From a virus (taxonomy: Duplodnaviria; Heunggongvirae; Uroviricota; Caudoviricetes): a DNA stretch of 64,000 nt. The position numbers were made by a program, and so were the translations under genes. The stretch is taken from the IMG/VR virus record IMGVR_UViG_2778260992_000001. One strand, written 5' to 3'. The notes under the pieces were generated by a model. That model did not search any database. It worked only from the letters and a program-made list of their open reading frames with translations, and was not told where the DNA came from. Positions 1 to 64,000 of this stretch are shown here, piece after piece (positions within the stretch are counted from its first letter, which is position 1; each line of letters opens with the position of its first letter).

Positions 1-97
1 TATTGACCTGGATACATTGGTAGCCGGTTTAAAACTGGGATAACGGAAATTTCGGCGGTTCCGGCGTAGAACCCCATATCAATTCTATGAGGTAACA

Positions 98-343
98 ATG
101 ACGATCACTATCTACGGACGAGATAACTGCTCATACTGCAAACGTGCGGTCGAGCTGGCGAAGCAACTAAAGGGACATGGCTACGGTGATTATGAGTACA
201 TCGACATCACCACTGCCGGTATCGACAAGGAAAAACTTAGTGAAATTGTTGGTAAACCGGTAGAGACTATCCCCCAGGTACTGATCGATGGCCAACCGAT
301 TGGCGGATACACAGAACTGGCTGCATACGTCAGCACCCTCTGA
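98..343 (+). CDS. glutaredoxin-like redoxin (NrdH / T4 NrdC type)
   Basis: 81 aa; CxxC redox motif (CSYC) near N-terminus; hairpin plus T-tract terminator immediately downstream. Confidence 0.8.
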   Translation: MTITIYGRDNCSYCKRAVELAKQLKGHGYGDYEYIDITTAGIDKEKLSEIVGKPVETIPQVLIDGQPIGGYTELAAYVSTL

Positions 344-349
344 TTTAAA

Positions 350-371
350 CGGCTCACAGGAGCCGTTTTTT
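350..371 (+). terminator. rho-independent terminator after glutaredoxin gene
   Basis: CGGCTC-acag-GAGCCG stem-loop followed by TTTTTT. Confidence 0.7.
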
Positions 372-424
372 ATTCCCACCAAACTCACTCCTGTTTCCCT
401 TAAAATTCAAAAAACAACGTCTAA

Positions 425-455
425 ATGATTCCATACCTACTATGTATGGAATCAT
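425..455. other. 12-bp perfect inverted repeat with 7-bp spacer (candidate recombinase core site)
   Basis: ATGATTCCATAC-ctactat-GTATGGAATCAT, about 100 bp upstream of the tyrosine recombinase gene. Confidence 0.4.
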
Positions 456-508
456 TACTGAAAATGAGTTACTTTTACTCTTGATCCTATAAGAATCTAT
501 GCCTAATA

Positions 509-528
509 TACTGTTTACTTATACAGTG
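509..528. promoter_or_regulatory. LexA (SOS) box-like site upstream of recombinase gene
   Basis: TACTGTTTACTTATACAGTG matches the CTGT-N8-ACAG consensus with an AT-rich spacer. Confidence 0.5.
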
Positions 529-554
529 AATCGGCGTAACTCGGTGATTGTCAT

Positions 555-1658
555 ATGAAAAATAGCTTTGACAGAGCGCGCGCTGCGGAGAACACCTCAA
601 AAGAGGCGATTGAGTATCTCGAAAGAGCATCTCAAATGCAGGCCGTTATGATCTCGCAGGTTAGCAATGACATGAGATTCTCGGACGCTTTCATGTTATT
701 CACTCGCTTATCTCTGCTGATAACCAGACGTCGGCCAGAGATCGCTGTTCATTGTATTTTGATACATGTTTTGCCGCACATTGCCGATGTAAAAGTAAGT
801 GACATTAATAGGTTCATGGTGAACCAGCTGGTCAACCCACTAATACTGGATGGCAAAATTGTTATGGGCCGCCGCGTTTTCTCTCTGATGAAGCAGTTCC
901 TTAGCTGGTGCGCCTTCCAGGGGATGATAGACGTGTCACCGTTAAACGATATGTCACTAAACAAAGTTGCCGGTGGCGCAAAGCCCACACCTCGCGAGCG
1001 GAAGCTGACCGACGCAGAGGTATGGGTGTTCTGGAATATATGGGACTACTTCAATGTGTGCGCTGGTACAAAATGGGCGGCCAGGCTGTGTCTTGTATCA
1101 GCAAGACGACCTGACGAAGTACTGCGGGCTAAAAAAAGTGAGTTCAATCTTAAGCGTGGGGTTTGGAATCAAGGCAAGAGAAACAAGTCAGCACGTGAGC
1201 ATTCGCTGCCTTTAAGCACATTGATGCGCACATGCATTGAAGAGTTGTTCGAATACGGTAAAGACAGCCAGTGGCTCGTGCCTTCGAATAAAAAAATCGG
1301 GAAAGACCTTCCTATGTCTAAAGTGGCAATAGCCCAGGCATTACGTCGTATTCTGGAACGACCAGAACTGATGGAGCTTGAGCCATTTACACCCCGAGAT
1401 TTGCGCCGTACTGCGCGTAGTTACTTCCCAGCATTAGGCATAAGCCAGGAGGTATCACGCAAAATCATGAACCACAGTCTTGAGGGGATAGATCGGGTCT
1501 ACGACCGGCACGATTATATGGACGAGATGCGAGACGCCTTAGAAAGTTTCTCGACGTACATCGCATCAATCGTAGAGCAACCGGATTTAGACGAAATTGA
1601 CCACAAATTCAAGGGAGATCGTCTATCAACAGAGCTTATTCGTGTAAATTTTTCATAG
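555..1658 (+). CDS. tyrosine site-specific recombinase (phage integrase family)
   Basis: C-terminal catalytic region PRDLRRTARSY ... RVYDRHDY typical of P4/CP4-57-type integrases; N-terminal region atypical. Confidence 0.7.
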   Translation: MKNSFDRARAAENTSKEAIEYLERASQMQAVMISQVSNDMRFSDAFMLFTRLSLLITRRRPEIAVHCILIHVLPHIADVKVSDINRFMVNQLVNPLILDGKIVMGRRVFSLMKQFLSWCAFQGMIDVSPLNDMSLNKVAGGAKPTPRERKLTDAEVWVFWNIWDYFNVCAGTKWAARLCLVSARRPDEVLRAKKSEFNLKRGVWNQGKRNKSAREHSLPLSTLMRTCIEELFEYGKDSQWLVPSNKKIGKDLPMSKVAIAQALRRILERPELMELEPFTPRDLRRTARSYFPALGISQEVSRKIMNHSLEGIDRVYDRHDYMDEMRDALESFSTYIASIVEQPDLDEIDHKFKGDRLSTELIRVNFS

Positions 1659-2039
1659 AGACTTTATGGCCTCAACAACCTTTTGTGATGCGCCTTTCTC
1701 TTTACCGAATCGCTCGTTATATGCAGCAAGAACCTGTTTTTCATCCTCGTTAAGAGGAGCGGTGCCTTCTTTGTATAAAAATGCTGCGAGTTCAGGTTGG
1801 CGTTCTTCCAGCACCATCATCATAAGACGACTTGGCTCAATACCCAGCGCCAGCGCCAGCGGACGAACCTTATCGATAGGCAAAGGAATTTTGCCACTTT
1901 TAATTAAAGAAAGGTTGTTGGCATTTTTATAACCAATAAGTCTGGCTATTTGGGCCTGACTCATAGGTGAGGATTCAATCAGCCCTGCGATAAAAGCAGC
2001 ATAGCGACTTTCTATAAATTCAATCTTGTTGTCAGACAT
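1653..2039 (-). CDS. XRE-family helix-turn-helix transcriptional regulator (candidate repressor)
   Basis: 128 aa; HTH segment SQAQIARLIGYKNANNLSLIKSGK; divergent from a small ORF. Confidence 0.65.
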   Translation of the reverse strand: MSDNKIEFIESRYAAFIAGLIESSPMSQAQIARLIGYKNANNLSLIKSGKIPLPIDKVRPLALALGIEPSRLMMMVLEERQPELAAFLYKEGTAPLNEDEKQVLAAYNERFGKEKGASQKVVEAIKSL

Positions 2040-2070
2040 TGTTACAACCTTTGCGCGTTTAATTCTCTCT

Positions 2071-2084
2071 GGTAAGTGCTTACC
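2071..2084. promoter_or_regulatory. perfect palindrome GGTAAGTGCTTACC in XRE regulator promoter region (class-2 operator family)
   Basis: About 30 bp upstream of the XRE start; same core recurs in about 12 other intergenic regions. Confidence 0.5.
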
Positions 2085-2290
2085 GATATTACATCAAAGG
2101 TTAGGGTTGTAAAGCTATTATCATTTTTTTCGGCAGGCACTTGTAAGACCGAGCAAAGGTCCATGCATGGAGAAAAACTAGCCCAAATTAGGTAAGAAAA
2201 TTAACTTGCATCTGATATGGATGTATTCAGTATTGATACATATTTTAGTAGTATTCCTTACCATAGTATAAGTTAGAATGGATTGATTGA

Positions 2291-2503
2291 ATGAAAACCA
2301 CTATTTCCAGCCTAATCGCTCTTGAGATCGGACACGTACAGAAATTAGCTGATGAGTGTGTAGCTGACATCCTCACCGATCTACCGAATGAGCAGATTCA
2401 GGTTGGTGTGAATGACACAACTGGCTTTATATTCGAACTTAACAACAAACGCTTCACGCTTCTCAATACCGGCTCCGGGTCTTTAGCCGTCAGAATCTGT
2501 TAA
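2291..2503 (+). CDS. hypothetical small protein (Cro-like position, divergent from XRE regulator)
   Basis: 70-aa ORF; position only, no recognisable motif. Confidence 0.4.
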   Translation: MKTTISSLIALEIGHVQKLADECVADILTDLPNEQIQVGVNDTTGFIFELNNKRFTLLNTGSGSLAVRIC

Positions 2504-2601
2504 CCCCTCTTCTCCCTGCGCGAATGGCTTAGTTCCCTGTTCGCGCAGTGCTACATTAAACACACTAGTAAATAATTTGTTTTCATAACAAAGGATTAGC
2601 C

Positions 2602-4710
2602 ATGTCTAAAAAACGTTCCATCAAAGAGGTTCAGGACTTCCGTGACAGTGTAAAACGAGTAGTCGCTCTCCTTTCAGGTAAAAACATCCCTGTTGCAGAA
2701 CGAGGGGACGACGCTTATGTACGCTATAACGATGATGGAGAGCCAATTCTCGTAAACATCCCATCAATCCCGGATAACGCAACACCGGCATTGATGAATG
2801 CTGTGCGCGGATTTCTCGATCATGAGGTTGCTCACATTTTGTTTACCGATATTCGTGTGTCCAACAAAATGAAAGAAAAAGGACGCGTTCCTTCCTGGTC
2901 GCTATGGAATGCCTTAGAAGACGTGTTCATCGAGCGAAAAATGGGTCAGGTCTTTAACGGAACAAGACGTAATCTGATGGCAACTCAGCGCCTTATAATC
3001 GAAAAAGTCTTTAAACCAAAGGCTTCAGAGGCTATTGCTTATTGTGGCAAAGATCAGCGCGCGCTTTTTCTAAACTTCTTTCTCTGTCCGGTTGTAAGAG
3101 CCTGGGATGGCCAAGCACCGTTCGTAGATTTCATGGATGAATATTGGCCTGTCATTGAGAAACCAATTTCATTATTAAAAGAACATGGTATCGATGTGGC
3201 CGTGCGTAACATGTCTTGCACCGAGGATTGTGTAAAGGTGGCTGCGACCATAGCTAAGATCCTCAAAGACACTGAAAGTGAAAGCAAAGGTAAGGAGTCA
3301 GCTCCGGGAAAAACTTCCGATCCTTCAGACGCTGACCAGACGGATGCCTCTGGAGAAAACAATGAAGACAACGAAGATCATGAGACACCCTCATTGTTAG
3401 ATAACCACAAATCTATCAAATCAGAATCACACAGTAACCACAAACATGATAATAACAACAGTGATGATTCAGATAATTCTGAATCATCAGAAACAATATT
3501 CGATGATACAGAAAATGATAAAGAGGTATCAGATTCTGATGCTTCTGATAACGCGGCGTCAGAATCATTAACCGCTGACCACGAAAAAAGAAAAACGACA
3601 GAAGACGGCTCTTCAGATATTCCAACTCCGTCAAAAATGAGTCTGGAAGAGGCTTTAGAGGAGCTGGATAGCATAGAAGATGAAGTCGGAGGCATGACAG
3701 AAGATGCTCTATCCGAAACGATTAAAAGCGAGTTAACAGAAAGCTCGAAAAGTGAATACAGGCCATACAATCGCTCATACGACTTCATCGGCTCGATTGA
3801 TCAGGCAGAAGCCCATATCAAACGGCTTATTAAAACATTCTCCGATATTGATTTAGGAGGATATCCAATCAGCCGCTATCGCATCGTTCCTGAAGGCAAC
3901 CAGCTCTTCGACAAATATATTGAAAAGCATCTTTCGTCAGGTGTTTCGTCGACGCTGGCAAAAGACCTGGAGCGAGCAATAGCAAGCAGAAACAGAGTTC
4001 AGTTTATACCGGGCCAGCGTCGGGGGCGCATTCATGGTTCTAGTATCTACAGATTAGCAATGAATGATGATCGCGTGTTTCGTAAAAAAGAAGAATCTAA
4101 AGCCGTTAATGCCTGTGTTCAACAAGTGATTGATTTATCAGGTTCAATGAGTGGTATAACGATACAATTGGCTCTTGCAAGTGCATATACCATCGCCGAT
4201 GCCCTTGATCGAATAAATGTTCCCAACATTATCACCGGCTTCACTACATTTGGTAGTCATATGGCGGCAGGAGAACTTAAGGCTGTCAAGTATGAGTTCT
4301 CTCGCTTTGAATCTTTAATGCTACCTATCATCAAAAATTGGAATGAAAAGGTAAATTCTCGCGAAGTTCGCTCACGTATGGGGTGCGTAGGCTACACATT
4401 CCCACTTCTTAATAACGTGGATGGTGAAAGCATAGCCAGCCTTGCATCGTTATTTTCCGGTCGCATGGAGGACAGGAAGATCATGCTTGTTCTGAGTGAT
4501 GGCGCGCCGTGGGCTGTTGGGAGAGGGTTTGACGCTCATTTGCGTTCGGTTGCGAAACAAATTGAAACGCAGACTGACATTGATTTGATGGCAATTGGCA
4601 TCATGACTGACGCACCGGAGAGATTTTACTCAAATCATGCCCTGGTAACGAGCGTTGATAGTCTTGGTTCATCTGTAGTTACTGAACTATCTCGTATCAT
4701 TTTGAAGTGA
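2602..4710 (+). CDS. CobT-like von Willebrand factor A (vWA) domain protein
   Basis: 702 aa; long acidic Ser/Asp/Glu-rich central region; C-terminal MIDAS motif DLSGSMSG; paired with downstream AAA+ ATPase. Confidence 0.7.
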   Translation: MSKKRSIKEVQDFRDSVKRVVALLSGKNIPVAERGDDAYVRYNDDGEPILVNIPSIPDNATPALMNAVRGFLDHEVAHILFTDIRVSNKMKEKGRVPSWSLWNALEDVFIERKMGQVFNGTRRNLMATQRLIIEKVFKPKASEAIAYCGKDQRALFLNFFLCPVVRAWDGQAPFVDFMDEYWPVIEKPISLLKEHGIDVAVRNMSCTEDCVKVAATIAKILKDTESESKGKESAPGKTSDPSDADQTDASGENNEDNEDHETPSLLDNHKSIKSESHSNHKHDNNNSDDSDNSESSETIFDDTENDKEVSDSDASDNAASESLTADHEKRKTTEDGSSDIPTPSKMSLEEALEELDSIEDEVGGMTEDALSETIKSELTESSKSEYRPYNRSYDFIGSIDQAEAHIKRLIKTFSDIDLGGYPISRYRIVPEGNQLFDKYIEKHLSSGVSSTLAKDLERAIASRNRVQFIPGQRRGRIHGSSIYRLAMNDDRVFRKKEESKAVNACVQQVIDLSGSMSGITIQLALASAYTIADALDRINVPNIITGFTTFGSHMAAGELKAVKYEFSRFESLMLPIIKNWNEKVNSREVRSRMGCVGYTFPLLNNVDGESIASLASLFSGRMEDRKIMLVLSDGAPWAVGRGFDAHLRSVAKQIETQTDIDLMAIGIMTDAPERFYSNHALVTSVDSLGSSVVTELSRIILK

Positions 4711-4805
4711 ATAAAACAGCCTTAATGATAAGTAACCACTTACGATAGTTAATGGTATATTTATATAAGAAGTTGAACGCTCATTAGAGAACAAAGGAAA
4801 AACGC

Positions 4806-6041
4806 ATGACGACTACTGCACTGCAAAATGAAAAAAATCATTCTGATTACCTTGTTTGCAAGTGGTGCGGAAAATCATTTCACTATTTTAAGTCCCATGT
4901 AGCCAATGGTAATTGCGAGGGCATTCCTGAGTCAGTAAAAGATGCCGATCCTGACACCGTACTGAAAATGTACACAACACAGTTTCCAGATGAGCCAACG
5001 CTATCGAAAAAGGCACTTGATGCAATTCAAGCTAAACGTGCCGAGCAAAAAAGCGAAATGGCCAAATCATCTGGCGTGACCAGTAGCCCAGGCTACACAG
5101 GCACAGTTGAGTACAAGACAGATCTGGTCGCAGCTCACGAACTGCTAAATGTAACGGTGAAAGAACTCGGAACAAAACGTGGGACGCCGCTCATGGTTAG
5201 CGTCAACGTCAATACGCCGTTTCCAGAGTTCGTTCCAGAAGTGAAGAAGGGATACGTATATGGCGACTTCGAACTGATCAAAGACATTTTCATGATGCTT
5301 GAACTTGGCATACCTGGCTATTTGTGGGGTCATGCAGGAACAGGCAAATCTTCATTGCCTACACAACTATGTGCTTTGCTCAATCGTCCGTTAATCCGTG
5401 CCCAACATACAGCATCAATGGAAGAGGCTCATGTTACGGGACAAATTCTGGCGCGTGATGGCTCTACGTATTTCGAGCCTGGCTTGCTTGCGCTCGCAAT
5501 GAAGCATGGCTGGGTTTACCTCGCGGATGAATACGACTTTGCGTTTCCACAGATTCTTGGCGTGTATCAGCCAGTGCTGGAAGGTGAAGCGTTGGTCATC
5601 AAAGAGGCGACTCCAGAATGGCGTCGCATTACTCCGCATGAACGGTTTGCTTTCATTGGCACTGGCAACACGAACGGATCTGGTGATGAAACCGGCTTGT
5701 ACCAGGGTACAAACATCCAGAACGCCGCGAACTTTTCGCGTTTTGGCATCGTTTCGAATGTGAAATACATGAGCAAAGAGGCAGAGATCAACATGTTGAT
5801 AAATGCCGGTATCGTGGATGAATACGCAGAAAAGATGGTTAAGTTTGCCGGTATCGTTCGCGATGGATACGAAGAACACCTTATCAGTCAGCCAATTGGC
5901 CCTCGTGAACTTTTGTTGTCGGCCAAGATTGGAATGATGCGAGGCGACTTTGTGACAGGTATTGAGCGTTCTTTCATTAACAAACTCCCTTCAGCTTCTG
6001 CGCAAGCGGCACGTGAAGTTGTTCAAAAAATATTTGGTTAA
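4806..6041 (+). CDS. CobS-like / MoxR-family AAA+ ATPase
   Basis: Walker A GHAGTGKS, Walker B-like VYLADEYD; partner of the vWA protein. Confidence 0.7.
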   Translation: MTTTALQNEKNHSDYLVCKWCGKSFHYFKSHVANGNCEGIPESVKDADPDTVLKMYTTQFPDEPTLSKKALDAIQAKRAEQKSEMAKSSGVTSSPGYTGTVEYKTDLVAAHELLNVTVKELGTKRGTPLMVSVNVNTPFPEFVPEVKKGYVYGDFELIKDIFMMLELGIPGYLWGHAGTGKSSLPTQLCALLNRPLIRAQHTASMEEAHVTGQILARDGSTYFEPGLLALAMKHGWVYLADEYDFAFPQILGVYQPVLEGEALVIKEATPEWRRITPHERFAFIGTGNTNGSGDETGLYQGTNIQNAANFSRFGIVSNVKYMSKEAEINMLINAGIVDEYAEKMVKFAGIVRDGYEEHLISQPIGPRELLLSAKIGMMRGDFVTGIERSFINKLPSASAQAAREVVQKIFG

Positions 6042-6221
6042 TCGTGCGTAAAGGATGTTTCGGCTCTCTTATCGCTGCTTCTGAAACTGGTAAGGCTTGT
6101 CTGGTGTGTCCAGACAAGCCCGATTGTCACCAATCAGCAAAAGAAGTTGCGATTTCGATGCATGGGAAGTTCGTAGGCTTCCCAAATGACAAAATCAAAA
6201 AAACCAGAAAGGTAAAAACAC

Positions 6222-9200
6222 ATGAAGGCACTGATGGTTCGAACTGACTTCTCACTTGGGGAGTCGGCTCTTAAAGCAGAAAACGCGGTGAAGATTGCCA
6301 GAGAAGCTGGCTACACCGCTGTAATTTCAGCAGATAGCATGAATATTGCGAGTGTTATTCCACTACAACGTGCCGCTGGTGACGACATGGCGGTTATTTG
6401 TGGTGTGAAACTAAACATCGTTGATGATCCCACATACGAGCACCGGGCTAAACTTGTTAAAGAATCTAAGGGATGTATGGAATCATTAGAGCGAGGACGT
6501 AACTACTCGTTTACCGCTCTAATTAAAAATGAGCAAGGATATCGCGACATCTGCGAACTAATGACGGTGGCCAACACACGAGAACAGTTCTACTTTGTAC
6601 CGCGTCTCTCGCTCGAACAGTTGGTTTCTACATATGCCAAAGGCAACATCATCCTGCTCACTTCCGACATCGGTAGCGTGTTCCAACGCAACGATTTTGC
6701 AAAAATCATAAGCACACTGATTACAGCGGGTGGAAAAGACAACTTCTATAGTGTGGTTTATCCGCACCCTACCCCATTCTACGACCAGATTAACGTCCGG
6801 GCGATGAAAGTCGCCAGCGCACTGAAAATAGAGCCAGTAGCGTTCTATCCCGCTTATTACGAATCGATCGACGATGCAGACATTAAAGACATTGCGCACA
6901 TGGTTATGAACAACATCAAAATCGACCAGCCGCATCGTCTGCGTATCCCCCACCAGCGAGATAACGCCGTCAATGGTCGCCGCCATCTCCTTGAGGCGCT
7001 TAAAGCCTTCTCCGTTCGCATGGATGTGCCGGTAACAGCTGCAATGGCCTCAACAACGCAGGATACCATTATCGATGCCTGCACATGGCGCTGGCATGAA
7101 TTGCCACCAGCACTGCCAAAGATGGCAGACGACGAGCCTGCAACGCTGATGAAACTGGCCGTTGCTGGGCTGCGTAAACGTCTTACCACAAAAGAGTTTG
7201 GCTACACACCACCGGCTTCTGAGAACAGGATTTATGTTGAACGGCTTAAGTACGAAATGGACACGCTTACTCGCCTGGGATTTTGTGGTTACTTCCTGAT
7301 GGTACGCGATCTGATGAATCACAGCCGTGAAGCTGGCATTCCTGTCGGGCCTGGTCGTGGCTCCTCCGCTGGCTCTCTGGTGGCATGGTGCATAGGTATA
7401 ACCAACGTCGATCCTATCCGTCACGGTCTTCTGTTTGAACGTTTCATCAACCCTGAGCGTCTCGACTTGCCGGATGCGGATTTGGACTTCAGCCAGGCAC
7501 GTCGCCATGAAGTGATCGAGTATCTGAATGAACGCTACGGCGAAGATTACGTTGCGGGTATTCCGAACTTCACATATCTGGGCGCAGCCTCTGCACTACG
7601 TGACACCGCTCGTATTTATGGTGTGGAGTCCGCAGATATGGCGGTATCAAAAGAACTGAAGAACGTCGAGGATGATAGCCTTCCACTGGAGGAGCTGCGC
7701 GAACAACTGGCAAGTCTCGACAAATACGCGACAAAATACCCTGATGCATTCAATGCAGCCTGCAAGTTACAAAGCCTTATGCGTGGCTTTGGTAGACATG
7801 CGGCAGGGATGATCGTAGCAGGTGTTCCTCTGACAGAACGTACACCGGTTGAGCGCCGTGGTGACGCGCGTTGTATCGCATTTGACAAGCGTTACTGCGA
7901 GGCTATGGGCCTAATTAAGCTGGACGTGCTTGGCCTGGCAACTCTCGATTTGCTCGATAGTGCAAAACGCTACATTAAAGAGAACACAGGTGAAGATATC
8001 AATCTTGATGCCATATCTCTTGAAGATCGCAAGGTGCTGGATGGTTTTGCTGCTGGGTACACTCAAGGTGTTTTCCAGCTTGAATCAGGCCCAATGCGCA
8101 AGCTGCTTAAAGATTTAGGTGGTGGAATTGAGCCAATGAGCTTTAAAACGGTCGTCGCTACGACTGCGCTCTTCCGGCCGGGGCCAATTCAGTCAGGCAT
8201 GTTGGATGACTATGTTTCTGTAGCCAAAGGCTTTATGACGCCGGAATCATTACACCCCGTTCTTGATGAGCTTACCGCAGAAACCAACGGTGTGATTCTC
8301 TATCAGGAGCAGACGATGAACGCGACCCGATTGCTTGCCGGCTTCACAATGGCTGAAGCTGACGGCGTTCGTAAAGCGATCGGCAAAAAAGATATGGAAA
8401 AAATGAAGAGCATGGGCGAGAAGTTCATCGTTCAGGCTCAAGCTGGCTGGATAGACGTTGAGCTGGAAGATGGCACTACACAGCGCATTCACCGTGCGGA
8501 ACATTTTAAATGCGAAGACGGAACTCTGAAAACTGTCGAAGAGGCACTTGAGCACGGCGCAAAACTACCTATAAACGCAGTACGCGTGACAGCGTCACAC
8601 CCAGGGCTATCAGAGATGAAAGCGAAGGAGATCTGGACCGCATTCGAAAAAAATGGTGCCTACCAGTTCAACAAATCACACTCTGTTGCTTACTCCTTAA
8701 TCAGTTATCAATCTATGTGGTTGAAAACTCATTATCCCGCAGAGTTTTTCGCTGCTGCTCTTACTATTCTTGGTGAAGATAAACACCAGGGGCTGGTTAA
8801 AGATGCGCTGACCTATGGCATTCGCGTATTGCCACCAGACGTTAATGTGTCATCTAACCGAATAGAGATCCGCACGCTTGAAGATGGCAGCCAGGTGCTG
8901 TTAGCGCCTTTCTCTGCTGTGAAGGGGTGTTCAGAGAATGGCTGCCAAGCCATCATGAGAGCGCGTGAAAAAGTTGGAGGTAAATTCGAGTCACTGGCGC
9001 AATTCGAAGAAGCTGTCGAGAAACGTGCCTGTAATAGTCGAGTACGCGAATCACTGCAAAAAGTAGGGGCGTTTGCATCCATTGAGCCTGGTAGTCTGCC
9101 AGCAACTGATCCAGAGCGTCTCCGCGACCAAGCAGAATTGATGGGAAACCTTGTCATAGACGCAGTTAAAGCCTCACGTCCGTTTGAAATGAACCCCAAA

Positions 9201-9740
9201 CGATCGGCTGAAATTAACGTGCTCATGACACGGATGGCGGCTGAAATGGGTTTAGGTGATGAACTAATCCGCCCCAGCATTGGTATTAAGCCGAAAATCA
9301 TGATCATTCTGGACAATGCGAACGGCAATGATGCTCGAACCGGTTACTTTATGGAGAACGGATACGACGATTTTAAGGCCAAGTTGCTGACGGCCGGAGA
9401 TTTGCGTATGGGCGATCTCTATGTCACAGGCGTTTGCAAGAAGGTTAAAGACAAAGAAAAAGACTACACCAAAGACGAGATCGGCCAGTTCACCGACTTT
9501 ATGCGTGAAGAGATCAATCTGGTGCGTCCGACCTATGTTCTGACGTGTGGTAGTCGGGCGACGTCGCTCTTCAACAACAAGAGCAAACCATCCGACCTGG
9601 TTGGACGCAAAGAGTATCTGCCAGAGCTGGATGTGACCGTTTTCTACGGCTTTAACCCGAATATTTTGTACTTTCGTCCAGAGGAAGGCGAGAAGCTGGA
9701 AGCAATTCTGGCAGAGGTAGCGGAGACTATTAGCAAATGA
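6222..9740 (+). CDS. dnaE: DNA polymerase III alpha-type (DnaE family) replicative polymerase
   Basis: 1172 aa; N-terminal PHP-like region; conserved GPGRGSSAGSLVAWCIGIT and LDLPDADLDF motifs of Pol III alpha. Confidence 0.9.
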   Translation: MKALMVRTDFSLGESALKAENAVKIAREAGYTAVISADSMNIASVIPLQRAAGDDMAVICGVKLNIVDDPTYEHRAKLVKESKGCMESLERGRNYSFTALIKNEQGYRDICELMTVANTREQFYFVPRLSLEQLVSTYAKGNIILLTSDIGSVFQRNDFAKIISTLITAGGKDNFYSVVYPHPTPFYDQINVRAMKVASALKIEPVAFYPAYYESIDDADIKDIAHMVMNNIKIDQPHRLRIPHQRDNAVNGRRHLLEALKAFSVRMDVPVTAAMASTTQDTIIDACTWRWHELPPALPKMADDEPATLMKLAVAGLRKRLTTKEFGYTPPASENRIYVERLKYEMDTLTRLGFCGYFLMVRDLMNHSREAGIPVGPGRGSSAGSLVAWCIGITNVDPIRHGLLFERFINPERLDLPDADLDFSQARRHEVIEYLNERYGEDYVAGIPNFTYLGAASALRDTARIYGVESADMAVSKELKNVEDDSLPLEELREQLASLDKYATKYPDAFNAACKLQSLMRGFGRHAAGMIVAGVPLTERTPVERRGDARCIAFDKRYCEAMGLIKLDVLGLATLDLLDSAKRYIKENTGEDINLDAISLEDRKVLDGFAAGYTQGVFQLESGPMRKLLKDLGGGIEPMSFKTVVATTALFRPGPIQSGMLDDYVSVAKGFMTPESLHPVLDELTAETNGVILYQEQTMNATRLLAGFTMAEADGVRKAIGKKDMEKMKSMGEKFIVQAQAGWIDVELEDGTTQRIHRAEHFKCEDGTLKTVEEALEHGAKLPINAVRVTASHPGLSEMKAKEIWTAFEKNGAYQFNKSHSVAYSLISYQSMWLKTHYPAEFFAAALTILGEDKHQGLVKDALTYGIRVLPPDVNVSSNRIEIRTLEDGSQVLLAPFSAVKGCSENGCQAIMRAREKVGGKFESLAQFEEAVEKRACNSRVRESLQKVGAFASIEPGSLPATDPERLRDQAELMGNLVIDAVKASRPFEMNPKRSAEINVLMTRMAAEMGLGDELIRPSIGIKPKIMIILDNANGNDARTGYFMENGYDDFKAKLLTAGDLRMGDLYVTGVCKKVKDKEKDYTKDEIGQFTDFMREEINLVRPTYVLTCGSRATSLFNNKSKPSDLVGRKEYLPELDVTVFYGFNPNILYFRPEEGEKLEAILAEVAETISK

Positions 9741-9874
9741 ACAAAGAGAACACCATAAAGGTGGTCAAAGAATTTATGGAAGTGAACAGATTGGCGATGT
9801 GAGACAGTATCGGCTGAAGCGTCAAACCAGAGTAACGCGATCCAACATTTTTAGTAAGAAAGTCGCTTAATTGT

Positions 9875-9898
9875 AAGGCTCGCTAAGTAGCGAGCCTT
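9875..9898. terminator. stem-loop between dnaE and the convergent AT-rich ORF
   Basis: AAGGCTCGCT-aagt-AGCGAGCCTT; weak T-tract. Confidence 0.45.
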
Positions 9899-9918
9899 AA
9901 TAGCAACAATAAGAGGAC

Positions 9919-10767
9919 TCAATATTTAACAAATATTTCATTAAGCCTAGGGTTAACTTGGTCGTATTTATCTATGTCGTCTTTTAAAACTGAATGACAT
10001 TTGACACCAATTTCAAATGCTATCAATATCGAATTTATATATTGATTATAGCATTCAATCAAAGATTTAATATCAGATGATAGTTGTATCAACCGTGGAT
10101 TGACTCTAAGAGCACTAATAACCTTATCATACTTGTTAAGCAACCCATTCAATTCATTAGCAAAATTATATGGATAACCATTTTGGTATGTATTTTCATC
10201 ATCAGCAGGACCTAAATAATCACCAATGCACTTAAGTTTATTCTTAATGAATACAGCATCTTCAGTGGCATCTATATCATTTTTCGTTAAGAAAAGTTCT
10301 ATCCACTTGTTCTTGTCCGACTCTTTCAAAAGGTTATTTTCTTTATCAAAAGTAATACAATAGCTATCACTTTTTTTCTCGTTGGAAATACTAATCATTT
10401 CCGCCAACTCGTCTTTACCTAAATGTTTCCAAAATATTACAGGGAGACCGTTGTCGTTTAGAAAAACGCGAACAATGACAATCGGATCATTAATACTTTG
10501 CCAATAAATTAAATTTTTAATAGGTACAGAAACTCTTAGTGAATCATCGATTTTTTTACTTGTTGTTTTAACTTGAACTCCAATAAACATACCTGTTGAA
10601 TGACAGTTGTCATCATAAATCTCAACCTGAGCATCCAACCCCATGTCAATATCAAGAATTCGGCAAGGCCATACAAATTTATTTGAAATCCAATATGCGA
10701 AATAAAACTCACCAGCATTTCCGTTAGCAACTCTTTCGATATATCTCATGCCCTGATCGTTTGCCAC
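9919..10767 (-). CDS. hypothetical protein, putative PD-(D/E)xK-type nuclease (DUF4365-like N-terminus)
   Basis: 282 aa; markedly AT-rich and on the opposite strand to all neighbours; N-terminal GNAGEF ... DIDMGLD ... QVEI ... VQVK pattern recalls DUF4365 from memory. Confidence 0.4.
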   Translation of the reverse strand: MANDQGMRYIERVANGNAGEFYFAYWISNKFVWPCRILDIDMGLDAQVEIYDDNCHSTGMFIGVQVKTTSKKIDDSLRVSVPIKNLIYWQSINDPIVIVRVFLNDNGLPVIFWKHLGKDELAEMISISNEKKSDSYCITFDKENNLLKESDKNKWIELFLTKNDIDATEDAVFIKNKLKCIGDYLGPADDENTYQNGYPYNFANELNGLLNKYDKVISALRVNPRLIQLSSDIKSLIECYNQYINSILIAFEIGVKCHSVLKDDIDKYDQVNPRLNEIFVKY

Positions 10768-10921
10768 TTCCGTATCCCTTGTTAAGTTATCACTGGAGCA
10801 CTTTAGAGAACACTTTGATAATTAACAAGTTGCAGCCTAGTGGATAGACAAAGGCTATTGTTTGATGTAACACCAGATAGTCATATAATTGATATATAGA
10901 AATAAGTAACAGGATACATTT

Positions 10922-11353
10922 ATGAACGCCGATATTTACGAGAAAATAATGTCTGATCTCGAGTTTGACCGAGACAATCTGGAAGACGTCTGGCGTAGAC
11001 AACCTCGCCTGTTGATGGAGTATGGTTCAAAGCTCGCCCATGCAGAAAGAAGTGTCGCAGAGGCAAAACTTAACCTTGAAGCTGTTGAAGCAAAGCTATA
11101 CGACACAGAGCGTAAGAACTTGAGTATGAACGGCATTAAGTTCAACGAATCTGTACTAGACGCTAAGGTTAAAACAAACCCACAGTATCTATCTAAACGG
11201 CAGAAGTTGGATGAAGCACGGCACATCGCAGACATATACAAACATGCTGTCGCCGCCTTTTCGCATCGCCGAGACATGATCGTTCAGGCGTCGAAGATGG
11301 CCATTGTTGAATTAGAGCGATTAGGCTCTGAACGCTTTATCACTCCCCGTTGA
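10922..11353 (+). CDS. hypothetical protein (possibly UvsY-like recombination mediator)
   Basis: 143 aa, helical; size and position next to SSB/recombinase genes; weak resemblance only. Confidence 0.3.
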   Translation: MNADIYEKIMSDLEFDRDNLEDVWRRQPRLLMEYGSKLAHAERSVAEAKLNLEAVEAKLYDTERKNLSMNGIKFNESVLDAKVKTNPQYLSKRQKLDEARHIADIYKHAVAAFSHRRDMIVQASKMAIVELERLGSERFITPR

Positions 11354-11357
11354 TTTT

Positions 11358-11388
11358 TGATAGATAATAAGTAAGTGCTGATCTATCA
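11358..11388. promoter_or_regulatory. class-2 palindrome TGATAGATAATAAGTAAGTGCTGATCTATCA
   Basis: Inverted repeat TGATAGAT/ATCTATCA around a TAAGTAAGTG core, upstream of the SSB gene. Confidence 0.45.
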
Positions 11389-11470
11389 TTTAGCAGCTCG
11401 AAAGAGTCACGAATGAACGAAAGCCCAACGCGCATAGCGCCATCGGCCAAATCACAACAAGGAGAAACAC

Positions 11471-12499
11471 ATGTCTAAGACATTACTTGATTTGCTTAAC
11501 AAAACTCGTGAAGACATTGCCGCCAAACGTGGTAACAACGTTGATCTGACTCGCTTAAAAGACGGCGTCAACTATATCCGCATCTTCCCGAATAAAGACG
11601 ACCCAAACGGTAAGTTCTTCCAGACTTTCGGTATGCACTACGTTAAGTATCAGAACGAGGAAGGTAAAGAAGCAACCAACGCTTATATTTGTGAGCAACA
11701 TACTCACGGTCGCGCTTGTCAGCTATGCGAAATGGTGATGGAAGGTCGCGCTCGTCACAAGGGTAACAAAGCAATGGAAGAACGCATCGGTCAAATGCGT
11801 GCCACTCCTCGCTACCTGGTCAACGGCATTCTTTCTGCTCGTGAGGATTTCGCAGATGCTGAGAAATGCCAGTTAATCGAGCTGCCGTCTACTGTATTCG
11901 ATGATATCTGCAAAGCAATCACCGAAGACATCGCTGATGATATCGGCAATCCACTGAGCAAAGAGGAAGGCTACGCATTCCTGATTAAACGTACTGGCTC
12001 TGGTCGCGATACCAAATATGACGTCTCGCCTAAGCGTAAAGTCTACAAAGGCGATATCGAAGATAAATTCTGGAACACCCAGCATGATCTGATCGCATAC
12101 GCAAATCAGGCTGATGAAACTCGTCTTCTGTCGACAGTTCGCACTATGGGTCGTCTGATTGGCATCGCTGCACCAACTGCCGCAGCATCTGCACCAGCAA
12201 TTTCCTCAACCGCGAAAACATCGGCTGCGGCACTACCTGGATTTGGCTCTGTCACTGGTCATACAGAAGGAGCGACGGCTGTAGCTACCGCTCATACCCC
12301 AGCTTCTGAACCAACCAGTCTGGTTGATGAAGAAATCCTCCGTGCCGTTGAAACTGAATTTAAACCAGAAGCAAGTTCCGCTGCCGTTGCCGTATCAGTC
12401 AAAGAGTCTGAAGCAGTCGCAGCGACATCTGTATCAGCCGCATCTGCGACGGAAGATGAAGGTCTGGATGATCTACTGAGAGAGCTCGACTCTCTGTAA
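11471..12499 (+). CDS. single-stranded DNA-binding protein, T4 gp32-like
   Basis: IRIFPNKDDPNGKF resembles gp32 IRFLPSKNDEQAPF; His/Cys zinc ligands (HTHGRACQLC); acidic C-terminal tail DDLLRELDSL. Confidence 0.7.
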   Translation: MSKTLLDLLNKTREDIAAKRGNNVDLTRLKDGVNYIRIFPNKDDPNGKFFQTFGMHYVKYQNEEGKEATNAYICEQHTHGRACQLCEMVMEGRARHKGNKAMEERIGQMRATPRYLVNGILSAREDFADAEKCQLIELPSTVFDDICKAITEDIADDIGNPLSKEEGYAFLIKRTGSGRDTKYDVSPKRKVYKGDIEDKFWNTQHDLIAYANQADETRLLSTVRTMGRLIGIAAPTAAASAPAISSTAKTSAAALPGFGSVTGHTEGATAVATAHTPASEPTSLVDEEILRAVETEFKPEASSAAVAVSVKESEAVAATSVSAASATEDEGLDDLLRELDSL

Positions 12500-12515
12500 T
12501 CCCATTACGTGACCA

Positions 12516-12544
12516 GTAAGGCGTCTACGGACGCCTTACTTTTT
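12516..12544 (+). terminator. rho-independent terminator after SSB gene
   Basis: GTAAGGCGTC-tac-GGACGCCTTAC followed by TTTTT. Confidence 0.65.
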
Positions 12545-12559
12545 GGAAGGAATGTACCG

Positions 12560-13504
12560 GTGAATTATCTCTTCGTAGATGGCAATAGCCTGGGTTATTA
12601 CCACCAACAATCTGACAAATTGCACAACGGCGAAATGGAAGTACAGGCTGCTTTCGGCTTTGTTAAGAACGTCCGTCGTTATGCCTCCATCCTCCATGCC
12701 AGACCTATGATTCTTTGGGATGGATTTAGTGACAAGCGTCGCGACTTTTACCCGGACTACAAAGCAAATCGCGACGACGATCCTGATATGAAAAAGATGA
12801 AGGAAGGCTTTGCTATCCAGAAGCCATACATCCTCAAAATGATGACCGCGCTTGGAGTTACCCAACTCATTGCAAAAGATGCAGAAGCGGATGATCTGGC
12901 CGGGCTGCTGGTATCCCGCATGGCACCGCAGCCAACCGTTGAACACATCTATCTGTTAACAGGCGATAGCGACTGGCTTCAGTTAGTTCGTGAAAACGTA
13001 AGCTGGGTAAGCCTGCGTGAAGACGCCAAAAACAAGCAGGTTAATTTTGAGCAATTTGCGGAGCTGACAGGATTCGCCACGCCTCGCGCATTTTTGGAAG
13101 CAAAAGCATTACAAGGCGATAACTCGGACAACATTAGCGGTGTTGGTGGCATTGGTGCTGGCGGTGCGAAAGAGCTGCTGCATGAATGGGGAAGTGTCGC
13201 AACGATGGTACGCGGCATCAACGACGGCTCAATCGTGGTTAATAAAGGGCGTCATAAGACCGCCTTCAACAAACTAGCGAAGAATGCCTTCAACGAGAAA
13301 ACAGGCTGTCGAATGCTCGAAGCGTTCAAGAGAAACATCACGCTAATGAACCTGATTGAGACGAAGTTTCCGCCTACCGAAATCGAAACAATCAAAGGCA
13401 ATCGTGACGTGAAAGCATTCGAGCAACTGTGCTACGAGCTGAATTTCCGTTCGTTCCTTGAAGACCTTGAAGTGTTTGTTCTTCCATTCGAAAGGTATTG
13501 CTAA
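12560..13504 (+). CDS. 5'-3' exonuclease / flap endonuclease (FEN, RNase H-like)
   Basis: YLFVDGNSLGYY and GDNSDNISGVGGIG motifs of Pol I-type 5' nuclease; start placed at GTG after the terminator with GGAAGG RBS (track ORF begins at 12509). Confidence 0.8.
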   Translation: MNYLFVDGNSLGYYHQQSDKLHNGEMEVQAAFGFVKNVRRYASILHARPMILWDGFSDKRRDFYPDYKANRDDDPDMKKMKEGFAIQKPYILKMMTALGVTQLIAKDAEADDLAGLLVSRMAPQPTVEHIYLLTGDSDWLQLVRENVSWVSLREDAKNKQVNFEQFAELTGFATPRAFLEAKALQGDNSDNISGVGGIGAGGAKELLHEWGSVATMVRGINDGSIVVNKGRHKTAFNKLAKNAFNEKTGCRMLEAFKRNITLMNLIETKFPPTEIETIKGNRDVKAFEQLCYELNFRSFLEDLEVFVLPFERYC

Positions 13505-13770
13505 TGCTTAAATCGCTTATTAATGGCGCTACAACCACCCCTGCCCAACTGGCAAAAGAGATTGTCTTTTATCACGGTGAGTACGCTGTCATCGCACTGC
13601 CGTCAATTCTAGGCGCTGCCGGAATGAAAGCGACAGATCGCGAGTTTGGATTAGTCAGCGAGCAGGTCGTAAAAATCCTCGCTCGTGTATCCAGACTTCT
13701 TAACCACGATGCGATTGTATTCGATGAATCCGCCGCTTTAAAACGAATCAACGAAACAAAAGGAGCCTGA
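13498..13770 (+). CDS. hypothetical protein
   Basis: 90-aa ORF between FEN and recombinase genes; no motif. Confidence 0.4.
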   Translation: MLMLKSLINGATTTPAQLAKEIVFYHGEYAVIALPSILGAAGMKATDREFGLVSEQVVKILARVSRLLNHDAIVFDESAALKRINETKGA

Positions 13771-13772
13771 TC

Positions 13773-14846
13773 ATGGCAAAAGGAAAATCCGCACTGGCAC
13801 TTGCTCTGAAAAAGAAAATCGGTAGCAACGACGAAATTCAGAAAGTAACTCATTGGATTGATACAGGCTTTCCACCGTTAAACAAAGCTATTTCTGGTCG
13901 TTACGATGGCGGCTTCCCATGTGGTCGTATCGTCGAAGTATTCGGTCCTCCAAGTGCAGGGAAAACGTTCCTTGCAACAGCAGCGATGATCTCCGCTCAA
14001 AAACAAGATGGTCTGGCGGTATTCCTCGATCATGAAAACAGTTTTGACGTTGGCCTGGCTGTAGCCAATGGCCTGAACGCAGATGAGGATGACGGTCAGT
14101 GGGTATACAAGCAGCCAGATACCTTCGAAGACTCTGTAGAGTTGATCGGCACAATACTTAAATTGGTTCGTGATGAAGAGCTTATCCCCGAATCAGCACC
14201 TATCTGTATCGTGGCTGACTCTCTTGCGTCTATGGTTCCGAACTCCAAAGCCGAGAAGTTCGAAAAGATGGCTGAAGGCACTGCCAAAGACAAAGATCAG
14301 CTAAACATGAACGACAATACGGCACTGGCTCGTGCGACGAGTGCGAACTTCCCTACTCTGGCTTTGTGGGCACGCAAATACAACGCCTGCATCATCTTCT
14401 TGAATCAGGTTCGCACAAAAATCGGTGTAATGTTTGGCGACCCTACTACGTCGCCAGGTGGAGATTCACCGAAGTTCTACGCTTCTGTACGTATCCGTCT
14501 TGGTGCATCGGTGATGAAGGATGGTAAAGAGAAGATCGGCCAGGACGTAGGCGCAGAATGCATCAAAAACAAAGTTGCACCACCGTATGGCAAATGCACC
14601 TGGAAATTCTACTTCGATCCTACTCGTGGCCTCGACGTTATCGAATCGCTCGTCGAGTACATGCTGGAAGAAGGATACCTGCCAAAGAACGCCAGCGGGC
14701 GAGTTGAAATTGGTGACAAGAAATACACCAAATCGCAGATCGTCGAGATGTATCGGGAGAAGCCACTGGCTGAAATCATTGCGGCTTTGCAGGCAATCGA
14801 CGACCGAAGAGCAAAAGACAACCCCACCGAGTCAGTAGAAGAGTAA
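13773..14846 (+). CDS. RecA/UvsX-family recombinase
   Basis: Walker A GPPSAGKT in RIVEVFGPPSAGKTFLA; RecA-like length and core. Confidence 0.75.
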   Translation: MAKGKSALALALKKKIGSNDEIQKVTHWIDTGFPPLNKAISGRYDGGFPCGRIVEVFGPPSAGKTFLATAAMISAQKQDGLAVFLDHENSFDVGLAVANGLNADEDDGQWVYKQPDTFEDSVELIGTILKLVRDEELIPESAPICIVADSLASMVPNSKAEKFEKMAEGTAKDKDQLNMNDNTALARATSANFPTLALWARKYNACIIFLNQVRTKIGVMFGDPTTSPGGDSPKFYASVRIRLGASVMKDGKEKIGQDVGAECIKNKVAPPYGKCTWKFYFDPTRGLDVIESLVEYMLEEGYLPKNASGRVEIGDKKYTKSQIVEMYREKPLAEIIAALQAIDDRRAKDNPTESVEE

Positions 14847-14851
14847 ACACA

Positions 14852-14876
14852 AGGCGTCCACAGGACGCCTTTTTTA
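14852..14876 (+). terminator. rho-independent terminator after recombinase gene
   Basis: AGGCGTCC-aca-GGACGCCT followed by TTTTT. Confidence 0.7.
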
Positions 14877-14890
14877 TCTCTTGAAAACAT

Positions 14891-14906
14891 ATAAGTACTT
14901 ACTTAT
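14891..14906. promoter_or_regulatory. class-2 palindrome ATAAGTACTTACTTAT
   Basis: Between terminator and next start codon. Confidence 0.45.
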
Positions 14907-14938
14907 TATTTTCGCATAACAACCACATTGGAAAACAC

Positions 14939-15139
14939 ATGATCAAAATCTATCTATTGGCAGTAGCCACAGGCCTTTCAGTGGCTCTCATCTACGGTTT
15001 ACTGGTTCCGTCGCTGATTTCTACCAAGAGTGATTTAGCCGTCATGTTTGGAGTTATCGTTGGTTTTGGTGCTCCTGTAATCGGTCTTATTGCTGGTCGT
15101 AAGTTTATCAACTCATTAATCAAAGCAAAGGGGAAATAA
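14939..15139 (+). CDS. small hydrophobic membrane protein (possible partner of SPFH protein)
   Basis: 66 aa, two hydrophobic helices; immediately upstream of SPFH gene. Confidence 0.5.
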   Translation: MIKIYLLAVATGLSVALIYGLLVPSLISTKSDLAVMFGVIVGFGAPVIGLIAGRKFINSLIKAKGK

Positions 15140-15142
15140 GTA

Positions 15143-15973
15143 ATGAAGAAAGGTTTACTTGCAGTTGCTCTGGCGGCTATTTGCACAATGGGTCTTACTG
15201 GCTGCGATCGCGTGGAGCCTGGATACGTTGGCATCAAAGTAAACAAATTAGGTGAAGACAAAGGGATTGGTGAAGTGGTTGGCGTTGGTCGCCAATGGAC
15301 AGGTCTTAACACCGAACTTTACGTATTCCCGACCTTCAAACAAATGAAGACCTACGACGAGCCGTTCACATTCCAGATGAGTGACGGTACTGCTATTGGT
15401 CACAAAATTGGCGTTGCGTATCTGGTTAATCGTGACAAGGTAACGACGGTGTTCCAGACCTATCGCAAAGGCGTAGACGATATCACCGAATCAGATCTGC
15501 GTCAGAAAATTGCCGACTCTCTAAACCGTTTGGCCAGCCGTATGACCACTGACTCATTTATCGACGGTGGTAAGGCACAATTGCTGGACAACGCACTGAA
15601 AGATATTCAGAAAGAGATGTCTCCGGTTGGTATTGAGGTACTGAGCCTGTCATGGGTTGGAAAGCCTGATTACCCAAAAACTGTCATTGAATCTATTAAC
15701 GCCAAAGTAACGGCTAACCAGCGTACTCTGCAACGTCAGCAGGAAGTTGAACAACGTAAAGCTGAGGCGAATATGCTACGTGAACAGGCTAATGGTGAAG
15801 CTGATGCTATCCGTGCTCGTGCGCAAGCAGAAGCAGACGCCATTCGTCTGCGCGGTGAAGCTCTGCGTCAAAACCCGAACGTTATGGAACTGGAAGCCAT
15901 CAATAAATGGAATGGCCAGTTACCGCAGTACATGACTCAAGGGGCTAACACTCCTTTCATTACAGTGAAATAA
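15143..15973 (+). CDS. SPFH/band-7 (prohibitin/HflC-like) domain lipoprotein
   Basis: Signal peptide with lipobox LTGC; band-7-like core and C-terminal coiled coil rich in A/E/R/Q. Confidence 0.6.
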   Translation: MKKGLLAVALAAICTMGLTGCDRVEPGYVGIKVNKLGEDKGIGEVVGVGRQWTGLNTELYVFPTFKQMKTYDEPFTFQMSDGTAIGHKIGVAYLVNRDKVTTVFQTYRKGVDDITESDLRQKIADSLNRLASRMTTDSFIDGGKAQLLDNALKDIQKEMSPVGIEVLSLSWVGKPDYPKTVIESINAKVTANQRTLQRQQEVEQRKAEANMLREQANGEADAIRARAQAEADAIRLRGEALRQNPNVMELEAINKWNGQLPQYMTQGANTPFITVK

Positions 15974-15989
15974 CTCCCCTAAAAAGTTC

Positions 15990-16015
15990 AGGCGTCCAGT
16001 TGGACGCCTTTTTTA
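15990..16015 (+). terminator. rho-independent terminator after SPFH gene
   Basis: AGGCGTCCA-gt-TGGACGCCT followed by TTTTTT. Confidence 0.7.
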
Positions 16016-16033
16016 TCGCAATTATCTTATTAA

Positions 16034-16048
16034 GAAAACAATTTGTTT
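16034..16048. promoter_or_regulatory. class-1 palindromic element GAAAACAATTTGTTT
   Basis: AAAACAA-N-TTGTTT inverted repeat about 20 bp upstream of start codon. Confidence 0.5.
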
Positions 16049-16064
16049 AAAAGGATAAGAAAAC

Positions 16065-16490
16065 ATGACAGCTATTAAGAAACTCTACGATGCCGCAAAC
16101 GTGGCTCTGGATGTTATTGATGATGAAGTAGCAAAAGGCTTTCCTGAACCTGATTGGGCGCATCAGCTACGAAACGCTATCGCAGAAATGACCCCACCAG
16201 ATCCACCCCCCGACGAGACAGACTGGCAGCGATTCATCCGTATGTACGCTCAGGAAATAGGTCCAACGCCAACGGCAGAGCAGGCAATGCTGCTGAAATA
16301 CTTCAAAGAGGCGGGAGAGGATTTACCAATTGATGACTCAGCATATTGGTTCCACTGCGCATGGCGTAAGTATGACGTGATATTCACACAAGGCATGGGA
16401 AGCAAAGATATGGTTGTGTGGCATCTACTCCATATAGACACAGCCGTTGACAGAGTTATTGAACAGTTTTTCCCTAAACAAGAAGATTGA
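16065..16490 (+). CDS. hypothetical protein
   Basis: 141-aa ORF with class-1 element upstream. Confidence 0.5.
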   Translation: MTAIKKLYDAANVALDVIDDEVAKGFPEPDWAHQLRNAIAEMTPPDPPPDETDWQRFIRMYAQEIGPTPTAEQAMLLKYFKEAGEDLPIDDSAYWFHCAWRKYDVIFTQGMGSKDMVVWHLLHIDTAVDRVIEQFFPKQED

Positions 16491-16545
16491 TCGCCTATTC
16501 ATAACTAACAAAATAAGTAAACACTAACCACAAAAGGAAAAACAC

Positions 16546-16821
16546 ATGAGAGTTTTAGTTCGAATCGTTACCAGCACTGTCTATGACGTGTTTCCGCTTT
16601 TTATGGTCAAAGCCGATGGCCTTAACGACGAAGAAACTGACGCGCTGATCCAGCGCATTCTCGTTGAATATACAGGTCATGACGCTGATTCAGTGATGGT
16701 TGATGATGATGGTGTTTGTTGGCATAACGGCAACTGTTGGTACGTAGAAGAGACTCAACAAATCAGTGATGAAGATGCCGCACATCTTGAGCGTATTTTA
16801 AGCATCAGCACTTTTGAGTGA
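16546..16821 (+). CDS. hypothetical acidic protein
   Basis: 91 aa, Asp/Glu-rich; conserved AAAGGAAAAACACATG initiation context. Confidence 0.5.
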   Translation: MRVLVRIVTSTVYDVFPLFMVKADGLNDEETDALIQRILVEYTGHDADSVMVDDDGVCWHNGNCWYVEETQQISDEDAAHLERILSISTFE

Positions 16822-17036
16822 GTTTACAGTAAAATTTATATAAGTTAGTATCTACCTATCATGAAGATTTTTATTGAATACTTGTTACTCATCGTGTCAA
16901 TAGCTTTTGTCATCGACTGCATTTTCACTGGTGTCATTCGTAAAGTCTTTTCCCCGGTGAACGAAGTAGTCATAAACGCTTTGGCTATCGTGCTCGTATT
17001 TAATTCAGCATTTGATGTAATCAAAGAGGTGGCAGC

Positions 17037-17372
17037 ATGAAGGCCATCCCATTCGCTCTGTTGTTCCTTTCTTCGATCGTTGTGGCCGACACCACTGTTT
17101 ATCAGTGTGAAATGTCTGTAGCCGACATTAAGAATGGCGCTTTTACCGACGTCATAAAAGCACCATATGGCGCGATGGTCGTAGACAGCGGCGACCAGTT
17201 CTATGTAGTGCGTGACGATCGAGTATTGTCATCCCCATATCTCACAAACCGTAATGGCAAATTAACCGGCGTAGGAGAAGACCACTTCGTATACAACAAA
17301 TACAAGGGCTTCTATGGCGTTCACGCTTCTCAGCAAAGCTACCTTTTCGATGACTGCAAGGAGGTTGGATAA
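17037..17372 (+). CDS. hypothetical secreted protein
   Basis: N-terminal signal peptide MKAIPFALLFLSSIVVA. Confidence 0.5.
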   Translation: MKAIPFALLFLSSIVVADTTVYQCEMSVADIKNGAFTDVIKAPYGAMVVDSGDQFYVVRDDRVLSSPYLTNRNGKLTGVGEDHFVYNKYKGFYGVHASQQSYLFDDCKEVG

Positions 17373-17584
17373 TGGCATTAACACTGGCAGGTCTGGAAAT
17401 CGAGAAAACAAGCGGCTACTGGCGTGCTAAGGGTTTCAAGCAGCCTGGCATTCTTGAGCGTCTGGAACGTGAAGATGGGTATATCGTCCACCAGCGGCGT
17501 GAATGGCGTATGTACGATCCAGAAACAGGAAAACTGACTACAAAAGCCGGAACACTTTGGGGTCTGTTAAAGAAAATACACTAA
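17372..17584 (+). CDS. hypothetical protein
   Basis: 70-aa ORF overlapping the previous stop. Confidence 0.4.
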   Translation: MALTLAGLEIEKTSGYWRAKGFKQPGILERLEREDGYIVHQRREWRMYDPETGKLTTKAGTLWGLLKKIH

Positions 17585-17593
17585 ATGCAAACT

Positions 17594-17615
17594 GACTGCG
17601 GCACGTGCCGCAGTC
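17594..17615. terminator. palindromic stem-loop GACTGCGGCACGTGCCGCAGTC
   Basis: Perfect palindrome right after the stop codon, before the iteron array. Confidence 0.5.
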
Positions 17616-17631
17616 ATATTTCATAGTCGTC

Positions 17632-18164
17632 ACCGCTGACAGCATACACAATCAATTACCGCTGATAGCATATCGAGAGTTTATCTCACCGCTCACAGCA
17701 TACTTTACTCGATTTTTTACCGCTGACAGCATACTTAAGACATTGCATGAATAATGTGTACCGGTATGGGTATAACCAGAACAAAATTACCGCTGGCAGC
17801 ATACGAAGGTCTGACATATACCATTAATTACCGCTGATAGCATATCCAAACAAAAATTCCTCAATAAAACACCGCTGACAGCATACGTTCTATCAGGGAG
17901 CAGCAGGCAATAAATGCCTTTCACTACAAGCAATCAGCGCAACGGCAATAGAATGTTAGTGAGCGCAAACCTATATGGAATGCACTCTTCGAGGTTAGTA
18001 ACCACTGGGGAGGTATGCCAGAGCATTGAGTGGTGATAGATGATTTACCGCTCACAGCATACGTTTATCTCACTATACCGCTGGTAGCATATCTTTAACC
18101 GTTCACAGCATACTTTTCAGAAAAATAGCCGCTGATAGCATACATTTCACCGCTGACAGCATAT
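17632..18164. repeat. incA-like iteron array (12 copies of ACCGCTGACAGCATAC and variants)
   Basis: 16-bp direct repeats at irregular 25-45 bp spacing downstream of repA, as in P1 incA. Confidence 0.8.
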
Positions 18165-19258
18165 CAAAGCAGTTTGAGACTATTGGAAAGGATCTCAATC
18201 ATCTTGATATTTTCAGGCGTCAAATTCTGCGAAAGTTCGGTTATCTTGTTGATAATGTTCTGTTTGGCATCAATTTCCCCAGCTTTCTCATCTGGTTTTT
18301 TGGGTTCGATGTCTTCAGGTTTTGGCGGTGCGACTTTGAGTTTTGGATTGCGGCTGTGAATCTGGATATAGATCGACCGCCCACGCTTAATCTCGCTGTA
18401 TTCGAGATAGCCCAAATCTTGGAGAGCTTTTAATCCGTTACGTATAGTCTGATTCTGCGAGCTGACATTCCTGCTACTCAAATTGAGTCGCGCACGCAAT
18501 CGAGCAAGCGATACCGGCGCAGGCTTGGTTGGAAGACTTTCGATGAAGGTGTACAGAGCCTGTGCTGTTTCTTTGCGTGGTAGCTTATTGATAACCTTTA
18601 ACTGCAAAAGAACCTTATGGTCAAAGCGATATAGTTCGGCCAGCTTCGGTTCTGCATAGAACACCACCGTATCTTTCTGCTCGTTGTAGTCCACGCTATT
18701 GATGAGGTGCACCATCAGAAGCGAGATCTTGTTAGAGCCGTCGACGTTCTTTTCTTCATACGTTCTCTGGAAAGACAGAGTTGTACGCATGATCTTCAAA
18801 AGACTGTTTGTAAGCCGGTCGCGGAGTGTTTTGCGGATCTGTGACGATGGATAGCCACAAAACTTCGCAAATTTCGTGATGCTTAACTCGACACGACCAT
18901 TAGGTTCGCCGTATTCTGCCAGCGAACGCACAACGCCCACCCACGTTTTGAAATCATGATCCATGTCCAGGCGAGGACCGGTTATCTTGATATCGGAATA
19001 GCCTTCAGAACGGGCTACTTCGAGCTGGACAAGCTCCTTTGAAGCATCGATCTCATTTGGCTTGTTACGTTTACTGTATTTTGTTCCCTTAAGCGTGGGG
19101 ACGAACAACCCCAGTCGCATCAACGCAATTGGTTGGACTGTATTGTTGCTATTAGGGACAAGTTCCCCTGTGTACAATTCAAGGGAACCTTCTTCAAAGT
19201 TGTCGATGTTATCTTCTACTTCTTTGTTATTTTTACCTTTTTTATTTTTTGTGGACAT
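18164..19258 (-). CDS. repA: plasmid replication initiator RepA (P1 RepA-like)
   Basis: Blocks NSNNTVQPIALMRLGLFVP, EGYSDIKITGPRLDMDHDFKTW, AQALYTFIESLP and IQIHSRNPKLK closely match P1 RepA as remembered; start set at MSTKNK because the upstream track extension runs over the iterons. Confidence 0.85.
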   Translation of the reverse strand: MSTKNKKGKNNKEVEDNIDNFEEGSLELYTGELVPNSNNTVQPIALMRLGLFVPTLKGTKYSKRNKPNEIDASKELVQLEVARSEGYSDIKITGPRLDMDHDFKTWVGVVRSLAEYGEPNGRVELSITKFAKFCGYPSSQIRKTLRDRLTNSLLKIMRTTLSFQRTYEEKNVDGSNKISLLMVHLINSVDYNEQKDTVVFYAEPKLAELYRFDHKVLLQLKVINKLPRKETAQALYTFIESLPTKPAPVSLARLRARLNLSSRNVSSQNQTIRNGLKALQDLGYLEYSEIKRGRSIYIQIHSRNPKLKVAPPKPEDIEPKKPDEKAGEIDAKQNIINKITELSQNLTPENIKMIEILSNSLKLL

Positions 19259-19278
19259 GTGGACACCTTTGTCATTCA

Positions 19279-19380
19279 ACCGCTGACAGCATACTTGATT
19301 TGCCGCTGACAGAATACCAAAAACAGTTGGCAGCATACGGTGAACCGCTGACAGACTATCAATTACCGCTGACAGCATAC
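19279..19380. repeat. origin iterons (about 5 copies of ACCGCTGACAGCATAC family) upstream of repA
   Basis: Same repeat as the downstream array, between repA start and the GATC cluster. Confidence 0.8.
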
Positions 19381-19420
19381 ATGAACATGGCTTCAGACCA
19401 GTCGTGGCGCGGCTTACAGC

Positions 19421-19495
19421 GATCGGGGATCTTATTTGATCTATACAAGGATCTATCTATGGATCTCTTTATTAGGATCTATCCTGTGGATATGT
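19421..19495. other. origin-associated GATC cluster (6 sites in about 60 bp) with DnaA-box-like TGTGGATAT
   Basis: Organisation DnaA box - GATC repeats - iterons - repA mirrors P1 oriR; a Dam methyltransferase is encoded in the window. Confidence 0.65.
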
Positions 19496-19579
19496 GAATA
19501 ATTAAAACAGGCATTTACTACCTTCGGCGCACCTGGTGGGTTATCGTTGCCTCGGCTAACAATCACAGAAAAATGACAT

Positions 19580-20224
19580 ATGGATCTAAAACGCACGCGC
19601 TGGGTTCGTCGTCTTGAAGACGGCTCCTACACTATCGAATCAAATTCCAACCTGAATAAGCAGAAGTTGCTTTGTGACATCTGCGGTATAGCGGCGAAGT
19701 GCCCGATCTACGAAACCAGAATTAAACTTGATAAGGCTGGTGTGAATTTTCATTTAAACAGTTGCATCAGGTACGTTCCATTACTCGCATTTCGTAAACC
19801 GATCATCGGATTGGATGCTCCCTACTTCAACACACTCCGTTCAGGTGTGACGTGGCGAGATCGTTTATCACCAGACAAGCTGATTTGCCTCGTATCCGCA
19901 GACACAGGGAAAATCATCCGTTTTGGGAAAGTAGACAAGGTTTACTCAGGCCCAGTAGACGAAATGTTGCGGAAACACAGCCGGTTTAATCATCTCTGTA
20001 TGGGTGGTGAGAAAATCGAGAAGGTAGAAGAAGTGATCCGCAAATCCTACGGACACTTTCTGACCAAAGATAGCCTGCTCACCGCAATCTACATCAGACA
20101 TGTAAAACGTGAGTTCGACCTCGAATACCACAGCGAAGAAGAGCTTAACCTTGTTGACCCACGTCCAAAAGCTGGCGTCATAAGCATAAACGCAGCGCGT
20201 AAAAAGCCCACTGACGCGCTGTAA
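19580..20224 (+). CDS. hypothetical protein
   Basis: 214-aa ORF adjacent to origin; Cys-rich N-terminus. Confidence 0.5.
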   Translation: MDLKRTRWVRRLEDGSYTIESNSNLNKQKLLCDICGIAAKCPIYETRIKLDKAGVNFHLNSCIRYVPLLAFRKPIIGLDAPYFNTLRSGVTWRDRLSPDKLICLVSADTGKIIRFGKVDKVYSGPVDEMLRKHSRFNHLCMGGEKIEKVEEVIRKSYGHFLTKDSLLTAIYIRHVKREFDLEYHSEEELNLVDPRPKAGVISINAARKKPTDAL

Positions 20225-20345
20225 CCCTCCAGATCGTATATTGGCGTAGATAGAATCTACGCCCCCTCAAAATAGCTCTCATAGCGTTCTACAGTGATCC
20301 TGTCTTATTTTTAGTCATACAGACAAGCAAAGTTGCGCCACGATA

Positions 20346-20366
20346 AATAGGTATATACTTACTTAT
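20346..20366. promoter_or_regulatory. class-2 palindrome AATAGGTATATACTTACTTAT
   Basis: Upstream of the sbcD-like gene. Confidence 0.4.
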
Positions 20367-20478
20367 AAATTTTGTATATTAAGGCGCTCGTTTCATTCCT
20401 AACATACCGTTATGCATAGTTGTTTACCTCCTCATTGCTCTTAGAATTTGTATCAAAATAACCACAAAGGAAAAATAC

Positions 20479-21564
20479 ATGACTTTGCCATACGGCGTCA
20501 TTTCTGACTGCCACTACCACAAATGGGATGCGTTCTCCACGACGAACGCTGAGGGGCTTAACTCCAGACTTGAAATACAGTTGGAAGCAACGAAAGAAGC
20601 AGCCATCGCCATGAAGAAGGCCGGTTGTAAGTACATGTTGGTTGCCGGTGATACATTTCACGTCCGAGGAACTGTGTCCCCTTCTGTTTTGCATTACGTA
20701 ACTGAAACGTACAAGTGGATTATCAACGAGCTTGATCTGACAGTAGTAATGCTGGCCGGTAATCACGATCTTGAAACCAACGATTCAGTATATAGCGCCA
20801 ACGCAGCAGCATCGCTGAGTTCTATCGGCGTGGTAATCGTATGTGGCAAGCGCCCACACTCAATAAAAATTGGTGATGTGACTGTCCACCTGATTAGCTG
20901 GCGTAACAATCATGCGGAACTTATCAGCGATCTGAAAGCATTACGTAAGAGCGTAGAAGGTGATAATCATGACGTTGTTATCCATACATCCATTAACAAA
21001 GCCATTCCAACAATGCCTGACGTCGGTATCGATGCGCAGGAGTTAAAGGATATCGGCTTTCGTCTCGTGCTTAGTGGGCATTACCACAACCACAAAGAGG
21101 TCATTCCTGGAGTTATCAGTGTCGGTGCACTGACTCATCAAAATTGGGGAGATGTTGGATCTCTGGCTGGCTACATGATCGTAAACCCGGACGGCAGTTT
21201 CAGTCACTACGAAACCAGTGCGCCTAAATTCATTAACCTGGAAGATGATGTTGCTGATGACCAAATTCGCGGCAACTACGTGCGTTTCCGCGCCGTAATT
21301 GAGAACGATGAAGAAGGCATTAAGTACCAGAACATCCTCAAAACAATGGGTGCAAAAGGTGTCGTGTGCAACTTCATCCGTAAGTCATCAATGATGGAAG
21401 GGACAGCCAGCACAACTGAAACCAGCAAAATCGATAGCCTAGGAGAGTCGGTATCTGCTTATTGCAAGATTGTCCACGATACTGACGGCGGATTTGATCT
21501 GAGCAAATTGGATATTTTGTGTCAGGAAATCCTCACCGAAGCGGAGAGTTCGGAGGCTGTGTGA
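20479..21564 (+). CDS. sbcD: SbcD/Mre11-like metallophosphoesterase nuclease (T4 gp47-like)
   Basis: Calcineurin-like phosphoesterase motifs GDTFH, GNHD, GHYH. Confidence 0.8.
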   Translation: MTLPYGVISDCHYHKWDAFSTTNAEGLNSRLEIQLEATKEAAIAMKKAGCKYMLVAGDTFHVRGTVSPSVLHYVTETYKWIINELDLTVVMLAGNHDLETNDSVYSANAAASLSSIGVVIVCGKRPHSIKIGDVTVHLISWRNNHAELISDLKALRKSVEGDNHDVVIHTSINKAIPTMPDVGIDAQELKDIGFRLVLSGHYHNHKEVIPGVISVGALTHQNWGDVGSLAGYMIVNPDGSFSHYETSAPKFINLEDDVADDQIRGNYVRFRAVIENDEEGIKYQNILKTMGAKGVVCNFIRKSSMMEGTASTTETSKIDSLGESVSAYCKIVHDTDGGFDLSKLDILCQEILTEAESSEAV

Positions 21565-21793
21565 AGCAAAGTCGTTATGGGAGCTTTCGAGACTTTGCCA
21601 TCACGATGAAAAGACTTGAACGAGGCCAGACGGTGATGTTTCACAAGCCCTACCCGCCACAAGGAAATCCCGTAGCGTTTTATCTTGGAAGGTTAACAAG
21701 AAAAGGCGTATTGAGGCGCAGATCCTTCCCGGCGCATACGGAGTTCAGATTGAAAGAAGGCCAAAAGCTAACACACGGTATCAGAGGTGTTAT

Positions 21794-23710
21794 ATGAAGT
21801 TTTTAAAGCTCCAGGTTGAGAATTTTATGGCTATCGCCAGCGCGGAGGTCGAGTTAGATCAGCGTGGTTTAGTGCTCATTCAGGGTGTTAATAGTGATGA
21901 TAGTTCCGCATCAAGTAATGGCTCTGGAAAGTCAACTCTAATGAATAGCCTGATGTGGTGTCTTTATGGCGAAACAGCTCATGGTGTGAAGGGTGACGAT
22001 GTGTTGTCTACCGACCATGAAAAGAACTGTCGTGTTGCAGTAACCATCGAGGATGAAGGCAAGAGATACGCAATCATTCGTCACCGTAAACACAAAGAGT
22101 TCAAAAATCGTCTTATCGTTCGTGGTGAAGATGGCGATATGACGAAAGGCAAAGATGCGCTGACGCAGGAGTTCGTCGAGCGTCTGATCGGTGCATCTAA
22201 AGAGGTTTTCATGGCTTCCATCTATGCGAGCCAAGAAGCTATGCCAGATTTACCTGGAATGTCCGACAAAAACCTCAAAACCATCGTAGAAGAAGCCGCT
22301 GGCGTTGACAGACTGACACGCGCCTACGCTATTGCTCGTGAGCGAGCTAATGCAGCTGCCGCACGTATGGATGTGGTTAAAACCAAATTGGAGTCGACAA
22401 TCTCGACCATTGAGGCAACACAGTCAGAAATTGAGTCCGCGAAAGCCTCCTCTGAATCATGGGAACAAGAGCGTTCTAAACGTTATGACGATGCCCTAGC
22501 TGGGCTGGCAAGTGCCGAAGTTGAGTTAACGGAAGTTGAACTTGAGATCCGCACTCTTCCCGAACAGATCCGTGATACCGAGAAGGCAATCGAAAGTGAG
22601 CGCAAAAAGTTAGCCTCAAAAGAAGAACATGATGCCAAGTTGCTCAAAGTGCGTGGTGCGATAACTGATATTCGGGCAAGCATCAAAGCTACAGAAAATA
22701 GTCAGGCTGATGCAATGAGCCGCGCGCGCAATTTTAAGACCAAAGCAGAAGAGGTTGGTACTAAAGTAGGATCACCATGCCCTACTTGTGGCAAAGCCTA
22801 CTGCGAAGAAGATCTATCAACGGTGAAGGAGAATTTCATTGAACAAGCACGTCAGGAAATTGGTCAGGCGAAGACACTTGCAGAGGCAATGGCTAAACAC
22901 AAAACGAATCTTGAGAAGGCGTTAAGCATTGAGTCTGCCCTTGTTAAAACGACACCTGATGTAACGGCTATCATTGCCCGGATTGAAGAGCTTACGAAAC
23001 AACTCTCATCTTTGCGTCATCGTGAGAAGGAGGTTGTTGCTATTGAGTCTCTTGTGACTCGTGCTCGTACTGAGGTCGATCGTATATCAAAAGAGATTAA
23101 TCCGTTTATTGCTCTTATCGCCAGACACGAAGATAACTTGGTATCCAGTAAGTCTACCTTCAAGTCCTTAAAAGATGAGTTGAAGGCTATTCAGGAACAA
23201 ACGTTGCTATTGGAAAAAGCTCGTCAGGTCTACTCTCCTGCCGGGGTGCGTTCTCATATTTTGACGTCTGTTACGCCTTTCCTGAATACACGCACTGCCG
23301 AGTATCTCAATACGTTGTCTGACGGGAATATTACTGCTGAGTGGTCGACGATGGATGTCACTAAAAAAGGTGAGTATCGCGACAAATTCAACATTAGTGT
23401 GCAGAAGAAAGGTTCAAGTAAGTCGTTCCAAACCCTCTCTGGTGGTGAGAAGCGGAAGGTTCGCATTGCGTGTTCTTTGGCATTGCAGGATCTGGTTAGT
23501 AACCGGGCGAGTAAAAACATCGATTTGTTTATCGGCGACGAAATTGACGATGCACTCGATACAGCCGGTCTTGAACGCCTCATGGGTATTCTGGAGTCCA
23601 AAGCTCGCGAGCGAGGTACTGTGCTGATTATCTCCCATAAAGAGATGAAGTCATGGTTCCGGGAAACTATTACGCTGGAAGTTAAAGAGGGGCGCAGCTA
23701 TGTCGTTTAA
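21794..23710 (+). CDS. sbcC: SbcC/Rad50-like ATPase (T4 gp46-like)
   Basis: N-terminal Walker A GSGKST; long coiled coil with central CxxC hook (CPTCGKAYC); C-terminal signature/Walker B region. Confidence 0.8.
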   Translation: MKFLKLQVENFMAIASAEVELDQRGLVLIQGVNSDDSSASSNGSGKSTLMNSLMWCLYGETAHGVKGDDVLSTDHEKNCRVAVTIEDEGKRYAIIRHRKHKEFKNRLIVRGEDGDMTKGKDALTQEFVERLIGASKEVFMASIYASQEAMPDLPGMSDKNLKTIVEEAAGVDRLTRAYAIARERANAAAARMDVVKTKLESTISTIEATQSEIESAKASSESWEQERSKRYDDALAGLASAEVELTEVELEIRTLPEQIRDTEKAIESERKKLASKEEHDAKLLKVRGAITDIRASIKATENSQADAMSRARNFKTKAEEVGTKVGSPCPTCGKAYCEEDLSTVKENFIEQARQEIGQAKTLAEAMAKHKTNLEKALSIESALVKTTPDVTAIIARIEELTKQLSSLRHREKEVVAIESLVTRARTEVDRISKEINPFIALIARHEDNLVSSKSTFKSLKDELKAIQEQTLLLEKARQVYSPAGVRSHILTSVTPFLNTRTAEYLNTLSDGNITAEWSTMDVTKKGEYRDKFNISVQKKGSSKSFQTLSGGEKRKVRIACSLALQDLVSNRASKNIDLFIGDEIDDALDTAGLERLMGILESKARERGTVLIISHKEMKSWFRETITLEVKEGRSYVV

Positions 23711-24443
23711 ATTAAGCCGCACGCAGTTTTTGCAGGTATTTGCAGTGATGCAGTCGATAAAACTGATCAATGGGCATACTTCCAATGGTGCGGCTCCACG
23801 TATTCTGTGGGGCAGCAACAATATTGACGGAGTACAATTCGCCGCGTTGCTTGGTCTAATATCCGAGACACCATTGATGCAAAGTTTGAAATCACTACCA
23901 CCTGGATGTATTGCGCCGATCCTGATTAATCCTTTTGTTGAGGGGGGATATCTTCCCAACGTCGGGCCTGGGTTTATTGCATCCCATGAAACTGAAGATC
24001 TTAACATTAATAGCGAAGGGTTCTTTGGGGGAATGGGTGCGCATCACTGTATGGCTTTCACGAACCTTATTCGACTTGCCAATAAGCGGGTGGATAGTTT
24101 GGCATCTCCAGGTGATGCTTTTACTGATTTCCTTATCCAAAGGAGGGATAAAAAGTACAGTGCGGACAAACTACAGTTTATTGGTAAGTATGGAGAAATG
24201 GTAGAAATCGAACTTCAGCTCCCTCATGTTTTAGCAAACGATAGTGCAGACAGTCGGAGGCTGTTGGGCATCATGCGTCATTTCATAGCAAGTGGCGTTA
24301 AACATGCCGTAGATAAACGTGTCACGCAGGAAAATGAGTATTCAGACTTTGCAAACTATCCCCAACCAACGTTGCAAACGGCAATAATAGCCAATTCGTT
24401 GGAGGCGAGATTATTGGAAAACCCTATATGGGGAACATGGTAA
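23700..24443 (+). CDS. hypothetical protein
   Basis: 247-aa ORF overlapping sbcC stop. Confidence 0.5.
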   Translation: MSFKLSRTQFLQVFAVMQSIKLINGHTSNGAAPRILWGSNNIDGVQFAALLGLISETPLMQSLKSLPPGCIAPILINPFVEGGYLPNVGPGFIASHETEDLNINSEGFFGGMGAHHCMAFTNLIRLANKRVDSLASPGDAFTDFLIQRRDKKYSADKLQFIGKYGEMVEIELQLPHVLANDSADSRRLLGIMRHFIASGVKHAVDKRVTQENEYSDFANYPQPTLQTAIIANSLEARLLENPIWGTW

Positions 24444-24452
24444 GGAGACTAT

Positions 24453-25022
24453 ATGAGTAAAAAAATCAGCGTAGTTGGTGTTGATCCCTCAATGAGTAAC
24501 TTTGGGCTTGCTGTGGGCACTTTAGACCTTGAAACGGACGAACTTGAGATTCACGGCCTTACTCTTGTTGAGACTAAAGCGGGGAGTAACAAAAAGACAG
24601 TTCGTGTGAACAGCGACGATCTGCGCCGTGCCAGTGAAATATGGCGTGTTGCGAAGCCAATCATTGATAAGGCAAATATGGTTTTTTGTGAGCTACCGGT
24701 TGGGAGCCAAAACTCTCGTTCGCAGACGTCTTACGGAATTTGTATCGGTGTACTTGCGTGTGTGGATAAGCCATTGATCCAGGTTACTCCAAACGAAATT
24801 AAGCATTTTGTCGGCAATAAACTTACTACATCGAAAGAAGAGATTATCCAGTGGGCTACGAAAAAACACCCTAAAGCACCGTGGCTGCGTCGTAAGCAAT
24901 CTGGACAGGATGTTCTCGTGAACAAAAACGAACATTTGGCTGATGCGGTGGCTGCCATCCATACCGGTATGCAAACGGATCAGTTCCGCCAGGTGCGCGA
25001 TGTTCTTAAGTCTCTCATTTGA
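24453..25022 (+). CDS. RuvC-like Holliday junction resolvase
   Basis: N-terminal VVGVDPSMSNFGLAV and C-terminal ADAVAAIHTG resemble RuvC/YqgF-fold resolvases. Confidence 0.65.
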   Translation: MSKKISVVGVDPSMSNFGLAVGTLDLETDELEIHGLTLVETKAGSNKKTVRVNSDDLRRASEIWRVAKPIIDKANMVFCELPVGSQNSRSQTSYGICIGVLACVDKPLIQVTPNEIKHFVGNKLTTSKEEIIQWATKKHPKAPWLRRKQSGQDVLVNKNEHLADAVAAIHTGMQTDQFRQVRDVLKSLI

Positions 25023-25028
25023 TTTCAT

Positions 25029-25050
25029 TGATAGGTAAGTGCTTATCTAT
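25029..25050. promoter_or_regulatory. class-2 palindrome TGATAGGTAAGTGCTTATCTAT
   Basis: Upstream of nrdA, followed by a GGGCCACTA/TAGTGGCCC hairpin. Confidence 0.45.
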
Positions 25051-25095
25051 TAACATGGGCCACTATATTTAGTGGCCCTCTTTATTTGGTGATAC

Positions 25096-27411
25096 ATGAT
25101 AAGCATCGTAAAACGTAACGGCCAAACAGAGCCGTTATCCGAAGAAAAATACAACCGCGTCGTAATGTATGGCGTAGAAGGCATTCGTGGTGTAAGCGCA
25201 TCCGCTGTAGCAATGGGAGCTGCGGCCAGCATTTTTGATGGGATTACCACCAGCCAGTTGCATGAGGCTTTGGTTAAATCTGCCGCTGATTTGATCTCAC
25301 CAGATGCACCAAATTACTCACAGGTGGCTGCCCGCCTGAACATTTTTAAAATCCGCAAAGATGCCTTCGGTCGTTACGACTATCCGAACTTCTACCAACA
25401 CATTGTCAAGAACGTTAACAAGGGCGTTTATGACAAGGATTTGCTGACACATTATTCGTTTGAAGAGATCGAAGAACTCGGCAATTACATTAAGCCTAAA
25501 CGTGACGATCTTTTTGGCTATGCAGCTACGGTGCAATTGCAAAGCAAATACCTCGTTCAAAACCGTGTTACTGGTGAGATTCATGAGGGGCCGCAACATA
25601 TCTATATGCTGGTAGGCATGTGTCTGTTCCAGAATTGGGAAGACGACTGCGCTGGCAAAACACGTATGGAGATGGTCAAAGGTTTCTATGACGTTACAAG
25701 TACGTTCAAACTGTCTCTGCCCACACCAATCATGGCCGGCGTCCGTACTCCAACCCGTCAGTTCTCCAGTTGTGTGCTGATTGAGTCTGGCGATAGTCTG
25801 AAAGGGATTAGCGCAGCTTCAGCCGCAATTATCGACTACGTTTCACGTCGTGCTGGAATTGGTATTGGTTTTGGCCGTATCCGTGCGCTGGGCAGTGAGA
25901 TCCGCAATGGTGAAGCCACCCATACCGGAGTTATTCCATTCCTGAAGCATTTCCAGACGGCTGTTAAATCTTGCTCGCAAGGTGGTGTCCGTGGTGGCGC
26001 AGCAACAGCGTTTTACCCGATTTGGCATCTTGAAGTTGAAAGTCTGCTGGTGGTGAAAAATAACCGTGGTATCGATGAAAACCGCGTTCGCCATCTTGAT
26101 TACGGTGTCATGAGTAACCGTCTGATGTACCGTCGACTCGTCAGAAGCGAGAACATCACTCTGTTCAGCCCGCATGATGTGCCTGATATGTACGAAGCCT
26201 TCTTCACAGACCAGGAGCTGTTTGAAAAGCTGTACCATAAATACGAAGCCGATGATTCAATTCGCAAGAAGTCAGTACCTGCCATTGAGCTGTTCTCATC
26301 TCTGATGCAGGAACGAGCGTCCACGGGCCGAATTTATATTGCGAACGTCGATCATATTAATGAGCATGGCGCTTTCATTCCTGCTCTTGCACCTGTTCGC
26401 CAGTCAAACCTGTGTATGGAGATCACCCTACCCACCCGTCCACTGGCATTTACCGACGACCCGAACGGTGAGATCGCGCTATGCACTTTATCCGCTTTTA
26501 ACCTCGGAGCCATCCGTTCACTGGAGTCTCTTAAAGAGGTGGCGTTCTATGCCGTTGCTGCACTGGATTCGTTACTGGATTATCAAGACTATCCGATGGA
26601 GGCAGCCGAAGTGCCTGCCAAAGCTCGTCGTAGCTTGGGAATTGGTGTAACCAACTTTGCTTATTACCTGGCAAAGAATGGCGTTCGTTATTCTGATACC
26701 GCTGGCAATAAACTGGTGCATGAAACGTTCGAAGCTATCCAGTATTACCTTCTTGATGCCAGCTGCCGACTTGCTGAAGCAAAAGGTGAGTGTGACTGGT
26801 TTGAGCAGACCAAGTACGCAATTGGTCAGTTGCCGATCGACCATTACCGTTCTTCATTAGACGAAAGTGGCGAAACCAACTTTGAGTTAAAGATGCCGTG
26901 GGAAGAACTGCGTGAACGTATTGCAAAATACGGCCTTCGCAACTCCACACTGACGGCACAAATGCCATGCGAGACTTCCAGCCAGATCACTAATTCCACC
27001 AACGGCATCGAACCGCCTCGTGGCCCGGTGTCGGTGAAATCTTCTAAGGACGGCATCGTTAAGATGGTCGTGCCTGAGTTTGAAAAACTGAAGGAACAGT
27101 ATGAATACCTGTGGGATATGCCGGACAACCGCGGCTATCTGACAAAGGTGGCGATCATCCAGAAGTTCTTTGACCAGGCTATTTCAGCCAATACCAACTA
27201 TGACCCTTCTCGCTTTGAAGGCGATAAAGTCCCAATGATGACGCTACTGTCAGATTTGCTTCTCGCCTACAAGATGGGAGTTAAAACGCTTTACTACCAC
27301 AACACCAGAGATGGGGCAGGAAAGCGTGATGACGACGAACCGCAGAATCCACTGACGCAAGCTGTAGCCGTCGAGCCAGAAGATGAGTGCGACGGAGCCT
27401 GCAAAATCTGA
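25096..27411 (+). CDS. nrdA: ribonucleoside-diphosphate reductase alpha subunit (class Ia)
   Basis: 771 aa; N-terminal ATP-cone (ISIVKRNGQTEPLSEEKYNRV); catalytic-core motifs and C-terminal Cys tail. Confidence 0.9.
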   Translation: MISIVKRNGQTEPLSEEKYNRVVMYGVEGIRGVSASAVAMGAAASIFDGITTSQLHEALVKSAADLISPDAPNYSQVAARLNIFKIRKDAFGRYDYPNFYQHIVKNVNKGVYDKDLLTHYSFEEIEELGNYIKPKRDDLFGYAATVQLQSKYLVQNRVTGEIHEGPQHIYMLVGMCLFQNWEDDCAGKTRMEMVKGFYDVTSTFKLSLPTPIMAGVRTPTRQFSSCVLIESGDSLKGISAASAAIIDYVSRRAGIGIGFGRIRALGSEIRNGEATHTGVIPFLKHFQTAVKSCSQGGVRGGAATAFYPIWHLEVESLLVVKNNRGIDENRVRHLDYGVMSNRLMYRRLVRSENITLFSPHDVPDMYEAFFTDQELFEKLYHKYEADDSIRKKSVPAIELFSSLMQERASTGRIYIANVDHINEHGAFIPALAPVRQSNLCMEITLPTRPLAFTDDPNGEIALCTLSAFNLGAIRSLESLKEVAFYAVAALDSLLDYQDYPMEAAEVPAKARRSLGIGVTNFAYYLAKNGVRYSDTAGNKLVHETFEAIQYYLLDASCRLAEAKGECDWFEQTKYAIGQLPIDHYRSSLDESGETNFELKMPWEELRERIAKYGLRNSTLTAQMPCETSSQITNSTNGIEPPRGPVSVKSSKDGIVKMVVPEFEKLKEQYEYLWDMPDNRGYLTKVAIIQKFFDQAISANTNYDPSRFEGDKVPMMTLLSDLLLAYKMGVKTLYYHNTRDGAGKRDDDEPQNPLTQAVAVEPEDECDGACKI

Positions 27412-27416
27412 CATAT

Positions 27417-27448
27417 GGTGGGGGGTATCCCCACCTTCTCTTTGATTT
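27417..27448 (+). terminator. hairpin with T-rich tail after nrdA
   Basis: GGTGGGG-ggtat-CCCCACC followed by TTCTCTTTGATTT. Confidence 0.55.
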
Positions 27449-27470
27449 GTAAGCCTTGTTTAAACAAATA

Positions 27471-27488
27471 AGATAACAACTTGTTTAA
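27471..27488. promoter_or_regulatory. class-1 palindromic element ATAACAACTTGTTTAAAC
   Basis: Upstream of nrdB; preceded by a second copy TTGTTTAAACAA. Confidence 0.5.
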
Positions 27489-27516
27489 ACACATCAAAAA
27501 GCAAAAGGAAAAACAC

Positions 27517-28659
27517 ATGTCATATTCAACGTTCCGTTTGGGTGCTAATGATGCAACCAAAGAGCCTATGTTCCTCGGACAATCTGTCAACGTGGCACGT
27601 TACGATCAGCAAAAATACCGTGATTTTGAAAAGTTGATTGAACGTCAATTGTCTTTCTTCTGGCGGCCGGAAGAAGTTGATATTTCGAGCGATCGTATCG
27701 ACTTCAACACGAAGCTGCGGGACCACGAACGTCACATTTTTCTGAGCAATCTCCGTTATCAAACGTTACTCGATTCAGTTCAGGGACGTAGCCCAAATGC
27801 AACGCTGCTGCCGCTTATCTCTATTCCTGAACTGGAAACGTGGGTTGAAACATGGTCTTTCTCTGAGACTATCCATAGCCGCAGCTACACCCACATTATT
27901 CGTGGCATGGTGGACGATCCGAGCATTGTTTTTGACGGTATTGTTACGGATGAAGAAATCATCAACCGAGCGATCAGTATCTCTGCTGAATATGACAGGC
28001 TTTATGGGATGACCTGCGAGCGCCAGTCGTTAGGTGAGAAAGAGTTTGAACGTCTGTACGTAAATGAATATGGCTGGGAGCCATACCCTTTGCACCGTCA
28101 GCTTTTCCGCACGTTGGTGTCCATTAATGCGCTTGAGGCGATCCGTTTCTATGTAAGTTTTGCATGTACGTTTGCCTTTGGCGAACGGAAGTTGCTTGAG
28201 GGTAACACCAAAATTATGCGCTTTATTGCCCGTGATGAAGCTCTGCATTGCGAAGGAACTGAACGCATGATCCGCTTCATGCGTACCGGTCGCGAAGGTT
28301 TATTGTGGAAAGAGATTGCTGCTGATGAAGAAAACGTCATTTACGACACCATGAAATCAGTCGCCGAACAAGAAATGAACTGGGCAGACTATCTCTTCAA
28401 AGACGGTTCGATGATTGGTTTAAACGCGGATATTCTGAAGACCTATGTAAAATACCGAACCAATCTGGCTATGAATCGTCTTGGCCTGAAGGCTTTATTT
28501 CCAGAAGTTACCACAGATCCGCTGGTCTGGATGAACAAGTGGTTGTTAACCGACACACTGCAAATTGCACCACAAGAGGCAGAGCAAAGCACATATCTGG
28601 TAGGTCAGATCGATTCTACCGTGGACAAGGCTTCTCTAAGCCAGTTTGCAGACCTGTAA
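27517..28659 (+). CDS. nrdB: ribonucleoside-diphosphate reductase beta subunit
   Basis: Ferritin-like diiron/tyrosyl-radical fold; start set at ATG after AAGGA RBS (track ORF begins at a TTG codon, 27481). Confidence 0.9.
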
Positions 28660-28736
28660 ACCGATACAAAGCATTATGTGGCCTGGCAACGCTGGGCCAC
28701 AATGGATCACAAGAATTAAGAAGGAACAAAACTAGC

Positions 28737-29606
28737 ATGAACTTTACCAAACTGACTGACCACCTGAAACTTGCCACCGATCGTCTCATTGGATTTAAGC
28801 CAGAACCATATGAGTTGCATGAAGGTCATGGTGTAGCTACTGAAAGTATTTACAAGATGGTCGATCAGTTTCATGAACTCTTCCAGCATCCGAGACGCGT
28901 TATGCCGACACCAGAGCTGCTTCGTCTCCGTGCAAGCCTGATTCATGAAGAAGCTGTAGTGGAAGGTATTCCAGCTGCAATGAATGGGGATATTGAGCAA
29001 CTGCTGGATGCAATGGCCGACTTTTTATACGTTGGTGTTGGTACGATGGTCGCCATCAAAGGTGGTATTTCTACCGGCATGACCTATTACACGCAGGAAC
29101 AGAGCATTGATCGCTTTATGCAGACAATTTTTGTGCCTGGTAACACTGTTTTCGATGATATGGCAATGCCATTTCAGGAAGCTCGTGAGGCGTCATGTAT
29201 GCTCGAAGAGCTGGCAGATAAACTTGAGAACAAGACTGTTAAGGATTCTGAGCTGATTCAGGAACTGCGCCGTGTCATGAACAAAATCTATGTGGCGTGC
29301 ATGATGACCTATCGACTGGCTGATTTCCTCGGTATCAATGTCGTCGAGCTGGTTGGCGAAATTCATCGGTCCAACATGACAAAATTATGGCCTGCAGATG
29401 CCGAAGAGCGTCGCCATGCTGTGGCCAACTGCAAATACGACTCTTCTGACCTGGGATTTCGCCATGCTGATGGCACCGATAAGATGATCGGTTTTCGAAT
29501 TTCCGATGGAAAAATTCTGAAGTCTCCAACCTATAGTGATGTCGATTTATCCTCCTTTGTTGAGCAAGCTAAAGCCTCAGCAATGTACGGAATGATCAAA
29601 AAATAA
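28737..29606 (+). CDS. putative MazG-like nucleoside triphosphate pyrophosphohydrolase (tandem domains)
   Basis: Two repeats of the EExxE ... D ... ELxD pattern (LIHEEAVVEGIP ... DIEQLLDAMADFLYV; CMLEELADKLE); upstream track extension overlaps nrdB and is rejected. Confidence 0.45.
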   Translation: MNFTKLTDHLKLATDRLIGFKPEPYELHEGHGVATESIYKMVDQFHELFQHPRRVMPTPELLRLRASLIHEEAVVEGIPAAMNGDIEQLLDAMADFLYVGVGTMVAIKGGISTGMTYYTQEQSIDRFMQTIFVPGNTVFDDMAMPFQEAREASCMLEELADKLENKTVKDSELIQELRRVMNKIYVACMMTYRLADFLGINVVELVGEIHRSNMTKLWPADAEERRHAVANCKYDSSDLGFRHADGTDKMIGFRISDGKILKSPTYSDVDLSSFVEQAKASAMYGMIKK

Positions 29607-29674
29607 TTGTAGGTAGTTATCTATCTATGTATATTGTGTCGGCGCGTTAAATTTCTGAAACAACTATCCGTTTT

Positions 29675-29700
29675 TGGTGGCCTATGGCCACCATTTTTTT
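29675..29700 (+). terminator. rho-independent terminator
   Basis: TGGTGGCC-tat-GGCCACCA followed by TTTTTTT. Confidence 0.7.
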
Positions 29701-29746
29701 ATCTATCTGGTCTTGTTCTCTCAATAAATGTAAACTCACACGATGA

Positions 29747-29764
29747 ATAAGTAATTACTTATCT
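29747..29764. promoter_or_regulatory. class-2 palindrome AATAAGTAATTACTTATC
   Basis: Perfect ATAAGTAATTACTTAT palindrome about 15 bp upstream of the thyA start. Confidence 0.45.
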
Positions 29765-29777
29765 TTGTGAGGTTTTT

Positions 29778-30881
29778 GTGTCACTCCTTTTGAATCGTGA
29801 GCATACGAACGGTCAGGTAACAAACGCATCGTATGCAAAAGTTATTGAGACGGTGCTTAAAAGCGGCGTGCAGGCTGATGATCGCACAGGCACTGGTACT
29901 TTAAGCACCTGCTACGTTCCCTCTTACTACATGCTTACTGGTGGGACTGTGCCGCTTATTTCTGGAAAGGCGGTAAATCTTAAGCCACTACTTGTCGAAC
30001 TTGAGTGGTATCTGAAAGGCACGGGTAACATCCAATTTCTCAAGGATAACGGCGTGAAGATTTGGGACGCATGGGCCGATGAGAATGGTGATTTGGGGCC
30101 GGTTTACGGCAAGCAGTGGCGTCGCTGGGAAGATACCCGCATCGTGAGCCATAGTGAGTATCTGAGCAAGATCGATACGTTCCGTGAACGCGGGTACAAA
30201 GTCGAGGGATACCTGGGTATCAGTGAAGATCGCGTAGTGCTGTCCCGTGAAATCGATCAGCTACAGCGTATTGTCGATACACTGCGCACGAACCCTACCG
30301 ATCGTCGCATCATGCTTAACGCATGGAACGTAGGCGAGCTTGAGGATATGAAACTGCCACCTTGCCACTTTGTCTTCTCTTTGTGGAGTCGTGAGCTTGA
30401 TTTTGAAACCCGTTTAACGATGGCAACTGACATTGGTCTTCAACACAGTCGCCTCGGTTACGAGTCTATCTACACCAAGATGCTATACGATCTGGAGATG
30501 GTCGGCAGTGTTACTGAAACTGAACTGGATGAACTTGGAATCCCCAAACGCATCCTCAACTCCTGCCTCGTACAGCGTAGCGTAGACACTTTTGTTGGTA
30601 TGCCATTCAATATTGCTGGTTATGGCATTCTCACTCATTTTCTCGCGAAGATTACGGGTCACATGGCCGGTGCCTTTGTGCATTTTGGCTTTGACGTGCA
30701 TTTGTACAATAACCACATGGAAAGTGTGTGTGAGCTAATGAAACGACAGGCTCCAGAGCATTCAGATCCGGTCGTTATTTTCCCTCATGAATGGTCTGAG
30801 CTGGATGATTTCAAATGGGACGATATTCTGATTCTTGGCTATGACCCTCTACCGTGGATCAAGGTTCCAGTGGCGGTGTGA
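29778..30881 (+). CDS. thyA: thymidylate synthase-family protein with a roughly 50-aa insertion
   Basis: DRTGTGT, LPPCHF (catalytic Cys) and QRSVD ... GMPFNIAGYG motifs; longer than canonical ThyA; GTG start. Confidence 0.8.
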   Translation: MSLLLNREHTNGQVTNASYAKVIETVLKSGVQADDRTGTGTLSTCYVPSYYMLTGGTVPLISGKAVNLKPLLVELEWYLKGTGNIQFLKDNGVKIWDAWADENGDLGPVYGKQWRRWEDTRIVSHSEYLSKIDTFRERGYKVEGYLGISEDRVVLSREIDQLQRIVDTLRTNPTDRRIMLNAWNVGELEDMKLPPCHFVFSLWSRELDFETRLTMATDIGLQHSRLGYESIYTKMLYDLEMVGSVTETELDELGIPKRILNSCLVQRSVDTFVGMPFNIAGYGILTHFLAKITGHMAGAFVHFGFDVHLYNNHMESVCELMKRQAPEHSDPVVIFPHEWSELDDFKWDDILILGYDPLPWIKVPVAV

Positions 30882-30882
30882 T

Positions 30883-31296
30883 ATGGCAAGAGGTATGTAT
30901 GTCTTATGCGAAATTGAAGGTGTGCTGGCAAATACCAGCCATCGTAAATCTGTATCTGACGCGGATGCAGGCCAGCTCATTGCCGGTGATGAACTCATTT
31001 TCCCCACCAGCCGTATGTTGCGTGGTTTTGCTCGCTCAGGGGCTGAAGTGGTGCTTATCAGTAGCCGCTCTGAAACTCTTGAAGCGCCCACTAAACGATG
31101 GCTGAAAGATTTTGGTGTTGATTACGACTGGCTTCATCTCGTACCGAATGGCATCAGTTATGAGAAGCATATTAAGCGCACATTAGCGGAGCATAAAGGC
31201 GATCTGCTTATCGCTGCGCTGGTGCACGATCCTCGACTCCGTGCCGCTTTAGCTGACTCTCATCATAGACCGGTCATCTATGAGGTGGGCAAATGA
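30883..31296 (+). CDS. hypothetical protein (possibly HAD-like phosphatase / nucleotidase)
   Basis: Start ATG overlaps thyA stop; CEIEGVL resembles a degenerate HAD motif I; weak. Confidence 0.35.
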   Translation: MARGMYVLCEIEGVLANTSHRKSVSDADAGQLIAGDELIFPTSRMLRGFARSGAEVVLISSRSETLEAPTKRWLKDFGVDYDWLHLVPNGISYEKHIKRTLAEHKGDLLIAALVHDPRLRAALADSHHRPVIYEVGK

Positions 31297-31769
31297 AGAT
31301 GATAGCTGCTGTTGGCCGTAATTATGAGATCGGTAGAGCGAACGAACTGCCCTGGCGTTGCTCTACCGATCTGAAGCTATTTAAGAGACTCACCAAAAAC
31401 GCCACTGTCGTTATGGGACGTAAAACGATGGAAAGTCTCAAACGCCCTCTTCCAGAGCGTCATAATCTCGTTTTGACGCGCTCTCATGGCTTTGTACCAA
31501 ATGGATTCTACCCTGCTGGTGTGGATGATGTGTTGCGATTACCAGAGCCTGTGTGGGTGATTGGCGGGGAACAAATTTACTCGCTATTCATGCCGCATGT
31601 TGAAGAGATTTGGCTCTCCCACATCGGCGTTGATGTACCAAACGCTGATGCATTCTTCCCGGCAAGCATGATGCGTAACTTAGGCTTTGTGCCTGTTGAA
31701 ACAGCTTATACCCAACGAGCCAGCGAGGAAGAGCCTGGCTTTTCGCAGATCGTATACAGAAGGTCGTAA
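31293..31769 (+). CDS. folA: dihydrofolate reductase
   Basis: MIAAVGRN ... LPW ... VMGRKT pattern of DHFR; 158 aa. Confidence 0.85.
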   Translation: MKMIAAVGRNYEIGRANELPWRCSTDLKLFKRLTKNATVVMGRKTMESLKRPLPERHNLVLTRSHGFVPNGFYPAGVDDVLRLPEPVWVIGGEQIYSLFMPHVEEIWLSHIGVDVPNADAFFPASMMRNLGFVPVETAYTQRASEEEPGFSQIVYRRS

Positions 31770-32413
31770 TGGATTACCGGATTGGGATCACTGGTGCTCA
31801 GGGCAGTGGGAAAACAACCCTGGCTAAATATATCGACAAACATTACGGAATCCCTTACGTGGATGCTGGTGTCGGAAGTTTGATGAGCCGCCTCGGTGTT
31901 CGAGTAGGTGAGTCTATGCCTCTATATGAGCGGCTTCAGATTCAAATGGAAATAGCAAAGCATATAGAGCTACTTACGCGTGGTGTTGAAGGCTTTGTTA
32001 TCGATCGTACACCTGCTGATGTTATGGCCTACACGTTGGATTTGGTCGGCCATACAAATGAAGAGCGGTGTATTGAGTTAGCCCTCGATATCGAAAAGTT
32101 TTGCCACAAAACTGCCATTTCAAACTTTAACGCCATTGCTGGCTTACGCCCGGGAGTCGCTCTCTCAGAGCGAGATTACTTGCGATCACAACGAGCATCA
32201 TTAGACCGTCTGTATGTTGCTCGTATTGATGCGTTGATGTGCGGGGAACTGACAAAAATTCACCTGCATCCGCAAAGGGGAGATCTGCAAACCTTCGTCG
32301 TTTCCAACCGATATCGCACGGTTGAAGCAAGAGCCAGATCAGTGATGAGAATGCTAGATAACGCTGTAGAAAAGATAGAAAACCGGTTCTGTGGCCGAGT
32401 GACCGTTCATTAG
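31769..32413 (+). CDS. P-loop NTPase, putative (deoxy)nucleotide kinase
   Basis: Walker A GITGAQGSGKTT; located in nucleotide-metabolism cluster. Confidence 0.55.
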   Translation: MDYRIGITGAQGSGKTTLAKYIDKHYGIPYVDAGVGSLMSRLGVRVGESMPLYERLQIQMEIAKHIELLTRGVEGFVIDRTPADVMAYTLDLVGHTNEERCIELALDIEKFCHKTAISNFNAIAGLRPGVALSERDYLRSQRASLDRLYVARIDALMCGELTKIHLHPQRGDLQTFVVSNRYRTVEARARSVMRMLDNAVEKIENRFCGRVTVH

Positions 32414-32474
32414 AAATTGTTCGCCTCTTCTACATTGCGACAATAAAACTCTCAAAATGGGTTAAGGATAAAAA

Positions 32475-32894
32475 ATGTTTAGTGAAATGTTGCTTGAAGA
32501 TGAACTGGATCGGAAAACAACAGAGGCTTTGATTCGTGTGGCGGACGAACATTCTCGGTCGTTTATGAGCGATCGAGAGGCTCGTCTGGCTATTCGTGCC
32601 ATATTCGAAACTGCGCAAGGGCTTGTTGGCGCACAAGTAGGTGAAGCCATTAACATCGCCATGTCTCAGTTCAGTGAAGGCAGTAAAAAGCCTCTGTTTC
32701 CTATGCATTTGATGCTGGCTGGTGGCACGGTGCTTTATATCTCTGTTTGTCTGGATAGCAACCAAATCAATATTCTCAACACTGCGTCAGGTAAGTGGAA
32801 AGATCCGATTGTCTGTGAAACCAGTGAAGAAACTTTGAAAAAAGCGGCTCAATTTGTACGTAGCGCACTACTTAAGGGCGCTAAGAAGTTGTAA
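32475..32894 (+). CDS. hypothetical protein
   Basis: 139-aa ORF. Confidence 0.45.
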   Translation: MFSEMLLEDELDRKTTEALIRVADEHSRSFMSDREARLAIRAIFETAQGLVGAQVGEAINIAMSQFSEGSKKPLFPMHLMLAGGTVLYISVCLDSNQINILNTASGKWKDPIVCETSEETLKKAAQFVRSALLKGAKKL

Positions 32895-32903
32895 GGAGTT
32901 CTG

Positions 32904-33461
32904 ATGACAACGATTGTTGCAGGCATCGATATCGAGTCTACGGGACTGGATTTCCTTGCTGGTCATAAAATTATTGAAATCGCAATTACCCGCTATGAAC
33001 TGGAGACACAGAGACATATTGATAGTCTGGAGATGCGTTTTAACCCTCGCAGAAACATAGATCCGAAAGCTCAAGCCGTTCATGGCATTTCATTGGAACA
33101 GCTCGCAGCTGAACCTTTGTTGTCAAATCATGCCAGCGAAATTGGCGCTTATATGGGGGCATGTAGTGCGTGGATTGCTCATAACGGCGAAGCGTTTGAT
33201 ATACCATTTATTCGGCACGAGTTTTCAGGGTATGGAGTAAGACTGCCAGACGTTCCTGTTATAGATACTATGTTATCGGGATTGTGGGCCACAGAAGACG
33301 GTAAACGTCCCCGCCTTGAAGAGTTGGCCTTCTCTCTTGGCTTTATATACGATCATGCCAAAGCACATAGTGCCTTATATGACACAAACTTAATGATGCA
33401 ATGCTTCTTTAAGGCACGTAATAAGTACGGATTTTTTAAATTACCCTCTGAAATTGTGTAA
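32904..33461 (+). CDS. DnaQ-like 3'-5' exonuclease (epsilon-type proofreading domain)
   Basis: Exo I motif AGIDIESTGLD and DEDDh-type downstream motifs (HNGEAFDIPF, HSALYD). Confidence 0.8.
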   Translation: MTTIVAGIDIESTGLDFLAGHKIIEIAITRYELETQRHIDSLEMRFNPRRNIDPKAQAVHGISLEQLAAEPLLSNHASEIGAYMGACSAWIAHNGEAFDIPFIRHEFSGYGVRLPDVPVIDTMLSGLWATEDGKRPRLEELAFSLGFIYDHAKAHSALYDTNLMMQCFFKARNKYGFFKLPSEIV

Positions 33462-33465
33462 AGCA

Positions 33466-33505
33466 AAAGCCTACTTTAAAGAGAGTTTAAAGTAGGCTTT
33501 CTTTT
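33466..33505 (+). terminator. rho-independent terminator after exonuclease gene
   Basis: AAAGCCTACTTTAAA-gagag-TTTAAAGTAGGCTTT then CTTTT. Confidence 0.65.
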
Positions 33506-33621
33506 AAAGAACAGTCGCCTTTCAATCATTTCCTGCCTGTATTTAATACTTTTCCGCCTGATAGGTTTAGTCAAAATATAGCCATCGAAACGCAAATGTA
33601 ACCAAACAGAAGGAGACTTAC

Positions 33622-34431
33622 ATGAGTTCGGTTGAAAATGTAATGACAAATGATGATCTGGACGAACTGACAGCTATGTTGCAATCACTTGATGAACCGG
33701 TAAAAAAAGCTGCACAGGTTGAGAATACTGATGATATTGACGATCTGCTTCTAGGCCTCGATGCTGGCGTAGCCATGAGTTCTGATGATGTTGCCGAAGA
33801 ACTGTTCAATGAAGAAAAAGCAGGTGATTTTAGCTCCGCTTTAAATGAGTTGGAGTTAGCGCATGAGCCTATAAACGTAATTAACGCTGAAAGTGGTGAA
33901 GCTGCCGAAAATGAGCCAGAACAGTTGGGGATCATTGAGGTTGAAGAGTGTGTTGAGGTTAATGATGAATTAAAAGTTCAACAGTCAAATGATAGCAATA
34001 CAAATAAAAAAGCTCGTGCTGCAAGAGGTCCTCGTTTTACTTTAAGTGATAAAGATGATTCGTTTTTCAATAAAGCAGGCTTAGAAAAAGATATTTTCTT
34101 AGACGCTTATGAAAACGCGCCTGTCAAAGCGAAGGATAAGATATTAAACCTTCTTAATTGGTTTAGCGGAGGTCCAGATATTAGTGTTTACACGGTAATT
34201 TCCATGAGACACCTTCTCACAGAAAAGAAGGCTACAAGTAATAGTATTAAGATTGCTTTAATGAGCAATCCAGAAAAACCGTATCCGCTTAACACTGCGT
34301 CAACTCAGGCTGGGCAAATGATGGCTGTATTTCCAGCTACAGGAATTGCCGTTAGAGACGGTGGAAATCTAACATTGAACGAAGAATCACCGATCGTTAA
34401 GAAGTTTGTCGCGGAGTACACTATTGGATGA
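33622..34431 (+). CDS. hypothetical protein with acidic N-terminal half
   Basis: 269 aa; Asp/Glu-rich N-terminus, basic middle. Confidence 0.5.
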   Translation: MSSVENVMTNDDLDELTAMLQSLDEPVKKAAQVENTDDIDDLLLGLDAGVAMSSDDVAEELFNEEKAGDFSSALNELELAHEPINVINAESGEAAENEPEQLGIIEVEECVEVNDELKVQQSNDSNTNKKARAARGPRFTLSDKDDSFFNKAGLEKDIFLDAYENAPVKAKDKILNLLNWFSGGPDISVYTVISMRHLLTEKKATSNSIKIALMSNPEKPYPLNTASTQAGQMMAVFPATGIAVRDGGNLTLNEESPIVKKFVAEYTIG

Positions 34432-34582
34432 CGTTCCCCTACTGAAAATAAAGCCCATAGAGAGCTTTATAGTGCTGGGTAAGCTAACCCATACCCAGCA
34501 CCACAAAAACGCGCCAGAGAGCTTCTTGTTCGCATTTCTGGCGCGTTTTATTTGATTGCCATACATAAAATCAAATGCAAAA

Positions 34583-34602
34583 ATAGGTAATCACTTACCT
34601 AT
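34583..34602. promoter_or_regulatory. class-2 palindrome ATAGGTAATCACTTACCTAT
   Basis: Perfect 8-bp arms ATAGGTAA/TTACCTAT with 4-bp spacer, just upstream of dam. Confidence 0.5.
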
Positions 34603-34613
34603 TGAGAAAGAAG

Positions 34614-35207
34614 ATGATTGCAGCCGAAAAAATCAAACAGCGAAAGCGCGACAACTCTCTTCGTGACCTCTGGAGAACACCTGATTGGCTGTTTTCTGCC
34701 ATTCAACGTTATCTTGGGGTGACATTTGATGTTGACGTTGCCTGCAACAAGGACAATGCAAAGCTGCCTAATTTCATAGGCGTTGAGCGTGATGCTTTGA
34801 AATCTGAATGGGGACAGCCAGGTACAATTGCCTTCCTCAATCCACCCTACTCCAAAATCTCCCCCTGGATTGATGCTGCTATACGTGAGCAGGCTCGCGG
34901 AGTTACAACAGTGATGCTAATTCCTCAATCCCTCGATACAAAGTGGTATGAGCGTGCAACAGAGTATGCGAATGAGACGATTATTCTGTCTGGTGGCCGC
35001 GTAGCGTTTGTCGAGCCTGACGTCAATTTGGGTCAGGTAGAAGTAAACATCAACCCCGGTGGCAGTATGCTCGTTGTTTTTCGAGGATTCTGTCAGGACG
35101 CTGGGCACTCTATAAGCAAGATCCCTTTGGACGTAATGAAAAGTCTGGGAGGGTATGATCCTGCGAATGTGGTCAGGAAAAAAAGACCATCAAAGAAGGC
35201 TGCTTAG
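34614..35207 (+). CDS. dam: phage-type DNA N6-adenine methyltransferase (Dam family)
   Basis: WRTPDWLF and NPPY motifs; start at ATG (track ORF begins at a TTG codon, 34602). Confidence 0.8.
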   Translation: MIAAEKIKQRKRDNSLRDLWRTPDWLFSAIQRYLGVTFDVDVACNKDNAKLPNFIGVERDALKSEWGQPGTIAFLNPPYSKISPWIDAAIREQARGVTTVMLIPQSLDTKWYERATEYANETIILSGGRVAFVEPDVNLGQVEVNINPGGSMLVVFRGFCQDAGHSISKIPLDVMKSLGGYDPANVVRKKRPSKKAA

Positions 35208-35392
35208 TTTGTTCTGGCGAGTGTAATTAACCTGCTTCTGTATATAAATAACTACATATTAATTATTAATATACGGAAGCAGGCTGTTTTGTATCAGAGA
35301 CTCCCAGACCTGAACACCACTACAGAATCCACTAGAACCCCTTCTCAGACGCTTTAAAATCGATTTTATGAACCACTTTAAGGAAAACTAAC

Positions 35393-35623
35393 ATGTCATA
35401 CCCGACCAATGTTGTTGCGCTCGTAGAGAGCGATTTTCTGGCTAAGGCTCGTGAAATGATGAAAGATCGCGAGCAGGCTTTCAACTTGTACGAATGGGCA
35501 ATTAAGTGCTTGCATCTTGGGGAGCATCGCGAACTTGTTGAACAGCTTTTAGGTGAGTTGATCAACGAGGTGTTTGCCTTGAATGTTCAACTACATGGTC
35601 GAGAAAATAACCAATCGAAATGA
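35393..35623 (+). CDS. hypothetical protein
   Basis: 76-aa ORF. Confidence 0.4.
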   Translation: MSYPTNVVALVESDFLAKAREMMKDREQAFNLYEWAIKCLHLGEHRELVEQLLGELINEVFALNVQLHGRENNQSK

Positions 35624-36204
35624 TAGATAAGTACAAACTATTCATAAGATGGATTGTAAGTGCTAAGATCTGATAGTTTCCAGTCGTAGACTGGAGACTC
35701 GACCTGATGGGTGGGGGTAAGCGTCACTGGCGTCAGGTTTAAAAAAGCTCACTACCAGCGTAGAACCGGTGCCGTTTAGGTGTCGGGGAAGGGGGAACCA
35801 AAGTGAGCGGAGACAAGGGTCACTTTATGATTGTCGAGTCTGGGATGTTTCGAGAGGTTGAATCCAGTACTCCCCTTCATAAAGTGTGGGAAGATCTCGG
35901 TTCTGGGGTGCTGTCATCCATAACTTCCCAAGTCTAAGCTGGCAGTAGACTTAGACCATAGCTTTTCAGGTTATGAAACGACCAGGTTGGTGAGGAATTT
36001 TATACTCACCTCCCTGGGAGAGTATTACCTGAAAAGACAACCTCTCACTTCGTTCGAGGTGAACTTCACTCACTTCGTTCGTTCAGTTCAGGTTTATAAA
36101 AACCTGTACTGGGAAGTAATTTGTTTATTTTAATAATTATTACACGCACGCGTGTGCGCACGCGCGAGGAAAAAATCGGCGCGGCGCTTGATTCAGGAGT
36201 TTAT

Positions 36205-36795
36205 ATGACGTCGAAGACACCAGCCCGGTCGCAAGCAAAAACTCGCAAAAAAGACAAAAACAAAAATTCTCCCCGCACCAATCCCACAACGCCTGTCGTA
36301 GAGTTCAATCCCCAGCTTAAAACCGTGAAAATCTTCAGTGATGGCTCTTGCCTTAAAAATCCGGGTGGCCCGGGCGGTTACGGTATAGTTCTCCAGTATC
36401 GTGGTGAGGAACGCGAGTTCTCAGATGGTTTTCATAGCACCACCAATAACCGCATGGAGATGATGGGGGCACTTATCGGGCTGGAGCGTTTGAAATATCC
36501 ATGCAACGTTATTTTGCACTCTGATAGCCAGTATCTGAAAAACGGCATGACACAGTGGATGAAATGGTGGAAACGCAATGGATGGATGACTTCTGACAAA
36601 AAACCGGTAAAGAATGTTGATCTGTGGAAGCGTCTGGATGAGGCCGCAAGTCGACATAATGTTCGCTGGAAGTGGGTTAAAGGTCACGCCGGGCATCGTG
36701 AAAATGAAATATGTGATCGACTCGCGAAGATCGCAGCTTTTTCCGCAGCAGATATGCCTCACAAGAAAGATATTGGTTTTGTTTATAACAAGTAG
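36205..36795 (+). CDS. rnhA: ribonuclease HI
   Basis: [20 protein letters not shown] ... HSDSQYL ... WVKGHAGH ... NEICDRLA motifs; start at ATG after CAGGAG RBS (track ORF starts upstream in a GC-rich palindrome). Confidence 0.85.
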
Positions 36796-36943
36796 TAAGT
36801 AAGTGTTTACCTATCATTTTAAATCATGTATCTTATCGGCGTCAGGATGACAATGTGTCGGTAAGACACAGTTCCAGGATGGAACGAGAAAGGCGGCTGG
36901 CAATCGCCAGCCGCAACTCTTTCTGACACTGGATGGAGTCCAC

Positions 36944-37438
36944 ATGGCACGTCAAACCTATTTCACTTCTGCAACTAAACGTCCTCGTTCTTTACGTCAA
37001 ATTTTGGCCGAATTATTTAGCGGTCGTGTTATGTCACGTCTTGATGAACTAGAGACTACCGTTCGGTTGCTGAATGAACGTTTAGATAATCAAGCGTCAG
37101 TTGTTGCGAACGTGGGGGCGATTGTTGCCTCTGGTTCTTCACGCGAAGCGAAAAGTACACGGCCTTTAGTGAAGGAGAAAAACAACAAGGACAGTTCGAA
37201 TGGAAAATTTTCAAAGAAAGAGGCTGAAACCAATGGCCTACGTTCTCATTATAGTTTCACTGGCGACGGTAGCCGTTCCAGCCGGCCAGAGCCTTTTGAT
37301 GCCGGATTCATCCATCACCACACCTTCGTCGACGACAATTACCACCACTCCAGTGGAGCGTCCTGTCACTCTGGATGGGATGGCGGTGGATGCGATACCT
37401 CAAGTTCATCCAGTTACTCAGGATCATGCTGTGACTAA
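36944..37438 (+). CDS. hypothetical protein (reading frame uncertain in the 3' half)
   Basis: N-terminal 70 aa look protein-like; distal part is low complexity and overlaps a better-looking ORF in another frame (37200..37451). Confidence 0.3.
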   Translation: MARQTYFTSATKRPRSLRQILAELFSGRVMSRLDELETTVRLLNERLDNQASVVANVGAIVASGSSREAKSTRPLVKEKNNKDSSNGKFSKKEAETNGLRSHYSFTGDGSRSSRPEPFDAGFIHHHTFVDDNYHHSSGASCHSGWDGGGCDTSSSSSYSGSCCD

Positions 37439-37447
37439 GGCGGTTGT

Positions 37448-37636
37448 ATGAACTGGTTTTCAAATCACTTTGGAAAAATTTGGCTGGCAATTCTTGCCCT
37501 CATGGCCGCCGGTTGGGTATCGAACATTATAAAACTTGTTTGCTCTGGCGATCTCCAGTTTCAGGCTGGCATGACCTTGGCTCGTGTAGTTGGGATTTTT
37601 GTTTTTCCAGTTGGTTCGGTACTTGGTTATTTCTGA
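37448..37636 (+). CDS. small hydrophobic membrane protein
   Basis: 62 aa, two predicted hydrophobic segments. Confidence 0.4.
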   Translation: MNWFSNHFGKIWLAILALMAAGWVSNIIKLVCSGDLQFQAGMTLARVVGIFVFPVGSVLGYF

Positions 37637-37690
37637 CGGCTGTTAGTGCATATGCATTGACCATCTCTGCGTAAGCAATTTATGTAATTA

Positions 37691-37707
37691 GAAAACAACT
37701 TGTTTTG
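37691..37707. promoter_or_regulatory. class-1 palindromic element GAAAACAACTTGTTTTG
   Basis: Perfect AAAACAA-c-TTGTTTT about 25 bp upstream of start codon. Confidence 0.5.
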
Positions 37708-37729
37708 ACAAATAATAAAAGGAAAACAC

Positions 37730-38155
37730 ATGTTAGGTTTCTTCAAAAAGAAAACTCGTAAAGCTGTTATCGAAGTCAAAAAAATGGAGAACCGTGATGC
37801 GGTTGAGGCCACCGTGTGGGGCGCGTACATGATCTCCTATGCCGACGGCACATGTGACGCAAAAGAAATTGCCATTCTTGAGAAGACAATTGCAGCTCTG
37901 CCTGCGTTTTCTCCGTTTGCTGGTGAAATTGCCCAAATGAGCGCCAATATCCGTGCTCGTTACGAAGCGTCCCCTCGTTCTGCTAATGCACAGGCTATTC
38001 GTGAGCTGTCTGATATTGCGGGTACTCCAGAGGCGGTCGATGTTCTGTGTCTGTGCCTTGATATTGCCGATCAGGACGGCATTGGTGAACAAGAAGAGCA
38101 GGCACTGAAAAAGATCGCCCAGGCGCTTCAGTTGTCACTGGATGCTTATCTCTAA
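37730..38155 (+). CDS. TerB-like domain protein
   Basis: 141 aa; helical, SYADGTCDAKEIAILEK and later Asp-rich segment resemble TerB; conserved initiation context. Confidence 0.5.
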   Translation: MLGFFKKKTRKAVIEVKKMENRDAVEATVWGAYMISYADGTCDAKEIAILEKTIAALPAFSPFAGEIAQMSANIRARYEASPRSANAQAIRELSDIAGTPEAVDVLCLCLDIADQDGIGEQEEQALKKIAQALQLSLDAYL

Positions 38156-38313
38156 TGCTTGAGAGATTCCGGCTTGTGATCGTCATTGCTCTTCTGGTGA
38201 TGGCGGTGTTGGTGGATTTTACGGGAAAGATGATGTCTGTCATTTCTGATGGCGTCCTCATTGGTTTGGCGATCTACTTCGCTTATCCGTTAGTTCGTAA
38301 AGCAAAGTGCTAA
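38155..38313 (+). CDS. small membrane protein (52 aa)
   Basis: ATG overlaps TerB-like stop; MLERFRLVIVIALLVMAVLV hydrophobic; below the track cutoff, translated by hand. Confidence 0.4.
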   Translation: MLERFRLVIVIALLVMAVLVDFTGKMMSVISDGVLIGLAIYFAYPLVRKAKC

Positions 38314-38316
38314 TGA

Positions 38317-38345
38317 CAAGGGCCAAATGGCCCTTGTGTTTCGTT
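38317..38345 (+). terminator. rho-independent terminator
   Basis: CAAGGGCC-aaat-GGCCCTTG followed by T-rich tail. Confidence 0.65.
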
Positions 38346-38419
38346 GACCGAAATAGAGAGTTTGCACCTTTACGTTTAGCTTGCTCCCCTTTTATGCCAC
38401 ATCACAATAAAGCCAATAA

Positions 38420-38434
38420 GAAAACAACTTGTTT
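38420..38434. promoter_or_regulatory. class-1 palindromic element GAAAACAACTTGTTT
   Basis: About 20 bp upstream of start codon. Confidence 0.5.
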
Positions 38435-38452
38435 AAGCATTAGGAAAAACAC

Positions 38453-39022
38453 ATGTGCAAGAAATGCAAAGCGATAGCTGATGAACAAAACGCCTTATTC
38501 GAAGAAATGGATGCTAATGAACTGGTCAAAATGTTAGCCATTCTTCGAGGAATAGAAGACGTTTCCATATTTGAGAGAGTGGTTACAGCACTTAATTTTG
38601 AGTCCACCTTTGAAGAGCCAACTCAGGTTGTAGCTTTAGCACATCATTTCGGTGTTCATTATCTTGCTGAAAAAGAGCGCGCTGATAAGTTGCAGGCGAC
38701 TTTGGATATGGTGAGCGAGACTCAACGAACTGATGACACTAACAAGAGTGAGGCGATTATTGCCAGCAAAGATCGTGAAATTGCTGGGCTTAAATCCTCT
38801 CTAACGATGTTGATGTCTGCGTTCAATCTTATGTCTTCTCAGGCGGGTTATAAAATGCCATCACTAAACAGCGATGATCCGATGGCCGTTCGTCAGCTTT
38901 TGGGAGCAATGGCCGACCAACTCGACGACACAAAGAGTCGGCTTGAAGACATGATGCGTGAGTTAAGCCATCGACATAACCTCGCAACACAGCCACACAA
39001 AGCCTTTCAAAGCTCTAATTGA
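38453..39022 (+). CDS. hypothetical protein
   Basis: 189-aa ORF, helical. Confidence 0.5.
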   Translation: MCKKCKAIADEQNALFEEMDANELVKMLAILRGIEDVSIFERVVTALNFESTFEEPTQVVALAHHFGVHYLAEKERADKLQATLDMVSETQRTDDTNKSEAIIASKDREIAGLKSSLTMLMSAFNLMSSQAGYKMPSLNSDDPMAVRQLLGAMADQLDDTKSRLEDMMRELSHRHNLATQPHKAFQSSN

Positions 39023-39077
39023 TCTGATATGGCCGCATGATCGGCCATATTGTGTTGATAAAAAACAAGGATGAAAA

Positions 39078-39359
39078 ATGGCATACGGTACAGGGATTTA
39101 CAACAATAAAGGAATTAACGTTACTGGCTTCCTTACTCCTATTTTTTTTCTTGATCGATTTACTGCGTCATCAGGCTCTAAGACGTACTCCAATCCGCCA
39201 CCGGGTAAATCGCTACATGCCGTGTGGTCATTGATGCCTCTTAACAACGACAACTACATTAATTTACCTGTTCCAACAGTTACTATTAATGGAAATACGG
39301 TTAGTTGGTCAAATTTATATACGGGGCTTGGTTCTTACATATACACATACTGGGGATAA
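39078..39359 (+). CDS. hypothetical protein (AT-rich cassette, gene 1)
   Basis: 93 aa; Gly/Asn/Thr/Tyr-rich. Confidence 0.4.
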   Translation: MAYGTGIYNNKGINVTGFLTPIFFLDRFTASSGSKTYSNPPPGKSLHAVWSLMPLNNDNYINLPVPTVTINGNTVSWSNLYTGLGSYIYTYWG

Positions 39360-39360
39360 T

Positions 39361-39976
39361 TATGTTCGGGATGTCAATTACTCAATCAGATGGAAGTTTG
39401 TGGATGAGTCCAGAATTTACTCCGCAAAATCTGATTAATAAAGGGACAATGTCTACATCTAAAGGTTCTGTTTTTCAAACATCAATCCCATCAAACAAAT
39501 CATGCTTTTTCTTCATAAAAAGCAGTAATAAGGCGAACATGATGTTTATTCATGAGCATAGTAACGGATACAATGCTCTCAGATTGCATCAGGTAAATGG
39601 TAGCCCCGGAACAATAACAGTTTATGCTTTTTCTGATATGGTGTTACCACATTCTGGCTATGGCATTGCCATGTATAACAGCGCAGGCGCAATGGTGTAT
39701 CACGGTGAGATGATGCCCCTTGATGCGAAACTTATCACTATTTCGGACCCTCAATTTACCATAGATGTGGGGTATCCGTGTGCGGTAATGCCTGCTATGG
39801 TTGGGGTTTATAACTATAGACGAACCGATTACGACAGACCTGTCTATGTAACTATGACCGGTGCAACTGGAAACCAAGTATATAACGGTCAATGGTATTC
39901 CGGTAATGTCACATGGGATATTAAGAAGATTTATACAAACAAAATCCTGGTTATAAATACCTCAAAGTATGATTAG
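39361..39976 (+). CDS. hypothetical protein (AT-rich cassette, gene 2)
   Basis: ATG two bases after upstream stop; beta-rich composition. Confidence 0.4.
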
Positions 39977-40079
39977 CAAATACCTTTATTTAAAGGATTG
40001 CCTGTTAATTTCTATTTAGCACCTTTTCATTTTTGAAATAATTGCACCATTAAACAAATCTTTTCTTAATGGTGCAATT

Positions 40080-41765
40080 ATGAATACAGCCCTTTCCATC
40101 ATCGACGATGCCAACTCAAACACTGCTATCGATTATCGTCAGGAAATGAACGTCATCCACGAAATTGTGGCCGAGTGCGAGAAGGAGATCGCCTTCATGT
40201 ATCAGGTTCACGACTTCGTTTATGGAGACGAACGCCACAACATGATTAATCGCCTGCTGCAACTGAACCACCGACCAGATGAAGAACGCTCACGTTTGAA
40301 TCGAGCTTGGCTGGATAAAGTCGATCTGGAATGGGTGAAACAGAATATTTGGGCCGAGTACTGGAGGAAGGTCACGGATATGACTAACGTTCTGCTGATC
40401 ATGCCAGCTTCCCGTCGCGACGAGTGGCGTGAGCAGTTTATCGAGGGTAAGCAGGAAGTCATCAAAACTGACAGAACCGGCTATCAGATGAAGGTAAAAG
40501 AGTTCGTTGGTGTACCGGAGTTCAAAGCAGAAACGGTCATACCCACGATGCTTAATTTGCTGAATGACAGGCACAAATATCTCTCTGAGCGCGTGTATGG
40601 CTTGTTTAAGGCGCTGAGTCCTGCGCACAAGACAAATAAGACAAACGGTTTCAGCGAACGTCTGATAATCGCTGACTGCATTTCTGATTTCTGGCGGGAC
40701 AGCGTTAGCGTGAACTATCGCAAAGAGGACTACATCGACGATCTGCGTGTCTTGCTTCATTTCTTCGCGCACAAAGAATTTATTACCATCAACCGCACTG
40801 CTGAGGTGCTATCAGCTGCGTATAGGGCAAACGACTGCCAGACCGGTGACTGGATGAACGTCGATGGAAATCTGATGCGCGTGAAGATGTTCAAGAACGG
40901 CAACGTTCACTTTGAAATACATCCTGACGTGGCCTGGAAGTTGAATGAGGTGCTGGCTTACAGTATGCCTGCTGCAATCCCCGCGCCATGCCGAACTGCG
41001 CCAAAAACACGGGCACCAAAGCAGTTCGGTTTAATCCAGAAGACGATCTCCGTGCCGGTTCGCACTGCGCTTCGTGACGGGCGATTGAGCAAAGACAAAG
41101 GCGTATGGTACTTCTCTGATTCAGCTCTCCAGAAGTCGCAGGTGGAAGAGCTTGAGCGCACACTGAGCTTCATTGGCGGCGTGCAGGAGAAAAAGCACTG
41201 GCAGTTCCCGTATGAGATCGGCCATACGCTAAATACGATTGTGGCTACCGGATTAATACCGGATACAAAATCACACCAGTTCTACCCTACCCCACGCTTG
41301 ATTGCTGAGTACGTTGCCAGAGCCACTGAATTGAAGCCTGGTGAGAAGCTGCTGGAGCCTCAAGCCGGACGTGGGGATCTTCTGGCCTATATTAACGCCG
41401 ATCTGGAAGATGTTACCTGCATAGAAATCGCACCTCTCTTCGCTGATATCCTGCGTGGAAAAGGGTATACGAACACGATTTGCTGCGACTTCATAAAGTG
41501 GTCTGAGGACAACGCAGGTTATCAGTTCGACAAAATCGTTATGAACCCGCCGTACTCGCTTGGTCGTCATAGAGAGCACACGATGGCTGCGCTGGGGCAT
41601 CTGAAAGTCGGCGGGCGTCTTGTAGCAGTATTGCCGGGCACTGCGCCAATACTGGACTGGATGACGATGGATAATTACGTTTATGCCAGAGGGAAGTCGT
41701 TTACCAACGAGTTTGAAGATACCGGGATCACAGTCAGCGTATACGTTTTCAAACGCGTTAAATGA
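40080..41765 (+). CDS. N6-adenine/N4-cytosine-type DNA methyltransferase with about 400-aa N-terminal domain of unknown function
   Basis: C-terminal motifs FYPTPRLIAEYV, LEPQAGRGDL (AdoMet) and NPPY (catalytic); large uncharacterised N-terminus. Confidence 0.6.
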   Translation: MNTALSIIDDANSNTAIDYRQEMNVIHEIVAECEKEIAFMYQVHDFVYGDERHNMINRLLQLNHRPDEERSRLNRAWLDKVDLEWVKQNIWAEYWRKVTDMTNVLLIMPASRRDEWREQFIEGKQEVIKTDRTGYQMKVKEFVGVPEFKAETVIPTMLNLLNDRHKYLSERVYGLFKALSPAHKTNKTNGFSERLIIADCISDFWRDSVSVNYRKEDYIDDLRVLLHFFAHKEFITINRTAEVLSAAYRANDCQTGDWMNVDGNLMRVKMFKNGNVHFEIHPDVAWKLNEVLAYSMPAAIPAPCRTAPKTRAPKQFGLIQKTISVPVRTALRDGRLSKDKGVWYFSDSALQKSQVEELERTLSFIGGVQEKKHWQFPYEIGHTLNTIVATGLIPDTKSHQFYPTPRLIAEYVARATELKPGEKLLEPQAGRGDLLAYINADLEDVTCIEIAPLFADILRGKGYTNTICCDFIKWSEDNAGYQFDKIVMNPPYSLGRHREHTMAALGHLKVGGRLVAVLPGTAPILDWMTMDNYVYARGKSFTNEFEDTGITVSVYVFKRVK

Positions 41766-41784
41766 TAGGTAAATACTTACTTAA
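41763..41784. promoter_or_regulatory. class-2 palindrome TGATAGGTAAATACTTACTTAA
   Basis: Right after methyltransferase stop, upstream of next gene. Confidence 0.4.
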
Positions 41785-41826
41785 TTTGTGTAAGAATGTA
41801 GTAACTAAACGAGAAGAGAAAAACAC

Positions 41827-42531
41827 ATGAGCAACCTCCAGTTAGAGCATTTTAACGTCACAGGCCGTTCTGATTTTCCTTTCAAGTTTACATTGAAAGG
41901 TTATGCAGAGGATGCGGTAGGCCAGATCATTATTGATAAAGGCATCGTTAAGTTTGAGGGGGATTTTGATGAATCCGCGAAAACATTCATAGACTTCGTT
42001 GCCAAACGTTGGAGCGAGCAATGGAAAAACCTGGAAAAGCGCGCCAATGAGTTTGATCGGTTCATGGATGCAATGGATACAGCAAAAGAGGCTCTTGATG
42101 CCGGGACTCCGTTAGATCTGGAGTCACTTTTCAACGGCGAAGTGGCCTCTGCGATGTTTGCCACCATGTTCGCGGGTGAGTTCGTCCGCAGCGGTGCCAA
42201 AAACTACCTTGAGCTGGATTACAACGTCCCTGCAATTGGCGATTTCGTCGTTACCATCCAACGCAAAGAAGGTAAGACGCCAGGTGAACGCGTCGCAGAG
42301 CTTGAGGCCGTTGTGGATCAGCGTAACGGAGAGTGTGACCGTTTGATCAACGAGCTTCATGCACTTCGGGAAGAAAGAATATGTGCGGGTAGCAAGACAC
42401 GTAATGCAGCGGATATCTACTTCCAGTTAGTTGAGGAATGCCAGATTCCACCAGGTGGCTCTCTTGTCGATTACGTCAGACATTTAATGGCGGAAGTTAA
42501 CTCCAGCCATAAAGATGGTGAGGTGCGCTGA
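41827..42531 (+). CDS. hypothetical protein
   Basis: 234-aa ORF; conserved initiation context. Confidence 0.5.
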   Translation: MSNLQLEHFNVTGRSDFPFKFTLKGYAEDAVGQIIIDKGIVKFEGDFDESAKTFIDFVAKRWSEQWKNLEKRANEFDRFMDAMDTAKEALDAGTPLDLESLFNGEVASAMFATMFAGEFVRSGAKNYLELDYNVPAIGDFVVTIQRKEGKTPGERVAELEAVVDQRNGECDRLINELHALREERICAGSKTRNAADIYFQLVEECQIPPGGSLVDYVRHLMAEVNSSHKDGEVR

Positions 42532-42911
42532 TGTTTGGCATTGACGCACAGCGTATAGCCGCTTTTGCAAAAAGCCCTCTTGATAATCCCTTGTCTCGTA
42601 GTGAGCAAATGGAGCTGGCAAGGCTTTTTCTTCACATTCAAAAACAGGCAGACATTTTCAATAACATGCCTAATCAACCTATTCTGGATGGTCACATCCA
42701 GATGGTCATTAACAGTCATGAGAAAGGCTGGGCTGCAATCGTCCCCTGCACAATTACATACAAGTTGGCGAAAGAGGTTCAAGAGTTTCGAAAAGCCAGT
42801 GTCGAATCGGAGTCTACCAAAGCCGCAATAAACACTCTTATTCGCATGGGGTTCACATGGACCGGTGGAGCCTACTGGCAAGCACCTCACCCCATTTTAT
42901 CCGGCAATTAG
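42531..42911 (+). CDS. hypothetical protein
   Basis: 126-aa ORF overlapping previous stop. Confidence 0.45.
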   Translation: MFGIDAQRIAAFAKSPLDNPLSRSEQMELARLFLHIQKQADIFNNMPNQPILDGHIQMVINSHEKGWAAIVPCTITYKLAKEVQEFRKASVESESTKAAINTLIRMGFTWTGGAYWQAPHPILSGN

Positions 42912-43030
42912 ACGCTACAAATCCTTCGGCATGAATAAATAAAGGCCATAAGTTGTGGCCTTAAATAAATTGTTTTCTACATTTTCTTATTTGTGAAAAT
43001 AACCACAACTAGAAAACAACGGAGTTAAGA

Positions 43031-43672
43031 ATGTCTAGTATTTCCGAAGCTCATATGTTCGCCGCTGGCGCTCATGGTGGCGTTGGTCAGAAAAGAAAAT
43101 ATACCGGCGAAGACTACATCAACCACCCGGTTGCTGTCCGAGAGATTGTTGCATTGCATGACGGAACCGTGGAGATGCAAATCGCGGCGCTTCTGCATGA
43201 TGTGGTCGAAGACACCCATGTAACCATAGAGATGGTTCGTGATCACTTCGGTGAGCGCGTAGCTGAAATGGTTCAGGCTCTGACCAACATTGCAAGGCCA
43301 GAAGACGGCAATCGAATACAGCGTTTCATCATCAATGTCCGGGAGCTGGAGCAAAATCTCGACATGCAGACGCGCATGATCAAGCTGGCTGACCTGCTCG
43401 ACAATACCTCTTCTATCGTGAGTCGCGATCCCGAGTTTTCAGCTGTCTACCTCGCAGAGAAAGAACTGATGCTGGACGTACTCTTTCACGGCAAAGAGAT
43501 TGGTGCCAATGCTGATGTTGTCGAGTACATGGAGAGGATAGGTATAGAACACCCGTTGCTATTAAGCGCAATGGCGAAAGTCACTGAAGGTATTGCGCTT
43601 CTGAAACCGGTACACATCAAACGTTATGAAAAACACAAATCGCTGATCTGGAGCGCGTGGGAGGCTGCATGA
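43031..43672 (+). CDS. HD-domain (p)ppGpp hydrolase (SpoT/Mesh1-like small alarmone hydrolase)
   Basis: YINHPVAVREIVAL ... AALLHDVVEDT ... FGERVAEMVQALT matches the SpoT-type HD hydrolase signature. Confidence 0.75.
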   Translation: MSSISEAHMFAAGAHGGVGQKRKYTGEDYINHPVAVREIVALHDGTVEMQIAALLHDVVEDTHVTIEMVRDHFGERVAEMVQALTNIARPEDGNRIQRFIINVRELEQNLDMQTRMIKLADLLDNTSSIVSRDPEFSAVYLAEKELMLDVLFHGKEIGANADVVEYMERIGIEHPLLLSAMAKVTEGIALLKPVHIKRYEKHKSLIWSAWEAA

Positions 43673-44211
43673 AGGTCGAAAAAATAGATGTTCTTTCCTT
43701 TGTGCTGACGGATCTGGAACGCCTCGATCCGGTTCGAGTGATGATTGAAAACTACGAACCTGGTAAGGGAAGAATCACCATCACCTGCTACGGAAAAGCG
43801 TGGACTGCGGCTTGGTTTGCTATGGGCGGTGATGATGTGCAGACGTTCATTAAGCGAGTTAGCAACGATTATCTAATCGACAATTTCGACCCTCAACTGC
43901 TAAGCACGGTCGACGATGACAACGATGCAAATCTGCTTTTCGTAAAGTCAGAAATCATAAAGTTACGAAGAGAGAGAGAAATAGACGCCGTACTGGCTCG
44001 CGAAATGTGGGACGAGGCGGAAAACGCCGATGACGTAAAAGAAAGCTGCTGTTGTTTCGGCGTCGGTAACAAACTGCTGAATCTCTTTGGTGATGATCCG
44101 TGGTATGCCGACTGGCCAACGGTACCAAACCCGAAATACCAGTATCTGGAACGCATTGTGAACGCGGTACGTGAAGGGCTGAAAGAGTTAGATAAGTTAG
44201 AGGCATCGTAA
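43669..44211 (+). CDS. hypothetical protein
   Basis: Start ATG overlaps upstream stop. Confidence 0.45.
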   Translation: MKVEKIDVLSFVLTDLERLDPVRVMIENYEPGKGRITITCYGKAWTAAWFAMGGDDVQTFIKRVSNDYLIDNFDPQLLSTVDDDNDANLLFVKSEIIKLRREREIDAVLAREMWDEAENADDVKESCCCFGVGNKLLNLFGDDPWYADWPTVPNPKYQYLERIVNAVREGLKELDKLEAS

Positions 44212-44624
44212 TGAGAGAGAAAATCAAGAACCCGGTCGTCGTATTGTATAAACGGGAAACCAGCGATTCTTATGCGGTATCCATCACTGATGGAAGCCAG
44301 AACATGCACGATGGTCTGCTAATGGCCTCCGTATCTCCTGATGATTCTGACTACCCTTTCGCCACTTTCGCTATGGTTGGTTACTACATGGCTGCCGAAA
44401 TTGAGAAGTTGCGTGTTGAGCTGGAGACCGTTAAACAGCGGGAAAAGGATCTGTTTATGGAAAATGTTCGACTTAAGTCAGGTATAGCAGGTCTGATACA
44501 CCTCGGTATTCGATATGCGGATGTCGAAGTCATGAAAATAGCTGGAGATGCCCAGCTTTCTACTCCCTGTACTGACAGCATCATAAACAGTATTGCATCA
44601 GGCGTTTTCACCAAAGAGGGTTAG
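44211..44624 (+). CDS. hypothetical protein
   Basis: 137-aa ORF. Confidence 0.45.
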   Translation: MREKIKNPVVVLYKRETSDSYAVSITDGSQNMHDGLLMASVSPDDSDYPFATFAMVGYYMAAEIEKLRVELETVKQREKDLFMENVRLKSGIAGLIHLGIRYADVEVMKIAGDAQLSTPCTDSIINSIASGVFTKEG

Positions 44625-44625
44625 C

Positions 44626-44814
44626 ATGATGAGAACAGTAGAAGTTCGCGCTGAAGATGTAATCCCAGGTGATGTGGTCATAACATCTAAAGGCAAACGA
44701 TGTGCGGTTAAATCTTTCTGGATGGAAGGTGACAAAGTGACTCTGTTCGGTACGGATGGTTCCGAAACGGATTATGACTACGACGAATTGCTTGTTGTTG
44801 AGAGAGCTGCCTAA
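44626..44814 (+). CDS. hypothetical small protein
   Basis: 62 aa; start chosen at MMRTVEV after upstream stop. Confidence 0.4.
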   Translation: MMRTVEVRAEDVIPGDVVITSKGKRCAVKSFWMEGDKVTLFGTDGSETDYDYDELLVVERAA

Positions 44815-45518
44815 TGACCACCTTTACCAAAGAACAGTTAATCTCCCATGCACGCGAAAGCGTTAGTTATCTGGAAAACTTGAAAGGACGTGTTAGCAAA
44901 GAAGGTGCGGACTGCAAAGTTGTTCTTGAGATGGTTGAACGAGATCTAGAACTGGCACGAATTGCACTGGCCTCGCTTGAGGCAAAACCAATAGGTGCAT
45001 TCCACATTGCAGAACAGCAAGTTGACGGCACAAGTGACTACCTCAAGGATGGAGAATGGCCTATTGATAATGGAATTATTGAGGTCTACGCCGCCCCACC
45101 CATTCCAGTAGTACCTGAAGAAAAACCAATGCCTAACCCTCTTAAAATGTACGCGGTCGATGCTGTTGCCGCTATTGCAGAGGTGAGAGGCTGGAACGCC
45201 TGTCGTGCCGCCATGCTTCAGAGTCAAGATAGTGGCATTAAGGATAGCTGGATAAGCTGTAGTGAGCGAATGCCTGTAATCGGCGAGCTAAATTGGAGAA
45301 CTGGTTTTCCTTTGCTGATTACGTGTGAGATCGGCGTTATACCAGCTTATTACGGCTTTGTGAGCGTTAATGGGGGTAAGCATTATGGTTTTATGGAAAG
45401 TTTTAAATACGGAGACGATCGCGGCGGCCATCCTCAAACTAATGAATATGGACTGATTAGCAACGTAACCCATTGGATGCCGCTACCAGAACCTCCGCAG
45501 GAGTCGCAGAGTGAATAA
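44814..45518 (+). CDS. hypothetical phage protein with DUF551-like C-terminus
   Basis: C-terminal WISCSERMP ... THWMPLPEPP resembles the DUF551 pattern from memory. Confidence 0.45.
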   Translation: MTTFTKEQLISHARESVSYLENLKGRVSKEGADCKVVLEMVERDLELARIALASLEAKPIGAFHIAEQQVDGTSDYLKDGEWPIDNGIIEVYAAPPIPVVPEEKPMPNPLKMYAVDAVAAIAEVRGWNACRAAMLQSQDSGIKDSWISCSERMPVIGELNWRTGFPLLITCEIGVIPAYYGFVSVNGGKHYGFMESFKYGDDRGGHPQTNEYGLISNVTHWMPLPEPPQESQSE

Positions 45519-45717
45519 AGCAGAGTTATTTCAGAAAATATCGGCTCTCGCGACTGAATGTCACGCTATAGCATCTGAGCTTGATGTTGGCGGTGAACGA
45601 ACCGAGATGTTCGAAATATACAGTGTGCTGCGCAATCTCTGTCGGCGTGGCTACGCTACTCAGGTAGGGCGAATGACTAACCCACTACTTTCATTCTGTG
45701 ATGAGGATGACGAATGA
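45511..45717 (+). CDS. hypothetical small protein
   Basis: 68-aa ORF, overlapping neighbours. Confidence 0.4.
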   Translation: MNKAELFQKISALATECHAIASELDVGGERTEMFEIYSVLRNLCRRGYATQVGRMTNPLLSFCDEDDE

Positions 45718-46097
45718 TGCATAAATCAGTAGCCGGTGAGCTTCAGAAGGAAGTCGATAATACCACTGATCTATTGGACGATATTTTAAGCATTCTCGCG
45801 CTGCTTGAGGCTGGCGATTGGTCAGAACATTGCACTAAAACAGAGCTAGGCGGTCGGCTTGAAAGAGAGATTACACGACTGATTAGCGATGCCCAAAATG
45901 ATTTGTCACCTGAGCATCTCCCCTGCGATGTAGTTCTTGTGCCAGGGATGAGGATACACGAAGGCGTCAGAACGAAAACATTATTAACCGCATTACAGAG
46001 AAGAGCCGAACTAAGCTCGCGGATAAAGTTGATGCCATCCAAAATATTTGATGTCGTCAAATTTACGCCATCGCAACATACTGAGAGAGATAAATGA
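45714..46097 (+). CDS. hypothetical protein
   Basis: 127-aa ORF. Confidence 0.4.
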   Translation: MMHKSVAGELQKEVDNTTDLLDDILSILALLEAGDWSEHCTKTELGGRLEREITRLISDAQNDLSPEHLPCDVVLVPGMRIHEGVRTKTLLTALQRRAELSSRIKLMPSKIFDVVKFTPSQHTERDK

Positions 46098-46720
46098 GCA
46101 CGGTAGCGAAAGATCTCACAGAAGATATTCTCAATGAAATTATTGCTGGTGCAAATACCTCGCTTGAGCAACTTCTTGCGTTAGCACTGAGAGCCGAACG
46201 TCGAGACAGAAATCGTTTTTATGAGCGATTACCAGGGAAGCGACCAGATAGATCGGATGAAGAAGGTTGCGATATAGACTACATGGAGCCTTCAGAGATT
46301 TATCAACTTGGTAAAGATGACGGCTGGAACGCTTATCACGATGCTGTGATGAAGTTGGATGAAAAAGTTAAACCTCTTTCTCGACCGGTAGATCACGGTT
46401 TCCGCGATAACTGCGAATGCTCTAGTTGCCAGACCACGGCCCGTATTTGTTCCGAATTGACAGATAAGTCCAGCCTAATCTACGAAGTTAATGTAGGCGG
46501 TAATACATGGGTCGAATGCACAAGAGCTGCATACGTAAGAGCAAAAGACAAGGGTGAATTAACCAGAGTTGTTACCCATCACCCAAATAATGAGCTTAAA
46601 GATCACCAGATTAGAGAACTGGTGAACGAGTTGCGGGATATTGCGGTTCAGTACCACGGAGCGCAGCAATTGCGGGAGAAAATTGCCAGAGCAGTGAACA
46701 ACTCAGTCCGTAAAAAATAA
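46094..46720 (+). CDS. hypothetical protein
   Basis: 208-aa ORF; hairpin GGCCCCAT ... ATGGGGCC downstream. Confidence 0.45.
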   Translation: MSTVAKDLTEDILNEIIAGANTSLEQLLALALRAERRDRNRFYERLPGKRPDRSDEEGCDIDYMEPSEIYQLGKDDGWNAYHDAVMKLDEKVKPLSRPVDHGFRDNCECSSCQTTARICSELTDKSSLIYEVNVGGNTWVECTRAAYVRAKDKGELTRVVTHHPNNELKDHQIRELVNELRDIAVQYHGAQQLREKIARAVNNSVRKK

Positions 46721-46825
46721 GCAATAGTACGATAAAGAGGCCCCATGCTCTTGATGGGGCCTGTAGCAACTAGCGTTATGGACGCTGGTTTACGTACTCA
46801 ATGATCGCTTTGATAATCGCGAACA

Positions 46826-47127
46826 TCGGCGGCACGATTTTGAACAGTAAGTTAACCATAACAGGCCTCACTTAGTTTTATCGCGCCTAGCTGCAAATAC
46901 CTTTGGGCTTGCCTTTGCAGTTGCAATATCTGTAGTCGCCAGATACTTACGGCACGATTTCGAGTTAAGGTAAGGTTTTAGAGTCACCAAAAACCTGGAC
47001 TTAAATCTTCTTTGAGAACAACGATGTTTGGTAAATGGTCATTATTACCTAGCATGACGGCTCAACGTTTCTTGATGAATCCAGTACATTCGGTTAATCT
47101 TAGCTCAGTCGCCAGATACTTATGGCT
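46826..47127. repeat. interleaved direct repeats (GTCGCCAGATACTTAYGGC x2; GGCACGATTTYGA x2), parS-like
   Basis: Contain TCGCCA hexamers and CGATTTCGA/CGATTTTGA, resembling P1 parS box B and box A as remembered. Confidence 0.35.
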
Positions 47128-47157
47128 CAGGAACAGAGGCGCAAACTCTGTTTCCTT

Positions 47158-47190
47158 TTAAAAAGCCCAGCCTAGTCAACTGGGCTTTTT
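47158..47190. terminator. bidirectional rho-independent terminator
   Basis: AAAAAGCCCAG-cctagtcaa-CTGGGCTTTTT. Confidence 0.7.
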
Positions 47191-47485
47191 AATGTCCGTT
47201 TTTAACCAAATGTACCCACAATACCGCAACATCAGTGTCTTGCGAATTAAGATAGGATTTATAGAGACTATGTGCAAGTGCATAACTTTGTGGATAACTC
47301 GTAAAGGAAAAAGTGGTTTCCGCGGACATTAGTTCAGACAAGGAGTCTGGGAAAGTCAATGGGAAGTAAAAATTTGTTAAAAATAACGTTTGTTGGAATT
47401 GTATATATTTATGCCTTTCAATAGTTAGCATCTTATTAACATCTTTTTTAAGAGATAGAGTTCAAAAATATATAGCTTCAACATA

Positions 47486-47505
47486 TACTGTATGCATATA
47501 CAGTA
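47486..47505. promoter_or_regulatory. LexA (SOS) box
   Basis: TACTGTATGCATATACAGTA, perfect CTGT-N8-ACAG palindrome 17 bp upstream of the umuD-like start. Confidence 0.75.
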
Positions 47506-47521
47506 TTAAGAGGCGAGTATT

Positions 47522-47911
47522 ATGGGCTTCCCTTCTCCTGCGGCGGATTATGCTGAGAGCCGTATTTCTCTTGATCAGCAGATAATTAGACATCCTTCAG
47601 CGACCTACTTCATGAGGGCAGCTGATAGTCATCATCGTGAGGGAATATTACAGGGTGCATTGCTGGTGGTCGATTCCTCACTTACCCCGGTTGATGGTTC
47701 TCTGCTTGTATGCGCTCTGGATGGGGAATATCGCGTAAAAAGATACCGGAAGTATCCACGTCAGCATCTGGAGGATTTAAGAACCGGTAAGAAGGAAGCA
47801 TTGCCAAAGGATGACGATGGATGCACGGGCAGCAATGCCGTGTTTGGTGTGATCACTCACATTATCAACGACGCAAGAAGTGGCGAGTTTGATGATTGTC
47901 CCGTGATGTAG
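47522..47911 (+). CDS. UmuD-prime-like SOS mutagenesis protein (P1 HumD-like; S24 LexA-type fold)
   Basis: GFPSPAADYAESRI ... HPSATYF ... VDGEYRVKR aligns with the UmuD C-terminal domain but lacks the N-terminal arm; 129 aa; LexA box upstream; no umuC partner adjacent. Confidence 0.7.
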   Translation: MGFPSPAADYAESRISLDQQIIRHPSATYFMRAADSHHREGILQGALLVVDSSLTPVDGSLLVCALDGEYRVKRYRKYPRQHLEDLRTGKKEALPKDDDGCTGSNAVFGVITHIINDARSGEFDDCPVM

Positions 47912-47923
47912 GAGAACTGATTA

Positions 47924-47948
47924 GGCGGTGCAATGCACCGCCTTTTTA
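47924..47948 (+). terminator. rho-independent terminator after umuD-like gene
   Basis: GGCGGTGC-aat-GCACCGCC followed by TTTTT. Confidence 0.65.
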
Positions 47949-49049
47949 TCACACTGCGCGGAATGCGATTTCGCCAGGTATTACTTCACCTTGCCAATAC
48001 ATTTGGGCAGCAACGCGATCTGCGAGGTCACGATAAATAGCCGTAAATTCGCTATCTGGACGACTAATAACGGTTGGTGTTCCGTTATCCAGATCTTCAC
48101 GAAGAGAGATATGAAGTGGCATTTGGCCTAACAACTGCGTGTTGTATTTCTCGGCCAGTTTCTGTGCGCCACCGGTGCCAAAAATTGGCTCGTGATGACC
48201 GCAGTTACTGCAAATATGCACACTCATGTTTTCAACGATACCCAGTACCGGCACTTCGACTTTTTCGAACATCACAATGCCTTTCTTCGCATCGATCAGC
48301 GCGATGTCTTGCGGCGTAGTTACCACAACCGCACCAGTTACAGGAATGTTCTGCGCCAGCGTCAACTGAATATCACCAGTGCCCGGCGGCATATCGAGAA
48401 CGAGATAGTCCAGATCAGGCCACAGTGTTTCCTGCAACATCTGCATCAGCGCCTTGCTGGCCATCGGTCCACGCCACACCATTGCATTGTCGTCGGTGAC
48501 CAGATAACCAATAGAGTTGGTTGCCAGGCCATGAGACATGATAGGTGCCATGTGAGTACCGTCAGGTGAGGTTGGACGTTGGTTTTCCGAGCCCAGCATG
48601 GTTGGAATTGATGGACCATAGATATCGGCATCCAAAATACCAACTTTCGCACCTTCAGCAGCCAACGCCAGTGCCAGGTTTACCGCCGTGGAGGATTTAC
48701 CCACGCCGCCCTTGCCTGAGCTGACGGCGATAATGTTCTTCACGCCATTAATGCCTGGTTGGTTTTTGACGCGCTTAAGCGTGGCAATGTTGTACGACAG
48801 CTTCCAGTCAATAGCCTTTGCGCCAGTGATACGGAGCAGATCACCACTACATTGCTCTTTCAGGTCTTCAAAAGGCTTATTCCACACGAAAGGCATGATT
48901 AGTTCGACATGCAGTGTGTCATCCATCAACGCAACATGGTGTAACGCTTTAAGCGTAGTCAGGTTGTGTTTCAGGGTTGGGTGCTGAAAATTAGCCAGCG
49001 TACCGGCTACCATTGCTCTCAGGGCATCCGGCGATTTGGACTCGCTCAT
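47949..49049 (-). CDS. mrp: iron-sulfur cluster carrier ATPase Mrp/ApbC (host-type)
   Basis: Near-identical to enterobacterial Mrp over its length as remembered (ALRAMVAGTLANFQHPTLKHNL ... SSGKGGVGKSS ... CSNCGHHEPIFG). Confidence 0.9.
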   Translation of the reverse strand: MSESKSPDALRAMVAGTLANFQHPTLKHNLTTLKALHHVALMDDTLHVELIMPFVWNKPFEDLKEQCSGDLLRITGAKAIDWKLSYNIATLKRVKNQPGINGVKNIIAVSSGKGGVGKSSTAVNLALALAAEGAKVGILDADIYGPSIPTMLGSENQRPTSPDGTHMAPIMSHGLATNSIGYLVTDDNAMVWRGPMASKALMQMLQETLWPDLDYLVLDMPPGTGDIQLTLAQNIPVTGAVVVTTPQDIALIDAKKGIVMFEKVEVPVLGIVENMSVHICSNCGHHEPIFGTGGAQKLAEKYNTQLLGQMPLHISLREDLDNGTPTVISRPDSEFTAIYRDLADRVAAQMYWQGEVIPGEIAFRAV

Positions 49050-49206
49050 CCCGTCTCCTTTATTTTAATTTGCGCAATTGTCGCCTTGTAGTGTACTCCA
49101 GCTACGACATTTAATCATTTATGAGAAATGCTGTTATCACATGGCAGACATAAGGCCATTTTGTTACTATCAAGCCCCTTTTCACTACAAAGAAGTAATG
49201 CCTACT

Positions 49207-51240
49207 ATGACCCAAGTCGCGAAGAAAATTCTGGTGACGTGCGCGCTGCCGTACGCTAACGGCTCAATCCACCTCGGCCATATGCTGGAGCACATCCAGG
49301 CTGATGTCTGGGTTCGTTACCAGCGAATGCGCGGCCACGAGGTTAATTTCATCTGTGCCGACGATGCCCACGGTACGCCGATCATGCTGAAAGCACAGCA
49401 GCTTGGTATCACACCGGAACAGATGATTGGCGAAATGAGTCAGGAACACCAGACTGATTTTGCAGGCTTTAACATCAGCTATGACAACTATCACTCGACG
49501 CACAGCGAAGAGAACCGTCAGTTGTCCGAGCTTATCTATACTCGCCTGAAAGAGAACGGTTTTATTAAAAACCGCACCATCTCTCAGCTGTACGATCCGG
49601 AAAAAGGCATGTTCCTGCCGGACCGTTTTGTGAAAGGCACCTGCCCGAAATGTAAAGCACCGGATCAATACGGCGATAACTGTGAAGTCTGCGGCGCTAC
49701 TTACAGCCCGACTGAACTGATCGAGCCGAAATCGGTAGTTTCTGGTGCTACGCCGGTAATGCGTGATTCCGAACACTTCTTCTTTGATCTGCCTTCTTTC
49801 AGCGAAATGTTGCAGGCATGGACCCGCAGCGGTGCGTTGCAGGAGCAGGTGGCAAACAAAATGCAGGAGTGGTTTGAATCTGGCCTGCAACAGTGGGATA
49901 TCTCCCGCGATGCGCCGTACTTCGGTTTTGAAATTCCGAACGCACCGGGCAAATATTTCTACGTCTGGCTGGACGCGCCGATTGGCTACATGGGTTCCTT
50001 CAAGAATCTGTGCGACAAACGCGGCGACACTACCAGCTTCGACGAATACTGGAAGAAAGACTCCACCGCCGAGCTGTACCACTTCATCGGTAAAGATATC
50101 GTTTACTTCCACAGCCTGTTCTGGCCTGCCATGCTGGAAGGCAGCAATTTCCGCAAGCCGACCAACCTGTTTGTTCATGGCTATGTGACGGTGAACGGTG
50201 CGAAGATGTCCAAGTCTCGCGGCACCTTTATTAAAGCCAGCACCTGGCTGAATCATTTTGACGCTGACAGCCTGCGTTACTACTACACTGCGAAACTCTC
50301 TTCGCGCATTGATGATATCGATCTCAACCTGGAGGATTTCGTTCAGCGCGTGAATGCCGATATCGTGAACAAAGTGGTTAACCTGGCCTCCCGTAATGCA
50401 GGCTTTATCAACAAGCGTTTTGACGGCGTGCTGGCAAGCGAACTGGCTGACCCGCAACTGTACAAAACCTTTACTGATGCTGCTGAAGTGATTGGTGAAG
50501 CATGGGAAAGCCGCGAATTTGGTAAAGCGATTCGTGAAATCATGGCGCTGGCTGATCTGGCTAACCGCTATGTCGATGAACAGGCTCCGTGGGTGGTGGC
50601 GAAGCAGGAAGGGCGCGATGCCGATCTGCAGGCGATTTGCTCTATGGGCATTAACCTGTTCCGCGTGCTGATGACGTACCTGAAACCGGTACTGCCGAAA
50701 CTGACTGAACGTGCAGAAGCATTCCTGAATACAGAACTGACCTGGGATGGTATCCAGCAACCGCTGCTGGGCCATAAAGTGAATCCGTTCAAGGCACTGT
50801 ATAACCGCATCGACATGAAGCAGGTTGAAGCACTGGTGGAAGCATCCAAAGAGGAAGTAAAAGCCGCTGCCGCGCCAGTAACTGGCCCACTGGCAGATGA
50901 TCCGATTCAGGAAACCATCACCTTTGACGACTTCGCCAAAGTTGACCTGCGCGTGGCTCTGATTGAAAACGCGGAGTTTGTCGAAGGTTCTGACAAACTG
51001 CTTCGCCTGACGCTGGATCTCGGTGGCGAAAAACGTAATGTCTTCTCCGGCATTCGTTCCGCTTATCCAGATCCACAGGCACTGATTGGTCGTCACACCA
51101 TTATGGTGGCCAACCTGGCTCCGCGTAAAATGCGCTTCGGTATCTCCGAAGGCATGGTGATGGCTGCTGGCCCCGGCGGGAAAGATATCTTCCTGTTAAG
51201 CCCGGATGCTGGTGCTAAACCAGGCCACCAGGTTAAGTAA
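49207..51240 (+). CDS. metG: methionyl-tRNA synthetase (host-type)
   Basis: [26 protein letters not shown] (HIGH) and KMSKS motifs; essentially the E. coli-type MetG sequence; start set at MTQVAKK, 43 codons inside the track ORF. Confidence 0.95.
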
Positions 51241-51323
51241 TTAAGCAACCATTCTTCACAATGCCCGGCAATACGCTGGGCATTTTCATTTAGACACAAT
51301 CCCTTCTGATTTACACATACCCT

Positions 51324-51338
51324 AAAACAATTTGTTTT
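51324..51338. promoter_or_regulatory. class-1 palindromic element AAAACAATTTGTTTT (first of a tandem pair)
   Basis: First element-type motif after the metG stop; second copy GAAAACAACTTGTTTT at about 51374-51389. Confidence 0.5.
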
Positions 51339-51401
51339 CTGCCTTTTGTTGATTGAGATAATAAACCACATAAGAAAACAACTTGTTTTGGAGTGGTTTA
51401 A

Positions 51402-51701
51402 ATGTTGAACATTACCCAAGCCTACCAGGTGGCATTGATCAGCTCATCTCATACATCAGAGGAAGATGCTCGCCGATTCATGATCGCAAGCAATGAGCTG
51501 GATTGGGTTTCACAAATTGAGTACGGTTGCATTGTCCACGCCGGGTTACAGGATGATGTCTGGAAAGACAACTTGCGTCGATATGGTATATCCGAGGGCG
51601 CGATTTCGAACATTCAGAAGGTACTTGATGTAGGCTTCGACTCTGTACATTTCGATTGTGGCGCACCGGTCGTTGAAGGGCTTGAGTGCTGGCAATGGTA
51701 A
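51402..51701 (+). CDS. hypothetical protein
   Basis: 99-aa ORF with class-1 elements upstream. Confidence 0.5.
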   Translation: MLNITQAYQVALISSSHTSEEDARRFMIASNELDWVSQIEYGCIVHAGLQDDVWKDNLRRYGISEGAISNIQKVLDVGFDSVHFDCGAPVVEGLECWQW

Positions 51702-51737
51702 TCCGGCAATCGCTTCATACTAGATAACGGAGAATTT

Positions 51738-51923
51738 ATGCTTAAAGAAGACTCATATCTACTAAAGGCGCTTGAAATGCGTGGCGTTGAACCTACAGTG
51801 AAAAACGCCCACGATATCTACCTTCAGTTTTCACCGGAGCTGAAACGGCTCATAAATCAATACGGGGTTAATGACTCAAGTGTTAAAGCGATGATAGATG
51901 ATGAATTAGACCATCTCATCTAA
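51738..51923 (+). CDS. hypothetical small protein
   Basis: 61-aa ORF. Confidence 0.4.
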   Translation: MLKEDSYLLKALEMRGVEPTVKNAHDIYLQFSPELKRLINQYGVNDSSVKAMIDDELDHLI

Positions 51924-52075
51924 TCGTTATCCTATGATAATGGTTTCACTTTGAGATTGTCATTTTTCATAGCCAAAGCTGATGTTTGTGGAAGGTGGAT
52001 TGATAAACGGATGCGTATTTAGGTTATACAAGTGAGAAAATTGATAATATATAAAAGCGATTTTTATGTGATGGA

Positions 52076-52645
52076 ATGGATGTGATGGAAACCCAGAACC
52101 AACAAACAAAACCTCTGAATAACATTTATGCGTGGATTCTAGCGTTCATGCCTTTCTTCTTTGGAGTATTGCCGGAAGAGTATACCAATTACGCTATTAT
52201 AATTGGGGGTGTAACTACCATCGGTTTGTTAGTAGCTGACAGAATGGCTCTATCGGAGTCTGGCTGTGAACCACCTTCAATTCTATGGGGGGTATTCCTC
52301 CTGCCTGTCTATCTCTGGAAGCGCGCGACTATTACAAAAGGCAGCAGAGTGCCATTTATCATAATCGTTGCGTCGCTGGCTTGGATTATCTTCATCGGCA
52401 TCCCACACAAGGACGAGGTTGCTCTTGAAGAAGCAGCCTGCCCTCTCGTGACAACTATTCTGAAAGAGAATAACGGTTCGACTGCACCAAAATGTATGAA
52501 GGTGACAATAGAGGACAAGGTGACGGATAAGTTCTATAGAGCAACGGCTACACTAGACAATGGTAATGACATTAACATTACTCTGGAACTTACCGGTGAC
52601 AGGAACTTCTACGTCCGTGTTCCAAATGTTTATCTGAACAACTAA
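52076..52645 (+). CDS. hypothetical membrane protein
   Basis: 189 aa; N-terminal hydrophobic helices, soluble C-terminal domain. Confidence 0.5.
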   Translation: MDVMETQNQQTKPLNNIYAWILAFMPFFFGVLPEEYTNYAIIIGGVTTIGLLVADRMALSESGCEPPSILWGVFLLPVYLWKRATITKGSRVPFIIIVASLAWIIFIGIPHKDEVALEEAACPLVTTILKENNGSTAPKCMKVTIEDKVTDKFYRATATLDNGNDINITLELTGDRNFYVRVPNVYLNN

Positions 52646-52759
52646 CGGTTGCAACTTATTGATAATGGCGGTCACAATTTGATTCTTTTCTATAAGAATC
52701 CGTTGATCGCCACTACTCCCCTTCCATACCTGCAATCATACCCTTAAATATCAATAGGT

Positions 52760-53560
52760 TATGGTTGTTTATACAAATAAGAAAACAACTAAATAACAGA
52801 TCAACGAAACGTCAACGCTTTCACCCGATTTGGTCTAAAAAATTGACGTTTTCACACATCACTTCTTATACCCGTAACTCTACGCAGCAGACAGCGCCAC
52901 AGCGTCCAATTTTCACCACAGACGACCCAACACACTACCAACAAAAACACACGCTCAAAATCGCTCCCGTTGCGTTACGCAACCATATAAACAACTTATT
53001 TTCAGGCATAACAAAACAACTAAATAACACACATGCCATTCCCAAAAACAACCAACCTCTTTATGGCAGGCTACCGAAAAGACCCACCTCTTCTCCCCAG
53101 GCTACCGGACAACCAACCTAACTTTCACAGGCAATCCGAAAACATTCATACGCGCGATACCCACGACACGCCATTACCCAAACAGCGAAGAAATACCAGA
53201 CTCACTGAAACCCCAACGAAGCCTGTTACCGCAAGGATTCTCTCAATCCCAAAAGACACGAAACAGAACAATCACGGGAAACGCCATTACCCAATACACG
53301 AATAACTACAAAAGCCTTTCAGGCACTCCAGACAAACAACTCAAACACAATAACGAAAGCAATCGCCCACCTGCCATTACTCCATACACGGAGAAGAACA
53401 ATCACCAAAACGACGAGAACACCCCATAGAAGAACCACCGCAAAACGAACGAAACCACATACACCGACAGAGAAAACAACACACCCAATTCACCAACAGA
53501 AATAGTCGCCGTATAGGACATTCTGGAAGGAGTGAGCATTAACGCCTATAGAGAGGTTGA
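52760..53560 (+). repeat. strongly strand-asymmetric A+C-rich, G/T-poor tract with degenerate internal repeats (candidate ncRNA or Rho-loading region)
   Basis: By eye about three-quarters or more A+C on the + strand over about 0.75 kb; repeated GCCATTACCCAA and AAAACAACTAAATAACA units; putative -35 TTGACG (52843-52848) and -10-like at 52866-52871; track ORFs here are low-complexity. Confidence 0.5.
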
Positions 53561-53618
53561 GACAGATAAAACACAACATGTATAGCGAAGAAGCCAGGTA
53601 TGTATAAGTGGGGATGGA

Positions 53619-53645
53619 AGGAGGGGTGTCGCCTCCTTTTTCGTA
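53619..53645 (+). terminator. rho-independent terminator closing the A+C-rich tract
   Basis: AGGAGG-ggtgtcg-CCTCCT followed by TTTTCGTATTT. Confidence 0.6.
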
Positions 53646-53699
53646 TTTATTCAACTCCTGATTTTATCCCCCGTAACACCCCTACGGTCAGCCTTCGGT

Positions 53700-53840
53700 C
53701 CATACAGGGGAAAGGCTGCATCCCGCTACAGAAACGGCTGGGTTGCCTTTGGGAACGGCTGGAGGTTTTCAGGGAAACGGTCGAGTTGCCTGTGTGGATT
53801 TCGGGAAAAGGCTCGATGCCGGTTCAGGAACGGTGGCGTA
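53700..53840. repeat. cluster of GRAAACGGC repeats (copy 1)
   Basis: GGGAAAGGCTG, AGAAACGGCTGG, GGGAACGGCTGG, GGGAAACGGTCG, GGGAAAAGGCTCG, GGAACGGTGG within about 140 bp. Confidence 0.55.
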
Positions 53841-54167
53841 CCGGTATAGCGAGAGGGAGAGTTGCGGCTACCCACCTGTAATGTGCGGGAAGAAGAGAGG
53901 CGCTCACGTAGGCGGACTTGCTTACCGCTGGATTCCCTCTGAATGCCCAGCTACAGCGTAATTGTGCCAGACAGCCAACGGGTCACAATCGATTTCAGTA
54001 GGTTTTTGGGGAGAGGATTACTCTGCCACCAGCCACTTTCGGCCACTAAATCAGAATAATGTAAAAAGTGTACTCGGTACTGAACCTGAAAACTCACTGC
54101 CAAAACCACATTCACCGGAACAAAATCCTTTTTCGCCTGTGCGTTATTGCGATAATAACACCATCAA

Positions 54168-54182
54168 GAAAACATGTTGTTT
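54168..54182. promoter_or_regulatory. class-1 element GAAAACATGTTGTTT with extended -10-like TGCGATAAT upstream
   Basis: CGATAAT-ACACCA-CAAGAAAACA block conserved with the 56.3 and 56.8 kb copies. Confidence 0.5.
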
Positions 54183-54194
54183 AAGGATTGCTTT

Positions 54195-54524
54195 ATGTTT
54201 ACAAATATCGACATCAACCAAATCAAGAAATTAACTCAAAAAGAGTTTGATCAGTTTTATGAGTTAGAAGGTTGGTCTTCCACTCTGATCAATTCAAGAT
54301 GGGTGCTGGAACTGATGACTCGTGATGACGCACCTGCTTTGATGATCAGCGACCTGGGTGAAGATGCTGACTTTATGGATATGAGCGAATTTTGTGTGGA
54401 CACATACAACCGCAGCCAGAAGTACTACTTCACATGCGATAGCGAAAATGACGTGATTTCTAAGGTCTATCTTCACCTCGTCCAGCATTGGGACGTTCAG
54501 GAGTTTCTTGAAGTATTCGAGTAA
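54195..54524 (+). CDS. hypothetical small acidic protein
   Basis: 109 aa, Asp/Glu-rich; start at ATG after AAGGA RBS. Confidence 0.5.
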   Translation: MFTNIDINQIKKLTQKEFDQFYELEGWSSTLINSRWVLELMTRDDAPALMISDLGEDADFMDMSEFCVDTYNRSQKYYFTCDSENDVISKVYLHLVQHWDVQEFLEVFE

Positions 54525-54650
54525 CCCCAACCAAAGCCAGCATTGCTGGCTTAATTTCTCTATAGCCGCAGGGAAGAACCTGCATATAGCTCATGCACCT
54601 GATCAATATGCTTTGTAGCCGTTTTCTTACTGGTATTATTTACGCCATTG

Positions 54651-54668
54651 AGAAAACAAGTTGTTTAC
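54651..54668. promoter_or_regulatory. class-1 palindromic element GAAAACAAGTTGTTTAC
   Basis: Upstream of the 54678 start. Confidence 0.5.
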
Positions 54669-54677
54669 GGAGTTGTG

Positions 54678-54989
54678 ATGAAAAAATCATTGGTTCTTGG
54701 TCTGGACAAAGACCAGAAGAGAAAAGAGAAGCCTGCGCTGGTTGCTCAATTAACTTTGCTGGACATCGTTGCCAATGGAACCTCTATTCGTCTGTTCCGT
54801 GAAACAGCGGTGTCTTTCGATAAAAACACCTTTACTCGTTATGTAATGAATGTTCGTCGCCAGCGTGGAAAAGGCTGGGTGGCATTTCAAAGAATGTGGC
54901 CGGAACATCAGCTCGAACTGGCTTTGATGGAAGTTAACCGCGTGGCCCAGCAAGAGATTCAGAGAGCATCAGTGATGGCAATAGCCTGA
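54678..54989 (+). CDS. hypothetical small basic protein
   Basis: 103 aa; start at ATG after GGAG (track ORF begins at a TTG codon, 54648). Confidence 0.5.
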   Translation: MKKSLVLGLDKDQKRKEKPALVAQLTLLDIVANGTSIRLFRETAVSFDKNTFTRYVMNVRRQRGKGWVAFQRMWPEHQLELALMEVNRVAQQEIQRASVMAIA

Positions 54990-55022
54990 TAATGTGCAAG
55001 TGGTAATTAGTCGACCGTACGA

Positions 55023-55050
55023 CAGCCCCGCCATCCTTACGGGGCTTTTT
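55023..55050 (+). terminator. rho-independent terminator
   Basis: AGCCCCG-ccatccttac-GGGGCT followed by TTTTTT. Confidence 0.65.
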
Positions 55051-55055
55051 TGTAT

Positions 55056-55071
55056 TGTAAGTACATACTTA
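55056..55071. promoter_or_regulatory. class-2 palindrome GTAAGTACATACTTAC
   Basis: Perfect 7-bp arms; between terminator and next gene. Confidence 0.45.
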
Positions 55072-55115
55072 CGATCATAGAATATAAAAATAACCAAAAC
55101 ACTACGGAGAGTGAA

Positions 55116-55511
55116 ATGACCGTTAAACGCGAAAAACTGACAGTTGATGTTTACTATGCCTCTGAAACCGCCGAAGGTAAGAATGTGGCAAAAATCACCG
55201 TTGTTACGTACAACACCGAAACTGGTGCCGAAGTCCAGGCCAGTACGATCGTGCGTAAAGGTGATGCCTCCGGCGGCGAGTACGCGACTCAATACCAGTC
55301 CATTCTCGATGCAACTGACCCGCTGCTGCTGAAAATCGAGAACTACTTCCGCCAGGTTAATGAAGAGGTGTTTGAAACCATGATGAATATGGTTAACACC
55401 GTATTCGCCTCCAGCCTGAATACCAACACTACCTGGATTGGTCAGTACGGCCTGCGCATTACCTCTGGCATTCCTGCCGACACCTTAATCCCTGAAAGCG
55501 TATTCGCTTAA
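55116..55511 (+). CDS. hypothetical protein
   Basis: 131 aa; start at ATG after GGAG RBS. Confidence 0.5.
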   Translation: MTVKREKLTVDVYYASETAEGKNVAKITVVTYNTETGAEVQASTIVRKGDASGGEYATQYQSILDATDPLLLKIENYFRQVNEEVFETMMNMVNTVFASSLNTNTTWIGQYGLRITSGIPADTLIPESVFA

Positions 55512-55520
55512 TCCTCTTTA

Positions 55521-55550
55521 AATGGCGCGTAAACCGCGCCATTTTATTAT
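55521..55550 (+). terminator. rho-independent terminator
   Basis: AATGGCGCG-taaac-CGCGCCATT followed by TTATTAT. Confidence 0.65.
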
Positions 55551-55557
55551 GCCCGAT

Positions 55558-55570
55558 AACAATTTGTTTT
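55558..55570. promoter_or_regulatory. class-1 palindromic element AACAATTTGTTTT
   Basis: Same AACAATTTGTTTTCTGCC block as at 51.3 kb. Confidence 0.5.
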
Positions 55571-55628
55571 CTGCCTTATCTGATTTGTGAAAATGATTTC
55601 ACTGAAGCAACTTAATAAGGAAACCATC

Positions 55629-56003
55629 ATGGGACTTGATATCTATATCGAGACGCAGCCTAAAAACGATCTGAATAACGAGGCATCCAGAAAGCAGGTT
55701 GCTTACTTCCGTAAGTTCAATGCGCTCGTTGGGTGGATGGAGCGCAACGTAGGTGAAGTCGAAAATTGTGAGCTTTTAGAATTAACGATGAATGACATTT
55801 GTTTTCTGAAGGCTCATTTGATGCACATAAACGAAAGTAATTGCGAAGAGTACTTGCCTACCCGGGAAGGTTTTTTCTTCGGCAGTCAGGAGTACGATGA
55901 AGGTTACTGGCATGATGTGGGGCAGTTGAAAGAGCTTGTGGAAGATCTGATTAAGAACCACGACTTTCACAATAACAGACTGACCTTCTGCGCCTGGTGG
56001 TAA
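55629..56003 (+). CDS. hypothetical small acidic protein
   Basis: 124 aa; start at ATG after AAGGA RBS (track ORF begins at GTG 55587). Confidence 0.5.
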   Translation: MGLDIYIETQPKNDLNNEASRKQVAYFRKFNALVGWMERNVGEVENCELLELTMNDICFLKAHLMHINESNCEEYLPTREGFFFGSQEYDEGYWHDVGQLKELVEDLIKNHDFHNNRLTFCAWW

Positions 56004-56154
56004 ATATGGGCGATTTCAAGAAACGCCTGAAGGAAAGAGCCGAGATGGTCAGAAAGCAAAACGCCTCTTCTGTCATCAGATACGCAAGGCAGTTTAGTCG
56101 CAACAACAAATCAGTTGAGGAAAAGATCCTTAGCGTAATCGGGCGATAATTATT

Positions 56155-56178
56155 AAGGCCACCAGCATTGGTGGTCTT
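56155..56178 (+). terminator. hairpin AAGGCCACCAGCATTGGTGGTCTT (repeat copy 1)
   Basis: Near-identical copy at 56625-56648; both followed by AAATGACT. Confidence 0.5.
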
Positions 56179-56304
56179 AAATGACTTTTAATAACCGAAG
56201 GTTAGTTTGAAACCTGGCTATCAACTTCCATAACCTTTCTTGTGTATTCAGCCTGTATTAACTTCTTTTATGCCTTATCTACACTGCGATAATTACACCA
56301 ACAA

Positions 56305-56319
56305 GAAAACAACATGTTT
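56305..56319. promoter_or_regulatory. class-1 element GAAAACAACATGTTT with upstream TGCGATAAT
   Basis: Conserved promoter block. Confidence 0.5.
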
Positions 56320-56338
56320 ACGCAGTTAGGATATGCTC

Positions 56339-56620
56339 ATGACTGATTTCACCATTACCCCTAAAGCACAAAATGTATTTCTTGAATCATGGCTGGACTT
56401 GCCGGAAACAGAACAGCAAGAAATGGATCATGTGGATTATGACGAGCAGGTAAGCACGCGATTCTTCCACTTTGAGGGATGCGTTTACGACATTGTCGAC
56501 TTCATGCGAGATGACCGCTTCCCTGAATGGCACGCAAGCTATCCACTAAACGCCTTTGCCATGCTGATGATCCGTGTGGATGATTCAGGGGATACCATCG
56601 ACATCGGTCTGCTCCACTAA
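56339..56620 (+). CDS. hypothetical small acidic protein
   Basis: 93 aa, strongly acidic (DLPETEQQEMDHVDYDEQ); start at second ATG with better RBS spacing. Confidence 0.5.
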   Translation: MTDFTITPKAQNVFLESWLDLPETEQQEMDHVDYDEQVSTRFFHFEGCVYDIVDFMRDDRFPEWHASYPLNAFAMLMIRVDDSGDTIDIGLLH

Positions 56621-56624
56621 AGGC

Positions 56625-56648
56625 TAAGGCCACCAGCATTGGTGGCCT
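56625..56648 (+). terminator. hairpin AAGGCCACCAGCATTGGTGGCCTT (repeat copy 2)
   Basis: Perfect stem; duplicate of the 56155 hairpin. Confidence 0.5.
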
Positions 56649-56789
56649 TAAATGACTATCTTGTTTCCCGCAGGCTAAAAACACCAACCTCTTACCTCCA
56701 GGCAACCGACAAACCCACCTGTTCCCGTCCGGCTACCGTAACTTTCCACTTTGACGCCTTATTCGTACAACGATAATTAACACCAACAA

Positions 56790-56803
56790 GAAAACAATTT
56801 GTT
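56790..56803. promoter_or_regulatory. class-1 element GAAAACAATTTGTT with upstream CGATAAT
   Basis: Conserved promoter block. Confidence 0.5.
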
Positions 56804-56824
56804 ATTTACGATAAGGAATTAATC

Positions 56825-57307
56825 ATGAATTTTATCGCTACTGTAAACGCACCCGCACATGGCAATATCGCTGTAACGTTCTCTGACATTGAAAAACGAG
56901 TACTTGGTGCATGGCGCGACAATGAGACGGTAGAACTGTCAGCACAAGAAAAATGCATTATTGCACGCGACATCATTGGCAATCGTCGTTACTCGCGGGT
57001 ATTTGAAAAAGCGTATGTGGTAAATTCTGGATTCGGAACGTTCGTCTTTCCGGTGCGCTCCGGGCGATTCTGCCAGTCCAAGCTGATTGAGTTCGCTACG
57101 CAGATTTCTGTCTGGATTAAAACTCAATCGTCGTTCAAATTTTCCGACGATGAAGCAGTATCGCAGGGGATGCGGATCGCCAACAATGCAATTAAATGCA
57201 AAAACATTACGTATACCGCTGGCGTTGATACATGGAAACTGTTTTGCGCTAACTTTATGCTGAATGTATACGCAAGCAACCGCATCCACATCCTTGATGG
57301 CGTGTAA
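56825..57307 (+). CDS. hypothetical protein
   Basis: 160-aa ORF; terminator hairpin GGGCC-agaaac-GGCCC downstream. Confidence 0.5.
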   Translation: MNFIATVNAPAHGNIAVTFSDIEKRVLGAWRDNETVELSAQEKCIIARDIIGNRRYSRVFEKAYVVNSGFGTFVFPVRSGRFCQSKLIEFATQISVWIKTQSSFKFSDDEAVSQGMRIANNAIKCKNITYTAGVDTWKLFCANFMLNVYASNRIHILDGV

Positions 57308-57314
57308 CTGAGAA

Positions 57315-57500
57315 GAGGGCCAGAAACGGCCCTTTCTCTATAGCCACCAGCTGCCGCAGGGAAATTTTCAGAAACGGCGAGGAACGTATTCATGAGCCGA
57401 CGGGAAACGGCCAGGATTTTTTCGGGAAACGGCTGCATTCGCCTTTATGTAGAAAAAACATCGGGAAGCTGGTGGAATCCAACCAGCGGTTGTCGGACAG
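57315..57500. repeat. cluster of GRAAACGGC repeats (copy 2)
   Basis: CAGAAACGGCCC, CAGAAACGGCGAGG, GGGAAACGGCCAGG, GGGAAACGGCTGC, GGGAAGCTGG; TTCTCTATAGCC also shared with the 54.55 kb region. Confidence 0.55.
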
Positions 57501-57894
57501 GTGAGCGGGGAAAATTATGATGACTTTCGTCACCTGAGACATCCAGATTTCTTTCGTAGCATAATCACATACGTGATTAAGTGGTGTGATTATGTGAAAA
57601 ATCACGCGCACATAATACGCGAGCGGATACAGAACAAAACAAAATGCCGATCCGCACCGACAAATAAACGCGGATCACATAGCAAGACTAAAAGCCAATG
57701 ATTAACCATACTCTATAGCGCAATATAACGCGTTTTAAGCGCGTTAATGTGTTAAGTAATGGGTATGTACTGGCAAGGATATAAAAGCGCGTCTATGGCG
57801 TTATTTTGGTGCTTATTTTTATGTTGTTGGAGTGAGTTAAAGACAATAAAAAACGCGCCATTGATGGCGCGTTATTGTGGAAGTATTGGAAACG

Positions 57895-57930
57895 AAAAAA
57901 GCGCCCATAGTGGGCGCTCGATTTTATTTA
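57895..57930 (-). terminator. terminator hairpin GCGCCCATAGTGGGCGC flanked by A- and T-tracts
   Basis: Perfect 7-bp stem; A6 upstream and T-rich downstream on + strand, so it can act for the minus-strand cassette; duplicate at 58397-58413; related ACGCGCCATTGATGGCGCGT hairpin at 57851-57872. Confidence 0.55.
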
Positions 57931-58154
57931 TGTAAACTGATTTCAAATCCCATTTCTACAAACGCTTTCAGCATTAAAAATATATCAGCGTCGTTCACGT
58001 CTGCTTTTTTTCGCTCCTGGTCGCTCAATAAGTCAATTTTGCGCGTCGTTTCATCTATAAGCTCGACTGCGCGCCCAGCGTAACCAGCGATCCCAGCGAT
58101 GCGATTAACATAATATTCGTTATGGACGTTAACGCCAGCGATAAGAACAAACAT
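57924..58154 (-). CDS. hypothetical small protein (cassette gene 3)
   Basis: 76-aa ORF, last gene of a minus-strand three-gene cassette. Confidence 0.4.
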   Translation of the reverse strand: MFVLIAGVNVHNEYYVNRIAGIAGYAGRAVELIDETTRKIDLLSDQERKKADVNDADIFLMLKAFVEMGFEISLHK

Positions 58155-58174
58155 GATTAAGCTCCTTAAAAAAA

Positions 58175-58378
58175 TTAAATAGAATTTTGAAGTTTTCCAA
58201 TTAATGCGCTTAAACGTAAGTATTCACGTTTGCGCTTGCAATCTCGCTTGCTGTTAAGCAAATCAGAAAACGTAAAATTTAATTGGTCGCGTTGCGCGAT
58301 TAAATCATCGATTAATTCTAGTTTATAAGCGCGATACTTTGCGCGATATTCCGCGCGGATCTTGTCATAGCTGACCAT
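58175..58378 (-). CDS. hypothetical small basic coiled-coil protein (cassette gene 2)
   Basis: 67 aa from MVSYDK with AAGGAG RBS; Lys/Arg-rich; track extension runs into the hairpin and is rejected. Confidence 0.4.
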   Translation of the reverse strand: MVSYDKIRAEYRAKYRAYKLELIDDLIAQRDQLNFTFSDLLNSKRDCKRKREYLRLSALIGKLQNSI

Positions 58379-58426
58379 TTTCAAAGCTCCTTTAAAGCGC
58401 CCATAGTGGGCGCTTGATTCCATTAA

Positions 58427-59077
58427 TTACGCTTTGAAAGCATCAGCTAAATAATTGTAGAAATCATTTTTAATGAAGCGATATTGCTGAGTACCAGCTT
58501 TCGCGCTCCCAGCTCCTTTGACTTTTTCAACAAGTCCAAGACGTTCGCAAAGATTGATCAACTGGTTGGCTTGAGTATAACCAGCGTCCAATTTAATTTC
58601 ACACGCTTTTTTAGCTTCATTCATTAAATCGAAAACAGCGCCATTAGTGAACGTGTCGATCTCGTCGTTAATCATATCGATTAAAGCGAATACACGAGAT
58701 CCAGACATATCAGCGATGGAATAAACGCATTTACCAGATTTAATTGATTTAACCAGATAAACCAGTTTTTCCAGAGAATAACTATTAGTCATTGCATCAC
58801 GGAAAAATACTTCTGGCGCTTGTTTGCTTGCTTTAATCGCATAGTAGAAAACAGAGCATAATTTTTCGTCTTCTACTGCGTTTACGACGTTGTTGATGAA
58901 GTAAGCAAGTTTAGTGGTCGCAGCTTGCATATTTGCTTTGTCTGCTTTAGTGTGCGTACCATTTTTATAATGTTCGTTATATGTTTGAGTTGCCAGATCT
59001 GCTTTTTCGCGCAGTTCATCGGATACAATGGAAGCAGCTTCAATGATGGATTTTTTAGAAATGATAATGTTAGCCAT
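58427..59077 (-). CDS. hypothetical protein (cassette gene 1), possible C-terminal winged-helix
   Basis: 216-aa ORF; sequence style (GCGCG-rich, AT-rich flanks) differs from neighbours. Confidence 0.5.
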   Translation of the reverse strand: MANIIISKKSIIEAASIVSDELREKADLATQTYNEHYKNGTHTKADKANMQAATTKLAYFINNVVNAVEDEKLCSVFYYAIKASKQAPEVFFRDAMTNSYSLEKLVYLVKSIKSGKCVYSIADMSGSRVFALIDMINDEIDTFTNGAVFDLMNEAKKACEIKLDAGYTQANQLINLCERLGLVEKVKGAGSAKAGTQQYRFIKNDFYNYLADAFKA

Positions 59078-59319
59078 GATAATTTTTCCTTATGTAAATT
59101 TAAAATTTATTGTCGTTAGCGTCTTCGCTTTCGACGAGTTCAATTATCGATATGCGAAAAAAGATTGCAAGTGTTTTTTTTAAATTTTTTGCAGGGATGA
59201 AAGTCCTAGAAATAAAAGCGAGATCGTCGAAGGTGTTCCCTAAATAAATAATCGATTGCGGCTTTAGACCTTATATATATTTAGGTTATTTGATTTGTAG
59301 ATATAAAGAAGTGATGTGA

Positions 59320-59350
59320 AAAATAATAACCGGACTTAGCCGGTTATTAA
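59320..59350 (-). terminator. terminator hairpin AATAACCGG-acttag-CCGGTTATT for minus-strand genes
   Basis: A-tract on + strand upstream gives a T-tract after the hairpin on the minus strand. Confidence 0.5.
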
Positions 59351-59360
59351 CCTTATAGAT

Positions 59361-59669
59361 TTATTGAACAGAATCTACAGCCTTACGATTGGTGTCAAAT
59401 AGCGCATCAACGAACTGTGCCGATGACTCGCTAGATTCGCAATCCAACATTGCCCGTTCTTCATTTGCCACTTTCTTACACAGTTCTACATTCTCACCTA
59501 TCGCTTTTCCTGCTTTTACGGCTGCCGAAAATTGATACATGCAAACTGATACATTCTGAGACGTTGAGCACACGTCATTCATCAGCGACTGAATGACAGG
59601 CTTATAGTCCATTGCATTTGCCGCAACTGAGCAAAGTAAAAATAATGGTGGTAACAATATCGATTTCAT
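59361..59669 (-). CDS. hypothetical secreted Cys-rich small protein
   Basis: Signal peptide MKSILLPPLFLLCSVAANA; four Cys in mature part. Confidence 0.5.
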   Translation of the reverse strand: MKSILLPPLFLLCSVAANAMDYKPVIQSLMNDVCSTSQNVSVCMYQFSAAVKAGKAIGENVELCKKVANEERAMLDCESSESSAQFVDALFDTNRKAVDSVQ

Positions 59670-59672
59670 AAC

Positions 59673-60197
59673 TCAAAAAGGCAAAATTCGTTCAACCCAA
59701 TCGAACAAAACAACTATTTTTCTACCGTTCTCGACACGTAGTGTAACCTGACAAGCATCTGCGCCTGCTGACACCCCCTCAATTTCACGGCCATCCGCCA
59801 TGTACACCCTTATAGATTTGTTTGCTTTGTAGGCTTGGTTGCAAATTGCAAAAAAATCGCGGCGTGATGGCCGATTATCGACATAATCAGGGTGAACTGT
59901 TAGTCGACCTTTGAAATCGTGAGCGATACTGTCAACCACACCTGATTCAATTGTACTAATGCGTTCAAGTGGGAGCCTTATACGATTTTCTTTGTCAAAA
60001 GGGGCTGGGCAAAGGTCAACTTTGTTACGAGATGGCATGAGGCCATAAACGTACATGCAAAACGCCTGGCCATCTTCGAGAGTGACCCTTACAGGAATTT
60101 GTTCTCTGCGCCAGAACATCAGTAGTTTTTCAACGTTAGTGTAATCTCGCGGCCAGAGTTCAGCTTGGATACCGTAGGTAATATCTTTGGTTGTCAT
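59673..60197 (-). CDS. hypothetical protein (weak tandem Rof/YaeO-like resemblance)
   Basis: Start set at MTTKDITYG to avoid overlap with upstream lipoprotein gene; resemblance is weak. Confidence 0.4.
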   Translation of the reverse strand: MTTKDITYGIQAELWPRDYTNVEKLLMFWRREQIPVRVTLEDGQAFCMYVYGLMPSRNKVDLCPAPFDKENRIRLPLERISTIESGVVDSIAHDFKGRLTVHPDYVDNRPSRRDFFAICNQAYKANKSIRVYMADGREIEGVSAGADACQVTLRVENGRKIVVLFDWVERILPF

Positions 60198-60201
60198 GTC
60201 A

Positions 60202-60666
60202 TCACAGAGTTGTTGGCAGAATGTCGATGTCACCAGAATTGCTGGTGAACACCCTGAACGCTTTTGTGTCTCCATTCTTCAGAGTCGTTTCTCGCTCTTG
60301 ACGAGCGGGGTTTAGAGCACATAAACCTGCACCTTCAAGAGATGCACCCACAATTAATTCTCCGGCATTTAAATGAAAAGTCGCTTTTTCGCCTGTAGCC
60401 AGTTTTGCGACAGTTTCGCCATTGATGAAAATGGAAGCATCACATCCAGCTCCTACAAAACCTGTGTCTCTCATTACCACCAACGTAGCTGGCGCTGCGC
60501 TTTGATACTTGAACACTTTGGCCTGCGGTGCTGGTTTGGCGTCATGGATTGATATTGGACGTGATTGGCACGCGGTAAGCATCAACACTGGTAACGTTAG
60601 TAGAGGGAGAAGCGAGTATTTCATGTTAGTTTTAGAACAGAAAGTGAACAGTATGGGAGACTTCAT
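60202..60666 (-). CDS. lipoprotein (DUF2846-like by pattern)
   Basis: Lipobox LTAC after hydrophobic signal; start may instead be the internal MKYSLL. Confidence 0.5.
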   Translation of the reverse strand: MKSPILFTFCSKTNMKYSLLPLLTLPVLMLTACQSRPISIHDAKPAPQAKVFKYQSAAPATLVVMRDTGFVGAGCDASIFINGETVAKLATGEKATFHLNAGELIVGASLEGAGLCALNPARQERETTLKNGDTKAFRVFTSNSGDIDILPTTL

Positions 60667-60692
60667 CTTTGTCTCCCTAATTGATAGCGTGA

Positions 60693-60971
60693 TTATTTTA
60701 ATCTGCTTAATAGCGTTTCAAGATCTTCCTTTGTCATATTAGAGTTCTCATAGATACGCATGATTTTCTCACGAGTCTTAGCGGAAGCCCCGACAGAAGA
60801 TATAACCTTGTCAAAGTCGGCCATTGTCAATTGTTCCAGAATGGTATTTATGACTTCAGCCTTAGACATTTTGATATTTTTTTCTTTTAGTTTCACTTGA
60901 AACTTTCCAAGTTTGTCATTGGCCTTATCAGACAATGCTACCTGACAGTAAGTTGTTTTCTTTTCACTCAT
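60693..60971 (-). CDS. hypothetical protein
   Basis: 92-aa ORF, Lys/Glu-rich. Confidence 0.4.
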   Translation of the reverse strand: MSEKKTTYCQVALSDKANDKLGKFQVKLKEKNIKMSKAEVINTILEQLTMADFDKVISSVGASAKTREKIMRIYENSNMTKEDLETLLSRLK

Positions 60972-60973
60972 AA

Positions 60974-62533
60974 CTAATCTCGTTTCAGAACTCCAAAATC
61001 GAATGCTCCATCAATAGGCAATACACCTTCTGCAAAGCCAGGTGTGGTGTCGATGATGTGTTTTCGCTCATAAGAGTGAGACAACAGGTATTTGTTGCTA
61101 ATGTCAATGAAATCAGTGATAAAACACACGTTTGCCTGATTTTTTTTGGCTCGTAAGCCACGACCGACACGCTGTCTCATTTCAACTTCTGCTTTCCCAC
61201 CACCAGCAAGAATGACCGCACCAACGCTTGGCACATCAACACCAACATCCAGAATAGTCGAGCCTATTAAAACATCTATTTCACCAGACGCTAAACTATT
61301 CAGCTTTGCTTGCCTTGTCGTCTGGTTAGATTCCCCATAGATGAAATCAACTTTAAGACCTGACTCCTTCATCATCTCCATCAGGATTTGCCCGTGGCGT
61401 TTAAGACGAACCAGAGTCATGCAGTTGAGTGAATGTTGCTTATAAAGCAATGCCTCGCGCACTATGGCCTCGTTACGTCCCAAATTATACACGATCCCCA
61501 ACTGATAAGCCTTTTGGTAGGCGGTGCTCATACCAACTCTAAAATTAAGGTGTTTGTTGGCAAGTTCCGCCTTGATTCTGACCTCGTCTGGCTTGTAAGC
61601 AACTTTATGATAAAGGAAGTACGGTTTTGCCAGAATGCCTCGATCAATCAGGTACTTTTCTGTGACTTTAATTTCAATTCGACCGGCCACAGCCATCAGA
61701 CGCATGTTGGCTTCTGTAGAATCCTTCATGAACGGCGTGGCCGTAAGCGCCAGACGATAGTCTGCGTTCACACATAATCTGGCAATGTCATAGAAATTAG
61801 AGCCTGAAGACTCATGCGCTTCTTCCAGAATAAGCAGAGACACACTTGAAAGGAAGCGTTTCACTAGCTCCCGACGTTTGAGGTGGTAGCTCTTTTTATC
61901 TGGTGTTGCATCGCGTGGTGGTTCTTCAAGGAAACTTGCCAGAGTTTGAACTGTAGCGACGTTGATATGTCGTGATACCTGGAACTCACCCGAGCCAATG
62001 ACTCCAACCTTTTGGTCTTTTAACCACGGTTCGCCATTTTCGGCGCGGTAGTCGATGGATCTCTGGAAGTTTTCGGCCATTTGAAACATCAGAACAGAGC
62101 GGGTTGTTAAAAATAATGTCATTCGACCGATACGTGCAGCTGCTTTGCAGGCAACGTTAGATTTCCCGCCACCAGTAGCGATCTGCGCAATCATCATTCC
62201 CTCTCGAACCAGTGTTTCCACAGTCTGATCCTGATATGCATAATCAGGATTGTATGGGAATGGGTTAACCGCCGGATTTGGTTTACCAAGCGCCGGGGCT
62301 TTGTCTTTGCGGATATGAACACATTTGATGCCCGCCTTGTTCAAGTTCGCCGCTACAGGCTTGGCAAAGCCAGCAGGGAACGAGTTTTTACTCCAGTTGA
62401 ACATCGTGCTTGTGCCCTTCCAGTCGCCAGTCTCGACTTCGTAGCTCAACATTTGCTGCACCAGTTGCTTTACCTTGTCATCTGCGCCAGAAATAAGCGC
62501 ATTTACTGCGTTAGATACAATCCGAACAGTCAT
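60974..62533 (-). CDS. superfamily-2 DNA helicase (DEAD/DEAH-like, type III restriction res-subunit-like core)
   Basis: Walker A ATGGGKS; motif II LILEEAHE; C-terminal helicase motifs. Confidence 0.7.
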   Translation of the reverse strand: MTVRIVSNAVNALISGADDKVKQLVQQMLSYEVETGDWKGTSTMFNWSKNSFPAGFAKPVAANLNKAGIKCVHIRKDKAPALGKPNPAVNPFPYNPDYAYQDQTVETLVREGMMIAQIATGGGKSNVACKAAARIGRMTLFLTTRSVLMFQMAENFQRSIDYRAENGEPWLKDQKVGVIGSGEFQVSRHINVATVQTLASFLEEPPRDATPDKKSYHLKRRELVKRFLSSVSLLILEEAHESSGSNFYDIARLCVNADYRLALTATPFMKDSTEANMRLMAVAGRIEIKVTEKYLIDRGILAKPYFLYHKVAYKPDEVRIKAELANKHLNFRVGMSTAYQKAYQLGIVYNLGRNEAIVREALLYKQHSLNCMTLVRLKRHGQILMEMMKESGLKVDFIYGESNQTTRQAKLNSLASGEIDVLIGSTILDVGVDVPSVGAVILAGGGKAEVEMRQRVGRGLRAKKNQANVCFITDFIDISNKYLLSHSYERKHIIDTTPGFAEGVLPIDGAFDFGVLKRD

Positions 62534-62575
62534 AAACCTCTTTCCTTAGTGCCTTTTGTATGTTATTTGGCTATT

Positions 62576-62601
62576 ATAATAAGTAAGTGATTACTTAGTG
62601 G
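62576..62601. promoter_or_regulatory. class-2 palindrome ATAATAAGTAAGTGATTACTTAGTGG in divergent promoter region
   Basis: Between helicase start (minus) and ParB-like start (plus). Confidence 0.45.
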
Positions 62602-63296
62602 ATTGTAGCAATAAAATGGATGTAAAAATCACGATTTTGCAGGTTGATGTTGCCAACCTTCGCCCGAATACCTGGAACACCAATTCGGTTGGTGCGCAGA
62701 ATTTTGAAAAACTGAAAGGTTCTATCGAAAAATTGGGCTTTTTTAAGCCAATTTTGGCTCGTGAACTTGAAGATGGATTTTTTGAAATCCTCGGCGGTGA
62801 ACATCGCTGGCGTGCTGCTATTGAGCAAGGAATTTCAACGGTTCCGGTGCTTTCTGTGGGCAAAATTAGCGATGTCGTAGCTAAACAGATGTCACTGGTG
62901 GACAACGAGCGATACGGTGAAGACGACCAAATCGCATTGCAACGCTTCATTGAAGAAATTCAGTCAGAACTTGACTATCAACTGTTTGAAATCGCTCCGT
63001 ATGACGACGAAATCTCGATGGTTTTAGCAAAAGAGGCGGCAATCGACCTTGAAGCACTGGAGGCGTTGTCTCGTGGTAGTGATGAGCCTGTCGATACCGA
63101 CAAACGAGAGAAAACCGAACGTGTGGGTGCGGAACATCAGACCATGCGCTTCAAAGTAACTTTCGATGCGTCAGATCGTGTTGCAGAAACCATAAAAAAC
63201 ATCATCAAAGAGCAGGCTATTAACACCGGTAATGAAATGGAGAACGCTGGTGAGGCTCTGGTGTGGCTGGTCGACTACTACAAGGAGCGTATGTAA
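62598..63296 (+). CDS. ParB-like nuclease-domain protein 1
   Basis: ParB/Srx-fold N-terminal motifs including GGEHRWRAA. Confidence 0.6.
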   Translation: MDCSNKMDVKITILQVDVANLRPNTWNTNSVGAQNFEKLKGSIEKLGFFKPILARELEDGFFEILGGEHRWRAAIEQGISTVPVLSVGKISDVVAKQMSLVDNERYGEDDQIALQRFIEEIQSELDYQLFEIAPYDDEISMVLAKEAAIDLEALEALSRGSDEPVDTDKREKTERVGAEHQTMRFKVTFDASDRVAETIKNIIKEQAINTGNEMENAGEALVWLVDYYKERM

Positions 63297-63964
63297 TGAC
63301 CAAAAAGTTTGAAATCGTATATCGCGACCCGGCAGATCTTATTCCCTATGAGATGAATGCCAAAAAGCATGATGAACAGCAGATCAGAGATCTGGCCGCA
63401 GCCATTAAAAAGCGCGGATTTGACCAGCCAATTACGGTCGATAAGAACGACGTAATTATTACTGGCCACGGCCGCCGTGAGGCTGCAATTTTTGCTGGAC
63501 TTGAGCGCGTACCGGTTATTGTTCGCGATGATCTCAGTGATGACGAGGTTCGTGCGAAGCGCCTTGAAGATAACCGACTTGCCAGCATTGATTACGATGC
63601 AATTAAGCTACAGAAAGAGCTTGAGTCGCTTGTTCTGGACGATATCGAGGTTTTCGGCTTTGAAGAGCGTGAGTTGAATGTTCTCGTTGGCAGTATGACA
63701 GAAGAAATGGACACCGACTCGCTAGTTATCGATCTTGGCGAAGAAACTAAACGACAGAAGGATGAACACACCGAGATCAGTCGTGAAGTTGCAGCGGAAG
63801 AAGTACGTGTTGTCGACGTATTGGGCTTTAAAACGCTCCCTGCTGGCTCTGCCATTGTTGTTGGTGATTTGCTTGCCCATATGGAAGAAATGACGGGAGA
63901 AAGCGGGGTAGACGCATTTGTGGCATATGCGGAGAAGATCTCTTCCGGGGAGATGGCTGCATGA
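63296..63964 (+). CDS. ParB-like nuclease-domain protein 2
   Basis: GHGRREAA ParB/Srx motif; ATG overlaps upstream stop with AAGGAG RBS. Confidence 0.6.
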   Translation: MTKKFEIVYRDPADLIPYEMNAKKHDEQQIRDLAAAIKKRGFDQPITVDKNDVIITGHGRREAAIFAGLERVPVIVRDDLSDDEVRAKRLEDNRLASIDYDAIKLQKELESLVLDDIEVFGFEERELNVLVGSMTEEMDTDSLVIDLGEETKRQKDEHTEISREVAAEEVRVVDVLGFKTLPAGSAIVVGDLLAHMEEMTGESGVDAFVAYAEKISSGEMAA

Positions 63965-64000
63965 GCAAATACATCATCAACGTATCGTTTCAGACACGCG

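Follow-up and report, generated by a model that had tools for sequence, protein, structure and literature searches.

Within the window, that is, the whole stretch of 64,000 nucleotides that was analysed, the segment from 17593 to 19501 encodes a predicted replication initiator, RepA, whose gene is flanked on both sides by direct copies of a 16-bp repeat; the upstream copies are followed by a spacer, a cluster of GATC sites and two tandem predicted DnaA boxes. The features of the segment are as follows, together with a DNA methyltransferase gene located elsewhere in the window.

17593..17616, no strand assigned: G+C-rich hairpin with a 10-bp stem and a 4-nt loop, terminator-like on both strands
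17632..17734, minus strand: distal cluster of the incA-like downstream array, four iterons starting at 17632, 17658, 17688 and 17719 (spacing 26/30/31)
17789..17886, minus strand: middle cluster of the downstream array, three iterons starting at 17789, 17830 and 17871 (spacing 41/41)
17887..18046, no strand assigned: iteron-free gap of 160 bp in the downstream array, containing a conserved block
17954-17970 and 17993-18011, no strand assigned: the conserved gap block, TGTTAGTGAGCGCAAAC ... GGTTAGTAACCACTGGGGA, from sequence comparison of relatives
18047..18164, minus strand: proximal cluster of the downstream array, five iterons starting at 18047, 18077, 18098, 18128 and 18149 (spacing 30/21/30/21)
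18164..19258, minus strand: repA, predicted iteron-binding replication initiator of 364 aa, ATG at 19258
19250..19265, minus strand: tandem TGTCCACA octamers over the repA start codon, weak DnaA-box-like candidates (each 7/9)
19279..19380, minus strand: five direct origin iterons (incC-like), starting at 19279, 19302, 19323, 19344 and 19365 (spacing 23/21/21/21)
19381..19420, minus strand: G+C-rich spacer, GCCGCGCCACG..., between iterons and GATC repeats, homologous to a segment of P1 oriR
19421..19482, minus strand: A+T-rich cluster of six GATC sites, starting at 19421, 19428, 19438, 19450, 19462 and 19476
19485..19501, minus strand: two tandem predicted DnaA boxes, TTATTCACA at 19501-19493 and ATATCCACA at 19493-19485, with one base common to both
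34614..35207, plus strand: Dam-family N6-adenine DNA methyltransferase (Pfam PF05869, E 2.2e-38; RefSeq 'phage N-6-adenine-methyltransferase')

Scanning the 64-kb window for the 16-mer ACCGCTGACAGCATAC with up to 3 mismatches yielded 17 copies, all of them on the plus strand and all inside 17632-19380, where 0.47 would be expected by chance (the mean of dinucleotide-preserving shuffles, with a maximum of 3). Five copies are exact (17632, 17719, 17871, 19279 and 19365), and the others carry 1-3 mismatches. Scored with a weight matrix derived from them, the 17 iterons reach 19.3-30.2 bits, against a top score of 15.4 elsewhere in the window. A prior inspection of the letters alone (the sequence-only reading) had counted the repeat 12 times downstream and about 5 times upstream of repA, and 12 and 5 are the numbers found. 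All 12 downstream iterons are in direct orientation, and the final base of the iteron starting at 18149 is also the first base of the stop codon of repA. The downstream array shows no robust helical phasing (resultant length 0.64-0.68 at 10.2-10.3 bp/turn, 0.26-0.28 at 10.4-10.5). Decayed iterons in the array gaps at 17735-17788 and 17887-18046 were considered and rejected, as the weight-matrix scan found nothing there of 8 bits or more. The hairpin at 17593..17616 marks the outer boundary of the replicon and separates a small convergent ORF (17372-17584, plus strand) from the repA/iteron unit on the minus strand; it is retained in the Salmonella plasmid AnCo3 with changes on both stem arms. 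An Rfam search of 17300-19800 gave zero matches at E up to 1, and no tRNA genes were found in the window.

On the other side of repA, the spacer has an A+T content of 42.5%, compared with 65% for the GATC region. The six GATC sites, previously described as lying within about 60 bp, span 59 bp (19421-19479); five of them belong to heptamers of the AGATCCN type, the sixth being CGATCG. Other 65-bp stretches of the window hold three such sites at most, and the whole window has 271 in 64 kb. By analogy with P1, the cluster is presumed to be the target of Dam and SeqA and the region of DNA opening. The adjoining box ATATCCACA (read on the repA strand; TGTGGATAT on the plus strand at 19485-19493) matches TTATNCACA at 8/9 positions, whereas TTATTCACA at 19493-19501 matches at 9/9 and is one of just 3 perfect matches in the window. 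The DnaA-box-like site reported earlier is therefore real at 19485-19493 but is not a single box, since a second abuts it at 19493-19501. Similarly, the limits proposed with it, 17594-19495, contain the replicon parts, but their right edge cuts the origin because the second DnaA box extends to 19501, and a limit of at least 19501 is better. The octamers at 19250..19265 occupy the position of the inner DnaA-box-like sites of P1, and relatives have GTATCCACA at this position. With the layout anchored to P1 oriR, the predicted minimal origin is about 19259-19501.

Over residues 32-309 (278 residues), RepA shares 43.5% identity with P1/P7 RepA (E 2e-64); it is 48% identical to the RepA of SSU5 and 85% identical to that of Klebsiella SSU5-like elements. 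Profile matches were obtained to phrog_775 (E 5e-133) and Pfam Rep3_N (E 3.9e-9), whereas no NCBIfam family was found for the protein and a search of its sequence against solved structures gave nothing at E up to 1. An AlphaFold model based on a 38-sequence alignment (pLDDT 70; the single-sequence prediction, at pLDDT 40, could not be used) has the iteron initiators RctB (domains 2-3, E 5e-7) and RepE (E 2.5e-5) as its best matches among solved structures, and also matches a Rep WH1 domain. Two winged-helix domains are predicted for the protein, with a linker and helices making up its C-terminal end. The notion that this C-terminal tail is specific to SSU5-like elements was discarded, as a linker and helix are widespread in enterobacterial RepFIB-like initiators, with the P1 and RCS47 proteins being short. 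RefSeq annotates a longer open reading frame, 18164-19378, encoding a 404-aa RepB. This annotation starts 40 codons too early and reads the five origin iterons as coding sequence: the extra 40 codons are translated iterons (MLSAV...LSAV...LSAA), the N-termini of P1 and SSU5 RepA align at the ATG at 19258, and the Cronobacter frame is without an earlier ATG. Many assemblies have also been rotated to start at this ATG.

Scanning the minus strand over 17400-19700 revealed no sigma-70 consensus promoter for repA. The positions equivalent to P1 PrepA contain weak hexamers only, which are not conserved in relatives, and a promoter chosen by eye (TTGATA-19-TATGCT) was rejected as it is not kept in relatives either. 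From the P1 arrangement, one would expect the promoter of repA to be situated among the origin iterons at 19279-19380. A search for an inverted-repeat operator for dimeric RepA, as used by F RepE, found the terminator hairpin only, which fits autoregulation through the iterons in the style of P1 rather than of F.

The sequence-only reading had proposed that the locus reproduces the oriR-repA-incA logic of P1. This is borne out by homology and extends beyond shared logic, being apparent in RepA, in the origin core and in the order of the parts. As in annotated P1, the order is DnaA boxes, GATC heptamers, G+C-rich spacer, five iterons, repA and downstream array, and the non-iteron core of P1 oriR can be aligned base for base with the origin core here (65% identity). 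Both origins have five direct iterons, spaced 23/21/21/21 here and 22/21/21/21 in P1. The six GATC sites align with the five annotated Dam sites of P1, with first three spacings of 7, 10 and 12 as against 7, 10 and 11. The DnaA boxes align with P1 TTATCCACA-TTATCCACT (TTATCCACATTATCCAC), although, unlike those of P1, they overlap by one base. Copy 9 of P1 incA ends at the last base of repA, and the array here likewise starts on the repA stop codon. The iteron itself is distinct, as had been suggested, being GTATGCTGTCAGCGGT here and GATGTGTGCTGGAGGGAAA in P1, with only GTrTGCTG in common. Other differences concern RepA, which compared with its P1 counterpart has an N-terminus about 30 residues longer and a 55-residue C-terminal tail, and the downstream region, where 12 direct iterons contrast with nine in P1 (three direct and six inverted). 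In addition, the array here is split by a conserved 160-bp non-iteron block, unlike that of P1, and no counterpart of P1 parAB-parS follows it. Copy control may differ in detail from that of P1, because the downstream iterons are all direct whereas those of P1, P1-like JK004, RepFIB and SSU5 are of mixed orientation.

Other relatives carry a homologous origin core, which, with GATC heptamers and spacer included, is 67% identical in RepFIB, 77% in Klebsiella and 56% in SSU5. RepFIB is represented here by the P1-like phage RCS47, whose RepA has relatives annotated 'RepFIB replication protein A'. Its RepA is 41% identical and lacks the C-terminal tail, and its iterons (GTTGACTATACGCGA) flank repA, with five upstream at 21-22 bp and six downstream in mixed orientation. 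The SSU5 / pHCM2 / pLF82-type RepA is the other replicon type of SSU5-like phage-plasmids. It occupies the same genomic slot, between a 645-bp ORF and small convergent ORFs, and combines a RepA with a comparable C-terminal tail and a homologous origin core with a different iteron (TATCCACTGTAGWGAGTA); an SSU5 weight matrix finds none of these in the region here. Its downstream array contains both orientations. SSU5 carries the origin core as a tandem duplicate.

In a comparison of five diverged replicons, invariant columns account for 96% of GATC positions (23/24), 82% of those in the DnaA boxes and 75% of those in the iterons, against 44% of the rest. The five-iteron layout of the origin and its spacing are kept in all relatives examined, two of which have one copy below the scoring threshold. 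Downstream, the number of iterons among relatives is 4, 8, 8, 9, 10, 11, 12 or 13. For example, an 87-bp deletion leaves phage PhiR41_1 with a single distal iteron out of the four, E. coli p4_0.2 carries an additional distal iteron, and plasmid p204A1-109K is without the gap and without four of the proximal iterons. A variable downstream array beside a maintained origin layout is as expected of a dispensable control array and not of an origin. The general pattern is a conserved host-factor module coupled to a diversified RepA-iteron pair that sets specificity, as is usual for iteron replicons.

The closest matches place the replicon in a known group. Its identity is 99.3% over 1,919 bp to pECOH89 (NC_023916.1, E. 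coli H89), the plasmid to which the name IncFIB(H89-PhagePlasmid) refers, 99.9-100% to pG749_2, 99.1-99.2% to the plasmid of the O104:H4 strain 2009EL-2050 and 99% to phages CMS-2020a and PhiR41_1. PlasmidFinder assigns IncFIB(H89-PhagePlasmid) to pEc_K1G_A, a plasmid with the same rep region (PMC13463583). The H89-type group of about 110-kb E. coli/Shigella phage-like plasmids (p09EL50, pG749_2 and pEc_K1G_A, with CMS-2020a and PhiR41_1) thus has the same replicon with no substantive difference. Bases 75-25000 of the window are 99.9% identical to pG749_2, a 110-kb element with tail, capsid, portal and terminase genes in addition to dnaE, nrdAB and thyA, in which RepA is the sole annotated Rep initiator. 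The replicon is carried by 119 of 5,426 complete E. coli genomes; all 183 places at which it occurs there are plasmid-borne, and no chromosome has it. We therefore consider, with a probability of about 0.88, that 17593-19501 serves an SSU5-like E. coli phage-plasmid as its replicon in the plasmid (lysogenic) state, and that it belongs to the P1 / RepFIB family and is of the IncFIB(H89-PhagePlasmid) type. The replicon is already known; biologically it offers nothing new, and the element is an ordinary one.

A working scheme can be drawn from P1, the source of every step in it, with our analysis supplying the anatomy, the homology and the pattern of conservation. RepA monomers would bind the five 21-bp-phased iterons at 19279-19380, and host DnaA would bind the tandem boxes at 19485-19501 and perhaps also the weak sites at the start of repA. 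The A+T-rich GATC-heptamer segment (19421-19482) would open next, allowing the host replisome to load. Firing would need this segment to be Dam-methylated; afterwards it would be hemimethylated and held by SeqA, so that re-initiation is limited. RepA bound to the origin iterons would also repress its own promoter. The 12 downstream iterons (17632-18164) would not be part of the origin and would instead form a copy-number and incompatibility locus, acting through RepA handcuffing with the origin iterons and through titration of RepA. The distinct iteron sequence would confer specificity, and hence an incompatibility group apart from P1, RepFIB and SSU5-type replicons. The sequence-only reading had also pointed to a Dam methyltransferase in the same window, and the gene at 34614-35207 agrees with this. 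The enzyme is trans-acting and encoded outside the replicon; its GATC specificity is assumed from the family name, and it may have a bearing on how the GATC sites of the origin are methylated.

A different location for the origin has been published for the same replicon in pEc_K1G_A (PMC13463583, 2026). In that account there are 8 repeats, all downstream of the gene, with an 'iteron-type oriV' assigned to the four farthest, described as 21-bp repeats 10, 9 and 5 bp apart downstream of repB; this pattern corresponds to 17632-17734 here, where starts are spaced 26/30/31. No mention is made of the GATC cluster, of the DnaA boxes or of the five iterons upstream, and the plasmid is said to be unrelated to P1 (PMC13463583). 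If oriV lay in these distal repeats, the upstream repeats would merely be coding sequence of the 404-aa RepB, in keeping with the RefSeq frame 18164-19378. However, the start-codon evidence given above, from the translated iterons to the rotated assemblies, goes against that frame; PhiR41_1 exists without three of the four distal iterons, and relatives keep the upstream five-iteron layout while their downstream copies range from 4 to 13. The counterpart of the mapped P1 oriR, with its DnaA boxes, GATC heptamers and five iterons at 21-bp phase, sits upstream of repA, and comparison with P1 argues against the published placement, which we regard as very unlikely. The downstream array could otherwise be a partition (centromere-like) site or a recombination/attachment site instead of a RepA-binding control locus. 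Direct-repeat arrays near maintenance genes can be centromeres, and the record of Klebsiella phage pJN2-26 labels two of the repeats attL and attR. Those two are one origin and one downstream iteron flanking repA, as automated prophage-boundary calling yields. Moreover, the downstream repeats share their sequence with the five origin repeats and lie where P1 has incA, with the first of them at the repA stop codon, and no par operon adjoins them, the genes for a ParA-like ATPase and for ParB-domain proteins being tens of kilobases away. A role in partition or attachment is accordingly extremely improbable.

It could also be supposed that the whole replicon is an inherited relic and that the element is maintained from another origin by its own replisome, as it encodes DnaE, a DnaB-like helicase, primase and ligase. 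Because the element has its own DnaE, DnaB-like helicase and primase, a separate lytic origin is probable. In P1, oriR coexists with a distinct lytic replicon (oriL/repL), and the presence of two systems is normal. Several observations nevertheless speak against decay of the replicon described here. Judging from its substitution pattern, repA is under strong purifying selection, with pN/pS of 0.07-0.12 against relatives, between which 63-79% of synonymous positions differ. Conservation extends over the GATC sites, the DnaA boxes and the iterons and is lower in the bases around them. More than 100 plasmids carry the module intact at 98-100% identity, and its copies in E. coli are all plasmid-borne. 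It is also found on non-phage plasmid backbones; the cassette is present on the 34.7-kb multireplicon plasmid pCFSAN004177P_01, where homology stops at 19508, just past the DnaA boxes. That the replicon is a relic is thus highly improbable, and an active plasmid-state replicon of the P1 / RepFIB family is the reading we retain.

The block within the iteron-free gap is kept in E. coli, Salmonella and Cronobacter relatives and occurs only once in the window. In Klebsiella its second half (GTTAGTRACCACTGGG) is present but displaced, and in plasmid p204A1-109K the block is absent. It shares TAACCACTG with the SSU5-type iteron, and derivation from a relic iteron of that type was considered; this was rejected, as the SSU5 weight matrix does not give the block a score of 9 bits or more. 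It is conceivable, though unlikely, that the array is not just an equivalent of P1 incA, and that the block and the all-direct array together provide a binding site for a second factor, either host- or phage-encoded. If so, this factor might modulate RepA handcuffing, for instance by releasing copy-number control at the switch from the plasmid to the lytic state.

The value of these observations lies chiefly in annotation. About 2% of complete E. coli genomes contain a phage-plasmid with this replicon, and some of these phage-plasmids bear ESBL genes, CTX-M-15 on pECOH89 being an example. Its layout is obscured in current records by the overlong RefSeq RepB, by attL/attR labels on iterons in one phage record and by the single published account, which puts oriV within the presumed control array and treats the plasmid as unrelated to P1. 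Anchoring the origin to P1 oriR predicts that replication would depend on dam, seqA and dnaA, and the downstream array, if it acts as its P1 counterpart does, may offer a handle for incompatibility-based curing or for manipulation of copy number.

A search for ACCGCTGACAGCATAC, allowing up to three mismatches, across the 64-kb window returned 17 iteron matches against 0.47 expected from shuffles, all on the plus strand and all inside 17632-19380. Five of the 17 are exact, and a weight matrix made from the iteron copies scores them at 19-30 bits and the window elsewhere at no more than 15.4 bits. The two sets of iterons are separated by an ORF on the minus strand that ends at 18164, giving the following layout:

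17632-18164, plus strand: 12 downstream iterons
18164-19258, minus strand: repA, 364 aa
overlapping the repA ATG: two TGTCCACA octamers, weak DnaA-box matches (7/9)
19279-19380, plus strand: five origin iterons
19421-19479: six GATC sites within 59 bp
19485-19493: DnaA-box-like site TGTGGATAT
19493-19501, repA strand: perfect DnaA box TTATTCACA, abutting the TGTGGATAT site

The sequence-only reading had described 12 downstream and about five upstream copies and a cluster of six GATC sites, and these observations are confirmed; the remaining window holds at most three GATC sites per 65 bp. The DnaA-box-like site that it noted is also present, but the second, perfect box was overlooked, so that the right edge drawn at 19495 cuts the origin. 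At the other end, a terminator-like hairpin on both strands (17593-17616) separates the repA unit from convergent small ORFs; in Salmonella AnCo3 its stem is kept by paired changes (GCGGCAC/GTGCCGC to GCGATGA/(G)CATCGC).

RefSeq annotates the initiator as a 404-aa RepB starting at 19378 (window 18164-19378, minus strand; 6571-7785 in the RefSeq relative L001). Its 40 extra residues are translated iterons (MLSAV...LSAV...LSAA), and the overlong CDS hides four of the five origin iterons. The true repA is the 364-aa gene starting at 19258, and three other lines of evidence back this start. The ATG at this position matches the aligned N-termini of P1, SSU5 and Klebsiella RepA, the Cronobacter frame contains no ATG earlier than the equivalent one, and many assemblies are rotated so as to begin at this codon. 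The protein matches phrog_775 (5e-133) and Pfam Rep3_N. Its identity to P1/P7 RepA is 43.5% (residues 32-309, E 2e-64); to SSU5 RepA it is 48%, to RepFIB-type RepA 41% and to RepA of Klebsiella SSU5-like elements 85%. An AlphaFold model (38-sequence alignment, pLDDT 70) finds its best solved-structure matches in RctB domains 2-3, RepE and a Rep WH1 domain. Values of pN/pS of 0.07-0.12 against four relatives, with synonymous sites nearly saturated, indicate strong purifying selection on repA. Residues 310-364 (18164-18328) form a 55-residue C-terminal extension missing in P1 RepA, made up of a linker rich in Pro, Glu and Lys and, after it, two predicted helices; as similar tails are common in enterobacterial RepFIB-like initiators, it is P1 RepA that is the short outlier.

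Comparison with the annotated P1 record shows that the origin aligns base for base on the repA strand (TTATTCACATATCCACAggatAGATCCT...AGATCCCCGATCGctgtaaGCCGCGCCACGactgg in the window, TTATCCACATTATCCACtggatAGATCCA...AGATCCCTGATCGttgcagGCCGCGCCACGtctgg in P1). The origin iterons are spaced 23/21/21/21 in the window and 22/21/21/21 in P1, and the first three GATC spacings are 7, 10 and 12 as against 7, 10 and 11. The downstream iteron nearest repA reaches the stop codon of that gene, much as its P1 counterpart reaches the last repA base, and the TGTCCACA pair occupies the position of the inner DnaA-box-like sites of P1. In a six-way alignment the origin core is 65% identical to that of P1, 67% to RepFIB (of the P1-like phage RCS47), 77% to Klebsiella phage pJN2-26 and 56% to SSU5. 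Judged by these alignments, the window origin is homologous to P1 oriR, and the interpretation as a P1-like oriR-repA-incA replicon is supported by RepA identity, the origin-core alignment and the shared spacings. Among five H89-type replicons, invariant alignment columns make up 96% of GATC sites, 82% of DnaA boxes, 75% of iterons and 44% of everything else. Phage SSU5 (L005) differs in having two tandem DnaA-box/GATC-heptamer cores upstream of repA (740-880 and 1135-1250), each followed by iterons; the GATC sites of the core closer to repA are decayed (GAACC, GACCC), whereas those of the outer core are intact.

The same architecture has been reported for the near-identical plasmid pEc_K1G_A (PMC13463583). 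That study works from the 404-aa repB, gives only eight downstream repeats, places oriV in the four distal repeats and denies any relation between the plasmid and P1 or P7. It is highly improbable that oriV lies there, given the homology of the upstream segment to P1 oriR and the loss of three distal copies from phage PhiR41_1 in an 87-bp deletion that leaves nine; the upstream assignment of the sequence-only reading is the better one. Downstream copy number varies among relatives: 13 in E. coli p4_0.2, 12 in most E. coli copies including the window, 11 in Salmonella AnCo3, 10 in a Cronobacter plasmid, eight in Klebsiella pJN2-26 and in E. coli p204A1-109K (where the gap and four proximal copies are deleted), and four in the multireplicon plasmid pCFSAN004177P_01. 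The relatives preserve the arrangement and spacing of the five origin iterons, with one origin copy in AnCo3 and one in pCFSAN004177P_01 below our 14-bit scoring threshold. Variation of this kind is in keeping with a dispensable control locus prone to recombination, not with an origin. All 12 downstream iterons share the orientation of the origin iterons; in contrast, P1 has three direct and six inverted, and the arrays of the P1-like JK004, RepFIB and SSU5 are of mixed orientation. Within the array, a gap (17887-18046) contains a conserved non-iteron block at 17954-18011 (TGTTAGTGAGCGCAAAC ... GGTTAGTAACCACTGGGGA), which occurs once in the window, is kept in E. coli, Salmonella and Cronobacter replicons, is represented in Klebsiella by a displaced second half and is missing from one natural deletion variant. 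GenBank labels one origin and one downstream iteron of pJN2-26 (L004) as attR/attL (1378-1397 and 2648-2667); automated calling of prophage boundaries on RepA iterons has almost certainly produced these labels as an artefact.

The host element is a ~110-kb SSU5-like phage-plasmid, with genes for tail, capsid, terminase, dnaE, nrdAB, thyA, a DnaB-like helicase and primase. Across its replicon region, identity is 99.9-100% with E. coli plasmid pG749_2, 99.1-99.2% with the plasmid of O104:H4 strain 2009EL-2050, 99.3% with pECOH89 and about 99% with the phages CMS-2020a and PhiR41_1. The replicon was found in 119 of 5,426 complete E. coli genomes, at 183 plasmid and no chromosomal places, and the rep region is typed by PlasmidFinder as IncFIB(H89-PhagePlasmid) in a 2026 paper (PMC13463583). 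An 81%-identical copy occurs on pCFSAN004177P_01 (L012), a small mobilizable E. coli plasmid (34.7 kb) also typed IncFIA and IncFIC. This copy lies between a resolvase and a transposase gene, so that the replicon is seen to move as a cassette outside phage-plasmids. Homology to the window stops just beyond the DnaA boxes. A 214-aa ORF that adjoins the origin, divergent from repA (19580-20224, plus strand; phrog_2105, E 1e-132), is kept in all SSU5-like elements examined, and a search for Pfam families in it found none; being absent from the cassette copy, it is probably not a replicon component. No par genes adjoin the downstream array: ParB-domain genes lie at the far window end and a ParA-like ATPase beyond it. 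Elsewhere, 47949-51240 carries chromosome-type genes, apbC (47949-49049, minus strand) and metG (methionine-tRNA ligase, plus strand, ORF end 51240), named from the annotation of near-identical pG749_2; this stretch was probably captured from a host chromosome.

Iteron sequence varies by RepA lineage: GTATGCTGTCAGCGGT in H89-type replicons, GATGTGTGCTGGAGGGAAA in P1, TATCCACTGTAGWGAGTA in SSU5 and GTTGACTATACGCGA in RepFIB. The P1 and H89 iterons have only GTrTGCTG in common, in agreement with the earlier claim of a distinct iteron. As the host-factor part of the origin is shared among lineages, these replicons join a conserved origin core to a diversified RepA-iteron pair, which is the usual escape of iteron plasmids from incompatibility.

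The P1 replicon mechanism, reportedly worked out by Chattoraj, Abeles and Austin, suggests how the unit may operate. By analogy, DnaA and RepA monomers on the five origin iterons would jointly open the methylated A+T-rich GATC segment, and after firing the hemimethylated origin would be sequestered by SeqA. RepA would repress a repA promoter inside the iterons; a scan for this promoter found no consensus promoter. The downstream array would handcuff origins and titrate RepA, leading to low copy number and incompatibility. A methyltransferase gene had been claimed in the window, and one assigned by family to Dam is indeed found at 34614-35207; E. coli itself supplies Dam. The replicon is already catalogued and belongs to a well-known family, and the remaining value lies in a corrected annotation and in one minor feature, the conserved block within the gap of the array.

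Follow-up and report, generated by a model that had tools for sequence, protein, structure and literature searches.

Bacterial and phage RNAs that are both large and strongly conserved in structure are rare, and they have repeatedly proved to be ribozymes or unusual RNA-protein machines. The closest in kind to the RNA reported here are GOLLD and ROOL, which are carried by phages and prophages, and HEARO and OLE; all of these are likewise hundreds of nucleotides long, with many covarying helices and invariant loops. GOLLD and ROOL share with our locus a mobile or viral carrier, an apparently stand-alone gene with its own promoter, and a role that cannot be read from the sequence. However, no match in sequence or structure was found between the models of these four families and this RNA. 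Furthermore, GOLLD/ROOL-type RNAs are hosted by Firmicutes or environmental phages, whereas the present RNA belongs to phage-plasmids of Enterobacteriaceae, is expressed in the lysogenic or plasmid state and, in contrast to GOLLD and ROOL, has no tRNA genes in its neighbourhood.

Other described systems resemble the locus in part. RNA II of ColE1 does so as a transcript of ~500 nt with many stem-loops, conservation at the nucleotide level and RNase H as the relevant processing enzyme and, with respect to clade A only (the close relatives described below), in the order of G-rich RNA, A-run and GC-rich segment. In RNA II, the length from the promoter to the A-run is 555 nt, and the RNA-DNA transition reads GGAAAAA/CGCC. 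The present element differs from ColE1 in that it already has an iteron/RepA origin, and in that the analogous RNA of related elements (type 2, below) is terminated. Mitochondrial LSP/CSB is a further precedent for an R-loop primer. The c4 RNA of P1 and P7, the CI RNA of P4 and the cA RNA of N15 are, like the present RNA, products of a phage-plasmid or satellite in the lysogenic state, and the heteroimmune c4 alleles likewise place different, non-alignable versions in the same slot of related elements. These RNAs are ~77-100 nt long, are processed from the leader of a repressed operon and pair with repeated downstream targets, whereas the RNA described here is 445 nt long, is not matched by the Rfam C4 model and has no complementarity above chance to targets within the 64-kb window, which argues against a c4/CI-type mechanism there. 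T4 oriF and oriG are comparable in that the element's genes are T4-like (gp32, UvsY, UvsX-like, gp46/47-like) and that a transcript driven by a promoter leads into an AT-rich segment; at oriF and oriG the promoter is followed directly by a ~50-bp unwinding element, and no long structured RNA is known there.

Setting and distribution of the locus

The window, by which we mean the whole 64-kb stretch of DNA that was analysed, is an E. coli phage-plasmid of the SSU5/pHCM2 type. The 1.7 kb surrounding the locus showed 97-98% identity to Escherichia phages PhiR41_1, CMS-2020a and Cyrano (pLF82), 81% to Salmonella phage SSU5 and ~78% to Klebsiella phage-plasmids. A gap of ~580 bp (35624-36204) separates the stop codon of an ORF for a 76-aa protein (35623) from the ATG of an RNase HI gene (36205). 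It lies inside an extended run of rightward genes for replication and nucleotide metabolism, which according to the curated Cyrano annotation encode a DnaB-like helicase, primase, ligase, Pol III alpha and epsilon, a gp32-like SSB, UvsY, a RecA/UvsX-like protein, SbcCD, RuvC, RNR, ThyX and DHFR. The initial annotation had described the gap as GC-rich and as the only long one in the left arm without a credible ORF. No conserved ORF was indeed found ahead of RNase H, but ORFs of 44 and 48 aa are present that are not conserved in relatives; two other long gaps, at 17585-18163 (579 nt, bearing the RepA iterons) and 46721-47188, are also ORF-free; and the GC content of 46.9%, compared with 45.6% for the window, stands at the 62nd percentile of 561-nt segments. 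The suggestion that the gap is a cis-acting DNA site for lytic replication or packaging found no direct support: it holds no repeat array, the 15 iteron copies (CCGCTSRYAGCATA) of the element's plasmid origin flank repA at 17633-19379, ~18 kb from the RNA locus, and in the related phage pJN2-26 the terminase genes are ~23 kb away.

The ORF for the 76-aa protein precedes the RNA slot in every lineage examined, and its product is a possible partner of the RNA. We also considered this protein as Rop-like and rejected the idea, as a Foldseek search against the PDB gave nothing below E = 5. The RNase HI carries a basic N-terminal extension of ~38 aa. A contig scan of genomes with the RNase H protein returned chromosomal rnhA genes only, at no more than 62% identity, and sequence comparison shows the predicted phage-plasmid enzyme as a chromosomal-type RNase HI to which the N-terminal extension is added. 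RNase HI follows the RNA in most of clade A, as a frequent but not obligatory neighbour. In four clade A relatives other genes come after the RNA, with the breakpoint just past the A-run, and in clade B the downstream gene encodes a DUF7557-like 200-aa protein or a Tad2-like (anti-Thoeris) protein, each with its own sigma-70 promoter. Because the downstream gene has been exchanged while the RNA was kept, the RNA is not a dedicated rnhA leader.

The RNA core was 88-100% identical among relatives, compared with 60-85% for the flanking coding sequences. In a sliding comparison of the window with nine relatives, 35700-36100 was about 90-100% identical and 35850-36050 was 96-100% identical. A comparison with the entire Klebsiella phage pJN2-26 placed the ten best-conserved 200-nt segments of the 64 kb all within 35741-36120; they were 91-96.5% identical, where the median was 76% and the 99th percentile 89%. 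These comparisons show that purifying selection is stronger on the RNA sequence than on any protein gene of the window.

A blastn search (word 11) detected the RNA in 687 of the 72,556 PLSDB plasmids, and 12 phage records also carry it; the plasmid carriers included 310 from Klebsiella, 195 from Escherichia, 88 from Enterobacter and 49 from Salmonella, among them S. Typhi pHCM2. The gap sequence of E. coli plasmid CP012114.1 was 100% identical to that of the window, and all 74 IMG/VR loci recovered by way of the upstream protein carried the RNA element. Since the core is mostly invariant in clade A, more distant relatives were sought with the 76-aa protein, through which clade B was found; it consists of Enterobacter and Cronobacter plasmids of ~109 kb, in which the RNA has an identity of only ~68%. 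An exact 16-mer scan of IMG/VR returned close relatives only, plus 5 chance matches, and a metagenome scan, whose pattern started with GGATCT and so excluded clade A (AGATCT), yielded 4 clade B loci and no new clade. One apparent relative of 79% identity (L243) was dropped, as it is a bisulfite-converted assembly in which every C is read as T. The RNA is specific to SSU5/pHCM2-type phage-plasmids, which occur widely in clinical Klebsiella, E. coli, Enterobacter and Salmonella and carry resistance genes.

In phage-plasmids of other replicon types (for example K. oxytoca pCAV1099-111, K. pneumoniae CP027615 and assemblies L245-247), a second RNA, here called type 2, occupies the same slot. The gene order is Dam, small ORF, a gap of ~570-710 nt and RNase H, with two RNase HI genes in L245, and the copy of the small protein is 45-51% identical to that of the window. 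No similarity between the type 1 and type 2 RNAs was detected with nhmmer and a model of the central domain (R1). The type-2 gaps are similar among themselves and contain compensatory hairpins; the RNA is ~450 nt long (fold z = -6.2), the layout of palindrome, -10 and first hairpin is as in type 1, and in L255 and L256 a canonical intrinsic terminator closes the RNA. It was present in 30 Klebsiella plasmids at 86-100% identity and was never annotated. The occurrence of two unrelated large RNAs in one conserved slot suggests that the function of the slot is RNA-based and that the RNA bears the specificity.

Table 1. Features of the RNA locus and its neighbours, in window coordinates
Feature	Position	Strand	Remarks
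76-aa protein ORF, upstream neighbour	35393..35623	+	PHROG 5343; three helices predicted
Degenerate copy GATAAGTACAAACT of palindrome GGTAAGTACTTACC	35626..35639	.	candidate operator
Promoter-like element	35641..35669	+	-35 TTCATA (35641-46), TG (35661-62), -10 TAAGAT (35664-69)
Proposed ncRNA core, ~445 nt, many helices	35676..36120	+	most conserved sequence of the window
5'-terminal hairpin (helix 1)	35676..35698	+	4 pairs with double changes
Helix 2, ACCUGAUGGGUG.../...CACUGGCGUCAGGU	35701..35739	+	G-rich run inside; 5 pairs with double changes
Branched domain, closed by GCUCACU/AGUGAGC	35747..35808	+	closing helix: 3 pairs with double changes; invariant UACCAGCG and GGGGAAGGGGGAA inside
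Central domain, 143 nt, three stems	35820..35962	+	basis of model R1; stems CACUUUAUGA/UCAUAAAGUG, GGGAAG/CUUCCC and GUCUAAG hairpin with conserved loop CUGGCAGUAGA
Long stem CUUUUCAGGU/ACCUGAAAAG enclosing CCAGGUUGGUGAGG.../...CUCACCUCCCUGG	35962..36037	+	inner helix: 2 pairs with double changes; outer helix misaligned in clade B
Conserved ACAACCUCUCACUUCGUUCGAGG, predicted mostly unpaired, and two 13-nt repeats (36044-56, 36069-81)	36038..36081	+	
3' hairpin CAGUUCAGGUUU/AAACCUGUACUG	36084..36111	+	1 pair with double change
AT/U-rich spacer	36121..36142	+	length variable, 23-50 nt in relatives
(CA/CG)n tract (36143-66), AGG, A-run (36170-75), CGGCGCGGCGC	36143..36187	+	GC-rich hairpin possible, directly 5' of rnhA ribosome-binding site
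RNase HI, downstream neighbour	36205..36795	+	Pfam RNase_H, 1e-44

Selection acts on base-pairing of the plus-strand RNA

The minimum free energy of the region was -172.1 kcal/mol for the + strand (z = -5.8 compared with shuffles) and -142.6 kcal/mol for the - strand, a difference of ~30 kcal/mol in favour of the former. Two alignments were used, A2 with 57 distinct close versions (clade A) and A3 with 22 sequences. The RNAalifold consensus on A2 contained 142 pairs; 99.3% of the pair cells were paired, compared with 37-49% in slid controls, and compensatory double changes were seen in 11 pairs, compared with 0-1 in the controls. RNAalifold on a mixed MAFFT alignment of clades A and B gave a degraded structure, caused by local misalignment, and on clade B alone it gave different long-range pairs; the clade A structure was therefore tested on clade B instead. 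The structure was derived from clade A alone and mapped onto a purely sequence-based alignment that included ten clade B sequences. In this test 89.5% of the cells were paired (37-49% in controls), double changes occurred in 39 pairs (7-11 in slid controls) and in 252 cells (25-43), and the covariation score was 0.267 (0.055-0.086). The central domain alone had double changes in 19 of its 39 predicted pairs. A long-range helix (35810-35820 with 36038-36046) and parts of the 3' domain were unsupported in clade B, which lacks the second 13-nt repeat and carries a GAGG-GAAA-CCUC hairpin in its place.

Within clade A there were 843 G·U cells and 11 A·C cells, a ratio biased in this direction by a structure prediction that allowed G·U. 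The large excess of G·U over A·C indicates that the + strand is the folding strand, unlike what a DNA cruciform or a - strand RNA would produce. At the 5' end, relatives have at least six unrelated sequences, each of which forms a hairpin at the same place. These results show that selection acts on the base-pairing of the + strand RNA, and the covariation analysis that had been proposed with the initial annotation yielded compensatory pairs far above slid controls.

The individual motifs that had been pointed out fared differently. GTCTAAG (35932) and CTTAGAC (35950) form a genuine hairpin that covaries in relatives, but CTCCC (36010) and GGGAG (36016), described as another stem-loop, are separated by a single nucleotide, too close to pair with one another as a hairpin; the partner of CCUCCCUGG in the consensus structure is CCAGGUUGG. 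The direct repeats exist as an exact 13-nt pair, CTCACTTCGTTCG, at 36044 and 36069, but the 15-mer quoted for them is present once. The GC-rich palindrome CACGCACGCGTGTGCGCACGCGCG was confirmed at 36143-36166; it is 24 nt long, strictly alternates pyrimidine and purine, and is the only GC-rich part of the gap. Its length varies among close relatives, and it is absent from clade B. The entire 36143-36187 segment is kept in clade A only, with an A-run of 5-10 A and a conserved GAGGAAAAAA/TCGGCG that clade B lacks; clade B keeps only CGCGCGAGR.

Transcript, proposed promoter and non-coding status

Published RNA-seq of the LF82 lysogen of Cyrano shows a peak at the locus, where CYRAN_81 was classed as a hypothetical-protein "moron" expressed 12-fold above the prophage background (PMC9928086). 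CYRAN_81 corresponds to 35803-35937 of the window, 135 nt inside the core, and is the sole part of the element that was counted; its normalised reads were 117, compared with 9.5 for CYRAN_80 (the upstream ORF) and 8.4 for rnhA, and the log2 values were 6.8-10.35, 3.1-5.8 and 2.6-5.0 for CYRAN_81, the upstream ORF and RNase H, respectively (PMC9928086, S1 Table). The maxima of CYRAN_81 were in the MB6 columns, which we read as bacteria in macrophages at 6 h (PMC9928086). RNA at the locus of the LF82/Cyrano lysogen, presumably from the + strand, was 12- to 40-fold above either neighbouring gene. The element in its plasmid state thus yields a discrete and abundant RNA, and the step in RNA between CYRAN_80 and CYRAN_81 requires a promoter or a strong stability boundary between 35624 and 35803.

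The -10 of the promoter-like element has the form TAnnAT throughout, in all 57 versions of A2 and all 22 sequences of A3, and reads TAAGAT in the window, TAAAAT in SSU5, TAGAAT in Klebsiella and TAACAT in clade B. In most versions a TG comes before it, and the 5' hairpin starts ~7 nt downstream. This hairpin could alternatively be the end of the upstream transcript. A consensus promoter scan listed no + strand promoter here, the proposed element scoring 8/12, below the threshold; the sole promoter-like site on the - strand (35682-35653) is directed away from the RNA. A perfect copy of the GGTAAGTACTTACC palindrome lies just 5' of the -35 in SSU5-type relatives, the motif type occurs ~10 times in intergenic regions of the window, and from its sequence and placement the palindrome may be an operator. 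No canonical terminator follows the RNA in clade A, the Klebsiella version being without a U-run. We infer the start, end and strand of the transcript as follows. Transcription would start near 35676 from a sigma-70-type promoter of its own, with the 5' hairpin opening the RNA, and most transcripts would end in or just past the U-rich stretch or the GC hairpin (36121-36190), the AT/U-rich spacer being the likely site of the 3' end. With ends in this interval the RNA would not be mainly an rnhA leader.

Substitutions were distributed over the three phases as 55/62/51, with no 3-nt periodicity, and indels shift the frame. Most clade A sequences retain an intact 44-aa GTG ORF that coincides with CYRAN_81, an annotated CDS in OV696614; Klebsiella, L225, L242 and clade B either lack this ORF or have it frameshifted, and in L242 no ORF reaches 25 aa. 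The region is thus shown to be non-protein-coding. When the whole window was scanned with the 4227 covariance models of Rfam 15, which include GOLLD, ROOL, HEARO, OLE, 6S, tmRNA, RNase P, group I/II introns, C4, RNAI and CsrB, there were 0 matches at the gathering threshold, so this second proposed check assigned no family. At E values up to 10, the interval 35200-37000 gave only chance-level matches in AT-rich hairpins (the best, at E = 0.13, to eukaryotic miRNA models) and none on the core, and the clade B, clade C and type-2 loci gave no credible Rfam match. Literature searches returned no paper describing this ~445-nt RNA. A CsrB-like sponge is unlikely, since GGA motifs are not above the composition-based expectation and the sole weak CsrB match lies after rnhA; an anti-Shine-Dalgarno-like CACCUCC in one helix strand was set aside, as it is not conserved in clade B.

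Compensatory changes, strand-specific pairing and a transcript, presumably of the same strand, were all found at the locus, and we conclude that 35676-36120 (+) is very probably an independent, stand-alone structured ncRNA gene of ~445 nt that represents a new family. The reading of the gap as a structured ncRNA, put forward in the initial annotation, is borne out by the covariation, the strand-specific G·U pairs, the conserved promoter-like element, the RNA-seq peak and a conservation above that of the flanking genes; each of the outcomes named there as speaking against it, namely no transcript, no conservation in relatives or a pseudogene remnant, is contradicted. An unannotated 445-nt RNA, and not a protein gene, is the most conserved sequence of these elements, and annotation pipelines leave the locus blank or enter a "hypothetical protein".

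Candidate functions of the RNA

We tentatively favour a trans-acting regulator or RNA-protein scaffold tied to replication or lysogeny. The folded RNA would act in trans, probably with a protein partner, in the element's replication or lysogeny programme. We lean to this view because loops and junctions do not vary, one downstream gene can freely replace another, a second, non-alignable RNA occurs in the slot, the type-2 analogue is terminated and the RNA is expressed in the lysogen; as neither complementary targets in the 64-kb window nor a partner protein came to light, the mechanism in trans rests on exclusion and analogy. The swapping of the slot across replicon types is what one would expect of a specificity cassette for immunity or compatibility. 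A bolder and rather unlikely proposal is that the slot holds interchangeable unrelated RNAs, each of them the specificity core of an undescribed RNA-based system. That system might be an RNA-primed, RNase H-processed lytic origin working with a T4-like replisome, or else an RNA-protein machine of the GOLLD/ROOL kind, or a self-assembling RNA, that sets immunity or compatibility between co-resident phage-plasmids. Tractable hosts are at hand (E. coli K-12 with PhiR41_1 and LF82 with Cyrano), and these, together with the natural non-homologous counterpart and an RNA-seq signal that rises inside macrophages, make the function directly testable; how these elements start lytic replication and coexist is testable as well.

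The main rival to action in trans is an R-loop origin, in which the transcript would stay hybridised at the AT-rich spacer and be trimmed by RNase HI to a 3'-OH primer that serves the element's T4-like/Pol III replisome; this would be the lytic origin. The locus does sit in the replication and nucleotide-metabolism block of an element that encodes its own replication proteins, and with the iteron/RepA origin elsewhere a second, lytic origin is still to be accounted for; one might, however, expect such an origin to be silent in the lysogen, where the RNA is abundant, and the cumulative GC skew of the window has no inflection at 36 kb. Most of clade A and all type-2 loci have an RNase HI gene after the RNA, but no RNase H follows the RNA in clade B or in the four clade A relatives mentioned above. 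An AT-rich tract is present 3' of the RNA in every clade, and the RNA is G-rich (GC skew +0.14, runs GGGUGGGGG and GGGGAAGGGGG). The ColE1-like geometry, with ~497 nt from promoter to A-run, and the similarity of GAGGAAAAAA/UCGGCG to the ColE1 transition site are both confined to clade A; clade B conserves neither the GGAAAAAA-CG motif nor the alternating tract. No ColE1-type similarity was detectable among the 72,556 plasmid records, since blastn (word 11) gave only SSU5-like plasmids of ~105-120 kb, mostly non-mobilizable, and no Rfam RNAI match points to an antisense RNA I at the 5' end. Given also that the canonical terminator of the type-2 RNA releases the transcript and that T4-type origins are not known to have a long structured RNA between promoter and unwinding element, we consider an R-loop origin doubtful.

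The remaining explanations are weaker than action in trans. A cis-acting leader, that is, an attenuator or riboswitch-like 5' UTR governing read-through to rnhA and later genes, would fit the position of the RNA directly 5' of rnhA and in the same orientation, the GC-rich hairpin just ahead of the rnhA ribosome-binding site, the lack of an evident separate rnhA promoter in clade A and the 12-40-fold drop of RNA into rnhA, as for a mostly "off" attenuator. It is nevertheless improbable, because the next gene varies (RNase HI, DUF262, DUF7557-like or Tad2-like) while the RNA is nearly unchanged, a good sigma-70 promoter lies between the RNA and the next gene in clade B, known leaders are several-fold shorter than these 445 nt, and no cis-regulatory family of Rfam was matched. 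Extreme nucleotide conservation would be expected equally of a DNA-level site without RNA function, such as a protein-binding origin, a pac site or a recombination site, and the operator-like palindrome at the left edge, the Z-DNA-prone tract at the right edge and the gene replacements that start directly after the A-run could be read in this way. Such a site is very improbable, however, given that the variation obeys RNA pairing, tolerating G·U but not A·C, that the transcript is abundant, that the gap holds just one 13-nt pair and no iterons or repeat arrays, and that the edge motifs are its least conserved parts. More improbable still is a small protein gene, as which CYRAN_81 is annotated in phage Cyrano, or a decayed pseudogene; the intact 44-aa ORF of most clade A sequences and its entry as a CDS are in keeping with a protein, but the ORF has been lost in four lineages and the substitutions show no codon periodicity, and a pseudogene would not surpass the rest of the genome in conservation.

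A second RNA in the same slot and the genes that follow

In other Klebsiella phage-plasmids, of different replicon types, the slot that holds the window RNA (type 1) is occupied by a second structured RNA, and the gene order there is Dam, small ORF, RNA, RNase H. This type-2 RNA, about 450 nt in length and not alignable with the window RNA, folds with a z of −6.2 and has hairpins with compensatory changes; in two of the loci compared, L255 and L256, it is closed by an intrinsic terminator. It is carried by 30 PLSDB plasmids and is annotated in none of them. Positions 2726-4150 of L257 (Moellerella wisconsensis pNX2019-MW3), a distant relative, lack both RNA types as well as RNase H. The small ORF is kept in L257 (45% identical) and is followed by a 113-aa ORF, a gap of about 970 nt and, on the opposite strand, a type I restriction gene.

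The gene directly 3' of the RNA differs by lineage, encoding a Tad2-like (anti-Thoeris) protein, a DUF7557-like protein of 200 aa, a DUF262 protein or RNase HI, and this lineage-dependent content suggests that the spot is an accessory or anti-defence hotspot. The downstream gene replacements begin directly 3' of a run of 5 to 10 A, which itself lies 3' of an alternating (CA/CG)n tract. In A2, an alignment of 57 close versions, the length of the tract and A-run differs among otherwise near-identical relatives, the tract being shorter in the S. Typhi relative pHCM2 and in the L007 group; this variation points to DNA that would be prone to slippage and to Z-DNA formation. One putative relative with 79% identity, L243 (Logan SRR8137545), was discarded; every C was read as T, and the assembly evidently came from a bisulfite-converted library.

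A recurrent palindrome and hairpins around the locus

When up to three mismatches were allowed, the palindrome GGTAAGTnCTTACC was found 10 times in the window against 1.3 occurrences expected, a number reached in 0 of 100 shuffles. The copies were intergenic where checked, lying, for example, directly 5' of the Dam start and directly 3' of the rnhA stop, and a perfect copy adjoins the −35 element of the RNA promoter in SSU5-type and type-2 relatives. The palindrome may be an operator for a genome-wide regulator.

A long and nearly perfect AT-rich hairpin (CCTGCTTC..GAAGCAGG), which distant relatives also carry, lies in the spacer that separates Dam from the 76-aa ORF; matches to Rfam miRNA models at this hairpin were judged spurious. 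The intergenic stretch 3' of rnhA carries several hairpins, one of which shows GGA in the loop; a CsrB-like match there was weak (E = 0.048).

Coordinates of the features described, in the window unless a locus is named
Feature	Position	Remarks
Type-2 RNA	L255:2726-3215; L256:2726-3215; L245:2727-3195	also L246, L247
Variable spot 3' of the RNA	L249-L251, L253, L254 ~3431-3744; L238-L240, L252 ~4105-4421; L007:1766-2283	
Alternating tract and A-run	36143-36175	
GGTAAGTnCTTACC copies	2071, 11609, 14890, 20350, 25034, 29750, 34586, 36798, 41768, 55056	14-mers
Degenerate GGTAAGTnCTTACC copy	35626-35639	
AT-rich hairpin	35224-35287	equivalents L242:2336-2455, L245:2352-2447
Intergenic stretch 3' of rnhA	36796-36943	
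Strong bidirectional terminator-like stem	36893-36914	within the stretch 3' of rnhA
Iteron-bearing stretches	17585-18163, 19280-19379	either side of minus-strand ORF 18164-19378 (repA)
Third ORF-free gap	46721-47188	468 nt; neither strand with an ORF of at least 60 aa
Next most conserved windows	57001-57300, 9541-9760, 40341-40660, 58621-58840	

The plasmid origin and other conserved regions

The iteron CCGCTSRYAGCATA is present in 15 copies, compared with 0.14 expected, on both sides of repA, and the iterons together with repA are the element's plasmid origin, which is of RepFIB type. One of the iteron-bearing stretches, 17585-18163, is also a second long gap without an ORF in the window. In the comparison with the related Klebsiella phage pJN2-26, the next most conserved 200-nt windows were 88.5-90% identical.

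Follow-up and report, generated by a model that had tools for sequence, protein, structure and literature searches.

Orphan methylases are a main route by which phages and plasmids escape restriction. SSU5-type phage-plasmids are often met in clinical Enterobacteriaceae, and resistance genes are among their cargo. The locus considered here, a gene of one such element, encodes an adenine methylase core that lacks a target-recognition domain and is joined to a highly conserved module, DUF4942. This combination raises two questions: which specificity does the enzyme have, and what does DUF4942 do? The enzyme type itself is ordinary and only the architecture is new; it is the N-terminal module, rather than the kind of enzyme, that holds the main question of the gene.

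The gene and its methyltransferase core

The window, by which we mean the whole stretch of 64,000 nucleotides that was analysed, comes from E. coli plasmid pG749_2 (NZ_CP014490.1), an SSU5/pHCM2-like phage-plasmid. Within it two genes need to be distinguished.

40080..41765, + strand: complete open reading frame (ATG start, TGA stop) for the DUF4942-methyltransferase fusion, 561 aa
34602/34614..35207, + strand: Dam-type phage N6-adenine methyltransferase, given as context (Pfam PF05869 Dam, E 2.3e-38; annotated 'phage N-6-adenine-methyltransferase')

The fusion gene sits within the replication and nucleotide-metabolism block of the element, and beside it in the window lie small hypothetical genes and genes of Ea22/Eaa-like and HD-domain type. 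RefSeq labels its product 'DUF4942 domain-containing protein' (WP_061158064.1), while PHROG 6263, 'DNA methyltransferase', spans the whole protein (E 8e-300). It is a strongly conserved core gene of SSU5-like elements and evolves under purifying selection, with dN/dS of 0.05-0.09 against orthologs (0.085 for the whole gene against the SSU5 ortholog and 0.048 against that of Klebsiella pC708_2). A library of 1.84 billion proteins holds more than 7000 homologs (7497 matches). Given such numbers and the low dN/dS, 40080-41765 is a real gene and not a chance reading frame.

The first-pass annotation had proposed that this frame encodes a second adenine-type methyltransferase, separate from a Dam-type enzyme, with AdoMet-binding and NPPY motifs near its C-terminus. 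This is what we find: the Dam-type gene lies where it is listed above, and both motifs are present and match M.TaqI residue for residue. The parts of the catalytic half are the following, with residue conservation scored over 145 distant cluster representatives.

41052..41264, + strand: small alpha/beta sub-domain, aa ~325-395, which travels with the methyltransferase core (AF2 elements from helix 325-332 to helix 381-390)
41265..41762, + strand: class-I SAM-dependent N6-adenine methyltransferase core, aa 396-561, motif order I to IV, no C-terminal target-recognition domain
41277..41294, + strand: motif X, QFYPTP, aa 400-405, paired with ETPPEV of M.TaqI (Q400, Y402, P403 and T404 at least 90% conserved)
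41349..41378, + strand: motif I, LLEPQAGRGD, aa 424-433, AdoMet binding by motif, paired with VLEPACAHG of M.TaqI (E426 and G430 invariant)
41418..41492, + strand: motifs II (CIEIA, E449) and III (CCDF, D470/F471), paired with VEID and ADF of M.TaqI (E449, D470 and F471 at least 90% conserved)
41544..41555, + strand: motif IV, NPPY, aa 489-492, the amino-methyltransferase catalytic tetrapeptide, paired with NPPY of M.TaqI (invariant at N489 and P491, with Y or F at 492)

The order of these motifs (X, I, II, III, IV) is that of M.TaqI, to which they align one-to-one, and of other gamma-class enzymes such as M.BseCI and CamA. Class gamma is described by the succession motif I, motif IV, target-recognition domain (PMC7544214). 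Its first features are found here, namely a class-I seven-stranded SAM methyltransferase fold in aa 396-561 and, in the alignment with M.TaqI, an AdoMet motif I that precedes motif IV. The third is not: gamma-class enzymes carry a C-terminal target-recognition domain of about 180 aa or more, whereas here the chain stops where the fold ends. In the AF2 model the last strand of the catalytic fold finishes at residue 559 of 561, no C-terminal target-recognition domain is seen, and the extra domains are N-terminal only. As only two residues separate the end of this fold from the stop codon, the protein has no such domain at this end. Also unlike the gamma-class enzymes, it has an unrelated region of 395 aa before the core. 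Judged by its motifs and alignment, then, aa 396-561 is a minimal M.TaqI-like catalytic core; PHROG 9133, a 1259-aa profile, covers it together with the preceding sub-domain (aa 328-560) as a single block.

Could such a core act on something other than DNA? The family profile matches not only M.TaqI, its best PDB sequence match (E 8e-7), but also Dim1/KsgA (E 2.5e-5), and there are weak NCBIfam and Pfam matches to KsgA/Erm. Taken with the missing canonical DNA target-recognition domain, this might suggest an enzyme that places m6A on RNA (rRNA or tRNA), or one that methylates protein (at glutamine), and so acts on the host translation machinery during infection. We consider this improbable. 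The rRNA methylase models score far below their curated cut-offs (RrnaAD 12.3 bits against 24, ksgA 15.8 against 171, Erm 11-16 against 212-675), and the C-terminal RNA-binding domain of KsgA/Erm is absent, no residues being left after the catalytic fold. The closest relative at the sequence level is a DNA enzyme, and among the enzymes compared the highest identities are with TaqI and CamA. PADLOC matches type II DNA methylase models and the MADS defence methylase model mad2, in each case within the methylase region only. In addition, homologs are found grouped with DNA methylase genes in phage early regions, and with psiA/psiB.

The DUF4942 module

The part of the protein preceding the sub-domain can be divided as follows.

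40080..40331, + strand: variable N-terminal helical segment, aa 1-84 (disordered up to residue 17, AF2 helices at 20-48 and 50-62)
40332..41009, + strand: DUF4942 module, aa ~85-310 (Pfam PF13708 match at aa 140-295, nt 40497-40964)
40614..40637, + strand: motif L179-S180-x-x-H183-x-T185-N186 in a flexible loop of the module, invariant in the 145 representatives (pLDDT below 50 at 182-186)
40908..40946, + strand: conserved segment H277-x-E279-x-H281-P-D...N289 of the module, a beta-strand followed by a helix (H277 and N289 invariant, E279 at least 90% conserved)

It had been stated earlier that about 400 N-terminal residues bear no recognisable signature. That statement has to be withdrawn: a domain search of the N-terminus gave Pfam DUF4942 (73.9 bits against a cut-off of 25, E 2e-20), PHROG 6263 matches over the full length, and the DUF4942 match is present in 16 of 16 aligned homologs. 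The region is uncharacterised, yet recognisable. Besides DUF4942 no further Pfam family was found in it. For aa 1-395, a PDB sequence profile search returned nothing below E 0.1 and BFVD returned two uncharacterised proteins only; the module has no likeness to any solved structure. In the literature, the entries looked at for DUF4942 list the gene as annotation only, with no experiment on the fused family; searches on PF13708 found nothing, and those on the SSU5 methyltransferase found nothing about the fusion gene.

Conservation is more informative. While aa 1-84 are the least conserved part of the protein (mean column identity 0.26 in the 145 representatives), the DUF4942 module shows the strongest constraint anywhere in the gene, with dN/dS of 0.02-0.04, which is 2.5-4 times below that of the methylase. 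In the same representatives nine N-terminal positions are invariant (W95, L179, S180, H183, T185, N186, H277, N289 and L292) against five in the methylase core. A classical target-recognition domain is variable; because DUF4942 is, family-wide, as conserved as the catalytic core or more so, it is unlikely to be one. Its conservation would mean either that the whole family has one fixed, possibly relaxed, specificity, or that the module has a role other than reading sequence.

Invariant histidine, asparagine, serine and threonine residues, combined with the lowest dN/dS of the gene, resemble an active or ligand site more than a surface that reads DNA. A candidate site would comprise S180, H183, T185, N186, H277 and N289 together with D221, R223, D262, E279 and R305. 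That DUF4942 is in fact a new conserved functional module with a site of its own, and no passive DNA-reading domain, we put forward as a tentative suggestion. If correct, the gene would represent an undescribed amino-methyltransferase architecture in which a recognition or clamp module lies N-terminal to a core of I to IV order without a target-recognition domain. Alternatively, it would represent bifunctional enzymes of counter-defence that couple methylation to a further activity, which could be the recognition of single-stranded or replicating DNA or the neutralising of a host factor. A module of this kind would also account for DUF4942 genes that stand alone in genomic islands.

Such stand-alone genes are on record. 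In CP4-type islands, L0010-like proteins have KlcA/ArdB-like, RadC and toxin-antitoxin genes as neighbours (PMC6980539). They belong to the same Pfam family and to horizontally acquired islands, with no fused methylase, a likeness known from annotation. DUF4942 apparently occurs also as phage proteins of about 250-300 aa (phrog_38825; BFVD matches). A second protein search with the N-domain profile returned the same fused family only and no stand-alone DUF4942 proteins. From the island forms, and apparently those of phages, it follows that DUF4942 can work without a fused methylase.

This leads to the suggestion that the protein is bifunctional, or 'polyvalent': DUF4942 would be an effector in its own right, either enzymatic or acting by binding a host protein of defence or replication, and the fused methyltransferase would add a second, distinct activity against defence. 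The excess of invariant N-terminal positions, the low dN/dS of the module and its occurrence without a methylase all speak for it; however, the module matches no known catalytic fold or family, and the methylase core would be left without any other candidate DNA-binding domain. On balance we regard it as rather unlikely.

A further proposal is that DUF4942 is a nuclease and the whole a single-chain restriction-modification or defence enzyme of type IIG/IIL kind. The homolog in Aeromonas phage ST4 is indeed annotated 'RE endonuclease'. Yet the N-module showed no nuclease fold or family, whether PD-(D/E)xK, HNH or another, K268 is not conserved, and the recognition domain that such enzymes need after the methylase is absent. 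Positions in phage early operons and beside psiA/psiB, and the confinement of the PADLOC match to the methylase region, fit counter-defence instead, and we give this proposal hardly any weight.

Family, genomic setting and known relatives

The protein matches no fewer than 366 clusters (50% identity) at E<1e-30, and thousands of sequences fall in the 90% clusters closely related to it. The best 150 of the 7497 matches are nearly all full length, at 500-590 aa. The H277...N289 motif was used to retrieve 80 loci; at 76 of 79 genome loci NPP[YFW] lies downstream of the DUF4942 motif in the same reading frame. The fusion is thus fixed and defines a large family. That its order and length are nearly constant throughout is more typical of one machine than of shuffled modules, a further point against two independent activities in one chain.

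Members are found in proteobacterial prophages, phage-plasmids and conjugative plasmids: on SSU5-type phage-plasmids, on IncHI2 plasmids near a Dam gene, and in the early operons of lambdoid prophages adjoining N6_N4 or C5 methylases. We took a census of the largest flanking ORFs of the 79 loci (148 ORFs), using the top 25 families in each of two libraries. It counted integrase 6 times, C5 methylase 5, N6_N4 methylase 4, PsiA 3 and PsiB 2; no nuclease family was among the top 25 listed in either library, that is, no recurrent restriction-nuclease partner. By its neighbours in the window and by this census of 79 loci, the DUF4942-methyltransferase is an orphan methylase with no adjoining cognate nuclease.

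One small relative, a methylase of 187 aa, is encoded in the IncF leading region (WP_001298559.1, 'class I SAM-dependent methyltransferase'). Its core is homologous (30% identity over aa 400-517, E 1e-13), it too has no recognition domain, and it is likewise carried by a mobile element amid establishment and anti-defence genes, between a DUF3560 protein and ssb; unlike the protein studied here it has no DUF4942 module. 'Class I SAM-dependent methyltransferase' matches of this type are present on many other enterobacterial plasmids; the literature consulted held no experimental study of the 187-aa protein. The neighbouring DUF3560 protein was considered as a split-off DUF4942 and rejected (hhalign probability 0.4%), as was YfjB of F as a homolog of the small methylase, YfjB being a ParB-like protein.

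M.EcoGIX and M.BceJIII are orphan plasmid adenine methylases, single-strand-specific with relaxed SAY specificity and a strand asymmetry tied to the mode of replication, that protect against restriction around entry or replication; they are beta-class enzymes with DPPY, and the M.EcoGIX gene has 684 nt, for about 227 aa (PMC7736820, PMC4288162). The DUF4942-methyltransferase does not belong with them, having the I to IV order and NPPY where they are beta-class and DPPY; theirs is a separate gene of the IncF leading region and lacks DUF4942. As functional analogues, by comparison of setting and role, they are plausible.

The same core family is also met in giant phage and plasmid proteins, with profiles of roughly 770-3900 aa (phrogs 15406, 11358, 10691 and 5143; Serratia phage Parlo, Pseudomonas F116/H66). 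These are annotated 'DarB-like antirestriction' or virion structural, and in them the core is joined to many other domains, in contrast to the compact two-part enzyme described here. At E<1e-3 there was no match to P1 DarB itself. That the core serves as a module of such multi-domain proteins is a point in favour of DUF4942 and methylase acting separately.

Expression and proposed role

Two sequence elements lie directly upstream of the gene.

40022..40042, + strand: promoter-like box CCTTTTC-N5-TGAAATAAT, of extended -10 type, directly 5' of the gene, shared by the upstream regions of orthologs from Salmonella to Morganella
40040..40079, + strand: perfect 14-bp inverted repeat AATTGCACCATTAA-N12-TTAATGGTGCAATT, abutting the ATG (RNA fold -20.6 kcal/mol, z -6.3)

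The box has a second copy at 51342-51362, so that there are 2 matches where 0.01 would be expected, and CCTTTTC-N5-TGAAATAAT is a putative promoter. The ortholog in phage-plasmid Cyrano, 98% identical, is transcriptionally silent in lysogens (PMC9928086): CYRAN_90 has 7.85 normalised reads in LB against a floor of 4.99, while 95.75 are recorded for the repressor CYRAN_45 (S1 Table of the same paper). A literature search for an SSU5 operator or repressor found nothing.

What, then, might the gene be for? The most probable answer, in our opinion, is an orphan m6A DNA methylase, made in the lytic or entry phases, that shields the DNA of the element from host restriction, with DUF4942 providing substrate engagement. 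The substrate would be DNA. The DUF4942 module and the sub-domain of aa 325-395 would hold the nucleic acid against the catalytic pocket, so that a single fixed, possibly relaxed, specificity would be common to the family. Silent while the element is a plasmid-prophage, the gene would be switched on by its own promoter in the lytic cycle or once a new cell has been entered. The m6A marks then placed on new DNA of the element would block host restriction enzymes.

An anti-restriction or modification role had been proposed from the start, and it fits the context. The gene is on a mobile element, no nuclease partner recurred in the listed families of the census, homologs lie beside orphan methylases in prophage early regions or beside psiA/psiB, and related catalytic domains occur in 'DarB-like antirestriction' proteins and in the IncF leading-region methylase. 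Orphan methylases of plasmids and phages do protect against restriction (PMC4288162, PMC7736820, PMC11541004). Should the specificity be relaxed, the enzyme might serve as a footprinting tool, as M.EcoGII does. Should it be just another protective methylase, the result would be an ordinary one, with novelty in the architecture only. Against this reading stand the Dam-type enzyme that the element already encodes, the site-like invariant residues of DUF4942 and its occurrence without a methylase, and the only moderate confidence of the model in how the two halves are oriented to each other (pTM 0.61).

The DNA methylation might instead control the element itself (replication, packaging, or the choice between lysis and lysogeny), like that of Dam or CcrM. 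The conservation of the gene as a core gene of SSU5-like elements, its location inside the replication and nucleotide-metabolism block and its own conserved promoter-like box would suit such a role, and a conserved recognition module would suit a single fixed regulatory motif. Yet the family is carried by unrelated elements that differ in replication and packaging (lambdoid prophages, IncHI2 plasmids, psiA/psiB-adjoining elements), it often adjoins other orphan methylases, and the gene is silent in the maintained plasmid state. Epigenetic control therefore seems to us a poor candidate beside restriction protection.

As for the inverted repeat, it may be a translational hairpin or an operator. 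As RNA it would pair the Shine-Dalgarno-like GGUG and the AU of the AUG. In Cyrano the arms are identical and the loop is different; in the upstream alignment the repeat is not perfect in SSU5, Kluyvera and Klebsiella. A reading of the recurrent AAACAAnTTGTTT palindrome as RNA structure was rejected, 8 of 9 cassettes folding no better than shuffles (z -2.1 to +1.2). Among the nine AAACAAnTTGTTT cassettes the only strong hairpin is that of the methylase leader in the pG749_2 lineage.

The element and the gene

The window matches the E. coli G749 plasmid pG749_2 (NZ_CP014490.1, 109.9 kb) at 100% identity. Records akin to it include the phage-plasmid Cyrano, Salmonella phage SSU5 and many plasmids of 105-115 kb from Escherichia, Salmonella, Klebsiella, Citrobacter and Enterobacter, which are predicted to be non-mobilizable. 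Because of this identity and these relatives, we assign the element on sequence grounds to the SSU5/pHCM2-type phage-plasmids. The reading frame of 561 aa proposed in the first-pass annotation was recovered exactly in the ORF list, and the separate Dam-type enzyme mentioned there is also present. Both genes lie within a long block of co-directional genes.

Genes of the block
34614-35207, Dam-type methylase (Pfam Dam, E 2.3e-38)
40080-41765, + strand, the gene studied (WP_061158064.1)
Same block, nrdAB, thyX, a DHFR, exonuclease and RNase H
Same block, TerB-like, Ea22/Eaa-like and HD-domain genes

The nrdAB, thyX and DHFR region spans 25096-31769. The ORF at 36121-36795 gives a strong Pfam match to RNase H (E 1.2e-44) and is missing from the source plasmid's gene table, a PLSDB table known to have gaps; its Cyrano ortholog is annotated 'Ribonuclease H / Reverse Transcriptase 3'. 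The segment 47949-51240 encodes an iron-sulfur carrier like that of the host (apbC, - strand) and a methionyl-tRNA synthetase of full length (metG).

A methylase core lacking a recognition domain

For the C-terminal domain, single-sequence searches gave N6_Mtase, RrnaAD, MTS and KsgA/Erm matches that were all sub-threshold, and the protein missed every rRNA-methylase cut-off. A phmmer comparison with M.TaqI aligned motif X (FYPTP with ETPPEV), motif I (LLEPQAGRG with VLEPACAHG), motifs II (IEI with VEI) and III (CDF with ADF) and motif IV (FDKIVMNPPY with FDLILGNPPY). A profile of 145 representatives of the family, pairwise at most 50% identical, matched M.TaqI at E 8e-7, better than Dim1/KsgA. 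Throughout this set E426, G430, N489, P491 and H500 are invariant, and conservation reaches at least 90% at E449, D470, F471, P490 and F545. Because of the motif alignment, the profile match and the invariant residues, the domain looks like an NPPY-type amino-methyltransferase, predicted to be active, with the I to IV motif order of class gamma. That class is defined as having a C-terminal target-recognition domain (TRD) as a third element (PMC7544214). In the structural model the final beta-strand of the Rossmann fold stops at residue 559 of 561, which leaves the protein without such a domain; for this reason it fits the definition of class gamma only in part. The M.TaqI-like adenine methylase core is thus complete and conserved, and has no recognition domain of its own.

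The same core is found elsewhere. It matches mad2, the MADS methylase model (E 2.6e-15), and it has relatives in giant proteins of phages, whose annotation reads 'DarB-like antirestriction' or virion structural. A 187-aa 'class I SAM-dependent methyltransferase' of many enterobacterial plasmids, likewise TRD-less, has a homologous core (30% identity). On the E. coli IncF plasmid pUM146 (locus L003, 5914-6477) its gene belongs to the leading region, flanked by ssb and the gene of a 453-aa DUF3560 protein, and is distinct from the M.EcoGIX-type methylase of that region; no description of it was found in the literature that we consulted. Membership of the gene studied in the M.EcoGIX family is ruled out, as that family is of the beta class with DPPY, whereas our protein has NPPY in the I to IV order.

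The DUF4942 module and the role of the protein

The N-terminal region had been described as having no recognisable signature. This was wrong: a domain search places Pfam DUF4942 at aa 140-295 (E 1.8e-20), making the protein a member of that family, and PHROG 6263 ('DNA methyltransferase') covers its full length. The region is a known but uncharacterised Pfam domain. Modelled alone it reached a pLDDT of 81, and the model suggests the following division.

Predicted parts of the N-terminal region
aa 1-84, variable helical head
aa ~85-310, mixed alpha/beta module
aa ~325-395, small alpha/beta sub-domain

The sub-domain accompanies the methylase core elsewhere (phrog_9133 aligns with aa 328-560). 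For the N-terminal region, a PDB profile search gave no match below E 0.1, BFVD yielded no convincing relative (just two viral proteins, both uncharacterised, 247 and 271 aa long), and a Pfam scan of 16 homologs found no family there besides DUF4942.

The DUF4942 module is the best-conserved part of the protein. Positions at least 90% conserved number 40 of 226 in the module versus 24 of 166 in the methylase, and dN/dS is 0.040 versus 0.107 against SSU5 and 0.017 versus 0.071 against Klebsiella pC708_2. W95, L179, S180, H183, T185, N186, H277, N289 and L292 are invariant among the 145 representatives, with D221, R223, D262, E279 and R305 at least 90% conserved. These invariant polar residues and very low dN/dS values, together with stand-alone DUF4942 genes in CP4-type islands and phages, would suit a bifunctional protein in which DUF4942 is an independent effector, a possibility that we consider unlikely. 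What DUF4942 does is potentially an interesting question.

An exhaustive phmmer search over 1.84 billion cluster representatives gave 7497 matches at E<1e-3, many covering the methylase core only, and 366 at E<1e-30; the best 150 of the 7497 are nearly all 500-590 aa long and aligned end to end. Scanning one genome per GTDB species for the HPDVAW motif found 80 loci, nearly all in Gamma-, Beta- and Alphaproteobacteria. An ORF was present at 79 of these loci, and in 76 of them it also carries NPP[YFW] ~205-230 residues downstream; the DUF4942-methylase fusion is therefore fixed. The core is invariably fused to DUF4942 and under strong purifying selection. Klebsiella plasmids H56, H60 and H80 match over the first 43-53 aa only (67-74% identity), and PHROGs 16000 and 25525 are N-terminal fragments of the protein, which suggests that the gene is often truncated or frameshifted in some lineages.

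The gene resides in SSU5-type phage-plasmids of eleven enterobacterial and related genera; in IncHI2 conjugative plasmids, close to repHI2 and two genes away from a Dam gene; in early-right operons of lambdoid prophages of Variovorax and an Enterobacterales genome, adjoining N6_N4 and C5 methylases; and in Pseudomonas phage phiPSA1, adjoining a second methylase. A census of the largest ORF on either side of 79 loci counted integrase (6), C5 methylase (5), N6_N4 methylase (4), YqaJ (4), DnaT (4), PsiA (3) and PsiB (2). Among these neighbours PADLOC recognised only methylase models, and no restriction nuclease recurred in the top 25 families of the flanking ORFs. The neighbourhoods are those of mobile elements, early genes and anti-defence. 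The first-pass suggestion of an anti-restriction or modification methylase is in part upheld by the M.TaqI-like core and by these anti-defence neighbourhoods lacking a recurrent nuclease; its featureless N-terminal domain is not. In the prophages and phiPSA1 the gene stands beside one or two further orphan methylases of N6_N4 or C5 type (L005 11749-12936; L007 6948-8207 and 12221-14320; L008 1132-2373), suggesting small 'methylase islands' in phage early regions.

We think it fairly probable that the protein is a DNA methylase whose N-terminal module engages the substrate and whose mark protects element DNA from restriction. The N-terminal module and the aa 325-395 sub-domain would hold DNA at the catalytic pocket, and the methyl mark would shield fresh copies of the element, or copies that have just entered, from host restriction, as other orphan methylases encoded by plasmids and phages have been found to do (PMC4288162, PMC7736820, PMC11541004). 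Such protective methylases are the closest in way of working. Conservation of the putative recognition module throughout the family leads us to expect a single shared specificity, which may be short or relaxed, rather than many. That the substrate is RNA or protein would agree with structural matches to METTL5, KsgA and Erm, but the sequence relation to M.TaqI and the DNA-methylase neighbourhoods make this improbable. Epigenetic regulation of the element instead of protection is also quite doubtful, and a single-chain restriction-modification enzyme is highly improbable, as neither a nuclease signature nor a C-terminal recognition domain was found.

In the library searched, DUF4942 is mentioned in just four papers; those consulted list it in gene tables, and no experiment on the protein was found. 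Databases already list it as a DNA methyltransferase or DUF4942 protein; an enzyme of a well-known type, it is new in its architecture.

Expression, leader and a recurrent palindrome

Expression of CYRAN_90, the 98%-identical Cyrano ortholog, was measured in E. coli LF82 lysogens (PMC9928086 S1 Table). It gave 7.85 normalised reads in LB, where the floor is 4.99, the putative repressor CYRAN_45 gave 95.75 and CYRAN_43 7084; its log2 value rose from ~3 in LB to ~5.8 inside macrophages at 6 h. Because the LB reads are so close to the floor, the methylase gene is practically silent while the element is kept as a plasmid-prophage, which suits a role in lytic growth or on entry.

Upstream of the ATG there is a promoter-like box, CCTTTTC-N5-TGAAATAAT (40022-40042), kept upstream of orthologs out to Morganella, where the protein is ~45% identical. 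A second copy lies at 51342-51362 (2 matches versus 0.01 expected). The leader carries the palindrome AAACAAnTTGTTT in SSU5, Kluyvera and Klebsiella and a diverged form of it in Morganella. In the window, and in Cyrano, its right half is lost; there is instead a perfect 14-bp inverted repeat (40040-40079) abutting the ATG, and some four changes from the SSU5 sequence create this repeat. Its RNA fold has an energy of -20.6 kcal/mol (z -6.3) with GGUG and the AU of AUG paired, so that the ribosome-binding GGUG would be predicted to be masked together with the start codon. In Cyrano the arms are identical and the loop is different. The repeat may be a translational hairpin or an operator.

With at most one mismatch, AAACAAnTTGTTT occurs at 14 sites in the window versus 0.43 expected, and at most of these a start codon on the + strand follows within ~30 nt.

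Sites of the 13-nt palindrome AAACAAnTTGTTT in the window, + strand
2570, 16036, 27474, 37693, 38422, 42963, 51325
51376, 52989, 54170, 54654, 55557, 56307, 56792

GATAAT-N3-ACACCAaCAAGA, a -10-like box with a conserved leader, often precedes it. Since RNA folds of these cassettes are no better than those of shuffles, AAACAAnTTGTTT appears to act at the DNA level, as an operator or promoter module probably common to a set of early or accessory genes of SSU5-like phage-plasmids; our literature search found no description of it. The cassette of methylase promoter and leader, in its SSU5 form, is nearly duplicated at 51330-51405, with the palindrome present twice (51325 and 51376), just after metG and upstream of a 99-aa ORF starting at 51402.

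Follow-up and report, generated by a model that had tools for sequence, protein, structure and literature searches.

A predicted PaSpo-type small alarmone hydrolase in an accessory cassette of an E. coli SSU5-like phage-plasmid: a candidate counter-defence gene against toxSAS

The window analysed here, a 64,000-nucleotide stretch of Caudoviricetes DNA from the IMG/VR record IMGVR_UViG_2778260992_000001, carries on its plus strand a gene for a predicted small alarmone hydrolase (SAH) that is followed by an overlapping second ORF, ORF180 (Table 1). The initial annotation, made from the sequence alone, had described a stand-alone HD-domain protein with the HDVVEDT signature of (p)ppGpp hydrolases, and both parts of that description hold. 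The ORF runs uninterrupted from its ATG; Pfam and TIGR profile searches detected HD_4 and HD alone, with no synthetase, TGS or ACT domain; and the signature occupies catalytic positions that are invariant across the family alignment described below. With no further domain in its 213 residues, the protein is therefore a single-domain SAH. RefSeq calls it simply an 'HD domain-containing protein', and the locus is useful for annotation for that reason.

Table 1. Features of the hydrolase locus, in coordinates of the window.
Feature	Position	Strand	Remarks
GC-rich hairpin AAGGCCATAAGTTGTGGCCTT, terminator-like	42942..42962		Separates the upstream 126-aa gene from the hydrolase leader
31-bp promoter/operator-like motif TTGTTTTCTACATTTTCTTATTTGTGAAAAT	42970..43000	+	Ends in extended -10-like TGnGAAAAT; 61 bp upstream of the hydrolase ATG
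Two-gene accessory cassette (hydrolase and ORF180), 1.2 kb	43006..44210	+	blastn breakpoints; present in the window and in SSU5
Shine-Dalgarno sequence GGAG	43021..43024	+	6 nt 5' of the hydrolase start; read off the sequence
Predicted small alarmone hydrolase gene (PaSpo-type SAH, 213 aa)	43031..43672	+	ATG start; WP_021533175.1
HDVVEDT motif, residues 56-62	43196..43216	+	RSH HDxxED motif; His56-Asp57 metal-binding and Glu60-Asp61 catalytic by prediction
ORF180, 180 aa	43669..44211	+	Precomputed Pfam PF26211; 'phiTE_072 family protein' in newer RefSeq annotation

Assignment by HMM, which the initial annotation had proposed as a check, points to the RSH family. Pfam HD_4 (PF13328) covers residues 8-135 (E=1.2e-18; 67.8 bits against a cut-off of 27.2), and a second Pfam model, HD, matches as well (E=6e-6). 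The N-terminal hydrolase part of TIGR00691 spoT_relA aligns at E=1.4e-24, with a score that falls below the full-length cut-off, as expected, because the window hydrolase has a single domain; PHROG 990 ('metal-dependent phosphohydrolase') matches at E=2.9e-55. The PDB matches are SpoT, Rel, MESH1 and SAHs, at E=1e-13 to 1e-5 for the single sequence and 7e-25 to 1e-7 for the family profile, and include A. baumannii SpoT, mycobacterial and streptococcal Rel, human and fly MESH1, and several bacterial SAHs. By these measures the similarity to RSH hydrolase domains is far above chance. The best sequence matches are the hydrolase domains of long RSH proteins (SpoT 7qpr; Rel 1vj7, 5xnx and 6s2t; E ~1e-13 single-sequence and 7e-25 by profile), with which the HDxxED, R, K and N motifs are common; the window protein does not have their synthetase, TGS and ACT domains and is therefore without long-RSH regulation. 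The dedicated (p)ppApp hydrolase 7smg matches at E=2e-6, whereas SpoT, Rel and MESH1 reach 1e-13; these scores do not reveal substrate preference.

An alignment-based AlphaFold2 model of the hydrolase is all-helical and of very high confidence (pLDDT 96.6, pTM 0.92), and its 50 best Foldseek matches in the PDB are all MESH1, bacterial SAHs, Rel, SpoT or RelA (41 of the 50 at E<=1e-3; TM up to 0.77). Metazoan MESH1 (3nr1, 5vxa, 9chy; Drosophila 3nqw) is the best structural match (Foldseek E ~4e-7 to 1e-6; TM 0.63 by query length and 0.75 by target length) and has an identical active-site constellation, although it is a eukaryotic protein of ~180 aa with 25-28% identity to the window protein, which adds an insertion of ~17 residues and a tail. 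Chromosomal SAHs (P. aeruginosa 6yvc/6z3o, C. glutamicum RelH 7qod, Leptospira 7qoe) and 7smg have the same all-alpha HD fold (TM 0.7-0.77, target-normalised) but differ in being housekeeping chromosomal genes rather than mobile-element cargo, at 20-27% identity, with 7smg showing the weakest similarity. The insertion and the C-terminal tail (residues ~155-213) are extras of the SSU5-like clade that are missing in phage SAHs of ~175 aa.

When the window hydrolase was aligned with 34 homologues of 43-88% identity (35 sequences in all), R22, K23, Y24, H32, H56, D57, E60, D61, K118, D121 and N125 were invariant. An HMMER alignment to human MESH1 (3nr1) lands these residues on MESH1 active-site positions, with HDVVEDT aligned to H61-D62...E65-D66. 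We take the Mn2+ ligands of MESH1 to be H35, H61, D62 and D122 and its catalytic pair to be E65/D66, with R24 and N126 in addition; the residue numbering reportedly originates with Sun et al. in 2010. Judged from sequence, all catalytic residues of the window allele are intact. Sequence, profile and structural evidence thus all support a predicted RSH-family small alarmone hydrolase.

The surrounding 2.2 kb are 100% identical to plasmid pG749_2 of E. coli G749 (NZ_CP014490.1, 109.9 kb). This plasmid carries phage genes for terminase, portal, major capsid and tail next to genes for RepB and ParB and to dnaE, nrdAB, thyA, DHFR, metG and apbC, and is therefore an SSU5-like phage-plasmid; the gene is indeed encoded by a mobile element, as had been proposed. 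The best named phage match for the hydrolase gene is Salmonella phage SSU5. No RelA/SpoT synthetase is annotated on the 109.9-kb plasmid, and the flanking genes carry no RSH synthetase domain. We call the hydrolase an orphan because no such gene is annotated beside it or elsewhere on pG749_2, and on the same grounds we ruled out that it is the antitoxin of a cis-encoded toxSAS, that is, a type IV antitoxin like ATfaRel. No known RNA elements or tRNAs, which might have tied the locus to tRNA-targeting toxSAS, were found in the window. The hydrolase is not a defence protein and, as expected, drew no match from PADLOC.

Comparison with related elements defined the boundaries of the cassette. In blastn searches against Cyrano and PhiR41_1, homology at 98% stops at 43005 and restarts at 44211, and these SSU5-like phages are therefore without the 1.2-kb block of hydrolase and ORF180. 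SSU5 shares 42932-44185 at 87%, with an upstream flank that is ~76% identical; downstream of the shared block no SSU5 homology was found by blastn. In Klebsiella-type SSU5-like elements, a hydrolase of 52-59% identity lies directly upstream of the DUF4942 methyltransferase gene. The hydrolase gene behaves, in short, as a swappable accessory cassette.

ORF180 is translationally coupled to the hydrolase gene, its start overlapping the hydrolase stop (ATGA), and it has its own GGAGG ahead. The two are co-inherited without being obligate partners. ORF180 follows the hydrolase in 3 of the 81 hydrolase-encoding loci searched, only the closest E. coli and Salmonella loci, and it is widespread without a hydrolase in phage EC.W1-9, many ~150-kb myoviruses and chromosomal prophages; an obligate partnership was ruled out on these counts. 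An AlphaFold2 model of ORF180 (pLDDT 88) has no fold match in the PDB, and its sequence has no match among Pfam profiles, NCBIfam or PADLOC, the precomputed Pfam tag and the RefSeq family name aside.

The leader of the cassette combines backbone and repeated elements. The terminator-like hairpin (z=-3.8 for the RNA fold of 42905-43045) is conserved in Cyrano, PhiR41_1 and SSU5; it is part of the conserved backbone and is found also in phages without the cassette. The 31-bp motif that follows was revealed by comparison of loci and not by a generic promoter scan; a generic sigma-70 scan of the hydrolase leader found no plus-strand promoter. Three copies are present in the window, all on the plus strand and all upstream of plus-strand genes, where none is expected by chance, and further copies lie upstream of SSU5_099, SSU5_104 and the Eae-like gene of Cyrano and PhiR41_1. 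From this recurrence we infer that the motif may be an element-specific promoter or operator, and that the cassette was inserted directly behind it.

SSU5 has a single homologue of the window hydrolase, SSU5_099 (YP_006906731.1), which is 87% identical and 93% similar with no gaps, both proteins being 213 aa long. Both genes sit in the same element family, are followed by the same ORF180 with overlapping start and stop, and encode identical catalytic residues. They differ by 27 substitutions, 18 of which fall within the last 64 residues, and the neighbouring accessory genes are not the same. The window hydrolase is, by sequence and synteny, the ortholog of the SSU5 PaSpo enzyme, and it is solely through this orthology that it is placed in the PaSpo subfamily. 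Comparison of the window and SSU5 alleles gives a dN/dS of 0.20 for the whole gene, 0.11 over residues 1-149 and 0.33 over residues 150-213; the hydrolase gene is therefore under purifying selection, and its C-terminus is evolving faster.

The SSU5 enzyme, PaSpo^SSU5, has a published history. It was classified as PaSpo and neutralises all five toxSAS tested, namely CapRel, PhRel, PhRel2, FaRel2 and FaRel (Jimmy et al. 2020 PNAS, PMC7229694, Table 1), in assays that used co-expression in E. coli and not infection. The SAH of Salmonella phage PVP-SE1 and Cellulomonas marina ATfaRel likewise neutralise all five (PMC7229694). These are also single-domain RSH hydrolases, but they belong to another SAH subfamily, PbcSpo, and ATfaRel, a type IV antitoxin, shares an operon with its toxSAS, in contrast to the window gene, which has no neighbour coding for an RSH synthetase. 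The authors proposed in their discussion that phage-encoded alarmone hydrolases may let incoming phages bypass alarmone-mediated defence (PMC7229694). Later, PaSpo^SSU5 was employed to permit expression of CapRel^SJ46 (PMC9712102), and its leaky expression was found to suffice to detoxify FaRel2 (bioRxiv 10.1101/2024.07.05.602228). It is now a routine detoxifier of FaRel2, PhRel2 and CapRel^SJ46 in protein production (bioRxiv 10.1101/2024.07.05.602228; PMC9712102; bioRxiv 10.1101/2021.04.30.441581).

The chemistry of these toxins bears on what the hydrolase may act on. [quoted passage not shown] In vitro, two SAHs, MESH1 and ATfaRel, undo the modification and restore aminoacylation, and MESH1, like PaSpo^SSU5, rescues toxSAS toxicity (bioRxiv 10.1101/2021.04.30.441581). 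As four of the five toxSAS classes modify tRNA CCA ends, the relevant substrate may be tRNA and not an alarmone. Our literature search found no in vitro substrate data for PaSpo, returned only hypotheses on infection-level counter-defence by any phage SAH, and found no SSU5 phage-plasmid papers mentioning ppGpp.

We compared the distribution of the hydrolase allele with that of the backbone DUF4942 methyltransferase in PLSDB by megablast. The hydrolase allele matched 144 plasmids and the methyltransferase 555. By genus, the counts were ~49 and ~203 in Escherichia, 41 and 81 in Enterobacter, 39 and 47 in Salmonella, and 14 and 24 in Citrobacter, respectively; Klebsiella is left out of the hydrolase counts because its allele is too diverged for megablast. 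Present in a fraction of SSU5-like plasmids, the hydrolase is thus a variable accessory gene, and these proportions and its absence from Cyrano and PhiR41_1 show that it is dispensable. Close, selectively maintained orthologs of PaSpo^SSU5 occur on phage-plasmids that are clinically common in E. coli, Salmonella, Enterobacter and Citrobacter. Relatives of the hydrolase are found in at least 505 IMG/VR contigs and at least 249 GenBank phage records.

Among 5,426 complete E. coli genomes, the hydrolase allele is present in 44 and the CapRel^SJ46 gene in 14 (0.26%), both always on plasmids. The rarity of CapRel^SJ46 in E. coli counts against a counter-defence reading of the hydrolase. The plasmids with the CapRel^SJ46 gene measure ~93-160 kb, which would fit P1-like phage-plasmids of the SJ46 kind. 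Zhang et al. 2022 (PMC9712102) described anti-phage CapRel systems of Salmonella phage SJ46, of prophages in E. coli, and of Enterobacter and Klebsiella; SSU5-like elements have these same hosts.

It is very probable that the window protein is a functional SAH equivalent to PaSpo^SSU5. We further consider it likely that the gene encodes an active, Mn2+-dependent PaSpo SAH that, as the E. coli phage-plasmid ortholog of SSU5 PaSpo, acts as an orphan counter-defence gene against toxSAS; the chances that counter-defence is its main role we would put at about even. In the mechanism that we propose, His32, His56, Asp57 and Asp121 would hold the metal, Glu60 and Asp61 would activate a water molecule, and Arg22, Lys23, Tyr24, Lys118 and Asn125 would position the nucleotide, so that the 3'-pyrophosphate could be stripped from (p)ppGpp or (pp)pApp. 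By analogy with other SAHs, the enzyme may also clean the CCA end of tRNA that has been pyrophosphorylated by toxSAS. Lying as the first gene behind the repeated promoter-like motif, in an accessory 'ea-like' region, the hydrolase would remove the products made by abortive-infection systems of the toxSAS kind, such as the CapRel carried in E. coli by P1-like phage-plasmids, and the SSU5-like element would be able to establish or replicate.

The initial annotation had suggested that a mobile element that degrades alarmones could counteract the stringent response of the host or abortive defences of the toxSAS type. The counter-defence part gains support from the neutralisation of five toxSAS by the SSU5 ortholog (PMC7229694). 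Degradation of alarmones, on the other hand, would be only part of the likely mechanism, given that four of those five toxSAS pyrophosphorylate tRNA (bioRxiv 10.1101/2021.04.30.441581). Phage SAHs are published candidates for counter-defence against toxSAS abortive infection, and possibly for override of the stringent response, and both the idea and the enzyme family are already known for the SSU5 protein. Our additions concern where the cassette begins and ends, the repeated promoter-like motif, the presence and absence statistics, the selection estimates and the decayed alleles described below. These refine the picture without changing it, and the locus opens no new question.

The same enzyme might instead serve mainly to lower host (p)ppGpp, a blunted stringent response keeping replication, transcription and translation going during lytic growth or plasmid maintenance. 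We regard this as rather unlikely, if still a serious candidate. Among proteins of known structure, its closest relatives by sequence are the SpoT and Rel domains that hydrolyse (p)ppGpp, the half of the element that houses the gene is given over to replication and nucleotide metabolism (dnaE, nrdAB, thyA, DHFR, metG), and SAHs are present in many virulent and jumbo phages whose hosts have no documented toxSAS. The stringent response is also reported to be a barrier to phage infection (bioRxiv 10.64898/2026.01.27.700999). Nevertheless, toxSAS neutralisation is the one phenotype of the ortholog known from experiment (PMC7229694), and variable presence among otherwise similar elements suits an accessory gene in an arms race better than core physiology. 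Suppression of the stringent response and counter-defence against toxSAS are not mutually exclusive.

Counter-defence could also take a more specific shape, which we put forward as speculation and hold to be unlikely in its entirety. Hydrolase and ORF180 may form a promoter-proximal, horizontally exchanged counter-defence cassette in which residues ~155-213 adapt the hydrolase to pyrophosphorylated tRNA, and which serves in conflicts between phage-plasmids, for instance against CapRel on P1-like phage-plasmids in the same hosts.

A further alternative is that the gene protects the host in which the element resides as a plasmid-prophage, detoxifying (pp)pApp made by Tas1-like RSH effectors of competitors or by toxSAS of superinfecting elements. 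With RepB and ParB, the element is stably kept as a plasmid, and the lysogen could therefore conceivably express the gene constitutively. FaRel, which the SSU5 ortholog neutralises, is a (pp)pApp producer (PMC7229694), and secreted (p)ppApp synthetase toxins exist (PMC12691689). Set against this, the protein resembles Rel, SpoT and MESH1 much more closely than it does the dedicated (p)ppApp hydrolase 7smg, and host protection strikes us as improbable.

The structural resemblance to MESH1 raises yet another reading, in which the enzyme is a non-alarmone phosphatase whose true substrate is another 2'/3'-phosphorylated nucleotide and whose effects on alarmones or toxSAS are incidental. The best structural matches are complexes of MESH1 with NADPH and with PAPS, and there is literature evidence for MESH1 as an NADPH phosphatase (bioRxiv 10.1101/2021.04.30.441581). 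Yet the ortholog rescues five mechanistically distinct toxSAS and does so at leaky expression, which demands removal of a 3'-pyrophosphate (PMC7229694; bioRxiv 10.1101/2024.07.05.602228), and the active-site residues common to Rel and SpoT are all kept. We consider this reading quite improbable.

Related plasmids carry versions of the gene that have decayed: one allele (P0011) is truncated to 139 aa, another (P0009) has the active-site mutation D57G together with H15Y, and two (P0010, P0012) are deletion chimeras with a foreign N-terminus in place of the HD motif. These decayed and chimeric alleles in some relatives, like the dispensability of the gene, count against the explanation that we favour. 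That the window gene is itself a non-functional or decaying remnant within a recombination hotspot, as those versions and the highly mosaic hydrolase region might suggest, is scarcely credible: the window allele is not truncated, lacks none of the catalytic residues and has a good Shine-Dalgarno sequence, and these intact residues and the low dN/dS (0.11-0.20) led us to reject a decaying pseudogene. Pairs of natural elements with and without the gene are available for testing counter-defence in real infections. The cluster representative of the window hydrolase (P0001), which is 99% identical to it, stands for 705 member sequences.

Degenerate versions of the small alarmone hydrolase gene are found on related phage-plasmids. 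One allele (P0011) is a 139-aa truncation present on 139 contigs, and another (P0009) carries the substitutions D57G and H15Y. Two further alleles are chimeras, in which a P-loop N-terminus is joined to the hydrolase at 'EDT' (P0010) or an ea-like N-terminus at about residue 76 (P0012). Both chimeras are devoid of the HD motif, which shows that the hydrolase tends to be lost recurrently through deletion and recombination at this hotspot.

Two proteins near the hydrolase are separately matched by PHROG 3451 (287 aa): a 234-aa ORF two genes upstream, over its residues 10-101, and ORF180, the 180-aa ORF immediately downstream, over its whole length. Judging by this double match, the N-terminal ~100 aa appear to be a shuffled module common to 'Ea22/Ead-like' accessory proteins, and the N-terminus fused to the P0012 remnant is of the same type. 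Proximity of the hydrolase to a DUF4942 DNA methyltransferase is kept in more distant SSU5-like elements (L007-L011, IMG/VR contigs of ~72-113 kb), whose hydrolases are 52-59% identical to that of the window, but the gene order differs. The methyltransferase (~4755-6430) lies directly downstream of the hydrolase (4001-~4630) at these loci, which lack ORF180, while in the window it lies two genes upstream.

Among complete E. coli genomes, the CapRel^SJ46 toxSAS gene was found in 14, exclusively on plasmids of about 93-160 kb. The hydrolase gene was found in 44, again exclusively on plasmids (about 104-156 kb among the matches listed). With both genes confined to plasmids, phage-plasmids may possibly come into conflict with one another.

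The window contains three copies of a 31-bp motif, TTGTTTTCTNCNTTNTNTNATNTGNGANAAT, where none is expected by chance, and each is followed at a distance of 61-148 bp by a plus-strand gene. Every copy ends in an extended -10-like TGnGA(A/T)AAT. The motif also lies upstream of SSU5_099 (the hydrolase ortholog) and SSU5_104 in Salmonella phage SSU5, and of Eae-like genes in Cyrano and PhiR41_1, SSU5-like phages that lack the hydrolase-ORF180 cassette. It is probably an element-specific promoter or operator.

Features of the phage-plasmid, in window coordinates
Feature	Position	Strand	Remarks
DUF4365 protein gene	9919-10767	-	opposite strand to neighbours; adjoins dnaE
DUF4942 methyltransferase	40080-41765		
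234-aa ORF	41827-42531		
31-bp motif, copy 1	42970-43000	+	repeat
Hydrolase	43031-43672	+	
ORF180	43669-44211	+	
Terminator-like hairpin	46738-46762		upstream of S24 peptidase gene
Terminator-like hairpin	47169-47186		upstream of S24 peptidase gene
ApbC/Mrp-type Fe-S carrier	47949-49049	-	annotated MinD in phage Cyrano
metG	49207-51240	+	full-length methionine--tRNA ligase
31-bp motif, copy 2	51332-51362	+	repeat
31-bp motif, copy 3	55564-55594	+	repeat

The PLSDB gene table, itself incomplete, lists no CDS for two stretches, ~52646-54210 (about 1.5 kb) and ~46721-47521 (about 0.8 kb). Neither matched an Rfam family; the shorter contains both terminator-like hairpins.

The DUF4365 protein matches the PADLOC 'Aga_REase' models (E=1.5e-13), which represent a restriction-endonuclease-like domain of Argonaute-associated proteins, and its gene may serve in defence or exclusion on the phage-plasmid. 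No tRNA genes were found within the window. Both metG and the ApbC/Mrp-type carrier are unusual cargo for a phage-plasmid.
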